A stretch of 64,000 bases of DNA from an uncultured Acidobacteriota bacterium (GTDB taxonomy: Bacteria; Acidobacteriota; Vicinamibacteria; Fen-336), in assembly GCA_963742595.1 (NCBI GenBank), contig CAVUMT010000001.1, positions 1,767,633-1,831,632 of the forward strand. Direction: 5' to 3'. A program made the position numbers and the translations under genes. The notes below the pieces were generated by a model. It saw nothing but the letters and a program-made list of their open reading frames with translations. It was not told the origin of the DNA and ran no database searches. Numbering within the stretch: the first letter of the stretch is position 1; each line of letters begins with the position of its first letter. Below are positions 1-64,000 of this stretch, in pieces.

Positions 1-29
1 TGAGCGACGCCACGGATTCCGGCCCCCGG

Positions 30-425
30 GTGGAGCTCGACCTCGTCTGGGAAGGCGATCTCCGCTTCCGCGGCCGCTCGGAGGGCGTCGAGCTCGTGCT
101 CGACAGCGACGGGCGGAAGGGAGCCTCTCCCGTCCAGGCCCTCGCGTTCGCGCTCGCGGGCTGCATGGCCATCGACGTCGTCCACATCCTGCGCAAGGGA
201 CGCCTCGACTTGCGCACGCTCCGCGCGGAGCTTTCCGCGGAGCGGGCGCCCCGCGACCCCAAGCGCCTCGTGCGGGCGCGCCTGCACTTCCGCCTGACGG
301 GTGCTTTACCCGCGGAAAAGGTGGAGCGGGCGATCGCCCTTTCGCGCGAGACCTATTGCTCCGTCTGGCACTCGCTGCGCCCGGACCTCGACTTCACGAC
401 TTCGTTCGAGGTGGCCGCGTCGTAG
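30..425 (+). CDS. OsmC/Ohr family peroxiredoxin-like protein (GTG start)
   Basis: 131-aa ORF. Conserved OsmC-like core around the motif SPVQALAFALAGCMAIDVV. Intact reading frame. Confidence 0.8.
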   Translation: MELDLVWEGDLRFRGRSEGVELVLDSDGRKGASPVQALAFALAGCMAIDVVHILRKGRLDLRTLRAELSAERAPRDPKRLVRARLHFRLTGALPAEKVERAIALSRETYCSVWHSLRPDLDFTTSFEVAAS

Positions 426-491
426 GAGCCCCGCCGCGCGGCGACATGCTCGCCTTTCCGCACGAGACGCGGTACCGTTGTCGCCGTATCC

Positions 492-1628
492 ATGGCGGAG
501 GAAGACCGAGCGCCCCCGGACGGCGGAACGACTTACCGGTGGTTCCTGGAAAGCCTCGTGGAGGGCGGGCGCCAGTTGCGTCGGATCGCCGTCTTCCCGC
601 TCCCCTATCGGATCGGCCGTCGTCCCGGCCTCGGCCTCACCCTTCCCTCGGACGGGGTGTCCAAGGACCACGCGGAGATCTACGTCGACGACGGCAGCCT
701 GCGCGTGCGCGACCTCGGCAGCAAGAACGGCACCTTCCTGAACCGCATGAAGGTGGAGGACTCGGCGATCCAGGAGGGCGACATCCTCCACTTCGCGCAG
801 CTCGAGTTCCGGCTGGGGCGGCAGGAGATCGACGAGCCGACGGACGAACCGATGCGCGAGCCCCCGACCCTCTCCATCTCCAACATGGCGCTCCCCAAGC
901 AGTTCCTGGAGCAGACGCGGGAGCTTCCGGAGCTGCTCAGCAAGGGAATGGTGGCGACGACCTTCCAGCCGCTCGTGAGCCTGCCCGGGGAGTCGATCGC
1001 GGGTTACGAAGTGCTCGGACGGGGCAGCCACCCGCGCCTTCCCGAGGACCCGGCGGAGCTCTTCCAGCTCGCGGCGGGAATGTCCACGGAAGCCGAGCTG
1101 TCGCGTCTCTTCCGCCGGGCGGCGCTCGAGGCGGTCGCCGGCAAGCGGGACCTGGGGGCGATCTTCCTGGACACGCACCCCGCCGAGCTCGAGCAGGAGG
1201 GCGACCTCGTGGCCTCGCTCGCCGAGGCCACGGAGCGATACCCCGACTTGAAGCTCGTCCTCGAGATCCACGAGGGCGCCCTCGCCGACCCCGCCAGCAT
1301 CGACGGCCTGCGCACCCAGCTCGCCCGTATAGGCGTGGGGCTCGCCTACGACGACTTCGGGGCGGGGCAGGCCCGCCTGCTCGAGCTGGCGGAGGTGCCC
1401 CCCAACTACTTGAAGTTCGACATCCGCTTCGTGCACAAGATCGACCAGGCCCCCCCGTCGCGTCGCCAGCTCGTGGCCTCGCTCGTCTCGGTGGCCCGCG
1501 ACCTCAAGGTCTACACGGTGGCCATGGGCATCGAGAGCGAGGCCGAGGCCGACGTGTGCGCCAAGCTCGGCTTCACCCACGCCCAGGGCGATCACTACGG
1601 CAAGCCCAGGACCGCGGACGAGCTGTGA
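492..1628 (+). CDS. FHA domain - EAL domain protein (putative phospho-Thr-regulated c-di-GMP phosphodiesterase)
   Basis: N-terminal FHA-like segment (GSKNGTFLN...ILHFAQLEF). C-terminal EAL-domain motifs (YEVLGRG, LEIHE, AYDDFG, KFD). Intact 378-aa ORF. Confidence 0.85.
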   Translation: MAEEDRAPPDGGTTYRWFLESLVEGGRQLRRIAVFPLPYRIGRRPGLGLTLPSDGVSKDHAEIYVDDGSLRVRDLGSKNGTFLNRMKVEDSAIQEGDILHFAQLEFRLGRQEIDEPTDEPMREPPTLSISNMALPKQFLEQTRELPELLSKGMVATTFQPLVSLPGESIAGYEVLGRGSHPRLPEDPAELFQLAAGMSTEAELSRLFRRAALEAVAGKRDLGAIFLDTHPAELEQEGDLVASLAEATERYPDLKLVLEIHEGALADPASIDGLRTQLARIGVGLAYDDFGAGQARLLELAEVPPNYLKFDIRFVHKIDQAPPSRRQLVASLVSVARDLKVYTVAMGIESEAEADVCAKLGFTHAQGDHYGKPRTADEL

Positions 1629-1712
1629 CGCGGTCGTGAAGAGCGACGAGATGCTCCACCCCTCCTCCTCCTCGCTTTCGCCTGGAAGGTCGGGACCGAG
1701 CTCCTCTTCCCC

Positions 1713-2057
1713 ATGACTGGAGACTCCGTCTGGGAGTTCATCGAGCGCGGAGGCAGCTACGGAGCGCCGCTCCCTGCTGATCCTCGTCCGGACCGCGCGG
1801 GCGAGCACGCGGCCTCGGTCCTTCGAAGGGGTCGAAGGCGACGGAGACGAGAGCGCGTCAAGCCGCCAACACGCCGTCGCGCTCTTCGGGTCGAGGACGA
1901 GCGCCTTCTCGTAGTCGGCCCGCGCCGAGCGGTGGAGCTCGCTCCCAAGGAGTTCGACCTCTTGTGCGCGCTCCTCGCCGCGCGGGGGCGGCGGTGCCTA
2001 CGGAGTACCCGGATGGAGAGACGCTTGGGGAGCAGTAGCACATCGCGTGGGGCATGA
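1713..2057 (+). pseudogene. possible degenerate OmpR-type winged-helix DNA-binding fragment
   Basis: 114-aa ORF containing ...LAPKEFDLLCALLAARGRRC..., reminiscent of the trans_reg_C domain. No receiver domain and a low-complexity Arg-rich N-terminus. Weak. Confidence 0.2.
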
Positions 2058-2060
2058 CCG

Positions 2061-3155
2061 TCACAGCGACAGGCGCGGGTCGCGTCCGTCAAACCGCAAC
2101 CGTCGCTCCACCAACAGCTGGACCACGATGTCGGGTCGGGCGTCGCGCACCTCCTCGTCGACCCAGAGCTTGGTCGGCGGGTGCGCAACGACGCCAGGGA
2201 GATACGCCGCCCAGACGTGGGGCAGCACTTGGTACGAGGAATCCGTGTAGACCCAGATCCTCAGCTTCCTCTGGAAGGCCGGCAGGACGAGATCGGCTCT
2301 TGGACTCAGCTGCCAAAAGGTGTCTGAGAACATCGGCGCCAGGTTCAGCATCGTAGCCAGATCGCCACCGCCCGTTCGAGATTGCTGGATGGCGAGGTCG
2401 CCCTCGTTTGGGATGATCAGATCCGGATGGTCTCGGCTGAGCACGTTCATGATCGCGACCAGCCCATGGAGTGCCCCCACCTGGTTCCAATGTGAATCGG
2501 TTCGATAGTAGACCTCCGGTCGCTGCTTGCCGGCCCAGAGTACCTGCGTGAGGTCGAGAAACGAGCCGTCGGGCGCGGGTGTGAGGCGCGCGGCCAGCTG
2601 CTCGAGTGGTTTGCCCCTCCCAACCTGGGTCAGGGCAGCCGGGAGCCATTCCGGATATATGCTGGACTTCTCGGGCACCACGACAAATAGATACCGCCCG
2701 CCCCAGCCGCTGACGAGATCCCTGCGCGTCAGGATCATGTCGGCAAGGACGTCCACTTTCCTTCGGGGCAGGGGCCGACTTCGGCGTGCGTCGGCCATGG
2801 TGTCCAGGCCCGGGGTCCCGGTGGAATCGTAGAAGAGCCAGCCCCCGCGGCCGAGCACGACATGCGACACGGGCGATGCGTGCAAGCCGAAGACGACGAG
2901 ACGGTTGTAGGCTCGCACCGCGGCGTCCCGGAGACCGACGCGATCCTGCACAAAGGCCTCCACGGCGGCCGGCCAAGCGCGCACCTCGGTACGCGTCCGG
3001 GGCATGCCGGGCCACTCGCCGGCCTTGCGTTTCTCCGCGTCAAGACTCACGACTCCCCGGCTCCACTGAGCCAGCGGCAGGCAGAGGGCCACGAGCACTG
3101 TGACGATGAATGCGCTCTGTAGGTGCCGCACGGACGGCAACGCTCGTGGGTCCAC
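2061..3155 (-). CDS. AlgJ/AlgX-like periplasmic polysaccharide O-acetyltransferase (SGNH-like, DSHW motif), membrane anchored
   Basis: 364-aa ORF with N-terminal TM anchor (AFIVTVLVALCLPLA) and the AlgJ/AlgX signature YYRTDSHWN. Starts 3 nt after the upstream MBOAT gene stop. Confidence 0.75.
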   Translation of the reverse strand: MDPRALPSVRHLQSAFIVTVLVALCLPLAQWSRGVVSLDAEKRKAGEWPGMPRTRTEVRAWPAAVEAFVQDRVGLRDAAVRAYNRLVVFGLHASPVSHVVLGRGGWLFYDSTGTPGLDTMADARRSRPLPRRKVDVLADMILTRRDLVSGWGGRYLFVVVPEKSSIYPEWLPAALTQVGRGKPLEQLAARLTPAPDGSFLDLTQVLWAGKQRPEVYYRTDSHWNQVGALHGLVAIMNVLSRDHPDLIIPNEGDLAIQQSRTGGGDLATMLNLAPMFSDTFWQLSPRADLVLPAFQRKLRIWVYTDSSYQVLPHVWAAYLPGVVAHPPTKLWVDEEVRDARPDIVVQLLVERRLRFDGRDPRLSL

Positions 3156-3158
3156 AGC

Positions 3159-4721
3159 TCAGAACCGGTAATAGATGAACGGGCTGTAGGTGCCCGCGAG
3201 CACCTTCAACAGGCTCAAGCCCAATAGCACGATGCACGCCATGGCAATACCCCCCGCCTCGAGCGGACCCCAATGCGGCGGCCAACTGGCGATCACCACT
3301 CGCAGCCGTGAGGGCGACTCTCTCATCAGGCGGCCGTTCCACCATGGAATCGAGAGGGTCACGCCGACCGCCAGCGCGATCAGGATCAGAGGTGACGAGA
3401 AGACACCCCACGTGTACTCGCCCGTGAAGTCGGGATGGTGGCCGAACATCGCCGCCGTGTAGTCGCCCGCCTGGGGCAGTGTCGTCGCACGGAAGATGAC
3501 CCAGCTGAACAGAATGACCGTGAGCGTGTAGAGACGCTCCAGCGGTTGCCGGAGCCAGGCGCCACGCGTCCCGACGACTTCGCCCTGTGGCGGCCTGCGG
3601 AACACCCGCTCGATCACGATAAACGTGCCGTGGTATAGACCCCAGGCCAGGAAGGGCCAGCCCGCCCCATGCCAGAGGCCACACAGTACGAAGACCAGGT
3701 AAAGGTTGAGGACGGTATGCGCGGAGGATCCCCGATTGCCGCCCAAGGGGATGTAGAGATAGTCCCGGAACCAAGTCGACAACGACACGTGCCACCGCCG
3801 CCAGAACTCCGTGATGGAGCGGGAGCTGTAGGGATGCAAGAAGTTCTCAGGGAACGTGAAGCCCATCATGCAGCCCAGTCCGATGGCCATGTCGGAGTAG
3901 CCGGAGAAGTCGTAGTAGATCTGCACGGCGTACGCCACGGCTCCGAGCCAGGCCGCGGGCGTCGAAAGCGCCGCCGCATTCACGCCGAAGACCGCGTCGG
4001 CGGCAACGGCAGCCGTGTCGGCAATCAGGACCTTCTTGGCGAGACCCAAGGCGAAACGGCTGGCGCCGTAGGCCATCTGGGTCCGAGTGATGACGCGCTC
4101 CTGGAGTTGGGCCGCGATTTCCCGATAGCGAACTATCGGGCCGGCGACCAGCTGGGGAAACATCGTCACATAGCACGCGAAATCGACCAGGTTCCGGATG
4201 CCTCGTGTGTCGCCCCGGTACACATCGATCGTGTAGCTCATGGATTGAAACGTGTAGAAGCTGATGCCGATGGGGAGGCTGATCTGGACGATCGAGTGCC
4301 ACTGCCACGCCTGAAGCCCGCTCGCCCCGAGCAGCTGGTTGAGGGCGCTCTGCCCGAAGTGGAAGTACTTGAACCAGGCCAGGAAGCCGAGGTTGCAGCA
4401 CAAAGACGCCACGAGAGCGACACGCTGCCGTCGGCTGCGCAATGTCCCCGAGCCGCGATCCTCCTGCCCCCTGCGGCGAAAGTCCCTTTCGATCGCCCAG
4501 CCCGCCGCATAGTCGATGACGATGGACAGGATCATGACCCAGGTGAGGAGTGGCTCGCCCCACGCGTAGAAGATCACGCTCGCTGTGAGCAGGAAGCCGT
4601 GGGTCAGCATGCGCATCGGCGCGCGATCGCCGCCGTGCTTCTGGATGAAGAAGAGCGCCCAATAGACGCCGAGGACGATCGGCAGGTAGACGAACAAGAA
4701 GATGGGAGAGCTGAATACCAT
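3159..4721 (-). CDS. MBOAT family membrane-bound O-acyltransferase (AlgI/DltB-like)
   Basis: Multi-TM protein; true start at the internal Met MVFSSPIFLFVYLPIVLGVY (ATG at complement 4721). MBOAT motifs FWRRWHVSLSTWFRDYLYIPLGGNR and conserved His. The ORF-track extension to 5072 is upstream read-through. Confidence 0.85.
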   Translation of the reverse strand: MVFSSPIFLFVYLPIVLGVYWALFFIQKHGGDRAPMRMLTHGFLLTASVIFYAWGEPLLTWVMILSIVIDYAAGWAIERDFRRRGQEDRGSGTLRSRRQRVALVASLCCNLGFLAWFKYFHFGQSALNQLLGASGLQAWQWHSIVQISLPIGISFYTFQSMSYTIDVYRGDTRGIRNLVDFACYVTMFPQLVAGPIVRYREIAAQLQERVITRTQMAYGASRFALGLAKKVLIADTAAVAADAVFGVNAAALSTPAAWLGAVAYAVQIYYDFSGYSDMAIGLGCMMGFTFPENFLHPYSSRSITEFWRRWHVSLSTWFRDYLYIPLGGNRGSSAHTVLNLYLVFVLCGLWHGAGWPFLAWGLYHGTFIVIERVFRRPPQGEVVGTRGAWLRQPLERLYTLTVILFSWVIFRATTLPQAGDYTAAMFGHHPDFTGEYTWGVFSSPLILIALAVGVTLSIPWWNGRLMRESPSRLRVVIASWPPHWGPLEAGGIAMACIVLLGLSLLKVLAGTYSPFIYYRF

Positions 4722-4854
4722 GCGGGACGCTCGACCCGGGGCTCCCAGGTCCTCGGCTCGATCCCCCCGATCGCGCAGCGCGTACTTTTGCACAGTGCTC
4801 ACCGACGGACAACCGCTACCGCCTCCCCGGCGTACCGTGTTCAGGCGTTCTTGG

Positions 4855-6130
4855 TCAACGCCCCCCCGGCCACCCAGGGGCGCTCCGTGGAATCTCCCTG
4901 AGCAACGCCTTGCGGAACGGCTCGTAGTCCACCTCCGTCGAGTGCCGGGGCGTGCGCATGAACGTCCGAAGGGTCGTGCGCGCCTCCTCCGCGACGCGCG
5001 ACTCCAGGTCCGCGGGCAGCCGGTAGCGGCCCACGATGGCGTTGGCCACGAGCTGGCCCTGCAGCTCGGCAAGGGGCCAGATGCAACCGACGGGCTGCAA
5101 GAGGCCGATGAAGAAGAGGCTCCGGAGCCGCGGGTGGAAGCAGCGCAGGTAGAGGGGGACGGGGCCGCTCGAGAAGTCGACGAGCGAGCGGTCCAGGAAG
5201 GGGAACGTGATCCGGAATCCCGTGGCCGCGATCACGGCGTCGAATTCCTCGACGCGATCCGTCCGCGAAGCGGACGGATTTCTCTTCAAAGCCGGCCACA
5301 TCCGGCCGAGGGTGAATCCTTCCGTGTCGAATGAAATACAGCAGCTCCGAGTTCACGACCGGATGTGACGAGAGGAATCGGTGGTCCGGTCGGGGGAGAC
5401 CGTAACGCTCGAAGCTCCCCGTCACGAGGCGCAACAGCACGACTCGAGGAGCCGGGCCCGCACGGGGCGCGGCAGGAAAAGGATGCCTCGAGTGGAGCAG
5501 CGTCCGACGGCAAGCCCGAACAGGAACTTGGGGACGAAGTGAGTAGCCCCGACGCATGCTGATCCCGGTGAAGGCAGAGACTCTCGCGGTCTCGACCGCG
5601 ATGTCGCAAGCGGAGTTGCCTCCGCCGACCACGAGCACCCGGCGGTCCCGGTAGGGGGCCGCGCTCTTGAAGGCATGGGAGTGGACGAGCTCCCCCGTGA
5701 AGCGCCCGGGATAGTCCGGCATGCGGGGGTCCCAGTGATGGCCGTTGGCGACGAGCAGGAAGTCGAACCGCTCCGCCGACCCGTCGCCGAGCGTGACGCG
5801 CCACCCTTCCCCGTCGGAACGGCTCTCACCACCTCCGTTCCGAAACGGATGTGGGGTAGCACGTCGAAGCGCCGCGCGTAGCCCTCGAAGTAGGCCTGCA
5901 GCTCCCGGTGGCCGGGGTAGTCGGCCTGCTCCGGCGGCCACGGGTAGTCCGAGTACTGCGAGAGGGCCTTGGAGCTGATGATGTGCGTCGTCTCGAAGAC
6001 GCTGGAGTGCGAGGGTCCGGGATCGAAGACCCAGTTGCCGCCCACGCGGTGGTTGCGGTCGTAGACGACCACGTCCCGGAGGCCGGCCTGGAGCAGGTGC
6101 TTGGCCGCGGTGATCCCGGAAGGACCGGCG
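4855..6130 (-). pseudogene. flavin-containing monooxygenase (FMO-like), split over at least three frames
   Basis: FAD GxGxxG (CVIGAGPSGITAAKHL) in one frame. NADPH GxGxxG (VLVVGGGNSACDIAVE) in a second. C-terminal FMO segment (FFIGLLQPVGCIWPLAELQ) in a third. At least 3 frameshifts. Confidence 0.6.
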
Positions 6131-6476
6131 CCGATGACGCAGCAGCGGGGCACGCCGGAACGGCTCAGCCGACGGGGGTGATGGGCCAGGGACGGCTGAC
6201 GTAGTCGGCGATCGGTGAGGAGGATGAGGATGGCGAGGAACACGAAGCCCCGAGCAGAGCACGAGGGTCGTGAGGCGCGGGCTGTAGCGCACGTGCATGA
6301 AGAAGAGGATCACGAGCGTCGCCTTGATCGACGGCGATGCCGAGGGCGATCGACGGTGTTGAAGGGGCCGAAGTCGCGGCCCGCGCGCCTGGACGGTGAC
6401 CACGGTGAGCGACGGCGAGAGCCAGGAAGATGACCGAGGTAGATCGCGCCAGGAGACGACGTGCGTGGCTCGGCCA

Positions 6477-7240
6477 TCAGTGGTGCCCGATCAGGTAGAG
6501 GAGGGGGAAGAGGAAGATCCAGACGATGTCCACGAAGTGCCAGTAGAGCCCGGTGATCTCCACCGGGGTGTGCCAGGCGGGCGAGAAGCGGCCCCGCGCC
6601 GCCATCGCCCGCGACGATCGGCCAGGATGGGGATGCCGATGATCATGTGAAGCGCGTGGAGGCCGGTCATCCCGAAGTAGAGCGAGAAGTAGATCTGGCG
6701 CCTGGCGGCCCCTGATCCGGCGGCGAGGTGCGAGCGACGGTGGGGTCGAAGCGGTTGCCCGGCACCAGGCACCCCGCATGCGGCCCGTCCCCGAGGCAGG
6801 GTGCGATCTTCTCGCGGTACTCGACGTACTTCACCCCCAGGAAGACGCCGCCGAGGAGGATGGTGAGGACGATCCAGACGACGATCGCCTTCGCTCTTCC
6901 CGCACCGCCGCCGAGTGGACGGCCATGGCCATGGTGAGGCTGCTGCCGATGAGCACGAGGGTGTTGAAGACGCCGAGCTTCCAGACGAGGTGTGGCTCGC
7001 CGCGGCGAAGGCGTCGTAGTAGAGGTAGCGGTAGACCGCGTAGGTCGCGAAGAGGCCGCCGAAGAACATGATCTCCTGGACGATGAAGACCCACATCCCG
7101 AGCGTGCGCGCCTCCTTCTGCTGCTCGAGGTCCGCGAAGTGGTGGACGAGCGGGCCGTGCGCGGCGTGTCCGGACACCGTCGCCTCAGCCATGGAGCGCT
7201 CCCTTGCGAGGGTCGGGTAGTCGTAGACCTCTTCGCGCAC
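6477..7240 (-). CDS. coxC: cytochrome c oxidase subunit III (frameshifted)
   Basis: [36 protein letters not shown]-terminus; middle ([24 protein letters not shown]) and C-terminus ([24 protein letters not shown]) in other frames. Confidence 0.8.
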
Positions 7241-8665
7241 CTCGGGCGTCGTCGTCGAAGTTCTCGGTGGGGGGCGGCGAGGAGGTCTGCCACTCGAGGC
7301 CGGTGGCGGGCCAGGGGTTCGCGGCGGCGATCTTGCCGTAGCGCATCGACCAGGCGAGGTAGAACATCGGGATCAGGTAGCCCACGCCCAGGATCGATGC
7401 GCCCGCGGAGGACATCACGTTCAGCACCTGGAACTCCGGCGGGGTAGACGTGGTAGCGCCGCGGCATGCCCAGGTAGCCCAGGATGAACTGCGGGAAGAA
7501 GGTCAGGTTGAAGCCGACGAAGACGATCACCGCGGACACCCGCGCCCACCACTCCGGGTAGAGCCGGCCCGTGATCTTGGGCCACCAGAAGTGCAGCCCG
7601 CCGAGGTAGCCCATGATCGTGCCCCCCACCATGATGTAGTGGAAGTGGGCCACGATGAAGTAGGTGTCGGTCACGTGGATGTCGAGGCCCAGGGTGGCCA
7701 GGAAGAGTCCGGTGAGGCCGCCGATGGTGAAGAGGCCGATGAAGCCGAACGCGTAGAGCATCGGGGTCTGCCAGGAGATCGAGCCCCGGTAGAGGGTGGC
7801 CATCCAGTTGAAGACCTTGATCGCGGAGGGGATGGCCACCAGGAAGCTCAGGGCGGAGAAGATCATCGCGGCGTAGACGCTGAGCCCCGTCACGAACATG
7901 TGGTGGGCCCAGACCAGGAAGCTGATCCCCGCGATGGCCAGGCTCGACATGGCGATGAAGCCGTAGCCGAAGACGCGCTTGCGCGAGAAGCAGGTCACGA
8001 GCTCGCTGATCACGCCCATGGCGGGCAGGATCATGATGTAGACCGCGGGGTGCGAGTAGAACCAGAAGAGGTGCTGGAAGAGGATGGGGTCGCCGCCCCG
8101 GGTGGGGTCGAAGAAGCCGAAGTTGAAGACGCGCTCCAGGGCCACGAGCAGGATGGTCACCGCGATCACCGGGCGTGCCCAGGATCTGGATGACGCGAGG
8201 TGGCGTAGTGGGCCCACACGAACAGGGGCAGGCGGAACCAGGTCAGGCCGGGGGCCCGCATCTTGTGGATGGTCACGATGAAGTTGAGGCCGGTGAGGAT
8301 CGAGGAGAAGCCGGTGATGAAGATCGCCGACGCCGGCGGCACGACCACGCTGGTTGGAGTAGACGACGTGCTGTACGGGCGTGTAGAAGGTCCAGCCGGT
8401 GTCGAGCCCGCCCACGACGAGCGCGTAGAGCGATGAAGGCGCGCCCGATCACGTAGATGTACCAGGAGAGCAGGTTGATGCGCGGGAAGGCCAGGTCCTT
8501 GGCCCCGATCATGAGGGGGATGAGGAAGTTTCCGAGCACGGCGGGGATGGCGGGGATCAGGAAGAAGAAGACCATGATCACGCCGTGGGCGGTGAAGAGC
8601 TTGTTGTAGGTCTCGGCGGTGACGAGGCTCCCCGTGGGCTCCACGAGGTGCAGGCGGATGAGCAC
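7185..8665 (-). CDS. coxA: cytochrome c oxidase subunit I (frameshifted in at least 3 places)
   Basis: Hallmark CoxA segments spread over four ORF-track frames: [64 protein letters not shown], and C-terminal [14 protein letters not shown]. Confidence 0.85.
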
Positions 8666-8775
8666 CGCGTAGGCCCCGCCCAGGAAGAAGGCGAGCGTGA
8701 CGGAGACGAGGTAGAGGAGCGCGATGCGCTTGTGGTCGATGGTGAGCAGCCACGACTTCCAGCCGTAGTCGGCGT

Positions 8776-9769
8776 TCAGGTAGTGCTGCTTCGGGAGGGA
8801 CGTGCGGCTGTCCTCTCATCATGGCTTCCTCCGCGAGCACGGGGGTGCAGGGACTGGACGTAGGCGATGAGCTGGAGCAGCGACTCCTCGCTCACCTGCC
8901 CGAGGTAGGTCGGCATGACCGGCTGGTAGCCGGCGACGATCCGGGCCGCGGGGTTCAGGATCGATTCCCGGAGGTAGGCCTCGTCCGCCACCACCGTCAC
9001 CTCCGCCCTGGAGGGCGACGCGCTTGCCGAAGAGTCCGTTCAGGACGGGGCCCCGCCCCGCGGAATCCGGCCGATGGCAGGTGACGCAGTTGAGCTCCGT
9101 GAAGAGCTTCTCCCCCGCCTTGGCCGGCGACACCGGGGCGGGACCGCCGGCCAGCCACGTCTGGTAGGCGTCGGGCTCCATCACCACCACCCGGCCGATC
9201 ATCTTCGAATGCTCGGTACCGCAGTACTCGGCGCAGAAGAGGTGGTATGTCCCGGTCTTGGTCGCCTTGAACCAGGCGGTGTTGTAGCGCCCGGGCACCG
9301 CGTCCTTCTTGATGCGGAAGGCGGGCACGAAGAAGCTGTGGATCATGTCCTCCGAGGTGAGGTTGAGGCGCACGGGCTCGCCCACGGGCACGTGCAGCTC
9401 GTTGATCTCGCGCTGGCCGGTCGGGTGCTGGAGCTTCCACATCCAGCGCTTGCCCACCACGTTCACGGTCATCGCGTCGTCGGGCGTCCGGTTCATGTGG
9501 AAGAAGACGCGGGCTCCCCAGACGAACATGACGATGGTGAGGAGGAAGGGGATGATGCTCCAGGTGAGCTCGAGCGCGAGCGAGCCGTGGATCTCCTCGG
9601 GACGGTCGTGCTCGGACCGCCGACGGTAGCGGATCGCGAAGACGACGAGGGTGAGGCCGATTCCCGCCGAGAAGACGATCGTGACCGCGCACAGGAAGAG
9701 GTAGAGCGCGTCCACCTCGCCGGCGATGATGGAGGCCTGCTCGGGAAAGAGCGGAAGACCGGGGCCCAT
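8776..9769 (-). CDS. coxB: cytochrome c oxidase subunit II with C-terminal cytochrome c domain (caa3-type); one frameshift near 9000
   Basis: Two N-terminal TM helices. CuA motif [15 protein letters not shown]. Haem-binding CVTCH. C-terminal cytochrome c tail found in a shifted frame (ORF 8776..9000). Confidence 0.85.
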
Positions 9770-9779
9770 GGCCTACGCC

Positions 9780-10640
9780 GCGCCTCCCGCGAGACGCCGC
9801 CGCCTTCTCCCGCGCCACGAGCGAAAGACGAAGCCCCCGAGGACGAGGACCGTGAGCGCCGAAGCGAGGCGGAGCACGGTCATGATGGTGGCGCTGTAGC
9901 GTCCGGTGACGGGGTCGTACTGGTAGCAGTAGAGGAGGAGCTGGTCGAGCGGGCTCGAGATCTTCCCTTCCCCCGACTCCACGAGGGCGAGGCGCAGGTC
10001 CTTCGGGCGCGTACTCGATGCCGAAGAGGTAGCGCGCGATCTTCCCCTCGGGGGTCAGCACCACGAGCCCCGCGGGATGCGCGAACTGCTTCGTCTCCTC
10101 GTCCCAGGCGTAGCGGAAGCCCACCGCCTTCGCGATTGCCTCGAGGGCCGAGGCGTCGCCGGTCAGGAAGTGCCATCCCGCTGCCGCTTCCGGCTCGCTC
10201 GAGCGGGCGAGGTAGGCCTTCTTCTTGTGCGGCGGCGAGGGCCGGACCCTCCTGGGAGTCGAAGCTGATCGTGACGAGCTCGAACTCGCGGCCCGGGACG
10301 AAGGAGACGACCTCGAGCGCGCTCGCGAGGCCGTTCAGGCTCACGGTGCAGAGCATCGGGCAGTCGAAGTAGACGAGGTTCAGCACGACCGGCTTGCCGC
10401 CGAAGTAGTCGCGAAGGCGCACCGCTCGGCCGCTCTCGTCGCGGAGCGTGAGGTCGAGGGGCAGGCTCTCGCCCAGCTTCTGGTCGAAGCCGATGTCGCG
10501 CAGGGCGTCGGGCGCGGTCGGCCTGGGCGAGCGACCGGCCGCCAGGATGGGCCGGCGAGGAGCGTCACTTCGCCTTCGCCCGAGGACGCGGTCGCGAGAG
10601 AGAGCGTCACTGTGCCCCCCCGGCTCGACCAGGAGCCGCA
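9780..10640 (-). CDS. SCO1/SenC family copper chaperone (frameshifted)
   Basis: Thioredoxin-like core GKPVVLNLVYFDCPMLCT and FRYAWDEETKQFAHPAGLVVLTPEGKIARYLFGIEY; C-terminal hydrophobic tail in a shifted frame. Start not resolved. Confidence 0.6.
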
Positions 10641-10649
10641 TCGCCTCCT

Positions 10650-10989
10650 CGATCGGGATGCGCACGACGCCCTGCTCCTTGTCCACCCAGCCGTAGCCTC
10701 CGAGGATCCGGTCTTCCTGCTCGCGGAAGGCGGTCAGGTCGAGGGCGGGGCCGGTCTGGAGCAGAGGCGGAGGCGGAGCGAGGACACCCGCGGCGGGCTT
10801 CAGGATCGGAGGCGGGGGCTGGCGCGAGGCTTCCTGCCGGACGAAGACGAAGTAGAGCCAGTACAGGAAGAACACGGTCGCGATCGTGACCATGACGATG
10901 ACGAAGCCGGCCTTGAGGAGAGCGCCGGCGTCGACGTCCGTCTTCTCGAACCGGACCTCGGGATTCGAGGGCACGGGGCGCTCGGTCAT
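10650..10989 (-). CDS. small single-TM membrane protein between actF and sco1 (possible ActG-like or oxidase accessory subunit)
   Basis: ATG at complement 10989: MTERPVPSNPEVRFEKTDVDAGALLKAGFVIVMVTIATVFFLYWLYF... The boundary with sco1 is not resolved because there is no stop in frame, so a frameshift is likely. Confidence 0.35.
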
Positions 10990-12140
10990 CGCGACCCCCG
11001 CCGCGAGCCGCCAGGAGCTCCGCCATCTCCGGCTCGCCCACCGGAAGGAGGGGACGGGTGCGGAGCTGCCGCGCGAAGAAGAAGAGCCACAGAGCCACCC
11101 AGCCCCCGCGACCGCGGCCACGTCCAGCCAGTGCACGGTGAGGCGCACCGCCCGCGGTCCGTGCCCGAGGAGGTCGGGGGCGACGAGCCAGTAGAGGTCG
11201 ACGAGCCGGACGAGGATCATGAACCCGGCCAGCGCTCCCCAGGAGCCGCGCGTTGCGCTTCAGGTCGCGCGACAGCAGGAGGAGGAACGGGAACACGAAG
11301 TGGAAGAGCGAGGAGGAAGATGGCCACGTACTGCCAGCCGCCGCGGAAGCGACGCGAGATAGAAGGGCGTCTCCTCCGCGATGTTCCCCGACCAGATGAT
11401 CAGGAACTGCGAGAGGTTCACGTAGGCCCAGAGCATGGTGAAGGCGAGCATCAGCTTGCCGAGGTCGTGGACGGTCCCGGGCCGCACCGCGTCCCGCATC
11501 GGCGCCTCGTCGGCAGGTGCGGGCCACGCAGCACGATCATGAGGGCGAGGGCGGAGAGCGCCTGCCCCACCATGAACAGGACCCCGTAGATGTGCGAGAA
11601 CCAGTGCGGGTTGAGCGACATCGCCCCAGTCGATCGCGGAGAAGGTGATGGTGAGGCCGAGGAGCACGAGCCCGCCTCCGGAGACCCCGCGGAGCTTGCG
11701 CGAGAGCTTGCAGGCTCGTCGCCCGCGTCGAGCTCCCGCGACCACCGGTTCAGGAAGTGCGCGAGCGAGGATCCAGACCGCGAAGTAGAAGACGGCGCGG
11801 CCGAGGAAGAAGGGCACGTTCAGGTAGAGCGCCTTGTGCAGGAGGAGCGAGTCCTGGCCGGGATGCGTCCAGGGGTAGAGCCGACCGAGCCCGAGCGGCC
11901 ACGGGCAGGAAGAGCACCACGAGGAGCGGGAAGAGCCGGGTCCCCGCCTCCAGGAAGCGGCGGATCAGGAGGCCCCACATCCCGCCCGTGAGGTGGCTGA
12001 TGAGCGAGGATCGAGAGGCAGCCGACCGACATCCCCGATCCAGAAGAGGAAGGCGAAGAGCCAGGAGCGGTAGAACTGGTCGGGGACGGTGAGGAGCCCG
12101 ATCCCGCACGCGAGGAGACCCAGCCCGGCTACGGGCAGGG
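10990..12140 (-). CDS. actF: alternative complex III subunit ActF (NrfD-like membrane subunit), frameshifted
   Basis: NrfD/PsrC-like polytopic membrane segments (FFLGRAVFYFAVWIL, LMLAFTMLWAYVNLSQFLIIWSGNIAEETPFY) downstream of actE. Confidence 0.6.
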
Positions 12141-12790
12141 CGCGACGCTCCAGGCGCTCGAGGGAAGCGGGCGTGGGCAGGCGCGGCGCTGCTCAATGGG
12201 TGCCTCGCTTCCGGCGCGTCCAGGGCCGACCGCGCGATCGGCGGGCACGTCCTCGAGCCGCGCGTTCTGGCTGAGCTGGAGCGCGCGCACGTAGGCCACG
12301 ATCGCCCAGCGGTCCTCCACCGGCGATCTGCGCCGAGTAGTCGGACATGGCCCCGAAGCCGTTCGTGATCACGTCGAAGAAGTAGCCGACGGGCATCTCG
12401 CGCAGGCGGTCGACGTGGAACGAGGAGGGCTTCTTGAAGCCGCGCTGCGACGACCATGCCGTCGCCGCGCCCGGTGCGGCCGTGGCAGGGCGCGCAGAAC
12501 GTCTCGAAGCGCTCGCGGCCCCTGCGGAGCGAGCTCCGGGGTGAGGGGCACGGGCAGCTCGCTCGACCGCCGCGCCGTCAACCTTGCCCGTGTGGAGCGC
12601 GTCGTCCTCGCGAGGTGTCCGCGCGCCACCGTGCCCGCGACCCGCGGGCGCGCCGACCGGTGGTCGGAATAGAACGTCGCTTCGCGGCGAGCGGCTTGAA
12701 CTTGGGCTGGTCGTGCATGTCCTGCCGGCAGCCGCCGAGAGCGAGGAGAGCACGAGCAGGAGCGAGGCACCGAGGGCGAGGTGTCGCCCG
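12140..12790 (-). CDS. actE: alternative complex III monohaem cytochrome c lipoprotein ActE (frameshifted)
   Basis: Lipobox LLALGGC; conserved ActE segments [33 protein letters not shown] and [18 protein letters not shown]. Confidence 0.55.
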
Positions 12791-12989
12791 GACCGCGACC
12801 TCGGTGAATCCGAATGTCCGTCCGTGCGCGCGACTCGGCTGAGCGCGTGGCGACTCAGTGCTCGACCTCGCGTCACCGCCGCATGGCGCCCGAGACGCGT
12901 CGCAGGAACTTCTGGTCGTCTTCGCCGGTCGAACTTCGGGTCGCGCGACTCGATGCAGATGAAGAAGCGGTCGCGGCGAGGCGAGGGCG

Positions 12990-13559
12990 AAGCTCGGCAC
13001 GTTGAAGACCGGGTGGTAGGGCTGGGGCAGGCCGTTCAGGGCGAGCATGCCGAAGACCGCCGTCCCCGCCGCGAAGAGGATCGTGGTCTCGAAGGCGGGG
13101 ACGATGAAGGCGGGCCAGGAGTAGAACGGGCCGTCCGCCGATGTTCATCGGGTACTCGATGACCGCGGCCCAGTACTCGAGGCCCCAGCCCGCGAGGCAT
13201 CCCGAGGATGCCCCCGCGAGGACGATCTTGGGCAGGGGCGACTTGTGGAGCTCGAGGGCCTCCGACAGCTCCTCGATGGGATAGGGCGAGTAGGCGTCGA
13301 CCTTCGTGTAGCCCGCCTCGTGCACGCGCTTGCGCCGCCTCCACCACCTCGTGCGGGCGAGTGGAACTCGGCCATGCAGGCCGTAGAGATGGCGCGTGGC
13401 CGCCTTCACGCGCTGCTCCTCCTTCGACTCCGCCTCGGGGAGGATCGTGCGCATCTCGAAGATCGAGATCGCGGGCAGGAAGCGGACGAACAGGAAGAGC
13501 AGGGTGACGAAGAGGCCGAGGGTGCCGACGAAGGCGGCCCAGTCGAAGCGCGTGCCCGC

Positions 13560-13560
<1 letters not shown>
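12990..13560 (-). CDS. actD: alternative complex III subunit ActD (DUF3341-like)
   Basis: [58 protein letters not shown], typical of ActD. Confidence 0.6.
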
Positions 13561-14775
<1,215 letters not shown>

Positions 14776-14789
14776 GCGTGCTCGCGGTA

Positions 14790-17700
14790 CGGGCTCGCTA
14801 GCCAGCGCCTCGCCCTCGCGGCATCTCGGGGTTCGGGTTCCGGACCGCGGCCAGGTAGGTGGTGCGCGGCCGCGTCTGGTAGCTCGGTGAGGAGGCCGTA
14901 GTTCCGCGGCGTCGGCCTTCAGCTCGGCGACCCGGCTCTCCGGGTCGTTCATGGTCGCCGAAGACGATGGCCTCGGCCGGGCAGACCTGCTGGCAGGCGG
15001 TCTGCGATCTCGCCGTCCCGGATCGTCCCGCCCCTCGTTCTTGGCGGCGATGCGCTTCTCGCTGATGCGCTGCACGCAGTAGGTGCACTTCTCCATGACC
15101 CCGCGGCTGCGCACGGTGACGTCGGGGTTGCGCATCATCTTGAAGGTGGGCGTCGTCCAGTCCTGGTAGAGGAAGAAGTTGAAGCGCCGCACCTTGTAGG
15201 GGCAGTTGTTCGAGCAGTAGCGCGTGCCCACGCAGCGGTTGTAGACCATGTCGTTGAGCCCCTCGTCGCTGTGGACGGTGGCGGCCACCGGGCACACCAC
15301 CTCGCAGGGCGCGTTCTCGCAGTGCATGCAGAGCGACGGGCTGGTGGAAGGTCTCGGGGCTCGGGTCTCCGCGGGCCCTCGTAGTAGCGGTCCACGCGGA
15401 TCCAGTGCATCTCGCGGCCGCGGCCCACCTGGTCCTTGCCCACCACGGGGATGTTGTTCTCGGACTGGCAGGCGATCACGCAGGCGTTGCAGCCCACGCA
15501 GGAGTTGAGGTCGATCGCCATGCCCCAGGCGTGGCCCTCGTACTTGTGACGGAGCCCTCGTAGAGGGAGAGGCTCGGCCTCGGGGTCGTGGCCCATGCCG
15601 TGGATGAGGTGCGGGTCCTCGCGTACTCGGCCGCGGTGGCGGCGCGGACGACGTGACGCTCGTCCGCGCCTGTGCGGCGTCTGTCGATGCTCCAGTGGTT
15701 CTGGGTGCAGGCGAGCTTCGTGGTGAGCGCCCGTCTTCACGATCTCGAGGCCCGGCGCCGAACCAGGGCGCGTCGCTCGTGCGCAGCGCGTAGGCGTTGA
15801 AGCCGATGCCGGTGCCCACGCGGCCCGCCCGGGTCCGACCGTGGCCGAGGTGGACGGTGACGGCACCGTCGGGATGCCCGGGCAGGACCCAGACCGGCGC
15901 CCTGCACCGTGCGGCCGCCGATACTTGAGCTCCACCACGTCCGTGACGTGGCCCTGCGACGGTCTCCTCGGGCGTGACGCAGCCCGAGCTGCTGCGCGGT
16001 CGCGGGCGCCGACGATGGCCGCGTTGTCCCAGGTCAGCTTGGTGAGGGGCTTGCTGCAGCTCCTGCAGCCAGCCGTTGTTGGCGAAGCGGCCGTCGCACA
16101 GGCTCCGGGATCGGGGCGGAAGACGAGCTCGAGGCCGAGTCGTCGGCCGCGGCGGGGAGCGCGCTTCGCCCACTCGCCCAGGCTCACTGGTCACGGCGCT
16201 GCGTCGGGGAGCGCCGTGTCCGGCACCACGCCGTCGTGGAGCGCCGCGTCGCCAGCGCTTCTCGAAGTCGGCCTCGCCCAGTCCTTCTCCTTCCAGTGCT
16301 CGCGCACGAGGTCGTAGCCGCGTGCGCTCGGCGCGGCCGTGAAGCGCGGCCAGGACCTCGTGCGCGGACTTGCCGCCGTAGAGCGGCGCGATGAGCGGCT
16401 GCAGGATGGTGACGGTGCCGTCGGCGGCGCGCGCGTCGCTCCAGGCCTCGAGGGAGTGCGCCTGCGGGCACGTGCCAGTGGCAGCGCTCCGCGGTCTCGT
16501 CCTCGTAGAGGCCGAGGTGCACGCGCAGCGCCGACCTTGTCCAGGGCCTCGGCGAAGTCGAGGTCGGCGGGGGCGTCGTAGACGGGGTTGCCGCCGAGGA
16601 TGACGAGCATCTCGACCTTGCCCGCGTGCATGTCCGTCGACCAGCTCGCGCAGCGAGGCCGTCCTGGTCGCCGGCTCGCGCCTCCACGCGAGGCGGTGTA
16701 GACGACGGTCTTGCCCACGGCTCCCAGCCGCTCGTTCATGGCGTGGGCGAGCGCGTGCACGGCGGGCGGCTGCGTCTCTCCCGCGATCACCAGCGCCCGC
16801 GCCGCCGTGGCGCCTGCAGGTCCTTCACCAGCGGGCCGACCCAGTCGGCGTGGTCCGTCGTCGCCGCCCGTCGACCGGCGAGACCCAGGCCCGCCGCGAC
16901 CGCCCGCGCGAGGCCCTCGATCGCGCCGAGGCCGCAGCGACAGCCGATGATCGGCCGACGGCGCCGGTGAGGGTAGGGCGTGCTCTCGACGACGTAGAGC
17001 CGGTTCATCGCCGCCTTCTCGCCCTCCACCTTGCGGCGCGCGGCGAACTCGCGGATGAGGCGGAGGCTCGCCGGCCGCTCGCCCACGAAGTCGGCGTCGA
17101 GGCTCAGGATGACGTCGGCCTCGGTCGAGGCGGTACTGCGCTCCACCACCTCGCCGAAGGCGAGGAGCGCGCCCGCGCGCACGTTGTCGCGGCCCACCGG
17201 CTCGTAGCGCATGCCAGCTGCGCCCCCGGCCAGCTCGGCGAGGATCGCCTGCGATCTGCGCCGCGAGCGTGGGCGAGGTGACGGTGCCGGTGAGGAAGCG
17301 GAGCCCGCGCCCCGCGTCGCGCGCTTCTGCCAGGTCGAGGGCGCCGCGCAGCGCCTCGCAGGAACTCGGCCCAGGTCCGGACCTCGCCCGTGGAACTTCG
17401 ATGGTCTGCGACGCGGTCGGGGTCGTAGAGGCCGAGGATCTGGGCCTGGCCGAAGACGTCGGTGGCTCCGAGCGACTGCGGGTGCTCGGGGTTGCCCTCG
17501 ATCTTGGTGGGCCGGCCCTCGTGGCTCTCGACGAGCACGCCCCGCGCGTAGCCGTCGTGGAGCGACCGCGGTGGCGAAGAAGAGCGGCTTGCCGGGGACC
17601 AGCGCCCTCGGGCTGCTTCACGTAGGGGACGATCTTCTCGTCGGGCTGCCTGGTGCAGCCGGTGAGGCCGGCGAGGGCGAGCGAGGCCCCCATCGAGCTT

Positions 17701-17870
17701 GAGGAACTCGCGCCGGCCCTTCGGGTCCTCGAAGATCGAGGCCTGCTCCGGGAACTCGCGGTGCAGGAACTCGAGGAAGCCCGGGCGTCTCCGCGAGCTC
17801 CTCCAGGCTCTTCCAGTAGCGGCGGCCCGGTGCACGCCGTCGCAGGCGGCGGCGCACGCCCGCGAGCTCG
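14790..17870 (-). CDS. actB: alternative complex III ActB (fused molybdopterin-oxidoreductase-like B1 and 4Fe-4S B2 domains, Tat signal), multiply frameshifted
   Basis: Twin-arginine leader RREFLKL. MopB-like N-half. Ferredoxin-like C-half with multiple Cys clusters (CxxCxxC...[23 protein letters not shown]). Confidence 0.7.
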
Positions 17871-17879
17871 ACGGGCACG

Positions 17880-18556
17880 GCAGGGACGTCGGCGTGCGCT
17901 CATCGGTGGCACGTGGAGCAGGTGGTCGGGTCTTGATCCCGTACTCCTTCACGAGCTCGCGTCCCAGCTCGAGCTGGTCGGCGGGCGGCTCGTAGGCGAT
18001 GTTGTAGACCTCGGTCCTTCGGCCGCACGAAGCGCTCGGGCTGGCGGTGGCACTCGAGGCACCACTCCATCTGCAGCGACTGCTCCTGCCAGACGAGCGG
18101 CATCTGGTCGACGCGGCCGTGGCAGGTCGAGCAGCCCACGCCCTTGTTCACGTGGGCGCTGTGGTTGAAGTACGACGAAGTCGGGCAGGTCGTGGACCTT
18201 CGTCCACTCGATCGAGGTGTCGTTGCGGAAGCTCGCGCGCACCGGCTCGAGGGTCGGGCTCTGGTTCCAGATCTGGGAGTGGCAGTTCATGCAGGTCTTG
18301 GTGGGCGGGATGCCCGCGAAGGCCGACTTGTCCACCGAGGTGTGGCAGTAGCGGCAGTCGACGCCCATGCCCCCCACGTGGTGCGCGTGGCTGAAGGGCA
18401 CCGGCTGCTCGCGCGCCTCGTAGGCGCGGGTGACGTAGGGCGAGCGGTTCACCTCGAGCGAGTACCCAGAGCACGACGCCCGCCACGACGAAGAGCGCCC
18501 CGAAGATGCTGACCTTGCGAGAGGGTGTTCGTGCTGCGGTGGAAGATCTGGGACAT
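17880..18556 (-). CDS. actA: alternative complex III pentahaem cytochrome c ActA (frameshifted)
   Basis: ATG at complement 18556 (MSQIF...). Multiple CxxCH motifs (CRYCH, CMNCH, CSTCH, CLECH) across two frames. C-terminus ...KEYGIKTRPPAP. Confidence 0.7.
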
Positions 18557-18753
18557 GACGCAGCGGCGATCCTTGCCGGACCTTCGGCGGACGGAGAGAT
18601 GCTCGGACGTCAACTGCGGCCCAGACTACTAGAGCCCGTTCGAGAAGGTCAACTAAGACGCGCAACGGGCCGACGCACGCGATAGCGCGATTCACGTCGC
18701 GCGGAAGCGGCGGGGGGTCATAGGCGGGTGCGACGCAGCACCCCCCAGCTCAA

Positions 18754-19403
18754 TTACGTCCCGAAGAGGCGGTCGCCGAAGTCGCCGAGGCCGGGCAGGA
18801 TGTACTTGCGCTCGTTCAGCCCGCGGTCGAGGGCGGCGGCGAAGACGACGGCGTCGGGCGCCGCCGCCTCGAGATGCGCCACCCCCTCGGGCGCGGCCAC
18901 GATCGGAGAGCAGGCGGATCGCGGCGCGCCCCCAGGCCCGCGAGGCCGTCGACGGCCAGGGCCGCCGAGCCGCCGGTGGCGAGCATGGGGTCGAGGAGGA
19001 ACACGACCGCGTCCCCGAGCTTCTTCGGGCACCTTCTCGTAGTAGCGGCGCGCCACCGCCGTCTCCTCGTTGCGCTCGAGGCCGAAGTAGCCCGACCTCG
19101 GCCGAGGGCACGAGCTCGAGGAACGCGTCGAGCATGCCGAGGCCCGCGCGCAGCACGGGCACCGCCACCACCCGCGCGGACAGCCGGCGCACCGCGCGCC
19201 GTCTCGAGCGGCGTCTCCACCGTGCGTCTCGGCCAGCGGCAGGTCGCGCGTGGCCTCGGCGATCAGCGAGCAGGCTCACGCGCCGGGCCAGCCGCCGGAA
19301 CTCGTCGGACGGGCGTCGTCTTGTCGCGCAGGGCCGCGAGCACGTCGTCGACCAGGGGATGGCGGACCACGTGCAGCGGCATGGCGGCGCGGAGGATACT
19401 CAC
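18754..19403 (-). CDS. upp: uracil phosphoribosyltransferase (GTG start, two frameshifts)
   Basis: N-terminus [21 protein letters not shown]...[24 protein letters not shown]. Middle [14 protein letters not shown]-terminus [16 protein letters not shown]. The three parts lie in three frames. Confidence 0.8.
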
Positions 19404-19436
19404 GCGAGCGGCGGATGCTATACTCGGCCTCCGGCG

Positions 19437-19718
19437 ATGCGACTGACCACCGACGAGATCGAGTTCATCTCCCGCAAGATCGTGAAGACGCTGGTGGCCG
19501 AGGGCAAGCTCGAGGTCGACGACGCCGGCCGCGGTGATCGCGGAGCATCGTCCGGGTCATCACCGAGGAGCTGCGCGGTCGAGGACCGCCTCAACGAGGA
19601 GGTCCGCGAGATGCTCATGCAGCACGCCTCCGAGATGGAGCGCTCGAACATCACCTACACGGAGATGTTCAAGATGCTCAAGAAGAAGATGGCCCGGGAG
19701 AAGGGGATCATCCTGTGA
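19437..19718 (+). CDS. DUF507 family protein (paralog 1, one frameshift)
   Basis: MRLTTDEIEFISRKIVKTLVAEGKLEVDD...LNEEVREMLMQHASEMERSNITYTEMFKMLKKKMAREKGIIL. Confidence 0.6.
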   Translation: MRLTTDEIEFISRKIVKTLVAEGKLEVDDAGRGDRGASSGSSPRSCAVEDRLNEEVREMLMQHASEMERSNITYTEMFKMLKKKMAREKGIIL

Positions 19719-19731
19719 GCGCCGGGGGGAG

Positions 19732-20020
19732 ATGAAGCTCTCCCGGGAGAAGATCCTCCGCCTCTCCCACCTCATCCTCGGCCACCTCGACCGAGGACGA
19801 CGGCGATCGAGTACTACGCCGACCCCCAGGAGATCCGCCAGCAGATCGTCAAGCTCATCTCCGACGAGATGAAGACGGACGAGGCCATCGACGCCCTGGT
19901 CCGCCGCAAGATCGAGACCCAGAAGCGCACGATCGTGGAGGGCTCCGACGAGTGGGAGGTCCTCTACCGGAAGTACTACGAGGAGGAGGTCGGCGCGGCA
20001 TCGCAAGGTGATGCCGTAGC
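19732..20020 (+). CDS. DUF507 family protein (paralog 2, one frameshift)
   Basis: MKLSREKILRLSHLILGHLD... resumes in a second frame as ...MKTDEAIDALVRRKIETQKRTIVEGSDEWEVLYRKYYEEEV. Confidence 0.55.
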
Positions 20021-20026
20021 CGACGA

Positions 20027-21745
20027 TCAGGACCGCCACTTGACGCGCACGACGTGCCGACGCCAGTCGGTCTGCAGCTTGACGTAACGGTCGCTCCCCA
20101 CGATTTCCTCGGCGACGGTCCAGGGTCGATCGTCCAGCCATGCCCCCTCGAGCCCTCCCGCGTCCGGAGGGAGACGGATCCGGAGCTCGCCGGACCCCGG
20201 CGCGTTGCTCTCGAACGTCAGGCGGAGCTTCCCGCCGGGGAGGTCCGGCTCGTGGCGGTAGGCGACGAAACGGTCGATCGCCGGCTCGTACGTCCGCACC
20301 GCCCCCGCCAAGGCGCCGAGCCGCACCGTCAGGGCCAGCGACTGCGCGCGGGAGTCGATGCCGAAGAGGCCCTGGAAGATCGCTCCCGAGAGGGCGCCCG
20401 CGCTGCCCGCGTAGCGCGCGCTCCCCTGGCCCCGGCCCGTCCGCGTGTTCCACTCGTAGAGGCCGCCCGCCGCGGCCACGCGCGCGGCGATTTCGCGGAG
20501 CTGGCGGAGCGCGGTCTCCGACGCGCCCCTGTCGAACTCGGCGAGCAGGAAGCGGCCCGCCCACCAGTCCCACTGGCCGCCGTTCTGGTACGTGTACTCG
20601 TCCTTCTGGATCGGGTGGAGGAAGAAGCCGGTGGGGAAGCTGGGCAGGAGGACGGTGGCCACGGTCGCGATCCGGGCCTCGCGGCTCCGTTCCTGCGCCG
20701 TCGCGAAGAGGCGCGCGGCCTCCCGGTCGTCCGCGACGAGGTAGAGGGCAGCGAGGCCGTTGCCTCCGAGCGCGAACATCTGCGAGAGGTCGAAGTCGGG
20801 CGGCCGAGGGTTGGGCAGCGCGCGCGAGACCCGGAAGAAGCCGCGGCCCTCCTGCCACAGCCGCTCGCGAATGCGAGCCCGCAAGCCCGCCGCGCGCTCT
20901 CCCCACGCGCGGCCGCGCTCCGGCTCCCCCACCGCCGCGAAGAGCCCGGCGAGGACGTCCGACGCGCGCACCAGGAGGACGCTGGCGTAGAGGCTCTCCA
21001 CCCGGGGCGTCGCCTCGTCGAGGTAGATGACCCGCTGGTCCGGGTAGACGGGGCTCACGTCGCCCCAGTCGGCGGTGAGGGCCGCGGTCACGAGCCCCTC
21101 GTGCCGCTTCTCGCGCCACACGTACTCGAGTGCTCCATCGAGGCGGTCGAGGAGCCGCCGACCCTCCACGGGCGCCGTGAGCCACTCCCGGCGCCCCATG
21201 AGGGCGAAGACCTGCCCCGCGGCGTCGACGGCGCTCGTCTCCTGGTCGCTCGCGGTCGTGTTCTTGTCCGCGGACAGCACCTTCCCGTTCGCCCGGTAGA
21301 CCTCGGCGACGCGGGGGGCGTTCGTCCGGAAGACCGAGGGCTCGCCGGCGGCGATCCAGTCCCAGAGCGCGCCGTCGGCGCGCTGATGGGCGAGGTGCTC
21401 CTCGAGCCAGCTCGTGAGGTATTCGACGTCGTAGTAGTAGCGCGTGCCCGGGATGAGCGTCGCGCTGTCGCGGAGCCAGACCTGCGGATAGATGTCTCCC
21501 GCGCCGAATCCCCGTACCGTTCCCCGTTTCCCCGCGAACTCCTTCCGGTTCGCCTCGAAGGTGGGGCGGAGGAGGTCCTGCAGGGCGTCGAGCGCGGGAT
21601 CGCCGGTGGCGTACGCGTTCTCGCGGGCGTAGCCGGTGAGGGAGAGCGCGGGCCTTTCCGGCGCGGGGGGAGCCGCGCGACAACCGGCGGCTCCGAGTGC
21701 TATGCCCAGCAGAAGGGCTCGCGCGTTCCCGGCCCCCCGCGGCAT
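20027..21745 (-). CDS. secreted lipoprotein with six-hairpin (alpha/alpha)6 glycosidase-like fold
   Basis: Start MPRGAGNARALLLGIALGAAGC (lipobox) at complement 21745. 572 aa, intact. Segments such as YTYQNGGQWDWWAGRFLLAEF resemble GH63 / glycogen-debranching-type catalytic domains. The ORF-track N-extension to 22339 is spurious. Confidence 0.45.
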   Translation of the reverse strand: MPRGAGNARALLLGIALGAAGCRAAPPAPERPALSLTGYARENAYATGDPALDALQDLLRPTFEANRKEFAGKRGTVRGFGAGDIYPQVWLRDSATLIPGTRYYYDVEYLTSWLEEHLAHQRADGALWDWIAAGEPSVFRTNAPRVAEVYRANGKVLSADKNTTASDQETSAVDAAGQVFALMGRREWLTAPVEGRRLLDRLDGALEYVWREKRHEGLVTAALTADWGDVSPVYPDQRVIYLDEATPRVESLYASVLLVRASDVLAGLFAAVGEPERGRAWGERAAGLRARIRERLWQEGRGFFRVSRALPNPRPPDFDLSQMFALGGNGLAALYLVADDREAARLFATAQERSREARIATVATVLLPSFPTGFFLHPIQKDEYTYQNGGQWDWWAGRFLLAEFDRGASETALRQLREIAARVAAAGGLYEWNTRTGRGQGSARYAGSAGALSGAIFQGLFGIDSRAQSLALTVRLGALAGAVRTYEPAIDRFVAYRHEPDLPGGKLRLTFESNAPGSGELRIRLPPDAGGLEGAWLDDRPWTVAEEIVGSDRYVKLQTDWRRHVVRVKWRS

Positions 21746-23151
21746 CAGGCCCCCCCGCGGCGCGCGCGGTCCTGCAGGCCGTCGTAGGCCGCGTACTTGT
21801 AGGCCTCGCCGAGCGTCGGGTAGTTGTAGACGGACTGGATGAAGTCGTCGATCGTCCCGCCGAAGTGCAGGCAGCTCTGCCCCACGTGCACGAGCTCGGA
21901 GGCCATCTCCCCGAGGATGTGGACGCCGAGGAGCTTCAGGTCGCCGCGGGCGAAGACGAGCTTCACGAGGCCCGACATGTCTCCGATGATCTGGCCGCGG
22001 CTGTTGCCCGTGTAGAACGCCCGCCCCACCGCGTAGTCGATCCCCTTCTCGCGGCACGACTCCTCCGTCTCCCCCACCGCCGCGATCTCGGGGATCGTGT
22101 AGACGGCCATGGGAAGGAGGCGGGAGACGCTCTTCTTGTACCCGAGGTCGAAGGCGTGGCACATCGCGACGCGCGCCTGCTCCATCGAGGTGGAAGCGAG
22201 GGCGGGGAAGCCGATGACGTCGCCCGCCGCGTAGATGTGCGGGACCGCCGTCTGGTAGTTCTCGTCCACGTCCAGGTGGCCGCGGGGGCCCGCCCGGAGG
22301 CCGGCCTTCTCGAGACCGAGCCCGCTCGTGGCGCCCCATGCGTCCGGTGGCGAAGAGGACGCGCTCCGCCTCCAGCCACTCGCCCGCTCCGGAGGCGCAG
22401 GCCGACGACAGGCCCGTCGAGCGCTACCTCCACGACCCCGTCGTTCAGGATCACGTCCAGGCCGAGCAGCTCCATCTGGAGGCGCAGGCGCTCGGAGATC
22501 TCGCTGTCGAGAAAGGGGAGCAGGCGGTCCGATCCGCCGACGAGCTTCACCTCGATGCCGAGAGCGCGGAATATCGTGGCGTACTCGCAGCCGATGACCC
22601 CCGCCCCCACCACCACCAACGACCGCGGGCAGGCTCTCCATCCGCAGGATGCTGTCGCTGTCGTAGAGCCGGCCGTCCCGGGGGATCCCGTCCGGCCAGC
22701 TCGGGAAGGACCCGGTGGCGATCAGGACCACGGGCGCGCGGAGCTCGCGATCGGGGGCTCCCGCCGCGCCCTCGACCCGGACGGTATGCGGATCGGCGAA
22801 GGACGCCTGTCCTCGGGCGACCTCCACCCGGTGCCGTCCCAGGTTGGCCTCGATCAAGCCCCGCAGGGTACGGACGACCTCCTGTTCCCGGTACATGAAG
22901 TCCGGGATGCTGATGTCCTGCTTGACCGTGTAGTCGACCCCGTACAGCCCTCGCTGCCGCAGCCCCGAGAAATAGAGCGCGGTCTCGCGGAGGGTCTTGC
23001 TGGGGACGGTCCCGGTATTGACCCCCGCCCCGCCGAGATTGCGCTCCCGCTCCACGAGCAACACACTCTTGCGGAAATAGGCGGCCTGCGCGGCCCCTTT
23101 CTCCCCTGCCGGGCCCGAGCCGATGACGATGAGGTCGAAGGTCTCCGCCAT
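21745..23151 (-). CDS. sthA: soluble pyridine nucleotide transhydrogenase / FAD-dependent disulfide oxidoreductase (SthA-like), two frameshifts at a G-homopolymer
   Basis: TFDLIVIGSGPAGEKGA, YDSDSIL, VVVGAGVIGCEYATIFR, C-terminal NYPTLGEAYKYAAYDGL. The stop TGA overlaps the ATG of the downstream lipoprotein (TGATG). Confidence 0.8.
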   Translation of the reverse strand: MAETFDLIVIGSGPAGEKGAAQAAYFRKSVLLVERERNLGGAGVNTGTVPSKTLRETALYFSGLRQRGLYGVDYTVKQDISIPDFMYREQEVVRTLRGLIEANLGRHRVEVARGQASFADPHTVRVEGAAGAPDRELRAPVVLIATGSFPSWPDGIPRDGRLYDSDSILRMESLPAVVGGGGGGGHRLRVRHDIPRSRHRGEARRRIGPPAPLSRQRDLRAPAPPDGAARPGRDPERRGRGGSARRACRRPAPPERASGWRRSASSSPPDAWGATSGLGLEKAGLRAGPRGHLDVDENYQTAVPHIYAAGDVIGFPALASTSMEQARVAMCHAFDLGYKKSVSRLLPMAVYTIPEIAAVGETEESCREKGIDYAVGRAFYTGNSRGQIIGDMSGLVKLVFARGDLKLLGVHILGEMASELVHVGQSCLHFGGTIDDFIQSVYNYPTLGEAYKYAAYDGLQDRARRGGA

Positions 23152-23311
23152 GAGCCTCAAGAATTTACCCCGGGACGGCCGGGGAAGGGTGCGGTCGAGC
23201 CGTGGCTCGGCGCAAGCCTTGCATAGGACCAAGGTCGCATTGCGGTTACGTTACCCACAGGTATATAGTCTGCGGGCTTGTCTTCTGGCGCACCACATTA
23301 GGAGGACGGTC

Positions 23312-24995
23312 ATGAAGGGACGAATCACGGCCGCTTGGGCGCTGGCGACCCTCCTGCCCCTGGCCGGTTCGGCCTGGGCGCAGAGTTCGGCGTCCGGGTC
23401 GACTGAGGAAAAGGGATCCACGAGAACGGTCAAGAAGGAAGACATCAAGACGTGGACGATGACCGTCGACGGAAAGGAATGGAGCGTACGACCGGCCGCC
23501 CCCACCGTCGACGGGGACACCGGCCTCTTCCGACTTTCCTCGGCCTACACGCTTCCGCGGCGCGCGTTCTCCTTGAGCCTCGGCCGCGACAACTACGACC
23601 GCGATCCCAAGGGGATCGACTACTCCGAGCACGGGCTCAACGTCGGCTACGGCGCGACGGATCGAGCTCGAGCTCTTCGGCCACATCGGGGTGCAGCACC
23701 GGACGAAGGCCCACTATCTCTTCCAGCCGGGCTTCTGGAACGAGGCCCCCTTCATCAACTCGGGCTGGGAGACGGGCTTCGGCGACATCAGGATCGGAGC
23801 CAAGTACAAGATCCTCGACGACTACCTGGGCGAGGGCGTGGGCCTCGCCTTGAAGGGCAAGGTCAAGTTCGGCACCGCGGACGAGGCGAAGGGCCTCGGC
23901 ACGGGAACGACCGCGTTCGGGGTGGACCTCGTCCTGTCCAAGACCATCAACTACGCGGTGGACCTCCACGCGTCGATCGGCTACGAGGTCACGGGAGATC
24001 CGGACGGCGTCGATCTCGCCAACGCCTTCAAGTGGGGCGTCGGCCTGAACATTCCCGCCTGCCGCTGGTTCCAGCTCCAGGCCGAGGTGACGGGCAAGGT
24101 CTACGGCGACACGGCGCCGCACCAGACCGATGCCACCGACCTCATCATCGGCCCGGCGGTCTGGTTCGCCAAGGGCTGGTTCGTCCGCCCGGCTTACTCC
24201 TACGCGCTCAACTACGACGACCACGGGGTGGGCGGGTCCACGGCCAAGAAGTCCGGCATTCAATTTCGCGGTGGGCTACCACGGCGGGACGCCGTGCTGC
24301 GAGGTGTACGTGCCGCCCCCGCCGCCGCCGGCACCGGTCAACCGGCCGCCTACGGTGTCCCTCGACTGCGTCAAGGACACGGTTCTCCAGGGTGAGACGA
24401 CGCCCTGCAACGCGACCGCGGCCGACCCCGACGGCGACCCCCTGACCTACACCTGGTCCACGAGCGCGGGGCGCATCACCGGCACCGGCGCCAACACCAC
24501 CCTCGATACCGGCGGCGTTCCCTGCGACACCACGATCACGGTGACCGTGCAGGTCTCGGACGGCCGCGGCGGCACGGCGAGCGCTATCGGACTCGCGTCC
24601 GCGTCCGCTGCCCGGAGAAGGCGAAGCCCGAAGCGGTGACCTGCACGTCCGGCGGCTTCCCGCGGAACCTGGCCCGCCTGAACAACGTGGACAAGGCCTG
24701 CCTGGACGACGTGGCCAGCAAGCTCCGGTCCGATCCGCGCAGCCGCGTGGTCGTCGTGGGCCATGCCGACAGCTCCGAGCGCTACGCCGACGTCACGGGC
24801 CGCAAGCGCGCGGAGGCGGTGAGGAACTACCTCGTCAAGGAGCGCGGAGTCGAAGAGGCCCGCGTCACCGCGAAGAGCGCCGGCGCCACCAAGCCCCTCG
24901 ACACCGGCAAGACCGCCGCCGCCCGGGCCAAGAACCGGCGCGTCGACGTGATCTTCGTGCCGGAGGGCGCGACCGTGCCGGAGGACGACGACTAG
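23312..24995 (+). CDS. OmpA-family outer membrane protein (signal peptide, beta-barrel region, PKD-like domain, C-terminal OmpA peptidoglycan-binding domain), about 3 frameshifts
   Basis: Signal MKGRITAAWALATLLPLAGSAWAQ. PKD-like DPDGDPLTYTWSTSAG. OmpA_C motifs VVVVGHADSSERYADVTGRKRAEAVRNYLV...NRRVDVIFV. Confidence 0.7.
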
Positions 24996-25016
24996 CGCGT
25001 CGCTTCCGTTTCCTTC

Positions 25017-25051
25017 AGGGGCGCGGCCTTCGGGTCGCGCCCCTTTTTTCT

Positions 25052-25052
<1 letters not shown>
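25017..25052 (+). terminator. rho-independent terminator (11-bp GC stem, TTCG loop, T6 run)
   Basis: agggGCGCGGCC ttcg GGTCGCGCCCC followed by TTTTTTCTT immediately after the ompA-like stop. Confidence 0.8.
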
Positions 25053-26281
<1,229 letters not shown>

Positions 26282-26364
26282 GACCGTCTCCCATTCTCGG
26301 CCGGCGGCGCACGAGGGGCAACGCCGTGCTTCACACGCGGAGCGGGCATGCTCCAAAATCGCTC

Positions 26365-26393
26365 TTGACAGTTTGGAGGTCGGTACCTACATT
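26365..26393 (+). promoter_or_regulatory. near-consensus sigma70-type promoter (TTGACA-17 nt-TACATT) driving a short transcript toward the tRNA island
   Basis: ctcTTGACAgtttggaggtcggtaccTACATTgggg in the AT-richer rtcB / tRNA-island intergenic region. Exact 17-nt spacer. Confidence 0.55.
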
Positions 26394-26399
26394 GGGGTG

Positions 26400-26637
26400 C
26401 TGAGACTCAAGTGACGATTCGAATTCTCAATTCGAAGTGCACGTCGGTGGCGAGGCCATCTTATTTGGCCGCGCTACGACCCGTCGTCGGCGTGTCGATA
26501 TCCATGGCCGAGCTCTGGATCGACCGGCTGAGCGGCGCGCTGGATAGCGGGAAGGAGGGCGAAACGCCCTAAAGGGTCTGCACTCATTGAGAAACAGGCC
26601 TTCTAGGGCGATCCCCTTGAAGGCCTTTTTTTGTTTT
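26400..26637 (+). ncRNA. candidate small RNA (~235 nt) bounded by the promoter above and an intrinsic terminator
   Basis: No convincing CDS (only a 22-aa ORF at 26504-26572 without an SD). Perfect 8-bp inverted repeat ttcgaatt-ctc-aattcgaa (26418-26436). Possible long-range pairing tctcaat / attgaga and gtgca / tgcac closing about 130 nt. Confidence 0.3.
26596..26637 (+). terminator. rho-independent terminator (aggccttc ... gaaggcct stem followed by TTTTTTTGTTTT)
   Basis: 8-bp stem, 15-nt loop with internal ggg/ccc, T7 run on the plus strand only. Confidence 0.7.
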
Positions 26638-26794
26638 GGTCTGCACTCCGCGGAAATACCGGAGCCAGGCCGGAGGGAGGTTGTGTCTTCGCGACGGGAG
26701 AGTCGTTAGGTGCCGTGGGCTCACCAGCTCGAAAGAGCGGGGTCTTTGACAACCGACGCATGTCGATGGGCCGGTGAACGACACCGGTCCATGT

Positions 26795-26868
26795 TCGGCC
26801 TGGGTGTGGAGGAAGCATCCCACGCTGCCCGCGTGGGGGGACGGGTTCGATTCCCGTAGGCCGATCCA
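26795..26868 (+). tRNA. tRNA-Gly(GCC)-like, non-canonical (D-arm does not fold canonically; pyrimidine at position 37)
   Basis: Acceptor tcggcct/aggccga. T-arm acggg-ttcgatt-cccgt. Anticodon stem ccacg/cgtgg with loop ctGCCcg. CCA encoded. Confidence 0.45.
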
Positions 26869-26870
26869 GA

Positions 26871-26945
26871 GCGAGTGTCGTCCAACGGCAGGACCTCGGG
26901 CCTCCAACCCGATGACGACCGGTTCGAATCCGGCCACTCGCTCCA
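26871..26945 (+). tRNA. tRNA-Gly(UCC) with C at position 33
   Basis: Acceptor gcgagtg/cactcgc. D-stem gtcc/ggac. Anticodon stem tcggg/cccga with loop ccTCCaa. T-loop ttcgaat. Discriminator t, CCA. 2 nt after the previous tRNA. Confidence 0.6.
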
Positions 26946-26951
26946 CGTTCC

Positions 26952-27021
26952 CCCTCTGTCAACGCAGCATGCCGGGCCCTTGACCCGTGCGGTGGTGGTT
27001 CGAGTCCACCCGGAGGGACCA
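26952..27021 (+). tRNA. degenerate 70-nt tRNA-like element (acceptor and T-arm intact; D and anticodon arms do not fold canonically)
   Basis: Acceptor ccctctg/cggaggg with one G-U pair. T-arm ggtgg-ttcgagt-ccacc. Discriminator a, CCA. The central 40 nt give no assignable anticodon. Confidence 0.3.
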
Positions 27022-27049
27022 GTAGCGAATCCGTTCATGGCCACCATCT

Positions 27050-27125
27050 CGGCTCGTGGCGCAATCGGTAGACGCGGCACGTTCAGACCGTGCAGATCGG
27101 GGTTCGAATCCCCGCGAGCCGACCA
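27050..27125 (+). tRNA. tRNA-Leu(CAG)-like with Leu-type D-arm but no long variable arm (class II converted to class I)
   Basis: Acceptor cggctcg/cgagccg. D-arm tggcgcaatcggtagacgcg closely matches bacterial tRNA-Leu. Anticodon stem gcacg/cgtgc with loop ttCAGac. Variable region only agat. T-arm cgggg-ttcgaat-ccccg. A73, CCA. Confidence 0.5.
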
Positions 27126-27155
27126 TCCCCGCGTCACGCGCGGGACCATCCCGGG

Positions 27156-27229
27156 GGGGACATAGTCGAAGGGAAAGACACCGCGTTGTCAGTGCGGCAG
27201 TACGGGTTCGAGTCCCGTTGTCCTCGCCA
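27156..27229 (+). tRNA. tRNA-Asp(GUC)
   Basis: Acceptor ggggaca/tgtcctc. U8. Anticodon stem ccgcg/tgcgg with loop ttGTCag. T-arm acggg-ttcgagt-cccgt. G73, CCA. Atypical D-loop gaagggaaa. Confidence 0.7.
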
Positions 27230-27245
27230 GGATGGGCTCGTCTGT

Positions 27246-27321
27246 TGCGGAGGGAAGGGACGGCGACCTTGGAGGTCTCATAAGCCTCGAAATGCGGGTT
27301 CGATTCCCGCCTCCGCCACCA
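27246..27321 (+). tRNA. tRNA-Met or tRNA-Ile2 (CAU)
   Basis: Acceptor tgcggag/ctccgcc with a 1:72 mismatch. Anticodon stem gaggt/gcctc with loop ctCATaa. T-arm gcggg-ttcgatt-cccgc. A73, CCA. Confidence 0.6.
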
Positions 27322-27323
27322 AT

Positions 27324-27397
27324 AGCCGGTTCGTCCAATGGCAGGACAGCGGTCCTACAAACCGCATACGGGGGTTCGATTCCCTCACCGGCCACCA
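27324..27397 (+). tRNA. tRNA-Val(UAC) with C at position 33
   Basis: Acceptor agccggt/accggcc. D-stem gtcc/ggac. Anticodon stem gcggt/accgc with loop ccTACaa. T-arm ggggg-ttcgatt-ccctc. A73, CCA. 2 nt after the previous tRNA. Confidence 0.6.
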
Positions 27398-27405
27398 GTC
27401 TCGAT

Positions 27406-27481
27406 GGTGAGCGTAAGATAACGGCCATTCGGGGAGGCTGTGTCCCTCCCAGTGCCGGTTCGATTCCGGCCGCTCACCCCA
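27406..27481 (+). tRNA. tRNA-His(GUG) with G-1:C73
   Basis: Extra 5' G before acceptor gtgagcg/cgctcac with discriminator C (the His identity pair). Anticodon stem ggagg/cctcc with loop ctGTGtc (U37). T-arm gccgg-ttcgatt-ccggc. CCA. Confidence 0.65.
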
Positions 27482-27487
27482 GAACAC

Positions 27488-27562
27488 GTCGACGAAGTGT
27501 TACCGGAAGCACGGCGCCCTCGTAACGCGCAAGCGCGGGTTCGACCGCCGCCGTCGGCTCCA
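27488..27562 (+). tRNA. tRNA-Thr(CGU)
   Basis: Acceptor gtcgacg/cgtcggc. D-stem gtgt/gcac. Anticodon loop ctCGTaa. T-loop ttcgacc with a G:G mismatch at 53:61. U73, CCA. Confidence 0.55.
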
Positions 27563-27566
27563 CTCC

Positions 27567-27642
27567 GACCAGCGAGCTTGTGTGGTCATAGCGCTCGGCT
27601 GAAGCCCGAGAGAACGTGGTTCGATTCCACGGCTGGTCACCA
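27567..27642 (+). tRNA. tRNA-Phe(GAA)
   Basis: Acceptor gaccagc/gctggtc. D-arm agcttgtgtggtcatagc. Anticodon stem ctcgg/ccgag with loop ctGAAgc (G37). T-arm cgtgg-ttcgatt-ccacg. A73, CCA. Confidence 0.65.
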
Positions 27643-27646
27643 ACCT

Positions 27647-27760
27647 TCGCTCACGCTTGTCAACCAAGGCGTGAGCTACGGTTGGCAAGCCACGCAAAGG
27701 TTGTCCGCCGTAGCATTCGCGAAGGCGGACCCAACATTCCACTCTTTCGTCAGCACTCTC
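27647..27760 (+). other. highly structured leader region between the tRNA array and the MopB gene (stacked stable hairpins)
   Basis: Hairpin gctcacgc-N12-gcgtgagc (27647-27676). Hairpin gctacgg-N26-ccgtagc. Hairpin tccgcc-N14-ggcgga. Downstream tRNA T-arm remnant ggcggttcgattgaatcga at about 27797-27815. Confidence 0.4.
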
Positions 27761-27923
27761 AGACGGCGCTAAGAAGCTGAAAAGCGGTGCCGTTACGGCG
27801 GTTCGATTGAATCGATTTCCGTCGTACGCGATTCCTTCCGGGAAGAACAGCAGGTGCTGCGGCCACTCGGTACGCTTCACCCTCTGGAGACCGAGGCGAT
27901 CGGACCTACAATGGCAGCAGGCC

Positions 27924-29951
27924 ATGTCGATCCAGATCGTTCGCGGCGCCTGCGGGCACGACTGCCCGGACACGTGCAGTTGGATAGTGGAAGCGCAGAA
28001 CGGTACTGCCGGGAAGCTGTACGGCGACCCGGCGCATCCGTTCACCCGCGGCACCCTCTGCGCCAAGGTTAACCATTATCTCGAGCGCGTCTACCACCCC
28101 GATCGCGTCCTCCATCCGCTGAAGCGCGCGGGCCGCAAGGGCGAGGGACAGTTCGTCCGCGTAACCTGGGACGAGGCGCTGACCGAGATCGCGGCGCGGT
28201 GGAAGGCGATCGTCGAGGAATCGGGCGCCGAAGCCATCCTGCCCTACAGCTCGGCGGGCGTGCAGGGGCTGATTCAGCAGGCCTCGCTCGACATGCGGCT
28301 GTTCGGGTCGATGGGGTGCAGCGGCCTCGATCGCAACATCTGCGGCGCGGTCGCTTCCGCGGGCCTCACGTCCACGATTGGAACCGGGACCGGAATCGAT
28401 CCGGAGGAAGTTGTCCATAGCCGGTACGTCGTGTTGTGGGGGACGAACACGATCGTCACGAACCTCCACTTCTGGCCGTTCGTGCGCGAGGCGCAGCGTC
28501 GGGGCGCGAAGATCATCGTGGTGGATCCGGTCCGAACCCGCACTGCGGAAGCGGCCGACTGGCACCTTGCGATCAAGCCGGCCAGCGACGCGGCGCTGGC
28601 GCTCGCGATGATGCACGTCATCGTCCGCGACGGCCTGGTGGATCACGAGTACGTCTCGCGGTATGCGGTCGGGTACGAGGCGCTCGCGGAGCACGTGCGG
28701 CAATACGCTCCGGAGAGCGTGGCGAACACGGTCGGCCTGCCGGCGAGCGACATCGAGCGATTCGCGCGCGAGTACGCGACGACGCAGCCGTGCCTGCTGC
28801 GGCCGCTCATCGGCCCCGAGCACCATCGCAACGGCGCGATGCAGTTCCGTACGATGGCCTGCCTTCCGGTACTGACCGGAGCATGGAGGCATCGCGGCGG
28901 CGGCCTCGCCCGGTCCACGCACAAGCTGCAGTTCGCGGTGCTGGCCAAGGATCGCGTGGAAATGCCGGAGGTGCACAAGCCCGGCGTCCGCGTGCTGAAC
29001 ATGCGCGATCTCGGCAAGGATCTGTGCGACCTGCGGCCACCGATCCGATCGCTCATCGTCTATGGCGCCAATCCGATGGTGTCGATGCCGAATCAGAGCC
29101 GGATTCGCGAAGGCCTCCTGCGCGACGACCTGTTCGCGGTCGTGCAAGACCTGTTCGTCACGGACACCGCGTTGTACGCCGACTACGTGCTGCCGGCCAC
29201 GAGCCAGATCGAGCATCTGGATCTGTCACCCGCCTGGGGGCACCTGTATCTGGCGTTGAATCGCCCGGCCATCGCGCCGCGCGGCGAGTCGGTGTCGAAC
29301 ACCGAGCTCTTCCGACGGCTGGCACGGGCGCTGGGCCGCACGGAGGCGTACTTGTTCGAGAGCGACGAGTCCATGCTGCGCGCGGCGCTGGCGAGCGGGC
29401 ATCCGTGGCTCGACGGGATCACGTACGAACGGTTGTGGAAACAGGGATACGCGCGTCTGAACCGTCCGGAGGACTGGCGCCCCTTTGCAAACGGCGGGTT
29501 CCCGACGCGGAGCGGGAAGGCAGAGCTCTACTCCGAGCCGCTGCGCGAGGCCGGGCACGACCCGCTGCCATCGCCCGGCGAGATTCGATCGAACGGCGGC
29601 CTGCAGTTGATCACCGGGAAGCAGCTGCACTTCCTGAATTCGGGATACAGCAACCAGGACCGGCATCGCCGGCGGGCGGGCGAGTTGTTCATCGAGATCC
29701 ACCCCGACGACGCGAGGACGCGAGGGGTCGCCAACGGGGATTACGTGTCCGTCCGAAACGGGAGCGGCGAAGTGCGCGCCGTCTGCCGTGTATCGGACCG
29801 CGTCCGGCCGGGCGTGGCCTGGATGCCATTCGGCGGCTTCACGGATGCGGGTGGCAAGCGCCTCTCGGTCAACGTCCTCACCCAGGAGGAGCCGACCGAT
29901 TGGGGCGGCGGAAGCGGTTTGTACGATGCGTTCGTAGAGGTTGAGCGCTAA
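27924..29951 (+). CDS. molybdopterin-dependent oxidoreductase, MopB family (assimilatory nitrate reductase / formate-dehydrogenase-like catalytic subunit), cytoplasmic
   Basis: N-terminal 4Fe-4S motif CGHDCPDTCSW. Molybdopterin_binding and molydop_binding domains throughout. 675 aa, intact. No Tat signal and no partner subunit genes. ATG at 27924; the ORF-track TTG at 27807 lies inside the tRNA-remnant region. Confidence 0.75.
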   Translation: MSIQIVRGACGHDCPDTCSWIVEAQNGTAGKLYGDPAHPFTRGTLCAKVNHYLERVYHPDRVLHPLKRAGRKGEGQFVRVTWDEALTEIAARWKAIVEESGAEAILPYSSAGVQGLIQQASLDMRLFGSMGCSGLDRNICGAVASAGLTSTIGTGTGIDPEEVVHSRYVVLWGTNTIVTNLHFWPFVREAQRRGAKIIVVDPVRTRTAEAADWHLAIKPASDAALALAMMHVIVRDGLVDHEYVSRYAVGYEALAEHVRQYAPESVANTVGLPASDIERFAREYATTQPCLLRPLIGPEHHRNGAMQFRTMACLPVLTGAWRHRGGGLARSTHKLQFAVLAKDRVEMPEVHKPGVRVLNMRDLGKDLCDLRPPIRSLIVYGANPMVSMPNQSRIREGLLRDDLFAVVQDLFVTDTALYADYVLPATSQIEHLDLSPAWGHLYLALNRPAIAPRGESVSNTELFRRLARALGRTEAYLFESDESMLRAALASGHPWLDGITYERLWKQGYARLNRPEDWRPFANGGFPTRSGKAELYSEPLREAGHDPLPSPGEIRSNGGLQLITGKQLHFLNSGYSNQDRHRRRAGELFIEIHPDDARTRGVANGDYVSVRNGSGEVRAVCRVSDRVRPGVAWMPFGGFTDAGGKRLSVNVLTQEEPTDWGGGSGLYDAFVEVER

Positions 29952-30102
29952 GTTAGGGTCCAGGCCCTTCCACATACTGTCGAGCACTTTGCGCGACTCG
30001 CGCAGGATGTCTAGACCGGCGCGCGGTGATCTTCACGCAGCGCCGCGGCTTTCCGCCGCGCTCAGGGGTGGAATCGCTCATCGAGGACGTCAACAGGCCC
30101 TT

Positions 30103-30267
30103 CTATTCGAGGCGGCGTAGAGTGATGTACACCGCAGCTGGTGCGACGGTCCTTCCGGTTCGTCGGTGGATTTCGTCCACGATGGGCACACCATAGACGC
30201 CATCGCCGAGGTGGAGAATCGCGAGGAGGACCATGTGCTCGAACTCGCCGAGCGCTTCCCGAGTCAT
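30103..30267 (-). pseudogene. PadR family transcriptional regulator interrupted by an in-frame TAG after the HTH
   Basis: MTREALGEFEHMVLLAILHLGDGVYGVPIVDEIHRRTGRTVAPAAVYITLRRLE-TAG-KGLLTSS...; the PadR-like sequence continues downstream of the stop. Confidence 0.55.
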
Positions 30268-30436
30268 GCCGCACCCGCGTTCAGCGATGTCTGGTCCAAC
30301 AACGACAAAAACATACAACGCTAATAATAAGGACGGCCGGCACGGTTTGTTCACGGTGCGTTCCGAAGCGAGTTCACACGCCTGACCCATTCGCCAATCC
30401 GGTTCCAACTCGCGAAAATGCGGCTCACCAACCGCT

Positions 30437-30511
30437 CCCCTCGTAGGCTAATGCATAGACCACCGGGTTACGAACCCGTCAGTGGAGGTTGGAGTCCTCC
30501 CGAGGGGACCA
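30437..30511 (+). tRNA. tRNA-Arg(ACG) with G at T-loop position 56 and a D-loop lacking GG
   Basis: Acceptor cccctcg/cgagggg. U8. Anticodon loop ttACGaa. T-arm ggagg-ttGgagt-cctcc. D-loop aatgcat (possible C19:G56 swap). A73, CCA. Confidence 0.6.
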
Positions 30512-30543
30512 TCCCCGCTTCGTCTAACGCACAGACGCATCAT

Positions 30544-30635
30544 CCCGGTCGGGAGGCCAGCGCCTCGAGCGGGCTTATACCCCGTTGCGCCAGATCAGCG
30601 CCTAGATCCAGGGGCAGCACCTGGGGCCGGGACCA
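30544..30635 (+). tRNA. class-II-sized (92 nt) tRNA-like element with non-TPsiC T-loop; anticodon unassigned (possibly UAU)
   Basis: Acceptor cccggtc/ggccggg with a G-U pair. A73, CCA. T-stem ccagg/cctgg with loop ggcagca. Candidate anticodon stem gcggg/cccgt with loop ctTATac. Confidence 0.25.
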
Positions 30636-30636
30636 C

Positions 30637-30726
30637 GGAGAGGAAAGGGCGAGCGGGGAGCCCAGCACACTGCTAACGTGCCGAGGCCAGGCGGCCGCGA
30701 GAGTTCGAATCTCTCCCTCTCCGCCA
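30637..30726 (+). tRNA. tRNA-Ser(GCU), class II
   Basis: Acceptor ggagagg/cctctcc. D-stem gggc/gccc. Anticodon loop ctGCTaa. Long variable arm cgaggccaggcggccgc. T-arm gagag-ttcgaat-ctctc. G73, CCA. Starts 1 nt after the previous element. Confidence 0.65.
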
Positions 30727-30750
30727 TTGACCTCGGGTGGCTCCTGAGTC

Positions 30751-30810
30751 AACTCCGTCCGGACGGAGTTGCTTCAGAAACTACTTGAGGTGACTCGTTC
30801 CGGAACGAGT
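30751..30810. repeat. two tandem perfect palindromes with TCCGGA cores (aactccgtcc|ggacggagtt and actcgttcc|ggaacgagt)
   Basis: 10-bp and 9-bp perfect inverted repeats 22 nt apart; the second ends exactly at the 5' end of tRNA-Cys. Confidence 0.6.
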
Positions 30811-30884
30811 GGTGGGTTGGCCGAGCGACGAGGCGCTGGCCTGCAAAGCCAGTTAGCGGGGTTTGAGTCCCCGACCCACCTCCA
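30811..30884 (+). tRNA. tRNA-Cys(GCA) with U at T-loop position 56
   Basis: Acceptor ggtgggt/acccacc. U8. Anticodon stem ctggc/gccag with loop ctGCAaa. T-arm cgggg-ttTgagt-ccccg. U73, CCA. D-loop without GG. Confidence 0.6.
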
Positions 30885-31029
30885 CCACGGATCCGAAACA
30901 GAGCTCAGCGGCGAGGCCGCGAACGAGCTGATACCCCCGGGCCGGCGGTGCGTGTCGCCCCACTTTCGTGGTCGGCGGTGCGCATTCCGCGTACGGGATC
31001 TAACGAAGGAGGTGTCAGGACTGGAGATG

Positions 31030-31054
31030 GCGGGTTCGACACCCGCCATCACCC
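31030..31054 (+). other. tRNA 3'-half fragment (T-arm plus acceptor 3' strand) without a matching 5' half
   Basis: gcggg-ttcgaca-cccgc followed by catcacc c. No complementary 5' acceptor within 80 nt upstream. No CCA. Confidence 0.35.
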
Positions 31055-31125
31055 ATTGGCTAGCTCAGTGGCAGAGCACCGAGCCATTAACTCGGGGGTC
31101 GCAGGTTCAAATCCTGCTCCAAAGT
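31054..31125 (+). tRNA. tRNA-like gene with canonical D- and T-arms but unusual anticodon loop (ccATTaa) and imperfect acceptor stem; no CCA
   Basis: D-arm tagctcagtggcagagca. Anticodon stem ccgag/ctcgg. T-arm gcagg-ttcaaat-cctgc. Acceptor cattggc/tccaaag pairs at 5 of 7 positions. Possible pseudo-tRNA or att-site remnant. Confidence 0.35.
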
Positions 31126-31445
31126 CGTGAGTCGTGAGTGCGGTCTCCGGAGGGCGGCCGTCGTGATCCGCCGGCCGATCGCGGGCGCTCGTGAGGTCCG
31201 CGGACGGCAGCGCGCAGAGGCGTCCTGAAGCGCGCGGATACCGGCCCCGCCCAAACACCCCGATCCCCCGGGGCGCTGCGCGTGACGCTCGGTCGAGGTC
31301 GCGCGTGGCCCTCTCGGGTGACGGGTGGATTCGGCGGGGCCTCAAGTCGCGCTCCATGCCCGAGGCGTGGCGGCCGACGTCCCGCCCTTCGGGGACCATC
31401 TTGTCGTCAGGCAGGCGATTGGATAGCGAGAAAGAGAGGTGCCCA

Positions 31446-32555
31446 TTGTGGGTTCTATTCCGTCGTTTCAAGGTTCGTGAGAACGAGCGCGGTCTCCTGT
31501 TCAAGGACCGCGATTTCCAGCGTGTCCTCGGTCCCGGCCGCCGCTTCGTCTGGGACCCCCTGCTGAACGTCCATGCCGACGTCGTGTCGGTGCGCGACGT
31601 GTGGCTCGACCACCGTGACCTGGAAGTGATCGTCCGCTCGGGCGCGCTCGAGGGAGAGGCGAAGGTCCTCGACCTCAAGGACCACGAGCGTGCCGTGGTG
31701 TGGGTGGACGGCCGCGTGGAGGCGGTCCTCAAGGCGGGCCTCTACGCGCTCTGGACGGTCTTCCACGACGTGCGGGTCGAGGTCTTCGACGCCCGCACGG
31801 TCCGCTTCGAGCACCCCGACCTCGCGGTCATCACCCAGGCGCGGAACGCACAGGCGCTCCTGGAGGCGGTGACCGTGGAGGCGGGCCACGCCGGTCTCTT
31901 CTTCAAGGACGGACGCCACGAGGCAACGCTCGCCTCGGGCGCCCACGCCTTCTGGAAGGGCTTCGGCAAGGCCCGCATCCTCGACGTGGACCTCCGCGAG
32001 CAGGTCGTGGACGTGGCCGGCCAGGAGATCATGACCGCGGACAAGGTGACGCTGCGCCTGAACGCGGTCGTGACCTTCAAGGTCGCGGATCCCCTGAAGG
32101 CCGTGAGCGCGGTGGAGGACTACCGTCAGGCCCTCTACCGCGAGGCGCAGCTCGCGCTGCGGGGCGTCGTGGGCACGCGCGTGCTCGACGCGCTCCTGGG
32201 CGACAAGGACGCGGTCGCCCGCGAGCTCGACGGCCTCGTCCGCGGCCGAGTGGCCGGCTTCGGTGTCGAGGTCGTGGCCCTCGGCATCCGCGACGTCATC
32301 CTTCCCGGCGAGATGAAGGACCTCATGAACAAGGTGACCGAGGCCCAGAAGGCGGCCGAGGCCGCCCTCATCACGCGCCGCGAGGAGACGGCGGCCATGC
32401 GATCGCAGGCCAACACCGCGAAGATCCTCGAGTCGAGCCCCACCCTGATGCGTCTGCGTGAGCTCGAGGTCCTCGAGAAGGTCGCGGAGAAGGCCAACCT
32501 GACGGTCGTCCTCGGCGAGAAGGGTCTCGCCGATCGTGTCGTCAAGCTGCTCTGA
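31446..32555 (+). CDS. SPFH/band 7 (stomatin-like) domain protein
   Basis: TTG start preceded by GAGAGG. ...FRRFKVRENERGLLFKDRDF..., two band-7 repeats, C-terminal coiled region. The ORF-track extension upstream to 31191 has no start codon support. Confidence 0.7.
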   Translation: MWVLFRRFKVRENERGLLFKDRDFQRVLGPGRRFVWDPLLNVHADVVSVRDVWLDHRDLEVIVRSGALEGEAKVLDLKDHERAVVWVDGRVEAVLKAGLYALWTVFHDVRVEVFDARTVRFEHPDLAVITQARNAQALLEAVTVEAGHAGLFFKDGRHEATLASGAHAFWKGFGKARILDVDLREQVVDVAGQEIMTADKVTLRLNAVVTFKVADPLKAVSAVEDYRQALYREAQLALRGVVGTRVLDALLGDKDAVARELDGLVRGRVAGFGVEVVALGIRDVILPGEMKDLMNKVTEAQKAAEAALITRREETAAMRSQANTAKILESSPTLMRLRELEVLEKVAEKANLTVVLGEKGLADRVVKLL

Positions 32556-32569
32556 GACGTGTCTCGCGT

Positions 32570-32602
32570 GGAGGGCGGCGGCGGCGAAGGCCGCCGCCCT
32601 CC
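32570..32602. terminator. GC-rich 13-bp hairpin between convergent genes (no U-tract)
   Basis: ggagggcggcggc-ggcgaag-gccgccgccctcc between the SPFH stop (32555) and the PQQ-propeller stop (32614). Confidence 0.4.
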
Positions 32603-32613
32603 GGCGGGAAGAA

Positions 32614-33849
32614 CTAGCCGTCGATCTCCACCGCTGCGATCTCCTCTTCGTTCCTCACGAAGATGCGGCCCCCCGCGAAGCTGGGAGGTGTCTCGCACGA
32701 GGGGCCGCGGCCCAGCACCTCGAGCCGCGCTTTCTCCCGGTACCCCGCCGGCGTCGCTTCCACCACTCGGACGATGCCGGACACCGTGCCCACCGTCACG
32801 AGGTGGCCGTCCACGAGGATCAGCGAGCCCGGGTACGTCTTCTCCGTCCACACGACGCGCCCACTCGCCGCCTCCACGCAGATGAGGTCGTCCCCTCCGA
32901 AGCCGTAGAGGTGCCCCTTGTAGTGGACGGGCGGGCTCACGCGCGACTTCAATCCGGCGGCCACCCAGACCGGCTGGGCCTCCAGCTTCCCCTCGCGGCC
33001 CGCGAGTCGCACGAGCTTGGCGTCGTTCCAGCTCAGGAGCAGCACGCGGTCGTCGGGCAGGGCCACCGGCGTCTCCCACGAGGCTTCCTTCTCGAATGTC
33101 GTGCTCCAGAGCGGCGTCCCATCCGAGAGCTTGAGCCCGGTGAGCCCGCTCGCGGCGGGGGGACCCGGACGGATGTGGTGCACCAGCAGGTGGCGGACGC
33201 CGGCGAGATCCGCGGGAACGGGAGAGGCGTAGCTGACGCGCTCCGAGCCCTTGAACGACCAGACGAGCTCGCCAGTCGCCGCGTCGAGGCCGACCACCCG
33301 ATGGTCGTCCTTTCCCGCGGCCTGCACGACGAGCCGGCCCCCCTCGACGAACGGGGAGTTCAGGCAGCCCAGCCGCAGCTGGTTGCCGAACTTGGCCTTG
33401 ACGTCGACCGCCCAGGCGACCTTGCCCGTCTCCGTGTCGAGAGCTCGCAGCTGGCAGGCCGTGCTCAGCGTGAAGACGCGCCCGCCCGCGACGGCGGGGG
33501 TGCTCGCGGGCCCTATGCCCTCCGCGTTGGCGAGGGGATCGAGCTTGACGCGCCACTTCTCCTTGCCGTCCTTCGAGTCGACGGCGAGCGCGTACTCGGC
33601 CTCGTCGTCGGCCTCCAGGGTGTAGAGGGAGCTCCCGACCACGGCCAGCCCCGAGCGTCCTCCGTCGATCTCGTGGCGCCAGGCCTTCTTCAGCCCGAGC
33701 GAGGGCCGTCCCGAGAAGACGCCCGTCTCCGAGGAGAGGCCGTCGTGGGTGGGGCCGAGCCATTGCGGCCAGTCGCTGCCGGGAGAGGAGGCGAGGGCTC
33801 CCGCCGCGGCGAGGGCCAGGGTGAAGACGACGGCCGCGAGGCGTTTCAT
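32614..33849 (-). CDS. secreted PQQ-like beta-propeller repeat protein (BamB/quinoprotein-like), paralog 2
   Basis: Signal MKRLAAVVFTLALAAAGALA. Repeated ...LYAL/GxVxW... blades. Its ATG overlaps the upstream paralog stop (ATGA). Confidence 0.7.
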   Translation of the reverse strand: MKRLAAVVFTLALAAAGALASSPGSDWPQWLGPTHDGLSSETGVFSGRPSLGLKKAWRHEIDGGRSGLAVVGSSLYTLEADDEAEYALAVDSKDGKEKWRVKLDPLANAEGIGPASTPAVAGGRVFTLSTACQLRALDTETGKVAWAVDVKAKFGNQLRLGCLNSPFVEGGRLVVQAAGKDDHRVVGLDAATGELVWSFKGSERVSYASPVPADLAGVRHLLVHHIRPGPPAASGLTGLKLSDGTPLWSTTFEKEASWETPVALPDDRVLLLSWNDAKLVRLAGREGKLEAQPVWVAAGLKSRVSPPVHYKGHLYGFGGDDLICVEAASGRVVWTEKTYPGSLILVDGHLVTVGTVSGIVRVVEATPAGYREKARLEVLGRGPSCETPPSFAGGRIFVRNEEEIAAVEIDG

Positions 33850-35078
33850 GGAACCTCCAGGGCCACGATCTCCTCGACGTTCCGCAGGAAGAGCTTCCCC
33901 CCCGCGAAGGTCGGTCCCGTCGAGGAGGTGGCGCCCGCGTTGAAGACCGGCACGCGAAGCCTCTCGCGGTAGCCGTCCGGCGAGGCCTCGGCCACCCGCA
34001 CGTCCCCCGACTCCGCGCCAAGGATGACGAGGTGCCCGTCCACGAGGATGAGCGAGCCCGGGTAGACCTTCTGCCGCCATCGTACGTCCGCGGACGCGGG
34101 ATCGAGGCAGACGAGGTACCCCGAGTTCAGGCCGAACAGGTGCCCGCGGTGAAACACGGTGGGGCTGAAGCTCGACTTGAGCCGCGGCGACCGCCAAAGC
34201 TCGGCCACGGAGAAGACGCCGTCCTTGGCCGAGACCTTGACGAGCTTCGCTTCCTCCCACGAGGGGAGGAGCACGCGGTCGTCGCCCAGCAGCAGCGGAG
34301 ACCGCGACGCCTCCCCCTGGGCACCCGTGGGATGGCTCCAGAGCAAAGCGCCGTCCTCGGGCTTCACGCCGTAGAGCAGGTCGTTGCCGTGAACGATCAC
34401 CTGCTCCTTCCCCGCGAGCGTGCCGAGCACCGGGCTCGCGTAGGTCGCCCCCTTCGAGTGGGCCACGGACCAGAGGAGCGCGCCGCTCTTGGCGTCCAGC
34501 GCGAGGAGCGGACGTTTGTCCCCGCCCGCCTGGACGATGACGCGGTCTGCCACCACGAGGGGCGAGGTGGCGAAGCCGTACGAGGGCTCCGCCGCTCCGT
34601 CCTCCGCCTTGAGATCGCGTTGCCACAGCTTCTTGCCGGAAGGCCCCTCGAGGGCAAAGAGGACGCCGTGGGCGCTGACGAGGAAGACGCGCTCTCCCGT
34701 CACCGCGGGAGTGGAGATCGGCCCGTCGCGCGATCCGTCGTGCCCGCGGTAGGTGGGACCGAGGGGCGTCCGCCAGACCTCGCGCCCGGTCGCGACGTCG
34801 AACGCGACGGCGTTGTCCTCCTTCCCGTCGGACTCTCCCGTGTACCCGCGCCCCGCCACCACGGAGATGCCAGAGAAGCCGCTCCCTATGGAGCGCCGCC
34901 AGAGCTCGCGGGCCTTGGGGGCCTCGCCCCGCGCGACGTGTCCCTCTCCCTGGAACCGCGCGTCGCCCTGGGGTCCCCAGAGGCGCGGCCAGTCCTCGTC
35001 GGTGCCCGCCCACGCGGACGAGGACACCACGATCAGCCCCGCGAGCGCGAGCACACCGCGGCCTCGCACATCGATCAT
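33846..35078 (-). CDS. secreted PQQ-like beta-propeller repeat protein, paralog 1
   Basis: Signal peptide; same blade architecture as the downstream paralog (e.g. VYPGSLILVDGHLV conserved in both). Confidence 0.7.
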   Translation of the reverse strand: MIDVRGRGVLALAGLIVVSSSAWAGTDEDWPRLWGPQGDARFQGEGHVARGEAPKARELWRRSIGSGFSGISVVAGRGYTGESDGKEDNAVAFDVATGREVWRTPLGPTYRGHDGSRDGPISTPAVTGERVFLVSAHGVLFALEGPSGKKLWQRDLKAEDGAAEPSYGFATSPLVVADRVIVQAGGDKRPLLALDAKSGALLWSVAHSKGATYASPVLGTLAGKEQVIVHGNDLLYGVKPEDGALLWSHPTGAQGEASRSPLLLGDDRVLLPSWEEAKLVKVSAKDGVFSVAELWRSPRLKSSFSPTVFHRGHLFGLNSGYLVCLDPASADVRWRQKVYPGSLILVDGHLVILGAESGDVRVAEASPDGYRERLRVPVFNAGATSSTGPTFAGGKLFLRNVEEIVALEVP

Positions 35079-35199
35079 CTGTCCACCCTCCGCCCCTCGT
35101 GTGTCTGGCGGATAACTTACGGGCGGGCGGCCTCGAACACAATGCCCCCGCCACGGCTTGTCAACTTTTGACGACGTCGTCCAGACGAGTGGACGCGGC

Positions 35200-35628
35200 T
35201 CAAGGAGCGGGCGAGGGGGCGGGCGGCGCTGCCGCCGCCGGTGCGCGCTCGACGCACCCGGGTGCGAACGTGGACCACGCGTGCACTTCCGCGGAGAACG
35301 TCCCCGCCGCCACGGAAGCGTCGCGGTCGATCTGTGCCCGTGCCTCCGCCTCGTCCTGGGCTTCGATGAGGACGAACCCGTACTCGCCGAACCGGCCCCC
35401 CAGCTTCAGGCGCCCCTCGCTGCGCATCCGGCCGATGTTCTGCGAGTGCTCCTTGAAGTTCTTCTGCTGGGGTGGGGCGAGCGCCTTGTCCCAGGTCGGC
35501 CCCGTCTTGAAGACGACCGCGAACAGCCGCGGTGCGGGAGCCGCGGGGGTGGGAGCCTGCGGACGCGCCACCGCCGGCGCCATGGCCGCGAGGAGCACGA
35601 CGAGAGCCGAAGTGCCCGCACTCTTCAC
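35200..35628 (-). CDS. secreted YciI-like / Dabb-type small protein
   Basis: GTG start overlapping the peptidase stop (TTGTGAAG). Signal VKSAGTSALVVLLAAMAPAVA. ...GRLKLGGRFGEYGFVLIEAQDEAEARAQIDRD... Confidence 0.5.
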   Translation of the reverse strand: MKSAGTSALVVLLAAMAPAVARPQAPTPAAPAPRLFAVVFKTGPTWDKALAPPQQKNFKEHSQNIGRMRSEGRLKLGGRFGEYGFVLIEAQDEAEARAQIDRDASVAAGTFSAEVHAWSTFAPGCVERAPAAAAPPAPSPAP

Positions 35629-37670
35629 AATCCACCTCCGGGAGCGAACTCCTTCAGCCAATCGCGCACGGCCCCGTACCAGAAGATCGAGTTCTGCGGC
35701 TTCAAGACCCAGTGGTTCTCGTCGGGATAGTGGACGAGCCGGCTCTTCACCCCGCGGCTTCTGCAGCGTGTTGAAGAGCTCCAGCCCGTTGTTGTCGGGG
35801 ACGCGGTAGTCGCGGGCGCCGTGGATCACGAGCGTCGGCGTCTTGAAGTTCGCGGCCGCGAAATGCGGCGAGTTCGCCTGGAACCGCTGGGGGTCCTTCC
35901 AGAAGTCGCCGTGACGCTGGTTCCACACCGCCCCGCACGTCCGCGCCGTATTGCGCGAAGAGGTCGTAGACGGCGGCGTGGGCGACGAGCGCCTGGAAGG
36001 GATGCTCGCGCCCGAGGAGCACGGTCGTCAGGTAGCCGCCGTAGCTTCCCCCGCCCGCGACCATCCGCTTCGCGTCCACCCACGGCTTGTCGGCGAGGAA
36101 CTTCGCCGCGGCCACGACGTCCTGGTAAGGCTTGTCCGCCCAGTCCCGCGAGATCGAGTCCGCGAAGGCCTGGCCGAATCCCGAAGAGCCGTGGAAGTTC
36201 GGCCAGGCCGTGACGTAGCCCCATCCGGAGAACACCTGCGCGTTCCAGCGGAAGGTGTACGCGTCCAGCCAGCCGTTGTGGGGGCCGCCGTGGATCAGCG
36301 AGGAAAACGGGGTAGCGGCGGCTCGGGTCGAAGCCGGGCGGATAGTTCACCCACATCTGGATGTCCGCTCCGTCTGCGCCCTTGTAGGTCACGCTCTCGT
36401 AGCTGCCGGTGGCGACGTTGTCGAAGAGCGTGTCGTTGAACGCCGAGAGCTTGCGCGCGGCCCCGGAGCGCGGATCGAGGCGGACGAGCGTCGGGGGCTC
36501 CTGGAGGCTCTGCCGGAGGGCGACGAGCGTCTTCCCGTCGCGCGAGAAGGCGAGATCGGAGTAGCTGCGCTCGCGGGTGATCGGCGTGGGCCGCTCCCCC
36601 GCCACGTCGATCCGGTAGACCCTCTGCGTCCCCCCGTCCTCGACCGCCCCGTAGAGCGACTGGCTGTCCGGCGCCCACACGAGCCCGCCCGCCGAGCGGT
36701 CCCATTTCTCGGCGATGAGCTTGCTCGTCCCCGCCTTGCGGTCGTGCAGGACGACGCGCACGCGGTCGCCGGAGAAGCCCTTGATCGTCTGGCGTCCGAA
36801 GGCGAGATAGCGCCCGTCCGGGCTGTAGAGGGGACCCGCGTCGCTTCCCGGATTGTCGGACGAGAGGTTCCGGGCCGTTCCTCCGGCGCTCGGGACAACG
36901 AACACGTCGACGTTCGAGTCCGTGCCCTTCGAGTCGAGGTCGGAGGCGAACGCGATCTCCGCGCCGTCCGGCGAGATGTCGTAGGACGAAGCCGTGACCT
37001 CGTTGCGCGAGAGCGGGTGGCCGGTGCCCAGGGTGACGGACACGGGATCGCCTCCCTCGATCGCCACCGTGTAGACGTGGGCTTCCCGGTCGTCGAGCCA
37101 GCGGTCCCAGTAGCGCACGCGCGCGTCGTCGAAGACGCGCGCGCTCATCTTGGCGTCCTTGCGCTCCTTCTGCCGCTGGCCCATCTCGTCCCACGTCTTG
37201 AGGTCGGGGAAGACGCGGCTCACGAACGTCAGACGCTTCCCGTCCGGAAACCATTTGGCGACGGAGGCCCCGGTGGGCACCTTCGTGAGGCGCCGCGCCT
37301 CGCCCCCGCTCGAGGAGATGAGGTAGATCTGGGGGTTCTCGTCGTCCCCGCGCTTGCTCTCGAAGGCGATCCATTTCCCGTCGGGGCTCCACGCCGGCCC
37401 GCTGTCGCCCGCCTCGTGGCTGGTGAGGGCCCTCGCCTCGCCGCTCTCCGTGGAAAGGAGCCAGATATCCGACGGCATCTTGTCCTGCTTGACGTCAGGG
37501 GTGGTGACCGACACGGCGGTCCACCGCCCGTCGGGAGAGACCGTGGGCGCCCCCACGCGCTTGATCTCCCAGAGCGTTTCCGCGGTCAGCGGACGGCGTT
37601 CGGCGCCCGTCTGGGCGACCGACGGCAGTGCCACGCCGAACATCAAGGAAATGAACGCGAAGAGTCGCAT
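35625..37670 (-). CDS. S9 family serine peptidase (prolyl oligopeptidase / acylaminoacyl-peptidase-like) with N-terminal beta-propeller; 3 or more frameshifts
   Basis: Signal MRLFAFISLMFGVALPSVAQ. Propeller repeats (SPDGKWIAF, FPDGKRLTF, SPDGRYLAF). Catalytic Ser GGSYGGY. C-terminal TPTLVIHGARDYRVP...HYPDENHWVLKPQNSIFWY recovered in a shifted frame. Confidence 0.75.
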
Positions 37671-37791
37671 CCCGCCTCCCGAAGAGAAGCGCAAAGGGTA
37701 CAGGAAGGCGCTCCCGGACGGAAGTGCCCGGCCCGCCACGGGTTTGCGCGGCGGACGCGAGGGGCCTAGAATCACCGTGCGGAGGAAGCCG

Positions 37792-38358
37792 ATGATGCGA
37801 TTCGTGCGCAGAGGCGTGCTCGTCGTTGCGATCGGCGGCGCGTTCTTTCTTCCGGGCTGCGACGACGAGGTGGCACCCCCCACGCCGCTTCCCACTCCGG
37901 TGCCCAGCGTACGGGCGGTCGTTTACTCGACCGCGGACCAGCCGTCGCAGCCGTTCACGAACTTTCAGCCCGGCCAGCTGTACTATGTCCCCATCCCCCT
38001 CGGCCAGCCAGGCCGCCTCGACTTCACGCTGGACTGGACGTTTCCCAATACCTACATGCTCATGGCTTTCGGTACCCAGCTCTGCAGCTTCGAGGATCTC
38101 GACGCCGGCAGGTGCCCTTTCATCGTTAGAACGGAGGGCAGCACGCCGAAGCCCCGGGTGATGACCACGACGGCCTTGCCCACCGGAACCTACTATCTCT
38201 ATCTGTATAGCCAGCCGTGGGACCCGAGGCTGGGCTACGGCAACGACGCGATCGAATCGCTCGCGTTGACGATCGGCCTGACCGTAGGTCCGGCCGTCAC
38301 GTCGCAGACGATTCCGATCGAGCCCATCCGGCTCCAGCCCCGGTTCATCGGCCAGTGA
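37792..38358 (+). CDS. lipoprotein of unknown function
   Basis: GGAGGA SD 8 nt upstream. MMRFVRRGVLVVAIGGAFFLPGC lipobox. 188 aa. Confidence 0.6.
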   Translation: MMRFVRRGVLVVAIGGAFFLPGCDDEVAPPTPLPTPVPSVRAVVYSTADQPSQPFTNFQPGQLYYVPIPLGQPGRLDFTLDWTFPNTYMLMAFGTQLCSFEDLDAGRCPFIVRTEGSTPKPRVMTTTALPTGTYYLYLYSQPWDPRLGYGNDAIESLALTIGLTVGPAVTSQTIPIEPIRLQPRFIGQ

Positions 38359-40322
38359 GCCGCGGCCCCGCCAGGGGCCGCGCGGCCATCCGATTGGAGC
38401 GGGCCTTCCGAACACTCTCCCTCCTCGCCACCCTCGTCGTGTCCGCCGCCGCCACCGTGCGCGCCCAGTCCTGGGCGCCCGTGGGGCCTTTCGGGGGCGA
38501 CGTGCGCTCGCTCGTCACCGCCCCGCAGGACCCGCGCGTCGTCTACCTCGGGACCGCGAGCGGCAGCGTTTACCGCTCCGAGGACTCGGCGCTCCACTGG
38601 CGCCGTGCCCAGCCGGGCTTCCCCCTCCGGGACGCGAGCATCGACGACATCGTGGTGGACCCCGCGGGCGTCCTGTACGCCGGGTACTGGGAGATCCACG
38701 GGGCGGGCGGGGGGGTGGCGCGGAGCGAGGACGGCGGGCGGACCTTCACGGTGCTGCCCGGGATCGCGGGCCAGGCCGTGCGGTCGCTCGCCCTCGCCCC
38801 CTCCAACCCCCGGGTCCTCGTCGCAGGCACCCTCACCGGCGTCTTCCGCACGCGGGACGCCGGCCAGACGTGGGAGCGAATCAGCCCGGAGGGCGACGTC
38901 GAGATCCGTAACGTCAACTCGGTGGCCATCGACCCCGCCGATGCGGAGACGATCTACGTCGGGACCTGGCACCTTCCCTGGAAGACGCGCGACGGGGGGG
39001 GCTCCTGGCGCTCGATCCACGTGGGCATCATCGACGACTCCGACATCATGACCCTCACCCTCGACCGCCGCCTGCCCGACGTCCTCTACGCCACCGCGTG
39101 CAGCGGCATCTACCGCAGCCGCGACGCGGCCCAGCGCTGGACCAAGGTCCGCGGCATCCCCTCGAGCAGCCGTCGCACCCGCGCCTTCGCGCTCCACCCG
39201 CTCCGCACGGACACGCTCTACGCGGGCACCACCGAGGGCTTCTGGAGCAGCGAGGACGGAGGGACGTCGTGGCGGCTCCGGACCGACCGCCGCCTGGTGG
39301 TGAACGCCGTCCTCGTCCTCCCCGACGGGACGCTGCTCCTCGGGGCGGACGGGGCCGGCGTCCTTCGCAGCTCGAGCGGCGGCGCGGCCTGGGCGCCGTC
39401 CAACCTCGGATTCTCCGAGCGGTTCGTGTCCCGCGTCCTCTTCGATCCCGCGAGCGGGAGGGTCCTCGCCGGCATCCTGGGCGATCGGCAGTTCGGAGGC
39501 GTCTTCGCCGCTCCCCGCCCCGAAGGGCCCTGGAACCGCGTGGCCTCGGGTCTCGAAGGGCGCGAGGTGCTCTCGCTCGCGCTCGCCGGCCCCTCCCTGC
39601 TCGCGGGGACGGACGACGGCCTCTTTCTCGCGGCGCCCGGCGAGCCGTGGCGGCGCCTGCCCACGCTCGTGAACGGCGTCGACACGCACCCCAGGGTCGT
39701 GGACGTGGTGGCGGTGTCCGACCGCTCCTTCCTCGCGGCTTCGCCAAACGGCGTGCTGCGCTCGGTGGACGGGGGCAACCGATGGGAGCGGAAGTCGCTC
39801 GACGTGGGAGGACCGGTGCTCGCCCTGGGGGGCGCCCTCACCGACCGGCGCCGGGTCATGGCCGTGACCTCGCTCGCGTTCTACGTCAGTCCCGACGGCG
39901 GGGGCTCCTGGGAGATCACGGCGGAGGCTTCGAAGCAGATCCGGGTCCACGCACTCGCCTTCCTGCCCGGCGACGACAGCGTGGTATTCGCGGCCACTGC
40001 CGGCGGATTGCTCAAGTCGTCGGACCAGGGCCGAACCTGGCAGCCTCGCGGCGGAGGCCTGCCCCAGCTGGACATCACAGGATTGGCCTTGCACCCCGAC
40101 GGGCGCACGCTCGCCGCGAGCGACTACAGCACGGGCGGCCTCTGGCGAAGCGTCGACGCCGGCGACACCTGGACCGCCTTCCCCACCGAGGGGCTCGTCT
40201 CCAAGCGCGTGTGGACCCTGGCCCTCGATCCCGGAGTCCCCTGGCGACCGGTCGCCGCTCCCAGCGCCGGGGGGCTCCACTCCTGGCGGGCCGCGGAGGA
40301 GGCCGCTCCGGGCGCTCAATAG
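38355..40322 (+). CDS. secreted BNR/Asp-box repeat beta-propeller protein (sialidase-like / Ycf48-like glycosyl-hydrolase fold)
   Basis: GTG start overlapping the upstream stop (GTGA); alternative TTG at 38394. Signal ...LSLLATLVVSAAATVRAQS. Multiple SxDxGxTW Asp-box motifs (SEDGGRTF, TRDAGQTW, SRDAAQRW, SEDGGTSW, SVDGGNRW, SPDGGGSW, SSDQGRTW, SVDAGDTW). Confidence 0.75.
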   Translation: MSRGPARGRAAIRLERAFRTLSLLATLVVSAAATVRAQSWAPVGPFGGDVRSLVTAPQDPRVVYLGTASGSVYRSEDSALHWRRAQPGFPLRDASIDDIVVDPAGVLYAGYWEIHGAGGGVARSEDGGRTFTVLPGIAGQAVRSLALAPSNPRVLVAGTLTGVFRTRDAGQTWERISPEGDVEIRNVNSVAIDPADAETIYVGTWHLPWKTRDGGGSWRSIHVGIIDDSDIMTLTLDRRLPDVLYATACSGIYRSRDAAQRWTKVRGIPSSSRRTRAFALHPLRTDTLYAGTTEGFWSSEDGGTSWRLRTDRRLVVNAVLVLPDGTLLLGADGAGVLRSSSGGAAWAPSNLGFSERFVSRVLFDPASGRVLAGILGDRQFGGVFAAPRPEGPWNRVASGLEGREVLSLALAGPSLLAGTDDGLFLAAPGEPWRRLPTLVNGVDTHPRVVDVVAVSDRSFLAASPNGVLRSVDGGNRWERKSLDVGGPVLALGGALTDRRRVMAVTSLAFYVSPDGGGSWEITAEASKQIRVHALAFLPGDDSVVFAATAGGLLKSSDQGRTWQPRGGGLPQLDITGLALHPDGRTLAASDYSTGGLWRSVDAGDTWTAFPTEGLVSKRVWTLALDPGVPWRPVAAPSAGGLHSWRAAEEAAPGAQ

Positions 40323-40469
40323 TGGCGTTGTGACCGGCATCACCGGCGACCCACCGCGACTGAGCTTGACTAGACGGGGCTTCTTGCCCTTACCCTAGTG
40401 TCAGGTCGGCCGGTCCCAGGAGGGACGGCAGGGCCGCCCCGAACCCCCCGAACCTAAGGAGCCAAGGCC

Positions 40470-40835
40470 ATGCTTCTCTCCAGCCTCGTCCTCGCCTCCG
40501 CGCTCGTCGCCGCGCAAGAGCCCGCCCCCATGACGGCCCCGCCCCCCCAGGACCCTTCTGCGAGCGCCGCCACCGGCGGCGGACAATCCAGCATCGACGC
40601 CGGCCTCGCCGCCTTCAAGAAACGCCGCTTCTCCAAGGCCGAGGCCGAGTTCCAAAAGGCGGTCGCGGCCGACCCGTCGAGCGCGGCCGCGAACTTCTAT
40701 CTCGGCTACACCTACTACAAGATCGCGGAGCCCCGCCGCCGCGACTCCGCGGGCAAGCAGAAAGCGCTCGAGTACTTCGACAAGGCCTTCGAGCTCGACC
40801 CTTCGTTCACGCCGGTCTGGCAGAGCCGCAAGTAG
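40470..40835 (+). CDS. small secreted TPR-like protein
   Basis: AAGGAG SD. Signal MLLSSLVLASALVAAQ. ...EFQKAVAADPSSAAANFYLGYTYYKIAEP... TPR-like helix pair. 121 aa. Confidence 0.55.
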   Translation: MLLSSLVLASALVAAQEPAPMTAPPPQDPSASAATGGGQSSIDAGLAAFKKRRFSKAEAEFQKAVAADPSSAAANFYLGYTYYKIAEPRRRDSAGKQKALEYFDKAFELDPSFTPVWQSRK

Positions 40836-40859
40836 CGGGCTAGGGCAGGAATTTCCCGA

Positions 40860-42167
40860 AGAGAGCTCGTCTTGCTCAGGTCGGAATAGAGGACGAGCCC
40901 GACGAGCAGGAAGCATGACCGCGGCCCCCGCGTTCATGATCCACGTCTTGACGGACAGGCTGAAGTCGCGGCGGAGGAGACCCTCGCCGGCGAGGATCGC
41001 GAGGTGGCCGCCGTCGAGGGGGGCCAGCGGGAAGAGGTTCAGGAGCCCGACCTGGAGGCTGATGACCGCGACGAGAAAGACGAGCCGGTCCCATCCCTCG
41101 CGCGCGGCGTCCCCCGAGGCCTGGGCGATGCCCAGCGGGCCCATCATCGTCTTCGGCGAGAGCTGCGCCGTGAGGAGCCGCTTCAGGATGTCGAGGGTCT
41201 GCAGCGTCATGTCCCAGGCCCAGCGGCAGGCCGCGACGAACGCCCCTCCCGGCCCGAATTTCTTGACCACCAGCTTGGGCGCGATCCCGATGCGCGGTCC
41301 CGCCCCGGAATCCTTCGGAGTGACGGAGAGCGTCCGGACGTCGCCGTCGCGCCAGATCTCGACGTCGAGGGGCTTGCCCGCGGCCGCGCCCACGAGGGGC
41401 AGGATGTCGTTGAAGGAGCCGATCGGCTTTGTCCCCGATCTTGAGGATCGCGTCGTCCGCCTTGAAGCCCGCGCCCTCCGCGGGCTGACCCTCGATCACC
41501 TGGCCGATGCGGACGAGCGGGTGGACGCCGATGGAGCCCACCCTTTCCGCGGTTGCGCTCTCCGCGACGACCTCGATCTGGCGCTCCTCGCCTCCTCGGC
41601 GCAGGCGGATCGGGTACTTCCGGCCGGGGCGGACGAGGATCTGGTAGTGCGCTTCCTCCCAGTTCGCGACCGGCTCGCCCTCGATGGCCAGGATCTCGTC
41701 GCCCGTCCGGATCCCCGCCGCCTCCGCGGGTGAGCCGGCGTCCACCGCTCCCACGACGGCCTTCTCGTAGCGGCTGTCGAAGGTCGCGAAGCCGATCATG
41801 TAGAAGACCGTGAGCAGCGAGATGGTGAGGACGGCGTTCATCGCCGGGCCCGCGAGGTAGACGAGGAAGCGCTGCCAGCGGGGGCGGCTCGTGAAGTCGC
41901 GGCCGTCTCCGACGACCACGGCGCTCGTGTCCTCGCTGAGGTGGTCGTCGGGCTCGCCCTCGAGCTTGACGTAGCCGCCCGAGGGGGATGAGCGAGACGC
42001 CGGCAGTCGGTGTCGCCCCACTTGAAGCCGAAGAGGCGCTTGCCGAAGCCGAAGGAGAAGATGAACACCCGCATGCCGAAGGCCTTGGCCGTGATGAGGT
42101 GTCCGAACTCGTGCACGAAGATGATGACGCCGAGCACGAAGACGAAAGCGAGGAGCGTGGTGATCAT
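40860..42167 (-). CDS. rseP: RIP metalloprotease RseP (site-2 protease), frameshifted
   Basis: N-terminal HEFGHLITAKAFGMRV (HExxH). PDZ domains. C-terminal LNLFPLAPLDGGHLAILAGE in a second frame. Confidence 0.75.
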
Positions 42168-42189
42168 AGGGTCTCGGGCTAGATGACTC

Positions 42190-43367
42190 AGGAAATGGCG
42201 CGTGCCACGGAAAGGCGCCGGAGAGCCTCTCGGGATCTCTCGCGCGCCCAGCGCGTCGGCGGCGAGCACGTCCTCGAGCCGCGCGAGCGGCGCGGCGGGA
42301 TGGGCGTCCAGCACCTCCAGGATGGACTCGGGGATGGCGGGGAAGGGGATCCGGCCGTCCAGGAAGGCGGCCACCGCCTCCTCGTTGGCCGCGTTCAGCA
42401 CCGCGGGAGCGGAGCCGCCCGCCTCGAGGGCCGCGTAGGCGAGGCCGAGGCAGGGGAAGCGCTCGCGGTCGGGCGGGTCGAAGTCGAGGCGCAGGGGCCG
42501 CGTGAAGTCCATCCCCGGGATGGCCGCCTCCCAGCGCTCGGGGTGGCTGAGCGCGTACTGGATGGGCAGGCGCATGTCGGTGACGCCGAGCTGGGCGAGC
42601 ACGGTGCCGTCCACGAACTCGACCATGGAGTGGACGACCGACTGCGGGTGGATGAGCACCTCGATGCGGGCGGCGGGAACGCCGAAGAGCCAGCGCGCCT
42701 CGATGACCTCGAGGCCCTTGTTCATGAGGGTCGCGGAGTCGATCGTGATCTTGCGGCCCCATGGTCCAGGTGGGATGGTTGAGCGCCTCGTCGCGGGTGA
42801 TGCGTCGAAGGTCTCGCGCGGCCGGTTGCGGAAGGGGCCGCCGGAGGCGGTGAGCACGAGCCGGCGCACCTCCTCGGGCCCGCGGCCGTCCAGGCACTGG
42901 TGGAGCGCGCAGTGCTCGCTGTCGATGGGCAGGAGCCGGCCCCCCGCGCCCGGGCCTGCGCGATCATGAGCTCGCCCGCCATCACCAGCGTCTCCTTGTT
43001 GGCGAGGGCCACGTCCTTGCCCGCCTCGAGCGCGCGGTAGGTGGGGACGAGGCCGACCGCTCCCACCGCCGAGGCCACCACGATGCGCGGCCTCGGGGTG
43101 GGTGGCGACCTCCACCATCCCCGCCTCGCCGATCGCCGACCCGCAGGCCCGAGAGGTCGACGAGCCGCCCGAGGGCCTCGCGGGCGGGGCCGCGTCGCCA
43201 CGGAGACGACCCGCGGCCGGTGGCGCGCCACCTGCTCGGCCAGGCGCTCCGACGTTCGCTCCCGCGGAGAGGCCAATCACCCGGAAGCGATCGGGAAAGG
43301 CCTCCACGATCCGCAGCACGTTCGTGCCCACGGAGCCGGTGGAGCCGAGGATGGAAAGGCCTTTCAT
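42190..43367 (-). CDS. dxr: 1-deoxy-D-xylulose 5-phosphate reductoisomerase (two frameshifts)
   Basis: [35 protein letters not shown] (shifted frame), C-terminal domain ...[11 protein letters not shown]... Confidence 0.8.
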
Positions 43368-43411
43368 GAGGGGGCTCTAAGCGCGAACGGCCCCGTCGAG
43401 CGGGGCCGCTT

Positions 43412-44267
43412 TCAGCGCACGTACAGAAAGTAATAGTACAGGACCGGCGCGCCGAACAGCAAGCTGTCGAGGCGATCGAGCATCCCCCCGTGGCCGGGGA
43501 AGAGCGCGCCCGAATCCTTGACGCCCGCCCAGCGCTTGAGCAGGCTCTCGTCGAGGTCGCCCACGATCCCGAGCGCCGCGACGGCGACCCCCAGGACGAT
43601 CGCGTGGACGAGCGGCAGGTCGGGCAGGCCGAGGGCCCGAACCGCGAGCGCTCCCACGACGCCGCCCAGCGAGCCCCCCCAGCGCGCCCTCGACCGTCTT
43701 GCCGGGCGAGATCGCGGGGGCGAGCGCGTCGGCGTCCCGACAGGCGTGCCCCACGAAGAAGGCGAGCGTGTCGGAGACCATGATGATGGCGAGGAGCAGG
43801 ACGAGGCGCCAGGCGCCCTTCGGCGACGGGCTCGACGACGAGGAGGGCGGCCATCGTGCCCCCGAGCGCCCCCAGGTAGACGGCTCCGAGCAGCGTGGCC
43901 GCGGCCGCGGGGACTCGCTCTGCCGAACGTCTCCGCGGGCGAGGGTCGGCCACGAACAGCACGAGCAGCGCCAGGGGCCAGAGGGGGCATCCGCACCAGT
44001 CCCGGAATCGCCACTTCCACGAAGATCGCGGCGGCCAGGACGAAGCCCGTGCCGTCGTCATCGGGCGCGAGTCCGCCGCGCCCGCAGGAGCCCGAAGAAC
44101 TCGTAGGCCCAACCAGCGTCACCGCCGCTACCACGCTCCACCCGAGCGCGGGGGGGCCCAGGAAGAGGGCGGCCACGAGCGCGGGCAGGGCGACGACGGC
44201 GGTCGTAACGCGTCGAGCGAGGTTGGCGAGGAATCCGGGCGGGACCCGCGTGACCTCGGGGGTCAAA
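43412..44267 (-). CDS. cdsA: phosphatidate cytidylyltransferase (frameshifted), TTG start overlapping the uppS stop
   Basis: CdsA signature TLAFFVGHA...[12 protein letters not shown] in one frame. C-terminal ...[39 protein letters not shown] in another. Confidence 0.75.
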
Positions 44268-45046
44268 CCGCGGTGATGCCGCCGTAGCGCCGCTCGCGCT
44301 TCTGGTAGTCGGCGATCGCCTGGAGCAGGTGCTGGCGGCGGAAGTCCGGCCAGAGCACGTCCGTGACCCAGATCTCGGCGTAGGCGATCTGCCAGAGCAG
44401 GAAGTTCGAGACCCGCAGCTCGCCGCTCGTGCGGATGAGGAGGTCGGGGTCGGGCTGGCCCGCGGTGTAGAGATACGACGAGATCGTCTCCTCGTCGATG
44501 CTTGTTCGGGTCGCGGCCGTTCGCCACCACGTCGGCGAGGAGCCGGCGCACGGCGTCCGTGATCTCCGCCCGTCCCCCGTAGTTGAGCGCGATGTTGAAG
44601 AGGAGCCCCGTGCTCTCCGCGGTCCTCTCCATGCCCCGCTCCAGCTCCTCCTGCACGTCCCGGGGCAGGTCGTCCATGCGGCCGATGACCTGGAAGCGGA
44701 TGTTGTTCTTCAGGAGGGTGTTGAGCTCCATGCGCAGGTAGTGCTTGAGCAGGCCCATGAGGGTCGTGACCTCGGTCTCGGGCCGCTTCCAGTTCTCGAT
44801 CGAGAAGGCGTAGAGGGTCAGCACCTGCAGACCGAGCCGGGCCGAGGTCTCGACCACGTCGCGCACGGCGTCGATGCCCGCCCGGTGCCCCTCGACCCGG
44901 CGCTTGCGCCGCTGCTTCGCCCAGCGGCCGTTGCCGTCCATGATGATGGCGACGTGCCGCGGAAGGCGGGCGAAGTCGATGGCGCGGAGGAGCGACTGCT
45001 CCTCCGAGCCGGCGGGGACGACGTCCAGCAGGTCCTGCAGGGACAT
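44262..45046 (-). CDS. uppS: undecaprenyl diphosphate synthase (isoprenyl transferase), one frameshift
   Basis: [13 protein letters not shown], ...[13 protein letters not shown]..., C-terminal ...YGGITAV recovered by translating the shifted frame. Confidence 0.8.
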
Positions 45047-45050
45047 TGGG

Positions 45051-45861
45051 CTAGACGGGGGGCATCGTCGCATCGAAAGGCTCAATGGTAGCACCGGGTA
45101 GTCGCACGCGCACGAGGGTGAGGCCGCAGGCGGGCGCGGGGGCGGGCCAGCGCCGGCGGTCGCGGGCTTCGAGCGCCCGCGCCAGATCGTCCACGGTGAG
45201 GGCGCCCCGCCCCACGGCGACGAGGCCACCCACCATGCTGCGCACCATCTTGCGCAGGAAGCCGTCGGCCTCCACCTCGTAGACGAGCGTCCGCTCCCCC
45301 TCGGCTCCGTCGCGTCGTGGCTCGAAACGCGCGGCGGAGCTCGTCACCGTGCGCTCGGTCGTCCTCGCCGATCCTCCCGCCGACGCGAGCGACGCGAAGT
45401 CGTGGCGCCCGACGTAAAGGCTCGAGGCGCCGCACGACCGCGGGCTCGGTCCAGCGACCAGGGCGTGTGCGCCGCGTACGCCGCCGCTGGGGCACGCTGG
45501 ATCCCGCCGGTGTCGAGGACGTAGCGGTAGAGCTTGGAGCGCGCGCTCTTCCGCGCGTGGAACCCCTCGGGGGCGCGGGCGGCGTCGAGCACGCGCACGT
45601 CCTCGGGGAGCAGCCCGTTCAGGGCGCGGGCGAGGTCGTCGGGGCGAAGCTCGCGGGGCAGCTCGAACGAGGCGACCTGGCCCAGCGCGTGGACTCCGGC
45701 GTCGGTGCGTCCCGCCCCCGCCACCGCCACCCGCCCGTTCGCCGCGAGCCGGGCGAGGGCCCTCTCCAGCACCCCCTGCACGGTACGCGCCCCCGGGCCT
45801 GCGACTGCCAGCCCTGGAAGTCCGTGCCGTCGTAGGCGAGGGTGATCCGGTAGAGGGGCAC
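45051..45861 (-). CDS. truA: tRNA pseudouridine(38-40) synthase TruA (about 2 frameshifts)
   Basis: YRITLAYDGTDFQGWQ, GRTDAGVHALGQVASF, C-terminal ...GFLRKMVRSMVGGLV... Confidence 0.75.
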
Positions 45862-45864
45862 GGG

Positions 45865-46420
45865 GCTAGGACGACGCGCGCGATCCCGGCTTCTCCGGCT
45901 TCGCGCCCGTGGCGCAGAGCGGACACGACGACGCCGGCCAGCTCGGGACCTCGAGCGTGAGCAGGCTCCGCTCGCGGCAACCCCAGGTCCACGGCTCCCC
46001 CGCTCCGGTCCACGAGGCTCCCCACGGCCGAGCGCCACGCGCCCCGTGGGCGCGCGACCGCGTCCAGCACCTCGCGGGTCGAGCCTCCGGTGGTGATCAC
46101 GTCCTCCACCACCACCACCGGCTTCGCCCCGGTCGAGCTCGAACCCGCGCCGCAGGATCATCCGCCCGTCCTGACGCTCGGTGAAGAGGCCGCGGCATCC
46201 GAGAGCGCGCGCCACCTCGTGGGCCACGAGGACGCCGCCGAGCGCGGGAGCCACCACCGCCGCGGGCGCGCGCGGGCCGAGGACGGGAAGGAGCGCCGCC
46301 GCGAGATCCTTGCCGAGCGCGTGGCGAGCACCGGATCCATGAGCACGCGCGCGCACTGGAGGTAGCGGGGCGAGTGGAGACCGGAGGAGAGCAGGAAGTG
46401 CCCGTAGAGCAGGGCGCCGC
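45865..46420 (-). CDS. pyrE: orotate phosphoribosyltransferase (frameshifted)
   Basis: PRTase motif [12 protein letters not shown]; upstream ...[20 protein letters not shown]... Start not resolved. Confidence 0.6.
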
Positions 46421-46505
46421 GCTCCTCGAACGATGCGGAGGAGCGTCCCCGTGGCCGTCGGCGTCGCTCACGCGGCGTATCTTACACGCCGGATATACTG
46501 CCCCG

Positions 46506-47274
46506 GTGACGCTGCTCTCCGCGGTCCTCATCACGCAGAACGAGGAAGACAAGCTCGCCGACGCGATGGAGAGCGTGCGCTTCTGCGACGAGATCGTGGT
46601 GGTGGACTCGGGGTCCGACGGACCGCACGCGCGAGGTCGCGCAGGCGGGAGGCGCCCGCGTGCTCGTCAACGCTCCCTGGCCGGGCTTCGTCGCCCAGCG
46701 CAAGTCGCGGTGCGACGCGGCCCGCCACGACTGGGTCCTCGCCCTCGACGCCGACGAGCGGGTGACTCCGGGCCTGCGCGAGGAGATCGAAGGGCAGCGC
46801 GCCCGCGGCTTCGCCCACGCCGGCTACCGCATCCCCCGCGTGGCCTTCTACCTCGGCCGCTGGGTGCGGGGCACGGACTGGTATCCGGACCCGCAGGTCC
46901 GCCTCTTCGACCGGACGCGGGCGCGATGGGAGGGCGACCTCGTCCACGAGTCGGTGCGCGCGCACGGGCACGGTGGGGCGTCTGCACGGCGAGCTCGCTC
47001 CACTACCCCTACGCCGACATCAGCGACCACCTGCGCAAGATCGACCGCTACACGACGCTCTGGGCCCGCCAGTTCTTCGCGGCGGGGCGGCGTACGGGAC
47101 CGCTCGACATGGCCTCGGCCGGGCTCTGGGCCTTCTTCCGGAACTACGTGCTGAAGCGGGGCTTCCTCCTCGGCACTCCCGGGCTCACGATCTCCACCCT
47201 GAACGCCTACTACACGTTCGTCAAGCTCGCCAAGCTGCGCGAGCTCGCGCCAGGTCCGCCCGCTCGCCCGATGA
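46506..47274 (+). CDS. family 2 glycosyltransferase (LPS-core / KdtX-like), frameshifted
   Basis: GTG start. VLITQNEEDKLADAMESVRFCDEIVVVDSGS... DxD region in a second frame, C-terminal TM segment in a third. Confidence 0.6.
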
Positions 47275-48344
47275 GGGTGCTCCACGTGGACACGGCCCGC
47301 ACCTGGCGCGGCGGGCAGAACCAGGTGCTCCTCACGGCGCTCGGACAGGCCGCGCGCGGCCACGAGGTCGTGGTCGCGTGCCGGTCGGGGCGGGGCTCTC
47401 GAGACGCGCGCCCGGGACGAGGGGATCGCGGTGCGGCCGCTGCCGTTCCACGGGGACCTGTGGCCGCCCGCGGTCTGGGGTCTGGCGCGAGCGCTCCGCG
47501 AGGCGCGTCCGGACGTCCTGCAGCTCCACGACCCGCATGCCGTGGGAAGCGGCTGTGGCGGCGGCGCGGATCGCCGGGGTGGCCACCGTGGCCACCCGCC
47601 GCGTCGACTTCCGGTTGCGGGGCCCCCTCTCCCGGGGGAAGTACGGACGCTGCGAGCGCGTGATCGCGGTGAGCCGCGCCATCGCCTCTGTCCTGGAGGC
47701 GGACGGCATCCCCGGCGAGCGCGTCGCGCCTCGTGTACGAGGGCGTCCCCGACCGGGAGCCTCCCGCGGGCGGGGACGAGGCGCTGCGCGCGCTCGGCGT
47801 GCCCGAGGGCGCCCCCGTCGTCGGGAACGTGGCCGCGCTCACCGGCCACAAGGACCACGCGACGCTGCTCGACGCGGCCCAGGTCGTCCTGCGCCGGCGC
47901 CCGGACGTGCGCTTCGTGATCGCGGGAGAGGGACCGCTGCGCGGCGAGCTCGAGTCGCGCGCCCGCGAGCAGGGGCTCGAGGGTCGCGTGATCTTCGCGG
48001 GATTCCGCAGAGACGTCGACCGGCTGCTCCCCGCCTTCTCCGTCTTCTGCCTCTCTTCGCACCTCGAGGGACTGGGAACGAGCCTCCTCGACGCCATGGC
48101 CTTCGGACGGCCGGTGGTGGCGACCGCCGCGGGAGGCATCCCGGAGGCGGTGGAGGACGGCGTGACGGGGATCGTGGTCCCTGTCCGCAACCCGGTGGCG
48201 CTCGGGCAGGCCCTGCTCGACGTGCTCGGCGACGCCGGCCTCCGCCGGCGTCTGGGGAGCGCGGGCCGCGCGCGATTTCTCGAGCGGTTCACGGCGGACC
48301 GGATGGTGGAGGAGACCCTGGACGTCTACCGGGGGACGCGGTGA
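47271..48344 (+). CDS. family 4 glycosyltransferase (frameshifted)
   Basis: MRVLHVDTARTWRGGQNQVLL N-terminus. C-terminal GT4 motifs FAGFRRDVDRLLPAFSVFCLSSHLEGLGTSLLDAMAFGRPVVATAAGGIPE. Confidence 0.65.
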
Positions 48345-49261
48345 GCGTCCACGCGATCTGGAACCCGCGCGCGGGGGTCGCGGCCCGGCGCGCCCTCGAC
48401 GCGCTCCGAAGCGGGGGGTCGCCCTGGAAGGACGCGACCGTTCGCGAGACGACGGCGCCCGGGGACGCCCAGGTCTTCGCGGCGGAAGCGGTGGCGGCGG
48501 GAGCCGAGATCGTCCTGTCCATGGGAGGCGACGGGACCGTGAACGAGACCGCGCGGGGCCTGCTCGGCTCCGACGTGCCCCTCGGGATCGTCCCCGTGGG
48601 CTCCGGCAACGGACTCGCCCGCGCTCTGCGGGTGCCTCTCGACCCCGCGCGCGCGCTCATGGCGCTCGCGGCGGGGGCGCGACGCCGCATGGACGTCGGC
48701 GTCGTGAACGACAAGCCCTTCCTGAACGTGGCGGGCGTGGGCTTCGACGCCGTCGTGGGGTGGGCCTTCCACATGGCGGGCCGCGATGGCGGCCGCCGCG
48801 GCATCCTCACATACCTGCGGATGAGCTTCTCGCTGGTCAGCGCCTTCCGGCCCACTCCCCTCGTCATCGACACGGGGAGCGACCGCCTCGAAGCGAGTCC
48901 CTTCGTTCTCGTCGTCGCCAACGGACCGCAGTACGGGGCGGGCGCCCTCATCAATCCGGGGGCACGGCTGGACGACGGCCGGTTCGAGATCGTGGTGTTC
49001 GACGACGCGCCGCTCCCCGAGATCGCCTGGAACGCGCCGCGGCTCTTCCTGGGGCGTCTCAGCCGCTCGCGCCGCCACCGGCGGCTCGAGGCGAGCCACG
49101 TCGTGATCACGCCCGCGGTCGCGGTCGAGCATCACCGCGACGGCGAGCCGGAGCCCGAGGCGAGCCGGCTCGAGATCGCGCTGCGCCCCCGGGCCCTGAA
49201 CGTCCTCGTGCCGCGGGCGACCGTGCAGGATCCGCAGGGACCGTTCGGGGAAACGGAATGA
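48341..49261 (+). CDS. diacylglycerol kinase catalytic-domain family lipid kinase (YegS/BmrU-like)
   Basis: GTG start overlapping the GT4 stop (GTGA). GGDGTVNE, intact 306 aa. Confidence 0.7.
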   Translation: MSVHAIWNPRAGVAARRALDALRSGGSPWKDATVRETTAPGDAQVFAAEAVAAGAEIVLSMGGDGTVNETARGLLGSDVPLGIVPVGSGNGLARALRVPLDPARALMALAAGARRRMDVGVVNDKPFLNVAGVGFDAVVGWAFHMAGRDGGRRGILTYLRMSFSLVSAFRPTPLVIDTGSDRLEASPFVLVVANGPQYGAGALINPGARLDDGRFEIVVFDDAPLPEIAWNAPRLFLGRLSRSRRHRRLEASHVVITPAVAVEHHRDGEPEPEASRLEIALRPRALNVLVPRATVQDPQGPFGETE

Positions 49262-49282
49262 GCCACGTGTCCGCGGGCCGCT

Positions 49283-49309
49283 CCACTCCTCGACTTCGTC
49301 GAGGAGTGG
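49283..49309. terminator. perfect 12-bp hairpin between convergent genes (no U-tract)
   Basis: ccactcctcgac-ttc-gtcgaggagtgg between the lipid-kinase stop and the dapA-like stop. Confidence 0.4.
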
Positions 49310-50242
49310 CTAGACCGCGCCCTCCGCACGCTCGAGAAGCACGCGGAGCTCGTCGCGCACGGCGGGAGCCGCGGGCAGGAGAGGCGAGCGCACGGAGCCG
49401 CCGCGGCGGCCCGCGAGATCCATCGCGACCTTCAGACCGGCGACGCCGTGCGTCGCGGTGACGGCGACGGCGAGAGGCGAGAGCGCCTCCTGCAGGCGGC
49501 GCGCCCGCGAGTGGTCGCCCGATTCGAACGCGCGGTAGAGCGCGGCCACCGGACGAGGCGCGCAGTTCGCGACGGCGAGGACGCCTCCCGGGGAGCCGAC
49601 GCAGAGGGCGGGATAGAAAACCGGTCCCGAGCCGCACAGCACGGCGAACGACGAGGGGACCGAGGCCACGATCCGGCCCATGAGTCCGAGGTCGCCGCTG
49701 GATTCCTTCATGCCGAGGATCCGGGGATTCGCGGCGAGAGCGGGTGCCAAAGCCACGGGCCAGGCGAGGCCCGTGAAGACCGGGACGGAATAGAGAAGGA
49801 CGGGGATCGGCGAGGCTTCGGCCACGGCCTCGAAATGGCGTCGAAGGGCCTCCACCGACATCTGCGGCTTGTAGTAGCAGGGCGTGAGGACGAGGGCCAT
49901 GTCGACGCCGGCGTCGGCCGCCGTGCGCGTGAACGCGATCGTCCCCCGGGTGCTCTCGAGCCCCGTTCCCGCGAGGAGAACGCGCCGCCCCGCGTGCTTG
50001 CGCGCGGCGCGCAGTAGCGCCACCTTCTCGCTCTCCTCGAGGCTCGCCGCTTCGCCGTTCGAGCCCAGCGCGAGGTAGCCCGCGAGGTCGTTCTCGCCCA
50101 GGGACTCGAGGTTCGCCTCGAACGACGCGAGATCCAGCCCCCCGTCGGGCAGGAATGGGGTGACGAGGGGGGGGATGACGCCGCGAAGGCGTTCCCGCCC
50201 TCCCGCCGTCTCACCCGACGGGGAGGGAGCCGGAGAAGGCAC
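49310..50242 (-). CDS. DapA/NanA (dihydrodipicolinate synthase) family lyase
   Basis: ...VIPPLVTPF...LALGSNGEAASL... Intact 310 aa. Confidence 0.6.
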   Translation of the reverse strand: MPSPAPSPSGETAGGRERLRGVIPPLVTPFLPDGGLDLASFEANLESLGENDLAGYLALGSNGEAASLEESEKVALLRAARKHAGRRVLLAGTGLESTRGTIAFTRTAADAGVDMALVLTPCYYKPQMSVEALRRHFEAVAEASPIPVLLYSVPVFTGLAWPVALAPALAANPRILGMKESSGDLGLMGRIVASVPSSFAVLCGSGPVFYPALCVGSPGGVLAVANCAPRPVAALYRAFESGDHSRARRLQEALSPLAVAVTATHGVAGLKVAMDLAGRRGGSVRSPLLPAAPAVRDELRVLLERAEGAV

Positions 50243-50245
50243 CGG

Positions 50246-50767
50246 TCAGGCGGAGGGGGTCTTCTTGCCCAGCGCCTGCGCCACGCGCCCGATGAGCCGG
50301 ACGTCCTGCTGCGTGAAGGCGTCGCGGAAGTCGCTCCAGACCTCGAGGATGGCCCAGAGCCCGGCGTCCGTCCTCACCGGCGCCACCAAGGCACTCCCGG
50401 TGGCCAGGCCCACTCCCGCCCAGGCCGGCACGGTGGAGACGTCGGAGACGACCGTGGGGTTGGCGCCTTGCGCCGCCTCGGCCAGAGGCCCCGCGCCCGT
50501 CCAGATTCGGTCGGGACCGGTCGGCCTCTCGAGTGCTATGTGAACGGCCAGGTCTTCTCCGTCCGCCACGTAGGCGGTGATCGAGGAGAAGCGCGCGAAG
50601 CGCTTCTTCATGATCTCCACCGCCTGGCGCAGGGACTCCTCGAAGGAGGGCGCCTTCTTGATCGATTCCTCGACCTCTTGCAGCACCTGTTCGCGGCGCT
50701 GCGCGCTCTTGCGCGCGAGGTCCGTCTTCCAGGGCTTGTCTTCCTCGTGAATCGACGTCATGTTCAC
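50246..50767 (-). CDS. GAF domain protein
   Basis: 173 aa, intact. GAF-like fold segments (ITAYVADGEDLAVHIA..., AWAGVGLATGSALVAPV...). Confidence 0.55.
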   Translation of the reverse strand: MNMTSIHEEDKPWKTDLARKSAQRREQVLQEVEESIKKAPSFEESLRQAVEIMKKRFARFSSITAYVADGEDLAVHIALERPTGPDRIWTGAGPLAEAAQGANPTVVSDVSTVPAWAGVGLATGSALVAPVRTDAGLWAILEVWSDFRDAFTQQDVRLIGRVAQALGKKTPSA

Positions 50768-50789
50768 CTCGGAACGATCTCCTTTCCTC

Positions 50790-51518
50790 TCATACGATCG
50801 CGCGCCCCCCGTCCAGCCGGAGGACGTCGCCCGTCGTAAAGCTCGCCCCCACGAGCAGGAACACCACCGCCTCGACCACTTCCGCCGCGCGGCCGAAGCG
50901 CCCTTGCGGGATCCGACGCCGCACCTCCTCGTCCGCCCCCGGGGGGTCCACGACTCCCGGGGCCACCGCGTTCACGCGGATGTCCGGGGCGAGGGCCAGG
51001 GCAAGGCAGCTCGTGGCCATGACGAGAGCCGCCTTCGAGGCGCAGTACGGCAGATACGACTTCCAGGGTCGGAGTCCGCCCACGCTGGCCACGTTCACGA
51101 TGGCGCCCCCGCCGCGACGGCGCATGTGCGGCGCCGCCGCCCGCGAGGCCATGACCGCGGCCTTGACGTTCACGTCGAAGGCCTCGTCGAGGACCTCCTC
51201 CGTCAGCTCCCCGAGCGGTACCTTCCGGAAGACTCCGACGTTGTTCACGAGGTAGTCGAGACCGCCGAGGACGCCGGCCGCCTCGTCCACGAAGCCCGCC
51301 ATCTCGCCGGGCATCCGGGCGTCGGCGGGTCCGATATGGACGCGGCGACCGAGACGCCGGATGGCGTCCGCCTCGTCCTCCGCTCCTCGCCGGCTCTCCC
51401 GATAGGAGAAGGCCACGTCGGCCCCCTCCTCCGCGAGCGCCTTCACCAGCGCCCGACCCAGACCCTTGCCCCCGCCCGTGACGGCCGCGATCCTTCCTCG
51501 GAGCCTCGGCTCATGCAT
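50790..51518 (-). CDS. SDR family short-chain dehydrogenase/reductase
   Basis: TGGGKGLGRAL Rossmann motif. YxxxK (YCASKAAL). NAVAPGVVD. Intact. Confidence 0.75.
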   Translation of the reverse strand: MHEPRLRGRIAAVTGGGKGLGRALVKALAEEGADVAFSYRESRRGAEDEADAIRRLGRRVHIGPADARMPGEMAGFVDEAAGVLGGLDYLVNNVGVFRKVPLGELTEEVLDEAFDVNVKAAVMASRAAAPHMRRRGGGAIVNVASVGGLRPWKSYLPYCASKAALVMATSCLALALAPDIRVNAVAPGVVDPPGADEEVRRRIPQGRFGRAAEVVEAVVFLLVGASFTTGDVLRLDGGRAIV

Positions 51519-51539
51519 GTGTGGGGCAAAACCTTGGGA

Positions 51540-53200
51540 TTATAGCACCACGCCCTCCGGCCTTTGTGTGATGCCCGGCAATAGGCTCATTTCAAACGGC
51601 TTCACTTCTTCGGCGCGGGCCTGAAGTCCAGGTCCTGGTAGTCGAAGCTGAAGTCCGCGAGGGGCGAGACCGCGCGCATGCTGATGCGGTCGATGCTCGC
51701 CATCCGCCTTGAGCGCGAACGTCACGTAGGCCGGCTCGATCAGAGGGTCGCGCCAGTCGACGCGAAACGTGTCGTACTGCCAGTGCGTCAGCACGCCCGT
51801 CATGCCGGGCGTCTGCTTGAAGTCCATCGTCAGCCGGCCGTCGCGGTGAGCGATGACCATCGGCCCGTACCAGGCATCGGCGAACTCGCCGGCGTAGCGC
51901 TCGAGGGGCAGCGACGGGCCGACGCGCGCGGGCGTGCTCGTCTGCTCCTTCAGGAGCGCCACCACCCGCTCGTCGCGCTGACGAACCACCTCCTGCCAGG
52001 CGGCTCCCCAGTCGTAGCGCGGCTGCTCGAGGTAGTGGTCGAGCAGCTCGTAGGCGATGCCCAGCGCGGCTTCCCCGTCTTCGCAGTTGATCATCACCGA
52101 GAAGCCGACGTTCGCGGTCGGGGATCAGCATGATGATCGCCTGCGCGCCGAACACGGCGCCGCTGTGCGTGAGGAGCCGGCGGCCCGCGGTAGTCCCGCT
52201 CCACCCAGCCGAGAGCGTAGCCGTTGAATTGCGGCGTCGCCGCCGCGGTGGGGCCGGGCGAGGGCGAGATGGGCAGGTGCACGCGCGGCGTCCACATCTG
52301 GCGCGACGCCGCTTCGCTGAACAGGCGGCCCGAGCCCTCGGGGAGCGCGCCGCGCGCGAGCTGGATCGCGATCCAGCGGGCCATGTCGTTGGCGCTGGCC
52401 GCGACGCCCCCGGCCGGCGCCGCGTTCTGCGCCCAGCTCGGGATCGAACTCGGCCTGCCCGCTGTCGTCGAGCGCCTGCTGCGTGCCCATGCCGTGCATC
52501 GGGCCGTCGCGGCGCGCGTGCGGCCAGGCGCGGTTCGCCGTCCGGCGGCGGTCGACACGGTCCGAGGTCGCCGTGCGCATGCCCGCGGGGACGAGGACGT
52601 CCTCGCGCACGAAGCGCTCCCAGCTCTTGCCGCTGACCTCTTCGATGAGCTGGCCGGCGACGACGTAGAGCACGTTGTCGTAGGCATAGGCGCTGCGGAA
52701 GCTCGTCGCGGGACGGATGTAGCGAAGGCGCCGCACCGTCTCGGCGCGGCTCAGCGTCGAGCGCGGCACGAACATCAGGTCGCCGGCGCCGAGGCCCAGC
52801 CCGCTGCGATGCACGAGGAGATCGACTACCGTCATCTCGCGCGTGACCCAGGGGTCGTACATCTGGAACCAGGGGATGTGCTTGGTCACCGGGTCGTCCC
52901 ACGCGATCTGGCCGCGATCCACGAGCACGGCCAGGGCGGCGGTCGTGAACGCCTTCCCGACGGAGCCGAGCTGGAAGATCGTGTCCGCGTCGACGGGCGC
53001 CGTCGTCGCCCAGCCGCCGTATGCCGTAGCCGCGCGCCAGGGTCACCCTGCCGCTGCTCCACGATCGTCACGGCGAGGCCCGGAACGCCGACCGCGGTCC
53101 GGATCTGCTCGACGCGCGCGTCGAAGCCCGTCGGGCGGGTCGGCCCGCGCCGCGCCGGCCAGACACCAGGCCGCGGCCGCGAACGTGGCCGCTCTCGACA
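51540..53200 (-). CDS. beta-lactamase/transpeptidase-fold serine hydrolase with C-terminal extension domain (3 or more frameshifts)
   Basis: ATG at complement 53200 with signal MSRAATFAAAAWCLAG. SxxK = SVGK. Middle ...YAYDNVLYVVAGQLIE... C-terminal domain ...WQYDTFRVDWRDPLIEPAYVTFAL... Confidence 0.65.
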
Positions 53201-53227
53201 TCCGCTTTCGACGCACCTGGCCGGCCG

Positions 53228-55597
53228 CTACGAGCCCCAGAACCTCGTCGATACGGACAGCCCGATCGTCCGCGGCCGGATCAGGCCCAGGCCGAGCGCG
53301 CCGTTGGGAAGGGGGCCGGCGTCGCCGATGCTGACGTGACGCCCTGCTCGTTCGTGAGGTTCTTTCCGTAGAGCTCGACGGACCATCGACCGAGGTAGAC
53401 GCCCGCGCGAAGGTCCAGGGTCACGAAGCTGTCGAGCCTGGCGAAGGCTGCCGTCGGGCAGCCCGGTTGTCGAACTGGACCGTTCGTTCGCCGGTGTAGC
53501 CCAGGCGTGCCGCCGACATAGGCCCGCGTGCTGCCCTTCACCGTCCATTCGTAGTCCGCGTTCAGCGCGAAGCTCCATTCCGGCACGTACGGGAGCGGAT
53601 CGCCGTCCTCGCCGCCGACGACGGGATCGGTGTCCTCCGTGAGCTTGGCGTCCGTGTACGCTCCGTTCAGGGACAACGCCAGGCCACTCGCCGGAAAGAC
53701 GCTGGCCGCGAGCTCGAGGCCCTTGCTCACGGCGGTTCCACCGTTGCCGTTGATTCCGAAGTTGTTCACCACCAGGAACAGCTGGATGTCCTCCCAATCG
53801 AGGTAGAAGGCGCTGAAATCGAGCGAGAACTTGTCCGCCGGGCCCGCCCCCCGCCTTCAGGCCGAGCTCGTAGCTCGTCAGGCTGTCCGAGTCGTACGTC
53901 CTCGGAATGTCCGGCGGAGCGCCCGGCGGCAGCACGTTGGGTCCGCCCGGCCGGAAGCCCGTGGCGACGCGGCCGTAGATCGACGCGTTCTGCTTCAGCT
54001 CGAAGCGCGGCGCGAACGACAAGGTGAACGGGCTCTCCGAGGACTCCACGTCGTCGAACCTCGACGAGTCCGCCGACCAGGGGGCCGTCGGAGAGCTGCG
54101 ACGCGACCTGCTCGTTGTGGCTCAGCGCGGCCGCCGAACGACGAGGTCCAGGCGCGGCGTGGCGTGCCAGGTGGCGTTGGCGAACCCGGCGAACTCCTCG
54201 TACGTCGAGTCGAGCGAGACGTCGGCCAGGGTCGGGACGCCGGTGGCGACGTTGTCCGTGCCGGCTTCGACGGCCACGATCTTCTGCTTGATGGCGGAGT
54301 CCTCGTCGGTGTAGTACGCGCCGACCAGCCACTCGAAGGACTCGCTCTTGGGCGAGACGAGGCGCAGCTCCTGGCGTGAACTTGTCGGTGCTGGTCGTCT
54401 GCGGCAGGACCGCGCTCAGCGGCCGCGTCTGCGGCATCGCCGAAGAGGAGGGTCACGAGCGAGGCCAGGGGCGGACCGCCCGTCAGGTTGGTCGCGATGG
54501 CCAGGTCGGTCTGGAAGTCCGTCTCGAACGTGCCGTAGCTCGTGATGGACTCGAGGCTGGCGGGCCCGAGGTCCCAGTCGATGGTGCCGCTGTAGACCCG
54601 ATACTTCGTGTCGTTGAACTCCGACTGGTAGCGGGACTGCACCGGAGTGCTCGTTCAGCGGCTCGAGGCTGTCCGGGTCGCCGTCGACCGTGCTGGACGC
54701 GTCGCTCTCCATGTTCTGCAGCTGCACCGCCAGGTTGACCGAGAGCTTGTCGGAGGGCTTGAACAGCGCGGCGAAGCGCCCTCCGAACCGGTCGAGCGAG
54801 TTGAGGCCGTCGTCGACGAGCGTGCCGTCGATGACGTTGATCGCCGGGTTCGTGAGGCTGGGGATCGGGTTGTTGCCGATCGAGTCGATGAAGCCGCTGT
54901 CGAACCGATAGAAGCCGCTGGCCCGGACCGCGACCTTGTCGCCGAGCGGCACGTTCACGAGGCCCGGTCAGGGAGTACCCGGGGTCGCCGTTGGCGACGG
55001 TCTCCGCGCTGCCCATGAACGCGCGCCTCGAACCTCTCGGTGCTGGGCCGGTTCGGAACGTACTTCATGACGCCGCCGAGCGAGCTCGCTCCGTACAGGG
55101 TGCCCTGCGGGCCACGCAGCACTTCGACCCGGGCGATGTCGAACGTGTCGAAGTCGCCGGACGACGATCGCGGCGTTGGCCAGGCCGGTGCTCGAGCCGA
55201 ACGGCACGTCGTCGAAGTAGACGCCGATGGTCGACGCGACGCCGTCGGTGTTGATGCCGCGCAAGGTGATGCGGGTGACTCCCGGCCGGGCGGTGGTGAC
55301 GCTCAGGCCCGGCACCAGCGGCACGAGGTCCTGGAAGTCGTCGGCCCGCTGCTGTTCCAGCAGCTGGCCGCCGACGACCGTGACCGAGGCCGGAATGTCC
55401 GCGATGGCCTCCGTGCGCTTCTGGGCGGTGACGACGACCTCCTCGCGAAAGGCCAGGGGCTTCGACGGATCGTCCGCCGCGGCTTGCGTCGGCGGCTCCT
55501 TCGTCCTCGGTCGGAGCGGCGGCGGTTCCTGGGCCCAGGCCAGGCGGGGCACAGCAGGCCGAGTCAGGACAAGGACGCTCGTTCTCGAAGGACGCAT
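53228..55597 (-). CDS. TonB-dependent outer-membrane receptor (5 or more frameshifts)
   Basis: Plug domain ...EVVVTAQKRTEAIADIPASVTVV...ITLRGIN... Barrel segments in four further frames. C-terminal ...RTIGLSVSTRFWGS. Confidence 0.7.
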
Positions 55598-55648
55598 GAA
55601 CCACCTCCCGGAGTTGCCGGTGCGCGTGGCTGCGTGGACACGATCAAA

Positions 55649-55767
55649 GCATCAGGTGTTGCAGCGTTGTCAAGCCGCGCATGCGCGCGGCGCTGTCGAG
55701 CCGGACGCCGCCTTGACGGCTTCCCGGCGGATGGGATAAGACACCGGAGCATCAAGTGTTGCAAGTG
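55649..55767. repeat. direct repeat of an 18-nt motif AGCATCA(A/G)GTGTTGCA exactly 100 nt apart in a divergent promoter region
   Basis: aaGCATCAGGTGTTGCAgcg at 55649 and gaGCATCAAGTGTTGCAagtg at 55749. A related caagtgttga occurs at 58885 upstream of the RpiR regulator. Confidence 0.45.
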
Positions 55768-55818
55768 ACGGGCGGATCGGCGGAGCCCGCTCTCCCGGCT
55801 TCAGGGGGTCGAATCGCC

Positions 55819-57832
55819 ATGACTCGCTCGTCACGCCGCGTGACCGCTGTGCCGGCGGGCCGCCCTCGCCTCGGCCCTCGGCCTCCTGGCCGCCATCGTG
55901 GGGGCGGCCGACACGCCCGCGCGCGCCTTCGACGCGGGAGGCGACCCGACCTACCGGCCCGTCGAGGCGGCCGCGCCGCAGCCGCTGGCCGACGCGCGGC
56001 CTCCGCAGCCCCGAGGAGCTCGAGGCCTTCGTGGACGGCTTCGTGGGCGGCGAGCTGCGAGGCCTACGACGTGGCCGGCTTGACCGTGGCCGTGGTCAAG
56101 GACGGGCAGCTCTTCTTCGCCAAGGGCTACGGCTGGGCGGACGTGGAGCGCCGGGTCCCGGTCGACGCGGAGGAGACGCTGTTCCGGCCCGGGTCGGTGT
56201 CCAAGCTCTTCACCTGGACCGCGGTCATGCAGCTCGTCGAGCAGGGCAAGCTGGATCTCGACGCCGACGTGAACACCTACCTGACGCAGTTCAAGATCCC
56301 CGCCACCTACGACGGCGCCCATCACGCTCCGGCACGCGCTCACCCACACGGTGGGGCTGGAGGACGGCGGCATCGGATACCTGATGGCGCGCAGCCCGCG
56401 AGCAGATCGTGCCCCTGGCCCGGTCCCTGGCCGCAGCATCAGCCCGCCCGCGTGCGGCCGGTGGGCACGAGCGGCGAGGGCCTGAGCTCGTCCTATTCCA
56501 ACTGGGCCACGTCCCTGGCGGGCCTGATCGTGGCCAACGTCTCCGGCGTGTCGTTCGAGGACTACGTGCAGGCGAACATCCTGCGCCCCCTGGGCATGGA
56601 CAGCAGCACGTTCAAGGAGCCGCTTCCGGAGGCGCTCGAGAAGCGCATGTCGGTCGGCTACACCTTCGAAGCGGGTGCGTTCAAGCCGCACGGCTACGAG
56701 TTCATCGCGAACTTCGGTCCCGCCGGCTCGCTGGCCGCCACCGCCACCGACATGGCCCGCTTCATGATCGCGCACCTCCAGGAGGGGGCGCTGGGAGACG
56801 CGCGCATCCTGAAGCCGGAGACGGCCCGCGCCATGCACGCGCGCGTCTTCAGCCCTCACCCCGCCGTGAACGGGTCCGGCCTCGGCTTCTACGAGACCTA
56901 CATGAACGGCCGGCGGATCATCGGGCACGGCGGGGACACGAACTACTTCCACAGCGAGCTCGGGCTGCTCGAGGAGGAAGGCGTCGGGTTCTTCGTCTCC
57001 GTCAACACGGGCGGCAAGGCGGCGCTCGTGCCCCGGCACTTCGTCCGTGCCTTCATGGACCACTACTTCCCGGCGCGGCTGCCCGTGGTCAAGCCCCCCG
57101 CCGACTTCGGCGCGCGGGCCGGAAAGTACGCCGGACGCTACCGCGCGCTCCGCCATTCCTACACCCGGTTCGAGAAGGTCTTCGCCCTGCTGGGAGGAGC
57201 TACCGTCGCCGCCACCGGGGACAACACGCTCGTCATCCCCGGCCTGCTCGGGGACAGCGCCCAGTACGTGGAGGTGGCGCCCGGTGTCGTTCCGCGAGGT
57301 CGACGGGGACAGGACGGTCGCGTTCATCGAGAACGGCGCCGGCCAGGTCGTGGGGATGGTCGGCCAGTTCGCCTTCATCCCCTTCTACAAGCTGCGCTGG
57401 TACGAGAGCTCGCCCTTCCACTTCACGCTGCTCGGGCTCTCCCTCCTGCTCTTCCTGATCGCCCTCGTCTCGGCGCTGCGGAACTGGAAGACGCGACAAG
57501 GCGGGGCCGCGAGCCGCCCGCTGGGCCCGGCGCAACCTCGGCGCGCTCGCCGCCCTCAACCTGGCCTTCCTGGTGGGCTTCGCCTCGATCTTCGCCGCCG
57601 GCCTGGACGAGCTGATCTTCGCCGTGCCCAGGAGCCTGTACGCCGTGCTGACCCTGCCGCTGATCGGGCTCGCGCTCACCGCGCTCGCGGTGGTCCTGCG
57701 CCGTGCGCGTCTGGCGGGAGTCGTACTGGACGCGCGGGCGCGCGTCTGCTTCACACCGCGGGGGTGGTGGCGGCGATCGCCTTCGTGTGGTTCCTGAACT
57801 ACTGGAACCTCCTGGGCTACCGGATCGGATAG
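55819..57832 (+). CDS. membrane-anchored beta-lactamase-family serine hydrolase (3 or more frameshifts)
   Basis: SxxK = SVSKLF. ...GYGWADVERRVPVDAEETLFRPGS... C-terminal TM helices ...FHFTLLGLSLLLFLIALV... and ...VVAAIAFVWFLNYWNLLGYRIG. Confidence 0.65.
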
Positions 57833-57839
57833 AGCGCCG

Positions 57840-58812
57840 TCACTCCCGCCTTCGCGTGCCTCGTCCGCGCCGCGACCTCGGCCTGTCCTCGTCGCGTCCC
57901 GGCGCTTCCTCGTACCAGCGCGGACCCGAGAGGTACTCCTTCTCCGTCTGACGGAGCAGGGCGAGGGCGCGGCTCGGAGCGATCTCCGCGCAGGCGAGGA
58001 CGATGGCGTTCAGGAGAGCCATGGGAGCCACGTACGAGCCGCTGAACGTCGCGCCCGCGGTCGAGGCCACGAAATAGCCGTCGCATTCACGGGCCAGGGG
58101 TGTCGTGTCGCTGTCCGTGATGGCGACGGTCGGGACCCCCCGGCTCCGCGCGAGCTTCGCCGCCTCCACGGTGACGCGGAGACAGCGGCCGAAGCTGATG
58201 GCGACGAGCAGGTCCTTCCTGGCCGAGCAGTCGAACCTTGTGCTGCAGGTTGCCCCCGGTCCCCACCGGGGCTTCGGCGTCGAACCCGAGGGGCAGGAGG
58301 GCGTAGGCGAAGAACGAGGCCAGCGAAGCGGCGAGGTCCGACCCCACCACCAGGATGCGCCGCGCCTGGTGGATGCGGCGGGCGAAGCCCACCACGCGTT
58401 CGGGGTCGAGGCCGCTCTGCAGCCGGTTCAGGTTCCCGAGGTCCCGCTCGAGGCTGTGCCGAACGTGGTCGGCCAGGCTGCGCTTCTCGTCGGTGGTGGC
58501 CTTGAGGATCCGGTAAGGGGTGAGCCGCGAGACGAAGTGCTCGCGGAGATCGGTGGCGAAGTCGGTGTAGCGCTCGTAACCGAGGGCCTGCACCGTGCGC
58601 ACGATCGTGGCGGGGTCGACGCGGTAGCGACGGGCCAGGGCCCGCGAGGAGAGGAAGAAGGTCTCGTCGGGGTTCTCCAGGGTGGCCTGCAGCAGCCGCC
58701 GCCGGTTCGGCGAGAGCCGGTCCTCGTAGCGGGCGATCCTCTTCTCGATGGCCGTGCGGGTCGGAATGCCGCGCCTCGTCGCATCATTCGCTGCATGACC
58801 CGCGGTGCTCAT
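57840..58812 (-). CDS. MurR/RpiR family transcriptional regulator (HTH plus SIS domain), one frameshift
   Basis: HTH_6 region ...LSSRALARRYRVDPATIVRTVQALGY...; SIS domain ...ILVVGSDLAAS...VAITDSDTTPLA... Confidence 0.65.
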
Positions 58813-58907
58813 GGCGCGATCCGATATACCACGGCTCGGGCTCCGCCCAAAAGGCCGGCGGGGAGCGCCGCGGTGGGGGTGCAACAAGTGTTGAGGCCCC
58901 CGCCCGG

Positions 58908-60125
58908 TCAGCGGTCGCGGCCCGACCGCTCACGGAGGAGGTCGCTCAGGCGGGGGTCGTCGGGGGCGACGAGGGCCAGCTCCGCGATGGCCTTTCGGGC
59001 CTCCGGGTCCGGTGCGCCGGGCCGCGCCCGATGAAGGAGCGCGGCGATGCGGGCCTCCGCCTCCGGGCTGCGGCGGGCCTCCGGGCGTCGGCCCGCGGGC
59101 CGTCGCCGGACGGTGTTCCAGAGGGCCTCCGCGGCTTCCCGGCTGTCGGGGTCGATGGCGAGCGCGGCCCGAAGCTCGTCCGCCGCGGCGTCCGCCTGCC
59201 CACCGTCCTGGTGCTTCTTGCTCCGAGCCACCAGCTCGCGCACGCGCGCCCGGTCGCTGTCGTGGAGCGCCGCGGCTCCGGCGCGGGGCATTGCGGACCG
59301 GCCGTGCGACCGGCGAAGGGCGCCGTGGACGCGCCAAAGCTCGCGTCCGGCCTCCTCGAACGACGGGTAGCGCTCCTCGGGGGCCTTGCGCAGCATGCGG
59401 TGCACCACGAGGGCGAGACGCGCCGGGAGCTCGGGGTTCACGGTGAGGAGCGGGTCCGGCTCCTCGGAGATGATCTGGTAGAGCACGCCGTGGAGGCTCT
59501 TCCCCCGGAACGGCTTCTGCCGGCACAGGAACTCGTAGAACACCGCTCCCGCGGAGAAGATGTCCGTGCGGTTATCCAGGGGCTTGCCCATGGCCTGCTC
59601 GGGCGACATGTAGTCGGGAGTCCCCAGGATGATCCCCCGGCGGGTGATGGTCTCGAGGGTGGCCACGCGAGCGAGACCGAAGTCCAGCACCTTCACCCGG
59701 CCCGCGCCGGTGACGAAGATGTTGGCGGGCTTGACGTCGCGGTGCCAGACGCCTTTCGAATGGGCGTATCCGAGGCCGTCGCAGATCTGGGCGAGGATGT
59801 GGACGCGGTCGGCGAGGGGCACGTCCGTCCCGCGCTCGAGGAGTGCGCGCAGGTCGTCCCCCTCGAGCAGCTCCATCGCCATGTAGAGGTGGCCGTCCGT
59901 CTCCCCCACGTCGAAGACGGAGACGATGTTCGGATGGTTGAGCCGGCCGATCGCCTCCGCCTCTCGCGCGAAGCGGTGGTGCAGATCGTCGTCCGCCCGG
60001 AGGTCGGCGGAGAGCATCTTGAGCGCCACCACGCGGTCGAGGCTCGTGTCGCGGGCCCGGTGGACGATACCCATGGCCCCTTCGCCGATCTTCCCGAGGG
60101 TCTCGTAGCGGCCGAACCGGGCCAT
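58908..60125 (-). CDS. Hanks-type Ser/Thr protein kinase
   Basis: GxGxxG (GKIGEGAMG), VALK, HRDVKPANI, DFGLA, GTPDYMSPE. Intact 405 aa with Pro/Arg-rich C-terminus. Confidence 0.85.
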   Translation of the reverse strand: MARFGRYETLGKIGEGAMGIVHRARDTSLDRVVALKMLSADLRADDDLHHRFAREAEAIGRLNHPNIVSVFDVGETDGHLYMAMELLEGDDLRALLERGTDVPLADRVHILAQICDGLGYAHSKGVWHRDVKPANIFVTGAGRVKVLDFGLARVATLETITRRGIILGTPDYMSPEQAMGKPLDNRTDIFSAGAVFYEFLCRQKPFRGKSLHGVLYQIISEEPDPLLTVNPELPARLALVVHRMLRKAPEERYPSFEEAGRELWRVHGALRRSHGRSAMPRAGAAALHDSDRARVRELVARSKKHQDGGQADAAADELRAALAIDPDSREAAEALWNTVRRRPAGRRPEARRSPEAEARIAALLHRARPGAPDPEARKAIAELALVAPDDPRLSDLLRERSGRDR

Positions 60126-60141
60126 TGCCCGCGGGGCCGCG

Positions 60142-60903
60142 CTACTCCGTGTAGCGCAGCAGGACGACGGTGACGTTGTCCTTGCCCCCGGCTTCGTTCG
60201 CGGCGCCGATGAGCTTGCCCGCCGCTTCTTCGAGCGAGGGCGCCATCGGGTGGAGGAGACGCTGGATCTCCTCGTCCGCGATCATCGCGTGGAGGCCGTC
60301 GGAGCAGATGAGGGCCACGTCGCCCACCTTGAGCTTCTGCTCGACCACGTCCAGCTCGATCGACTCCTTGGCCCCCACCGCCTTGGTGATCACGTTTCGG
60401 AGGGGGTGGCGCTCGATCTCGTCCGAGTTCAAGATGCCTTCCCCGAGGGCGGCGGAGACCCAGGAGTCGTCCTTGGTCACCTGCGTAAGAGCGCCCGCCC
60501 GCATCAGGTAGCAGCGGCTGTCCCCCGCCGACCCCACGGTCATGACGTCTTCGGAGACGAGGGCGGCGACCACCGTCGTCCCCATGCCCGTGTACTCCTC
60601 GCGGTTGTCCGCGGCCCGGAAGACCTTCTTGTTCGCGAGCTTGATCGCGGTCTTGATCCGGTTGCCGTCGTAGGAGAGGTTCACGTCCAGCCCGTAGGGC
60701 CAGGTGATCTCCTTCTCCTTGTGGCTCCTCTCGATGAAGGAGGCGAGGGTTTCGATGGCCATCTGGGAGGCCACCTCTCCTGCGTTGTGACCGCCCATGC
60801 CGTCGCAGACGGCGTAGAGGCTCGGCTCGGGGGCGACCAGGAAGTTGTCTTCGTTGAGCTTGCGGCGGCGCCCTACATCCGACCGGCCAAACGCCTCGAG
60901 CAT
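60142..60903 (-). CDS. PP2C-family Ser/Thr protein phosphatase
   Basis: ...RKLNEDNFLV...CDGMGGHNAGEVAS...DGLHAMI..., intact; immediately downstream of the kinase. Confidence 0.8.
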   Translation of the reverse strand: MLEAFGRSDVGRRRKLNEDNFLVAPEPSLYAVCDGMGGHNAGEVASQMAIETLASFIERSHKEKEITWPYGLDVNLSYDGNRIKTAIKLANKKVFRAADNREEYTGMGTTVVAALVSEDVMTVGSAGDSRCYLMRAGALTQVTKDDSWVSAALGEGILNSDEIERHPLRNVITKAVGAKESIELDVVEQKLKVGDVALICSDGLHAMIADEEIQRLLHPMAPSLEEAAGKLIGAANEAGGKDNVTVVLLRYTE

Positions 60904-60952
60904 ATCTGGATCAGCAGGATACGGGCTTTGTTTCCCACGGTCAATCGAGAGC

Positions 60953-61681
60953 TCAGAGCGCGGCTCGGCGCTGGATCGCGGCCACCATCTCCTGGACGGC
61001 TCTCTCCATGCCCACGAGGGCGGCGCGGGCGACGATGTTGTGTCCGATGTTCAGCTCCGCCATCTCGGGAAGGGCGGCGACCCGCCCCACGTTCGCGTAC
61101 GTGAGCCCGTGACCGGCGTTTACGGCGAGGCCGAGCTTCCCTCCCAGGCGGGCCGCGTCCGCGACCTTCCGGAGGGCCTCGTCCCGCGCCCGCCCTTCCC
61201 GGGCGTCGGCGTAGGCGGCGGTGTTGATCTCGATCGCGTGGGCGTCGAGCTTGTGCGACTCCTTGACCTGCTCGAGGTCGGGATCCACGAACAGGCTGAC
61301 CTGGATCCCCCCGTCCCGCAACGTCTTGACGATCGGCTTGAGCTGGACGCTGTTCAGGACGACGTCCAGTCCGCCCTCGGTGGAGACCTCCTCCCGCCGC
61401 TCGGGCACGAGCGTCACCTGGTCGGGCTTCACCGTGAGGGCGATCCGCACCATCTCCTGAGTGGCCGCCATCTCCACGTTGAGGCGCGTCTTCACCACCT
61501 GGCGCAGGATCTCCACGTCTCGGTCCTGGATGTGGCGGCGGTCGCCCCGCAGATGGACGGTGATCCCATGGGCCCCTCCCATCTCCGCGAGGACGGCGGC
61601 GTGGACGGGGTCGGGTTCGGTTGCGCGACGGGCCTGGCGCAGCGTGGCCACGTGGTCGATGTTCACGCCGAGGCGAGGCAC
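60953..61681 (-). CDS. pdxJ: pyridoxine 5'-phosphate synthase
   Basis: [19 protein letters not shown]...[13 protein letters not shown]... Intact 242 aa. Confidence 0.85.
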
Positions 61682-61687
61682 CGCGGG

Positions 61688-61697
61688 GAGTATACTC
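61688..61697. promoter_or_regulatory. perfect 10-bp palindrome GAGTATACTC overlapping a TATACT -10-like hexamer 9 nt upstream of the blaI start (candidate autoregulatory operator)
   Basis: gagTATACTc ttcccgtc ATG. BlaI/MecI/CopY-family repressors bind dyad operators overlapping their own promoters. Confidence 0.4.
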
Positions 61698-61705
61698 TTC
61701 CCGTC

Positions 61706-62113
61706 ATGGCGCTCGCCGGCTCACTCGGCCCCCTCGAACGCCGCGTCATGGAGCATTTCTGGGCGAACCCCGGCGCGGGCACCGTCCGCGACGTGCGCGC
61801 GAAGGTCGACTCGGGGCTCGCGTACACCACGCTCATGACGACACTCGATCGGCTTCACAAGAAGGGGTTCCTGGACCGCCGCCGCGAAGGCCGCGCGTTC
61901 GTGTACGCCGCGCGCCAGAGCCGGGGAGAGTTCCACGGAGGCGTGCTGCGCCGCCTTCTCGACGGAGCCCTGGGAAGCGGCGCGAGCGCGGCTCCCGTCT
62001 TGTCCTCGCTCGTGGATACGGTGGGAGAGCACGACCGCGCCCTTCTCGACGAGCTTTCGGATCTCGTCCGGCGCAAGCGGCGGTCGCAGGTCCGGTCGCG
62101 GGGTACGCCGTGA
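61706..62113 (+). CDS. blaI: BlaI/MecI/CopY family transcriptional repressor
   Basis: Penicillinase_R winged-helix N-terminus (...[21 protein letters not shown]...[16 protein letters not shown]...). 135 aa, intact. Confidence 0.75.
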
Positions 62114-63072
62114 GCCGCCTCGCTCTTCTCGTCGTCCTGACCTTCGGAGCGTTCCTCGTGGCCCATCTCGCGGGGACCGTCGTCGCCCTCGGCTTCGCGT
62201 GGATGCGCCGCACCCCCTCCGCGGCCGCGCGCGCCCGTCGGTGCCTCGTGCTCCGGCTCCTGCCCACCGCGTCCGCCCTCCTCCTCGCCCTGCTCGTCGC
62301 CGTCGCATTCGCGCGTCACGAGCCCCCGCACACGGGAGAGCGCGCGGGACCGGTCCTCCTCGCCGCGGGCGCGCTCGGCGCCTGGCTCGTCCTCGTCTTT
62401 GCCTGGCGCGCGGTCTCCTCCCTCGTGGTCACGAGCCGGCTCCTCGGCGAGTGGGAGAAGCGCGCCCGTCCGATCGCGCTCCCCGGGGCGCCCGCACCCG
62501 CCCGGCGCCTCGACGACGCCTTCCCCATCGTGGCCGTGGTCGGTGTCCTTCGTCCCCGCCTCTTCCTGGCGAGCTCCGTACTCGACCGTCTGTCCGCGTC
62601 GGAGCTCCGTGCCGTCCTCGATCACGAGAGGGCCCACGTCGACCGCCGGGACAACCTCAAGCGGTGGCTCGTTCGCTCGTGCCCCGACCTCCCGTGGCTC
62701 GGCCGGCTCGCGGACCGGCCGCGGCGCGAGTGGGAGGAAGCGTCGGAGGAGGCGGCGGACGATCGGGCGACCCGACGGAATGGCCGGGTCGCGGCCGACC
62801 TCGCTTCGGCGCTGGTGAAGGTGGCTTCGCTCTCTCCGAGAGGAGCGCGCCTGTCCGTTTCGGCAGTAGCGCTCCTCTCGGAGAGTAATCTGCGAGGCCG
62901 AGTCGAGCGTCTCCTCTCGCACGACCGATCCCTTCCTTCCTCCCGCGCTCCGATCGGCGCGATCGTTGCGCGGTTCACTCTGGCGTTGACCGTCGTCGCC
63001 GTCCTCGTGTCGTCCAGCCCCCTCAGGGCAATCCACGCCCTCCTCGAGAGGATCGTCCTCACACTCTCCTGA
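62110..63072 (+). CDS. BlaR1/MecR1-like M56 family membrane peptidase (signal transducer) lacking a C-terminal sensor domain
   Basis: GTG start overlapping the blaI stop (GTGA). N-terminal TM helices. Zinc motif LDHERAHVDRRD (HExxH). 320 aa. Confidence 0.7.
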   Translation: MSRLALLVVLTFGAFLVAHLAGTVVALGFAWMRRTPSAAARARRCLVLRLLPTASALLLALLVAVAFARHEPPHTGERAGPVLLAAGALGAWLVLVFAWRAVSSLVVTSRLLGEWEKRARPIALPGAPAPARRLDDAFPIVAVVGVLRPRLFLASSVLDRLSASELRAVLDHERAHVDRRDNLKRWLVRSCPDLPWLGRLADRPRREWEEASEEAADDRATRRNGRVAADLASALVKVASLSPRGARLSVSAVALLSESNLRGRVERLLSHDRSLPSSRAPIGAIVARFTLALTVVAVLVSSSPLRAIHALLERIVLTLS

Positions 63073-63086
63073 GCCGCTCCCGGCGG

Positions 63087-63105
63087 CTACTACGGCTGGT
63101 AGTAG
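63087..63105. promoter_or_regulatory. 7-bp inverted repeat CTACTAC-N5-GTAGTAG between blaR1 and the TonB-dependent receptor gene
   Basis: gctactacggctggtagtagg, 39 nt upstream of the receptor ATG. Either an operator or a weak terminator hairpin. Confidence 0.3.
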
Positions 63106-63143
63106 GTCGAAGCCGTCGCTAGATTCAGATCGCGAGGCTCCCC

Positions 63144-64000
63144 ATGACATTCCTGCTGCTAGCCGTGGCCGCGCTCGGCATCTCCGCCGAGAGCGCGGCG
63201 GTCATCGGACACGTCCGGGACGCGACGGGCGGGGTGGTGGCCGAGGCGTCGGTCTCCCTGCTGAGCCCCCAACAGGCGCTGGTCGCGTCCACGAGGACGG
63301 ACGCGCAGGGCCAGTTCCGTTTCGAGGGGGTGGGCCACGGATCGTACCTCGTCATCGCCCATGCCCCCGGCTTCACGGCGCAGCGGGCGGCGGTGCTCGT
63401 GAAGGAGGGAGCCGCCACTCCCTCCGTGGACCTGGTGCTCGAGACGTGGGTCTTCGAGGAGGAAGTCACGGTGAGCGCCCGTCTCGGCAACGTGGACGAC
63501 GTCGGGCGCGTGGCCCAGAGGGTCAACCTCATCGACGAGAGGGACATCGCGTTCCGGGTCAAAGCGGTGGTGGCCCAGGCCGCTCTCGAGGAGCCGGGCG
63601 TCCACCTCCAGCGCACGAGCCCCACGATGGGCGAGTTCTACGTGCGCGGCCTCACCGGCACGAAGGTGAACGTCTACGTGGACGGCGTCCGCTTCACGAC
63701 GGGCGCGCAGCGGGGAGGCGTCTCCACGTTCTTCAACCTCATCGAGCCCGCGGCCGTGGGATCGGTGGAAGTGCTCCGCGGCCCCTCGAGCGCCGAGTAC
63801 GGCAGCGACGCGATGGGAGGCAGCGTCCAGTTCCTCACGAAGATCCCCACGATCCCGGCGGGAGGCGGGGCCTGGCGAGGCTCGTGGGACGTGAACTTCG
63901 GCAGCGCCGACGTGAGCTACGGCACCGCGCTCAGCGTCTCCCAGGTCGGCCCGCGCTTCGCCGTCGCCGCGTCCCTCGCGGGCCGGCGCAGCAACACCCT
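63144..64000 (+). CDS. TonB-dependent receptor with N-terminal carboxypeptidase-regulatory-like domain (5' partial; continues beyond the window)
   Basis: Signal MTFLLLAVAALGISAESAA. CarbopepD_reg_2-like ...GHVRDATGGVVAEASVSLLSP...GQFRFEGV...GSYLVIAHAPGF. Plug motifs ...VRGLTG...VDGVRF... Confidence 0.75.
   Translation, partial: MTFLLLAVAALGISAESAAVIGHVRDATGGVVAEASVSLLSPQQALVASTRTDAQGQFRFEGVGHGSYLVIAHAPGFTAQRAAVLVKEGAATPSVDLVLETWVFEEEVTVSARLGNVDDVGRVAQRVNLIDERDIAFRVKAVVAQAALEEPGVHLQRTSPTMGEFYVRGLTGTKVNVYVDGVRFTTGAQRGGVSTFFNLIEPAAVGSVEVLRGPSSAEYGSDAMGGSVQFLTKIPTIPAGGGAWRGSWDVNFGSADVSYGTALSVSQVGPRFAVAASLAGRRSNT

Follow-up and report, generated by a model that had tools for sequence, protein, structure and literature searches.

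Does the run of tRNA genes and tRNA-like pieces at positions 30437-31126 of this Vicinamibacterales (Acidobacteriota) chromosome represent the debris of an integration event, a decaying relic, or a set of units maintained by selection? All positions refer to the analysed stretch of 64,000 nucleotides, hereafter the window. An initial annotation, made from the letters alone, recognized Arg, Ser and Cys genes with unusual loops and interpreted a half-tRNA and a CCA-less unit as footprints of integrase-mediated insertion at tRNA genes. We found that the region is the distal (3') part of a long tRNA array. Our preferred reading, to which we assign a probability of roughly 0.75, is that this array forms one long operon of tRNA genes and belongs to the 'L-array' class; its presumed function is that of a spare tRNA set.

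The array and its chromosomal slot

The features of the locus are collected in Table 1. A pattern search with the anchor block (the match in the window starts at 30985) retrieved 61 further metagenome loci. Arrays of this type, with the same gene order as in the window, occur in more than 60 soil-metagenome loci, and each unit of the window was found again in independent metagenome contigs. The order begins with Trp, Tyr, Gly, Gly, Thr, Lys, Leu, Leu, Asp, Ala, Met, Val and His, continues with Pro, Gln, Asn, Lys, Ile, Thr, Phe and sometimes Thr and Glu, and ends with one to four Arg genes, a UAU slot, Ser, Ser and, further on, Cys and Gln. Spacers in the related arrays measure a few to tens of nucleotides. 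The number of genes called by ARAGORN ranges from 0 to 24 among relatives, single contigs carrying 0, 2-5, 12 or 17-24 of them.

Table 1. Annotated features of the window, with the evidence for each
Feature	Position	Strand	Evidence or remark
rtcB (RNA 3'-phosphate/5'-OH ligase)	25052..26281	-	Pfam RtcB, E = 1e-131; divergent from the array promoter
Promoter, conserved leader (~200 nt) and terminator preceding the array	26365..26632	+	Promoter scan, leader alignment, terminator motif
Sigma-70-like promoter, TTGACA-17-TACATT	26365-26393	+	Promoter scan
Terminator hairpin with T-run, highly conserved	26597-26632	+	Motif in 38 loci
Proximal array, 9 tRNAs (Gly, Gly, Leu, Asp, Met, Val, His, Thr, Phe)	26795..27642	+	ARAGORN
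Degenerate Lys(CUU)-like unit	26952-27021	+	Within the proximal array
Inserted 2.8-kb block between Phe and Arg, splitting the array	27643..30436	+	Array of locus L046 uninterrupted
Molybdopterin oxidoreductase gene	27807-29951	+	Pfam; within the inserted block
tRNA-Arg(ACG), encoded CCA	30437..30511	+	ARAGORN; Rfam tRNA 47.1 bits
Non-canonical tRNA(UAU), 92 nt	30544..30635	+	MFE five-arm cloverleaf
tRNA-Ser(GCU), canonical class II, G73-CCA	30637..30726	+	ARAGORN
Spacer with two hairpins	30727..30810	+	Fold -42.9 kcal/mol, z = -5.2; kept in L046
tRNA-Cys(GCA), U73-CCA	30811..30884	+	ARAGORN; Rfam tRNA 53.1 bits
Non-coding 'anchor' block, after the array in each locus	30885..31022	+	Alignment; no Rfam family matched
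Unit X, short form: 12-bp acceptor/T-arm minihelix, T-loop TTCGACA, no CCA	31023..31053	+	Fold z = -3.7
Unit Y, tRNA-like element	31054..31126	+	ARAGORN (ATT at the anticodon position); Rfam tRNA 46.4 bits
Conserved 5' leader (~320 nt) and SPFH/Band_7 gene	31127..32555	+	Pfam Band_7
SPFH/Band_7 coding sequence	~31446-32555	+	Start inferred

In 63 of 66 loci, the array is flanked by a conserved promoter, leader and terminator and by a non-coding block (anchor, unit X, unit Y and a long leader) that precedes an SPFH/Band_7 gene; in the remaining three, the array is inverted and positioned upstream of the leader. All 50 loci with enough sequence have the SPFH gene downstream of this block. The terminator motif was located in 38 loci, either at the head of the array or, if the array is absent, about 125 nt before the anchor. 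One promoter-like site lies upstream of the window array. The leader also contains a 22-aa ORF (26504-26572), conserved in a subset of loci only; reading it as a leader peptide is ambiguous because its 3' part doubles as a covarying hairpin.

The window carries 13 ARAGORN-called units (unit Y included) and two uncalled ones, all on one strand. At locus L046, where RtcB is 94% identical to that of the window and the flanking genes are the same, a single uninterrupted array comprises 22 called tRNAs and the same uncalled units. The proximal gene order agrees between the two, and the window array is without Trp, Tyr, Leu-GAG, Ala, Pro, Gln, Asn and Ile, its Lys-CUU gene being degenerate. The oxidoreductase gene that splits it is 85-93% identical in DNA to genes of Vicinamibacterales MAGs, and none of 45 loci with a related oxidoreductase has flanking tRNAs or a neighbour shared with the window; because its relatives occur without arrays and without synteny with the window, we regard this gene as an insertion. 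The rtcR and rtcA genes are missing at the window locus. The window copy is eroded and may be on its way to loss. The rtcB product there (409 aa) is 100% identical to protein P0001, and RtcB lies upstream of the array only in the window and in loci L046, L048, L049 and L052. Since this adjacency is restricted to the window's own clade, RtcB was dropped as a universal partner of the array.

L-arrays are spread by horizontal transfer, have rtcB as a co-regulated neighbour in cyanobacteria and are induced by translational stress; the Anabaena trn operon is likewise induced when translation is impaired (PMC8421152). Two of their defining properties are many (about 15-43) co-oriented, closely spaced tRNA genes that potentially form one operon, and a patchy presence with frequent gain and loss among close relatives, and the array described here has both. 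Like the trn operon of PCC 7120, it strings together tens of tRNA genes on one strand at close spacing, which between them serve most amino acids. It is likewise present in some close relatives and absent from others, is often altered by insertions and deletions, has protein genes embedded in it or linked to it, lies near rtcB and diverges from housekeeping tRNAs. In contrast to that operon, it occupies a fixed chromosomal slot, from the leader and terminator to the leader of the SPFH gene; TrcR-type repeats are absent, a leader terminator standing in their place, and no HNH homing endonuclease was seen. The altered or reversed 19:56 pairs, the five-stem tRNA(UAU) and the terminal tRNA-like elements described below also distinguish it. 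Irregular tRNAs and polycistrons are known from Acidobacteria (Mukai et al. 2017, PMC5389517), a phylum that a survey placed among those without L-arrays (Santamaria-Gomez et al. 2021, PMC8421152).

We propose that transcription of the CCA-encoding genes would start at the sigma-70-like promoter and run through the leader terminator, and that the products would be matured into a supernumerary tRNA set, analogous to the Anabaena trn operon. By that analogy, the array would serve as a spare, stress-inducible tRNA supply. Contigs of related Vicinamibacteria MAGs carry canonical Cys, Gly, Asn and Met genes with sequences very unlike those of the array, and it is from related MAGs that we infer its supernumerary status. 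A phage origin was considered and dropped: a search of the phage GenBank collection returned weak generic tRNA matches to unit Y and nothing more, and IMG/VR pattern scans with the 92-nt unit, the Arg T-arm and the anchor returned no matches. Rfam searches with the 92-nt unit, the anchor, the leader and units X and Y gave sub-threshold matches only (YrlA, Acido-1 on the wrong strand, and tRNA-Sec).

Altered elbows and a five-stem tRNA(UAU)

ARAGORN calls all three of the Arg(ACG), Ser(GCU) and Cys(GCA) genes that had been recognized by eye, and the loop sequences that had seemed odd are as described. The T-loop of Arg is TTGGAGT and its D-loop is AATGCATA; with G18 C19 in the D-loop and U55 G56 in the T-loop, the elbow is reversed. 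Cys has the T-loop TTTGAGT and the D-loop (G)AGCGACG(A), giving an A19:U56 elbow pair. Most arrays have a Ser(GCU) gene at the slot that it occupies here. Neither G56 in Arg nor U56 in Cys is an error: orthologues in L046 and in many other loci share these loops.

The initial annotation had suggested that these are selected variants in which the conserved tertiary pair changed in a compensatory manner, and the homologous arrays bear this out. A Watson-Crick pair at 19:56 is present in 50 of 55 unique array Arg/Cys genes, in three types (C:G in 23, G:C in 23 and A:U in 4). When the positions were shuffled 10000 times, the mean number of pairs was 21.9 and the maximum 36, and none of the shuffles reached 50. 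The 23 unique array Arg genes with C19:G56 belong to five acceptor-stem lineages. Among the array Cys homologues, A:U occurs in three and G:C in seven, and within the lineage with acceptor GGTGGGT the G:C, A:U and U/C states stand side by side; a housekeeping Cys gene of Vicinamibacteria is canonical (GG/C56). As judged from this covariation, C19:G56 in Arg and A19:U56 in Cys are heritable, structurally compensated variants. The changes would maintain a flat Watson-Crick pair at the elbow, by which folding and elbow stacking would be preserved.

The 92-nt unit was initially credited with a good acceptor stem, A73, CCA, a T-loop (GGCAGCA) that is not of the TPsiC type and a possible UAU anticodon, all of which we confirmed. 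It has a 7-bp acceptor stem (CCCGGTC/GGCCGGG) followed by A73-CCA, a 5-bp D-stem with the tetraloop CAGC, a 6-bp anticodon stem with the loop CUUAUAC, a long variable arm with a V-stem of 4-6 bp and a 5-bp T-stem. ARAGORN and the Rfam tRNA and tRNA-Sec models missed it, with no RF01852 or RF00005 match over 30544-30635 at E <= 10 in 1 kb. A covariance-model search recovered six full-length copies and two truncated ones (L053 and L084). Across five distinct sequences, all 27 pairs were held (135/135 cells), four of them having changed on both sides, in the acceptor, anticodon and T stems. Among arrays, the UAU slot holds either the 92-nt unit or a canonical tRNA-Ile(UAU), and the two are mutually exclusive. 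By its pairing record, the unit is a conserved five-stem tRNA(UAU), heritable and structurally compensated.

The nearest published relatives in form are the allo-tRNAs, from which the unit was set apart by their published descriptions. It shares with the UAU allo-tRNAs an acidobacterial and soil origin, a place in a polycistron with other tRNAs and the commonest allo-tRNA anticodon, UAU, and five-stem junctions have been drawn for this group (PMC5389517; PMC7609411). The long variable arm, the 6-bp anticodon stem and the long D-stem with a tetraloop, as in tRNA-Sec, are likewise present. However, its acceptor and T stems measure 7/5 rather than 8/4 or 9/3 (an eighth acceptor pair would be G:G), position 73 is A rather than G or U, and its T-loop is GGCAGCA. 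Allo-tRNAs were found as tRNA-Sec false positives, whereas the Rfam tRNA-Sec model did not match this unit at E <= 10 in 1 kb; the unit also takes the place that a canonical tRNA-Ile(UAU) has in other arrays. Its compact core recalls tRNA-Pyl, and this is no more than a likeness: in both, the D-loop is tiny and lacks G18G19, T-Psi-C is missing from the T-loop, and the anticodon stem has 6 bp (PMC7609411). The long variable arm, the 2 nt between the acceptor and D stems, the UAU anticodon and the lack of pyl genes separate it from tRNA-Pyl.

Two tRNA-like elements before the SPFH gene

Unit X had been described as a bare T-arm fragment without a 5' half. The 5' acceptor strand is in fact present: GGAGATG (31023-31029) directly abuts the T-arm (31030-31046) and pairs at six of seven positions with CATCACC (31047-31053), completing the 12-bp minihelix. 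Across loci, unit X takes a long cloverleaf-like form in 15 and the T-loop minihelix form in 17, and the long form of L046 is predicted to fold into a cloverleaf.

For unit Y, the initial description was accurate: the D-arm, the anticodon stem and the T-arm are textbook, the anticodon loop is CCATTAA, the acceptor pairs at 5/7 positions in the window, and CCA is absent. Among its 54 unique homologues, the body is nearly invariant and the acceptor is a stub of 3-5 bp, reduced to pairs 4/5-7; pair 1:72 is formed in 9/54 (17%) and pair 2:71 in 17/54 (31%). The stems are 96-100% paired with compensatory changes, and none of the homologues inspected encodes CCA. The loop combines fixed and free positions. 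Conservation extends to positions 32, 37 and 38; at position 33, 24 of the 54 sequences have T and 23 have C, and the triplet at the anticodon position takes 26 different forms. Unit Y was accordingly rejected as a canonical elongator tRNA, failing on acceptor pairs, CCA, U33 and anticodon conservation. Loci free of an array still carry X and Y (Y, for example, in L052). On this evidence, X, the supposed fragment, and Y, the unit without CCA, are a pair of conserved tRNA-like elements within the SPFH-proximal block.

Non-chargeable tRNA-like modules next to rtcB/rtcR, as found in the window's clade, recall YrlA, the bacterial Y RNA of rsr-yrl-rtcBA loci. However, the weak matches to the YrlA model (RF02553) over X and Y reach 22.5-24.5 bits, where the gathering score is 69; X and Y also lack the long Ro-binding stem and are linked in most loci to SPFH rather than to rtc genes. 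No Ro/Rsr (TROVE) gene was present among the called genes of five RtcB-linked loci or the scanned ORFs of the window. tRNA-shaped processing signals are also known within longer transcripts, as in the tRNA-tufB operon of E. coli and in mascRNA of MALAT1. Units X and Y are comparable to these in that a tRNA-like fold with no decoding role marks the border from non-coding RNA to the mRNA that follows; they differ from them in forming two tandem modules with conserved loop positions around a free triplet.

In their present form, X and Y would not be chargeable. Most likely, although this is a guess, their tRNA-like shape would mark the boundary of the tRNA transcript and the SPFH mRNA for processing, for example by RNase P, or would stabilize the RNA there, and the triplet of Y would then be free of decoding constraint. 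Two observations are left unexplained by such a role, namely the conservation of loop positions 32, 37 and 38, and the pattern in three close pairs of Y sequences, which differ at 3/3 anticodon positions and at 0-1 of 10 positions in the 3' flanks.

Relic, sensor or scar

If the array were decaying junk, it would be a silent relic, acquired horizontally and now under relaxed selection. G56 and U56 would then mark pseudogenization at one stage or another, as would the odd UAU unit, the minihelix and the unit that lacks CCA. The state of the window copy fits this account, being interrupted, without many of the L046 genes and with a degenerate Lys-like unit; so do the five of 55 Arg/Cys genes with mismatched 19:56, the two truncated 92-nt copies, the loop indels in some copies of Y and the frequently poor expression of published L-arrays (PMC8421152). 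However, compensatory change in the 19:56 pair, the 92-nt unit and the stems of Y is a signature of structural selection. Identity elements are retained (U73 in Cys, G73 in Ser and A20 in Arg), four window genes (Arg, Ser, Cys and the 92-nt unit) encode their CCA, and between contigs the units are near-identical despite diverged neutral flanks. We therefore consider this reading unlikely.

The same must be said of the possibility that Y, perhaps with X, is a tRNA-shaped decoy or sentinel for anticodon-directed ribonucleases. On this account, selection would favour a changing anticodon, replacement tRNAs of divergent sequence would come from the array, and SPFH expression or, in the window's clade, Rtc repair would respond to cleavage. 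A nearly invariant body with so many triplets, the three close pairs and the conserved loop positions would all agree with it, and because Y would not be chargeable, its triplet could change without decoding cost. The rtcR-rtcB-rtcA genes adjoin the block in L048 and L052, and RtcR is reported to be activated by cleaved tRNAs in Salmonella (PMC7790460, PMC10159003). However, the close pairs are few and phylogenetically non-independent, and the loop-length variants and degenerate loops are consistent with a plain lack of constraint. Most loci are without Rtc genes, no toxin gene was identified nearby, and a search from -400 to +450 for a complementary or identical cis partner of the triplet at a fixed offset gave nothing above shuffles.

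A broader version of this idea is doubtful. It would make Y a new tRNA-shaped element fixed in the SPFH leader, a nuclease bait or sensor whose body is held by strong purifying selection and whose triplet evolves faster than the neutral flanks; the array would be a distinct replacement set with reversed elbows and a five-stem AUA decoder, and 58-nt insertions in T-loops would be removed by cleavage and RtcB-type ligation. Such insertions are present in array genes of some relatives (L048-type), where they fold into a long conserved hairpin, and no bulge-helix-bulge motif was evident in these folds.

The idea of an integration scar, put forward in the initial annotation, is not supported. It holds that X, as a half-tRNA, and the CCA-less unit are attL/attR-type remnants of an integrase-mediated insertion into a tRNA gene. 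The region is recombinationally active, because array content varies greatly among close relatives and the array is inverted in three loci; the window carries an insertion of 2.8 kb of foreign DNA, and tRNA-like sequence adjoins a variable, apparently acquired block, as at attL/attR half-tRNAs. However, no integrase or transposase Pfam domain was found in 38 window ORFs (chosen by codon-position G+C with a strict filter), nor any such gene among the called genes of L046, L048 and L052. Against the predicted att-like duplicate, the minihelix is single-copy in the 64 kb at <= 3 mismatches, and the direct repeats amount to generic T-arm similarities. The array lies 5' of X and Y, across a conserved 140-nt block, and not 3' of a tRNA end, and the supposed half is a complete minihelix. 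Moreover, in more than 50 loci X and Y are found at an unchanged position, also where the variable block is missing. An integration scar is thus very improbable. A sequencing or assembly artefact specific to the source genome can be dismissed, since identical non-canonical bases occur in independent metagenome assemblies.

For genome annotation, what looks like tRNA 'debris' behind the last gene of an array can belong to the conserved part of an mRNA leader, and such units should not be taken as integration scars; the five-stem tRNA(UAU) is of a type that standard tRNA finders overlook. Unit Y, with its free-running anticodon, would be a clean case of a tRNA fold retained for a non-decoding purpose. 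The array Arg and Cys genes are a natural experiment on G19:C56, among the most conserved tertiary pairs of tRNA, with C19:G56, A19:U56 and visible intermediates, and they bear on what RNase P, the ribosome and other readers of the elbow require. Taken as a long tRNA operon, the array belongs to a large family that had not been described before; according to a 2021 survey, such operons are lacking from the phylum, whose Vicinamibacterales are among the commonest soil bacteria.

A conserved, plastic tRNA operon, disrupted in this genome

ARAGORN called 13 tRNA genes in the window, which fell into two clusters (26795-27642 and 30437-31126). The G+C content of the window is about 70%, and its genes include ordinary chromosomal ones (cytochrome oxidase, ACIII, Dxr, UppS, DapA, PdxJ and others). 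The order around the clusters is rtcB, cluster 1, a molybdopterin oxidoreductase gene, cluster 2, an SPFH/Band_7 gene and PQQ-type beta-propeller genes. Among retrievable relatives of RtcB the nearest (94% identical) is on the metagenome contig L046, which shares the neighbours of the window (BNR, PD40, two PQQ genes, Band_7). Its Band_7-rtcB interval holds 22 ARAGORN tRNAs in one unbroken array, without the oxidoreductase. Because L046 has an unbroken array at the same neighbours, the two clusters of the window are a single array, cut between Phe and Arg by a 2.8-kb insertion.

In L046 a unit lies between Phe and Arg, and the insertion takes the place of its interior. We found 45 relatives of the oxidoreductase gene in Vicinamibacterales/Acidobacteriota MAGs, with up to 95% protein identity and, for many, 85-93% DNA identity; none of the 45 has flanking tRNAs or common neighbour genes. 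The homology to the MAG genes is confined to 27901-29941 and ends at the gene ends. A scan of 38 window ORFs, chosen by codon-position G+C, gave no integrase or transposase domain.

Trp, Tyr, Leu(GAG), Ala, Pro, Gln, Asn and Ile, which L046 has, are missing from the array of the window, where the Lys(CUU) unit (26952-27021) is also degenerate. This unit has a 5-nt D-arm deletion and an anticodon loop changed to CCCTTGA, and it is not called by ARAGORN. At 26640-26795 the leader is joined to the apparent 3' end of the Tyr gene, so that Trp and Tyr are lost; both stretches show signs of erosion. The array has thus been disrupted in this genome.

More distant relatives show how variable the array is. 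In L048 and L049 (RtcB 91% identical) a short array lies between Band_7 and rtcR-rtcB-rtcA, and in L052 (84%) the terminal tRNA-like unit occurs without an array. The window, L046 and these three contigs have a common conserved block right after the array. A degenerate pattern drawn from this block retrieved 61 further soil-metagenome contigs, which were then oriented for comparison. The genes of the arrays follow a single order: Trp Tyr Gly Gly Thr Lys Leu Leu Asp Ala Met Val His Pro Gln Asn Lys Ile Thr Phe (Thr Glu), one to four Arg, a UAU slot, Ser(GCU) Ser(CGA) ... Cys Gln(UUG), ahead of the conserved block and the terminal tRNA-like unit. The number of called genes ranges from 0 to 24. 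An SPFH gene lies downstream in 50/50 loci with enough sequence, while an upstream RtcB or RtcR is limited to the clade of the window, the upstream genes elsewhere being unrelated. Every array is headed by a conserved leader that ends in a near-invariant terminator hairpin; in array-free loci the terminator lies about 125 nt before the conserved block. Since leader and terminator head every array, and the conserved block and SPFH gene follow, we place the array in a fixed slot between two conserved non-coding elements. It is a plastic yet conserved tRNA operon at a fixed locus.

Several observations concern the surroundings of this slot. The full rtcR-rtcB-rtcA set is present in relatives (L048 5723-9767; L052 8524-12263); the window (24995-26360) and L046 have kept rtcB, and rtcR and rtcA are gone. 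The neighbouring OmpA-family gene encodes one 559-aa product in L048 and is broken into two ORFs in the window (23691-24395 and 24636-24995). L053, L073 and L093, of a more distant clade (SPFH 56-65% identical), have an inverted array. It is located upstream of the leader promoter, adjacent to a FadB-like gene and outside the interval between leader and conserved block, which suggests independent placement or inversion at the same locus.

The promoter, a leader of about 200 nt and the terminator precede the array in all loci, and stand alone where it is absent. Within this unit the motifs GTGAC and CAATTCGA are conserved, and a hairpin, GGGCGAAACGCCC, covaries. TAA or TAG occurs at a fixed distance, 23-28 nt, ahead of the near-invariant terminator; a possible 22-aa ORF (26504-26572, MAELWIDRLSGALDSGKEGETP) is kept in a subset of loci. 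The sequence flanking this stop may act as an antiterminator, because it resembles the 3' half of the terminator. The unit 26365-26632 had no match in Rfam.

Features of the array region (window coordinates unless stated)
Feature	Position	Strand	Setting	Support or remark
rtcB	25052-26281	minus	upstream of cluster 1	
Promoter TTGACA-17-TACATT	26365-26393		heads window array	
Terminator hairpin	26597-26632		end of leader	
Molybdopterin oxidoreductase gene	27807-29951		between clusters 1 and 2, in insertion 27643-30436	
tRNA-Arg(ACG)	30437-30511		cluster 2	ARAGORN; Rfam tRNA model 47.1 bits
tRNA-Ser(GCU)	30637-30726		cluster 2	ARAGORN
tRNA-Cys(GCA)	30811-30884		cluster 2	ARAGORN; Rfam tRNA model 53.1 bits
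Last unit (unit Y)	31054-31126		cluster 2	ARAGORN label 'Asn(ATT)'; Rfam tRNA model 46.4 bits
58-nt T-loop element	7486-7543, 7627-7684		L048	reverse-complement (reoriented) L048 coordinates, not native
58-nt T-loop element			L049, L093, L066/L067/L076/L078, L068/L100/L107	

Structurally compensated, non-canonical tRNAs

The initial annotation had described unusual loops in Arg(ACG) and Cys(GCA) and a last unit without CCA, and these details matched the sequence and the ARAGORN drawings: Arg has D-loop AATGCATA and T-loop TTGGAGT, Cys has AGCGACG and TTTGAGT, and the last unit has two acceptor mismatches and loop CCATTAA. It had also proposed a compensatory change of the tertiary pair 19:56, which joins D-loop and T-loop and is canonically G19:C56. 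D- and T-loops were parsed in 390 unique array tRNAs. C56 was found in 360/390, and G56 was confined to Arg genes. There, D-loops with G-C-A accompany T-loops starting with TTG, and those with G-G-A accompany TTC; one Arg(CCG) combines a G-A D-loop with TTT. Likewise, in Cys genes CG-G goes with TTCGACT and CG-A with TTTGAGT. The 55 unique Arg and Cys genes comprise 23 with C19:G56, 23 with G19:C56, four with A19:U56 and five that are not Watson-Crick. The pair is thus Watson-Crick in 50/55 genes, compared with 21.9 on average and at most 36 in 10000 shuffles.

C19:G56 is spread over five Arg lineages that differ in the acceptor stem, and over three anticodons. In the Cys lineage with acceptor GGTGGGT, G:C, A:U and U/C are all present. 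The mismatches (A/C and C/C, plus G/U in a single Asp gene) resemble intermediate states. G18 and U55 are retained, as are A20 (Arg), U73 (Cys) and G73 (Ser). With three pair types across homologous arrays, the proposed covariation is supported, and the opposing expectation, that orthologues are canonical, fails, as array orthologues carry altered 19:56 pairs. On related MAG contigs the housekeeping Cys, Gly, Asn and Glu genes are canonical, and their sequences differ strongly.

Another irregular member, likewise described in the initial annotation, is a 92-nt unit (30544-30635) between the last Arg and Ser(GCU). Its MFE fold is a five-arm cloverleaf ending in ACCA, with A73 and a non-T-Psi-C loop. 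ARAGORN did not call it, and in a 1-kb slice it matched no Rfam tRNA or tRNA-Sec model even at E <= 10. L046, L061, L070 and L088 carry identical or near-identical copies, and L113 has one with 86% identity. All 27/27 pairs are kept in each of five distinct sequences, four of them with both partners replaced (one acceptor pair, two of the anticodon stem and one of the T-stem); in slid controls pairing falls to 31-49%. In about 400 kb of related loci a covariance model gave two truncated copies (L053, L084), with loop CUCAUAC, and no additional full one. As the same slot holds a canonical 74-nt tRNA-Ile(UAU) in L063, L083 and L095, a role in decoding AUA is suggested, though not proven. The D-arm, 6-bp anticodon stem and long variable arm resemble those of allo-tRNA and tRNA-Sec (PMC5389517, PMC7609411). 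However, the acceptor branch is 7/5 and not the 8/4 or 9/3 that defines allo-tRNAs. The array therefore contains structurally compensated non-canonical members.

In relatives of the window, T-loops of Gly-GCC, Leu-CAG, Cys-GCA and other array tRNAs are interrupted, always at the T55/C56 junction, by a structured element of some 58 nt (ACGGGACGACTCCGC...CTCGGGGTC and variants), which has a long covarying hairpin. The flanking tRNA halves appear intact, some host loci carry rtcR-rtcB-rtcA, and no clear bulge-helix-bulge motif was seen at the element. The element may be an intron or a mobile element that targets T-loops. In the window, the trailers after Leu(CAG) (27126-27150) and Arg(ACG) (30512-30543) share the opening motif ACCA-TCCCCGC and form small hairpins, the first ending in ACCA (CCCGCG-TCAC-GCGCGGG-ACCA). 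Such trailers could be mini-units or signals for processing.

Two tRNA-like modules before the SPFH gene

Two tRNA-like modules, X (31023-31053) and Y, separate the conserved block from the SPFH leader. X had been taken for a bare T-arm with a 3' acceptor fragment, which is wrong: the 5' acceptor strand GGAGATG (31023-31029) directly precedes the T-arm, so X is a full 12-bp acceptor/T minihelix (fold z = -3.7). This short form, with a T-loop, occurs in 17 loci; a long form in 15 loci is cloverleaf-like, with a 3-7-nt loop on the 'anticodon' stem, and in the remaining loci X is absent or lacks a T-loop.

Y has 54 unique homologues. Its D-, anticodon and T-stems are 96-100% paired, save the loop-closing pair of the anticodon stem (44/54); compensatory changes are present in the anticodon and T stems, and the D-stem does not vary. 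In the acceptor, pairs 4/5-7 alone are maintained (1:72 in 17%, 2:71 in 31%), and none of the homologues inspected encodes CCA. At position 33, T occurs in 24 sequences and C in 23. The anticodon positions vary as much as the flanks, with 26 triplets plus loop-length variants, and loop positions 32, 37 and 38 are conserved. Between the window and L046, 3/3 anticodon positions differ (ATT vs GAG) and the 3' flanks are identical over 10 nt; two further close pairs behave in the same way. No partner in cis was found for the triplet at a fixed offset between -400 and +450. X and Y are non-chargeable tRNA-like modules of the SPFH-proximal block. Since loci of the L052 type hold Y without an array, they are conserved elements independent of it. 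The earlier reading as scars of integration was not borne out.

In many loci other than the window (among them L066, L081, L085, L092, L103 and L109), Y is followed by a second version of its 5' acceptor strand (GTTGG, ACTGG), within about 10 nt of the 3' strand (e.g., CCAAC, CCAGT). An alternative hairpin could therefore compete with the acceptor stub; by eye, the two copies co-vary. Sub-threshold Rfam matches over X and Y (window 31022-31088; L046 7086-7182), to YrlA (22.5 and 24.5 bits, gathering score 69) and, on the opposite strand, to Acido-1 (25 bits vs 50), probably merely reflect tRNA-like hairpins.

Predicted roles of the array family

Transcription from the sigma-70-like promoter would be gated by the leader terminator, and array genes with an encoded CCA would yield mature tRNAs as an extra set. 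The Anabaena L-array, a long tRNA gene array, is induced under impaired translation and co-regulated with rtcB (PMC8421152); by analogy, the extra set may serve as a reserve when the normal tRNA pool or the ribosome is compromised. Most simply, X and Y would be tRNA-shaped processing or stability signals at the boundary between tRNA and mRNA. Alternatively, Y may be a bait or sensor; in Salmonella, cleaved tRNAs are reported to activate RtcR (PMC7790460, PMC10159003).

L-arrays and irregular acidobacterial tRNAs were already known. New are the array family in Acidobacteria, which a 2021 survey listed as a phylum without L-arrays (PMC8421152), its fixed slot between leader and SPFH gene, elbows of the C19:G56 and A19:U56 types whose intermediates can be seen, the 7/5 five-stem tRNA(UAU), and a tRNA-like unit with a highly variable triplet. 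The family, with functional roles predicted from sequence, would be of interest to tRNA biologists.
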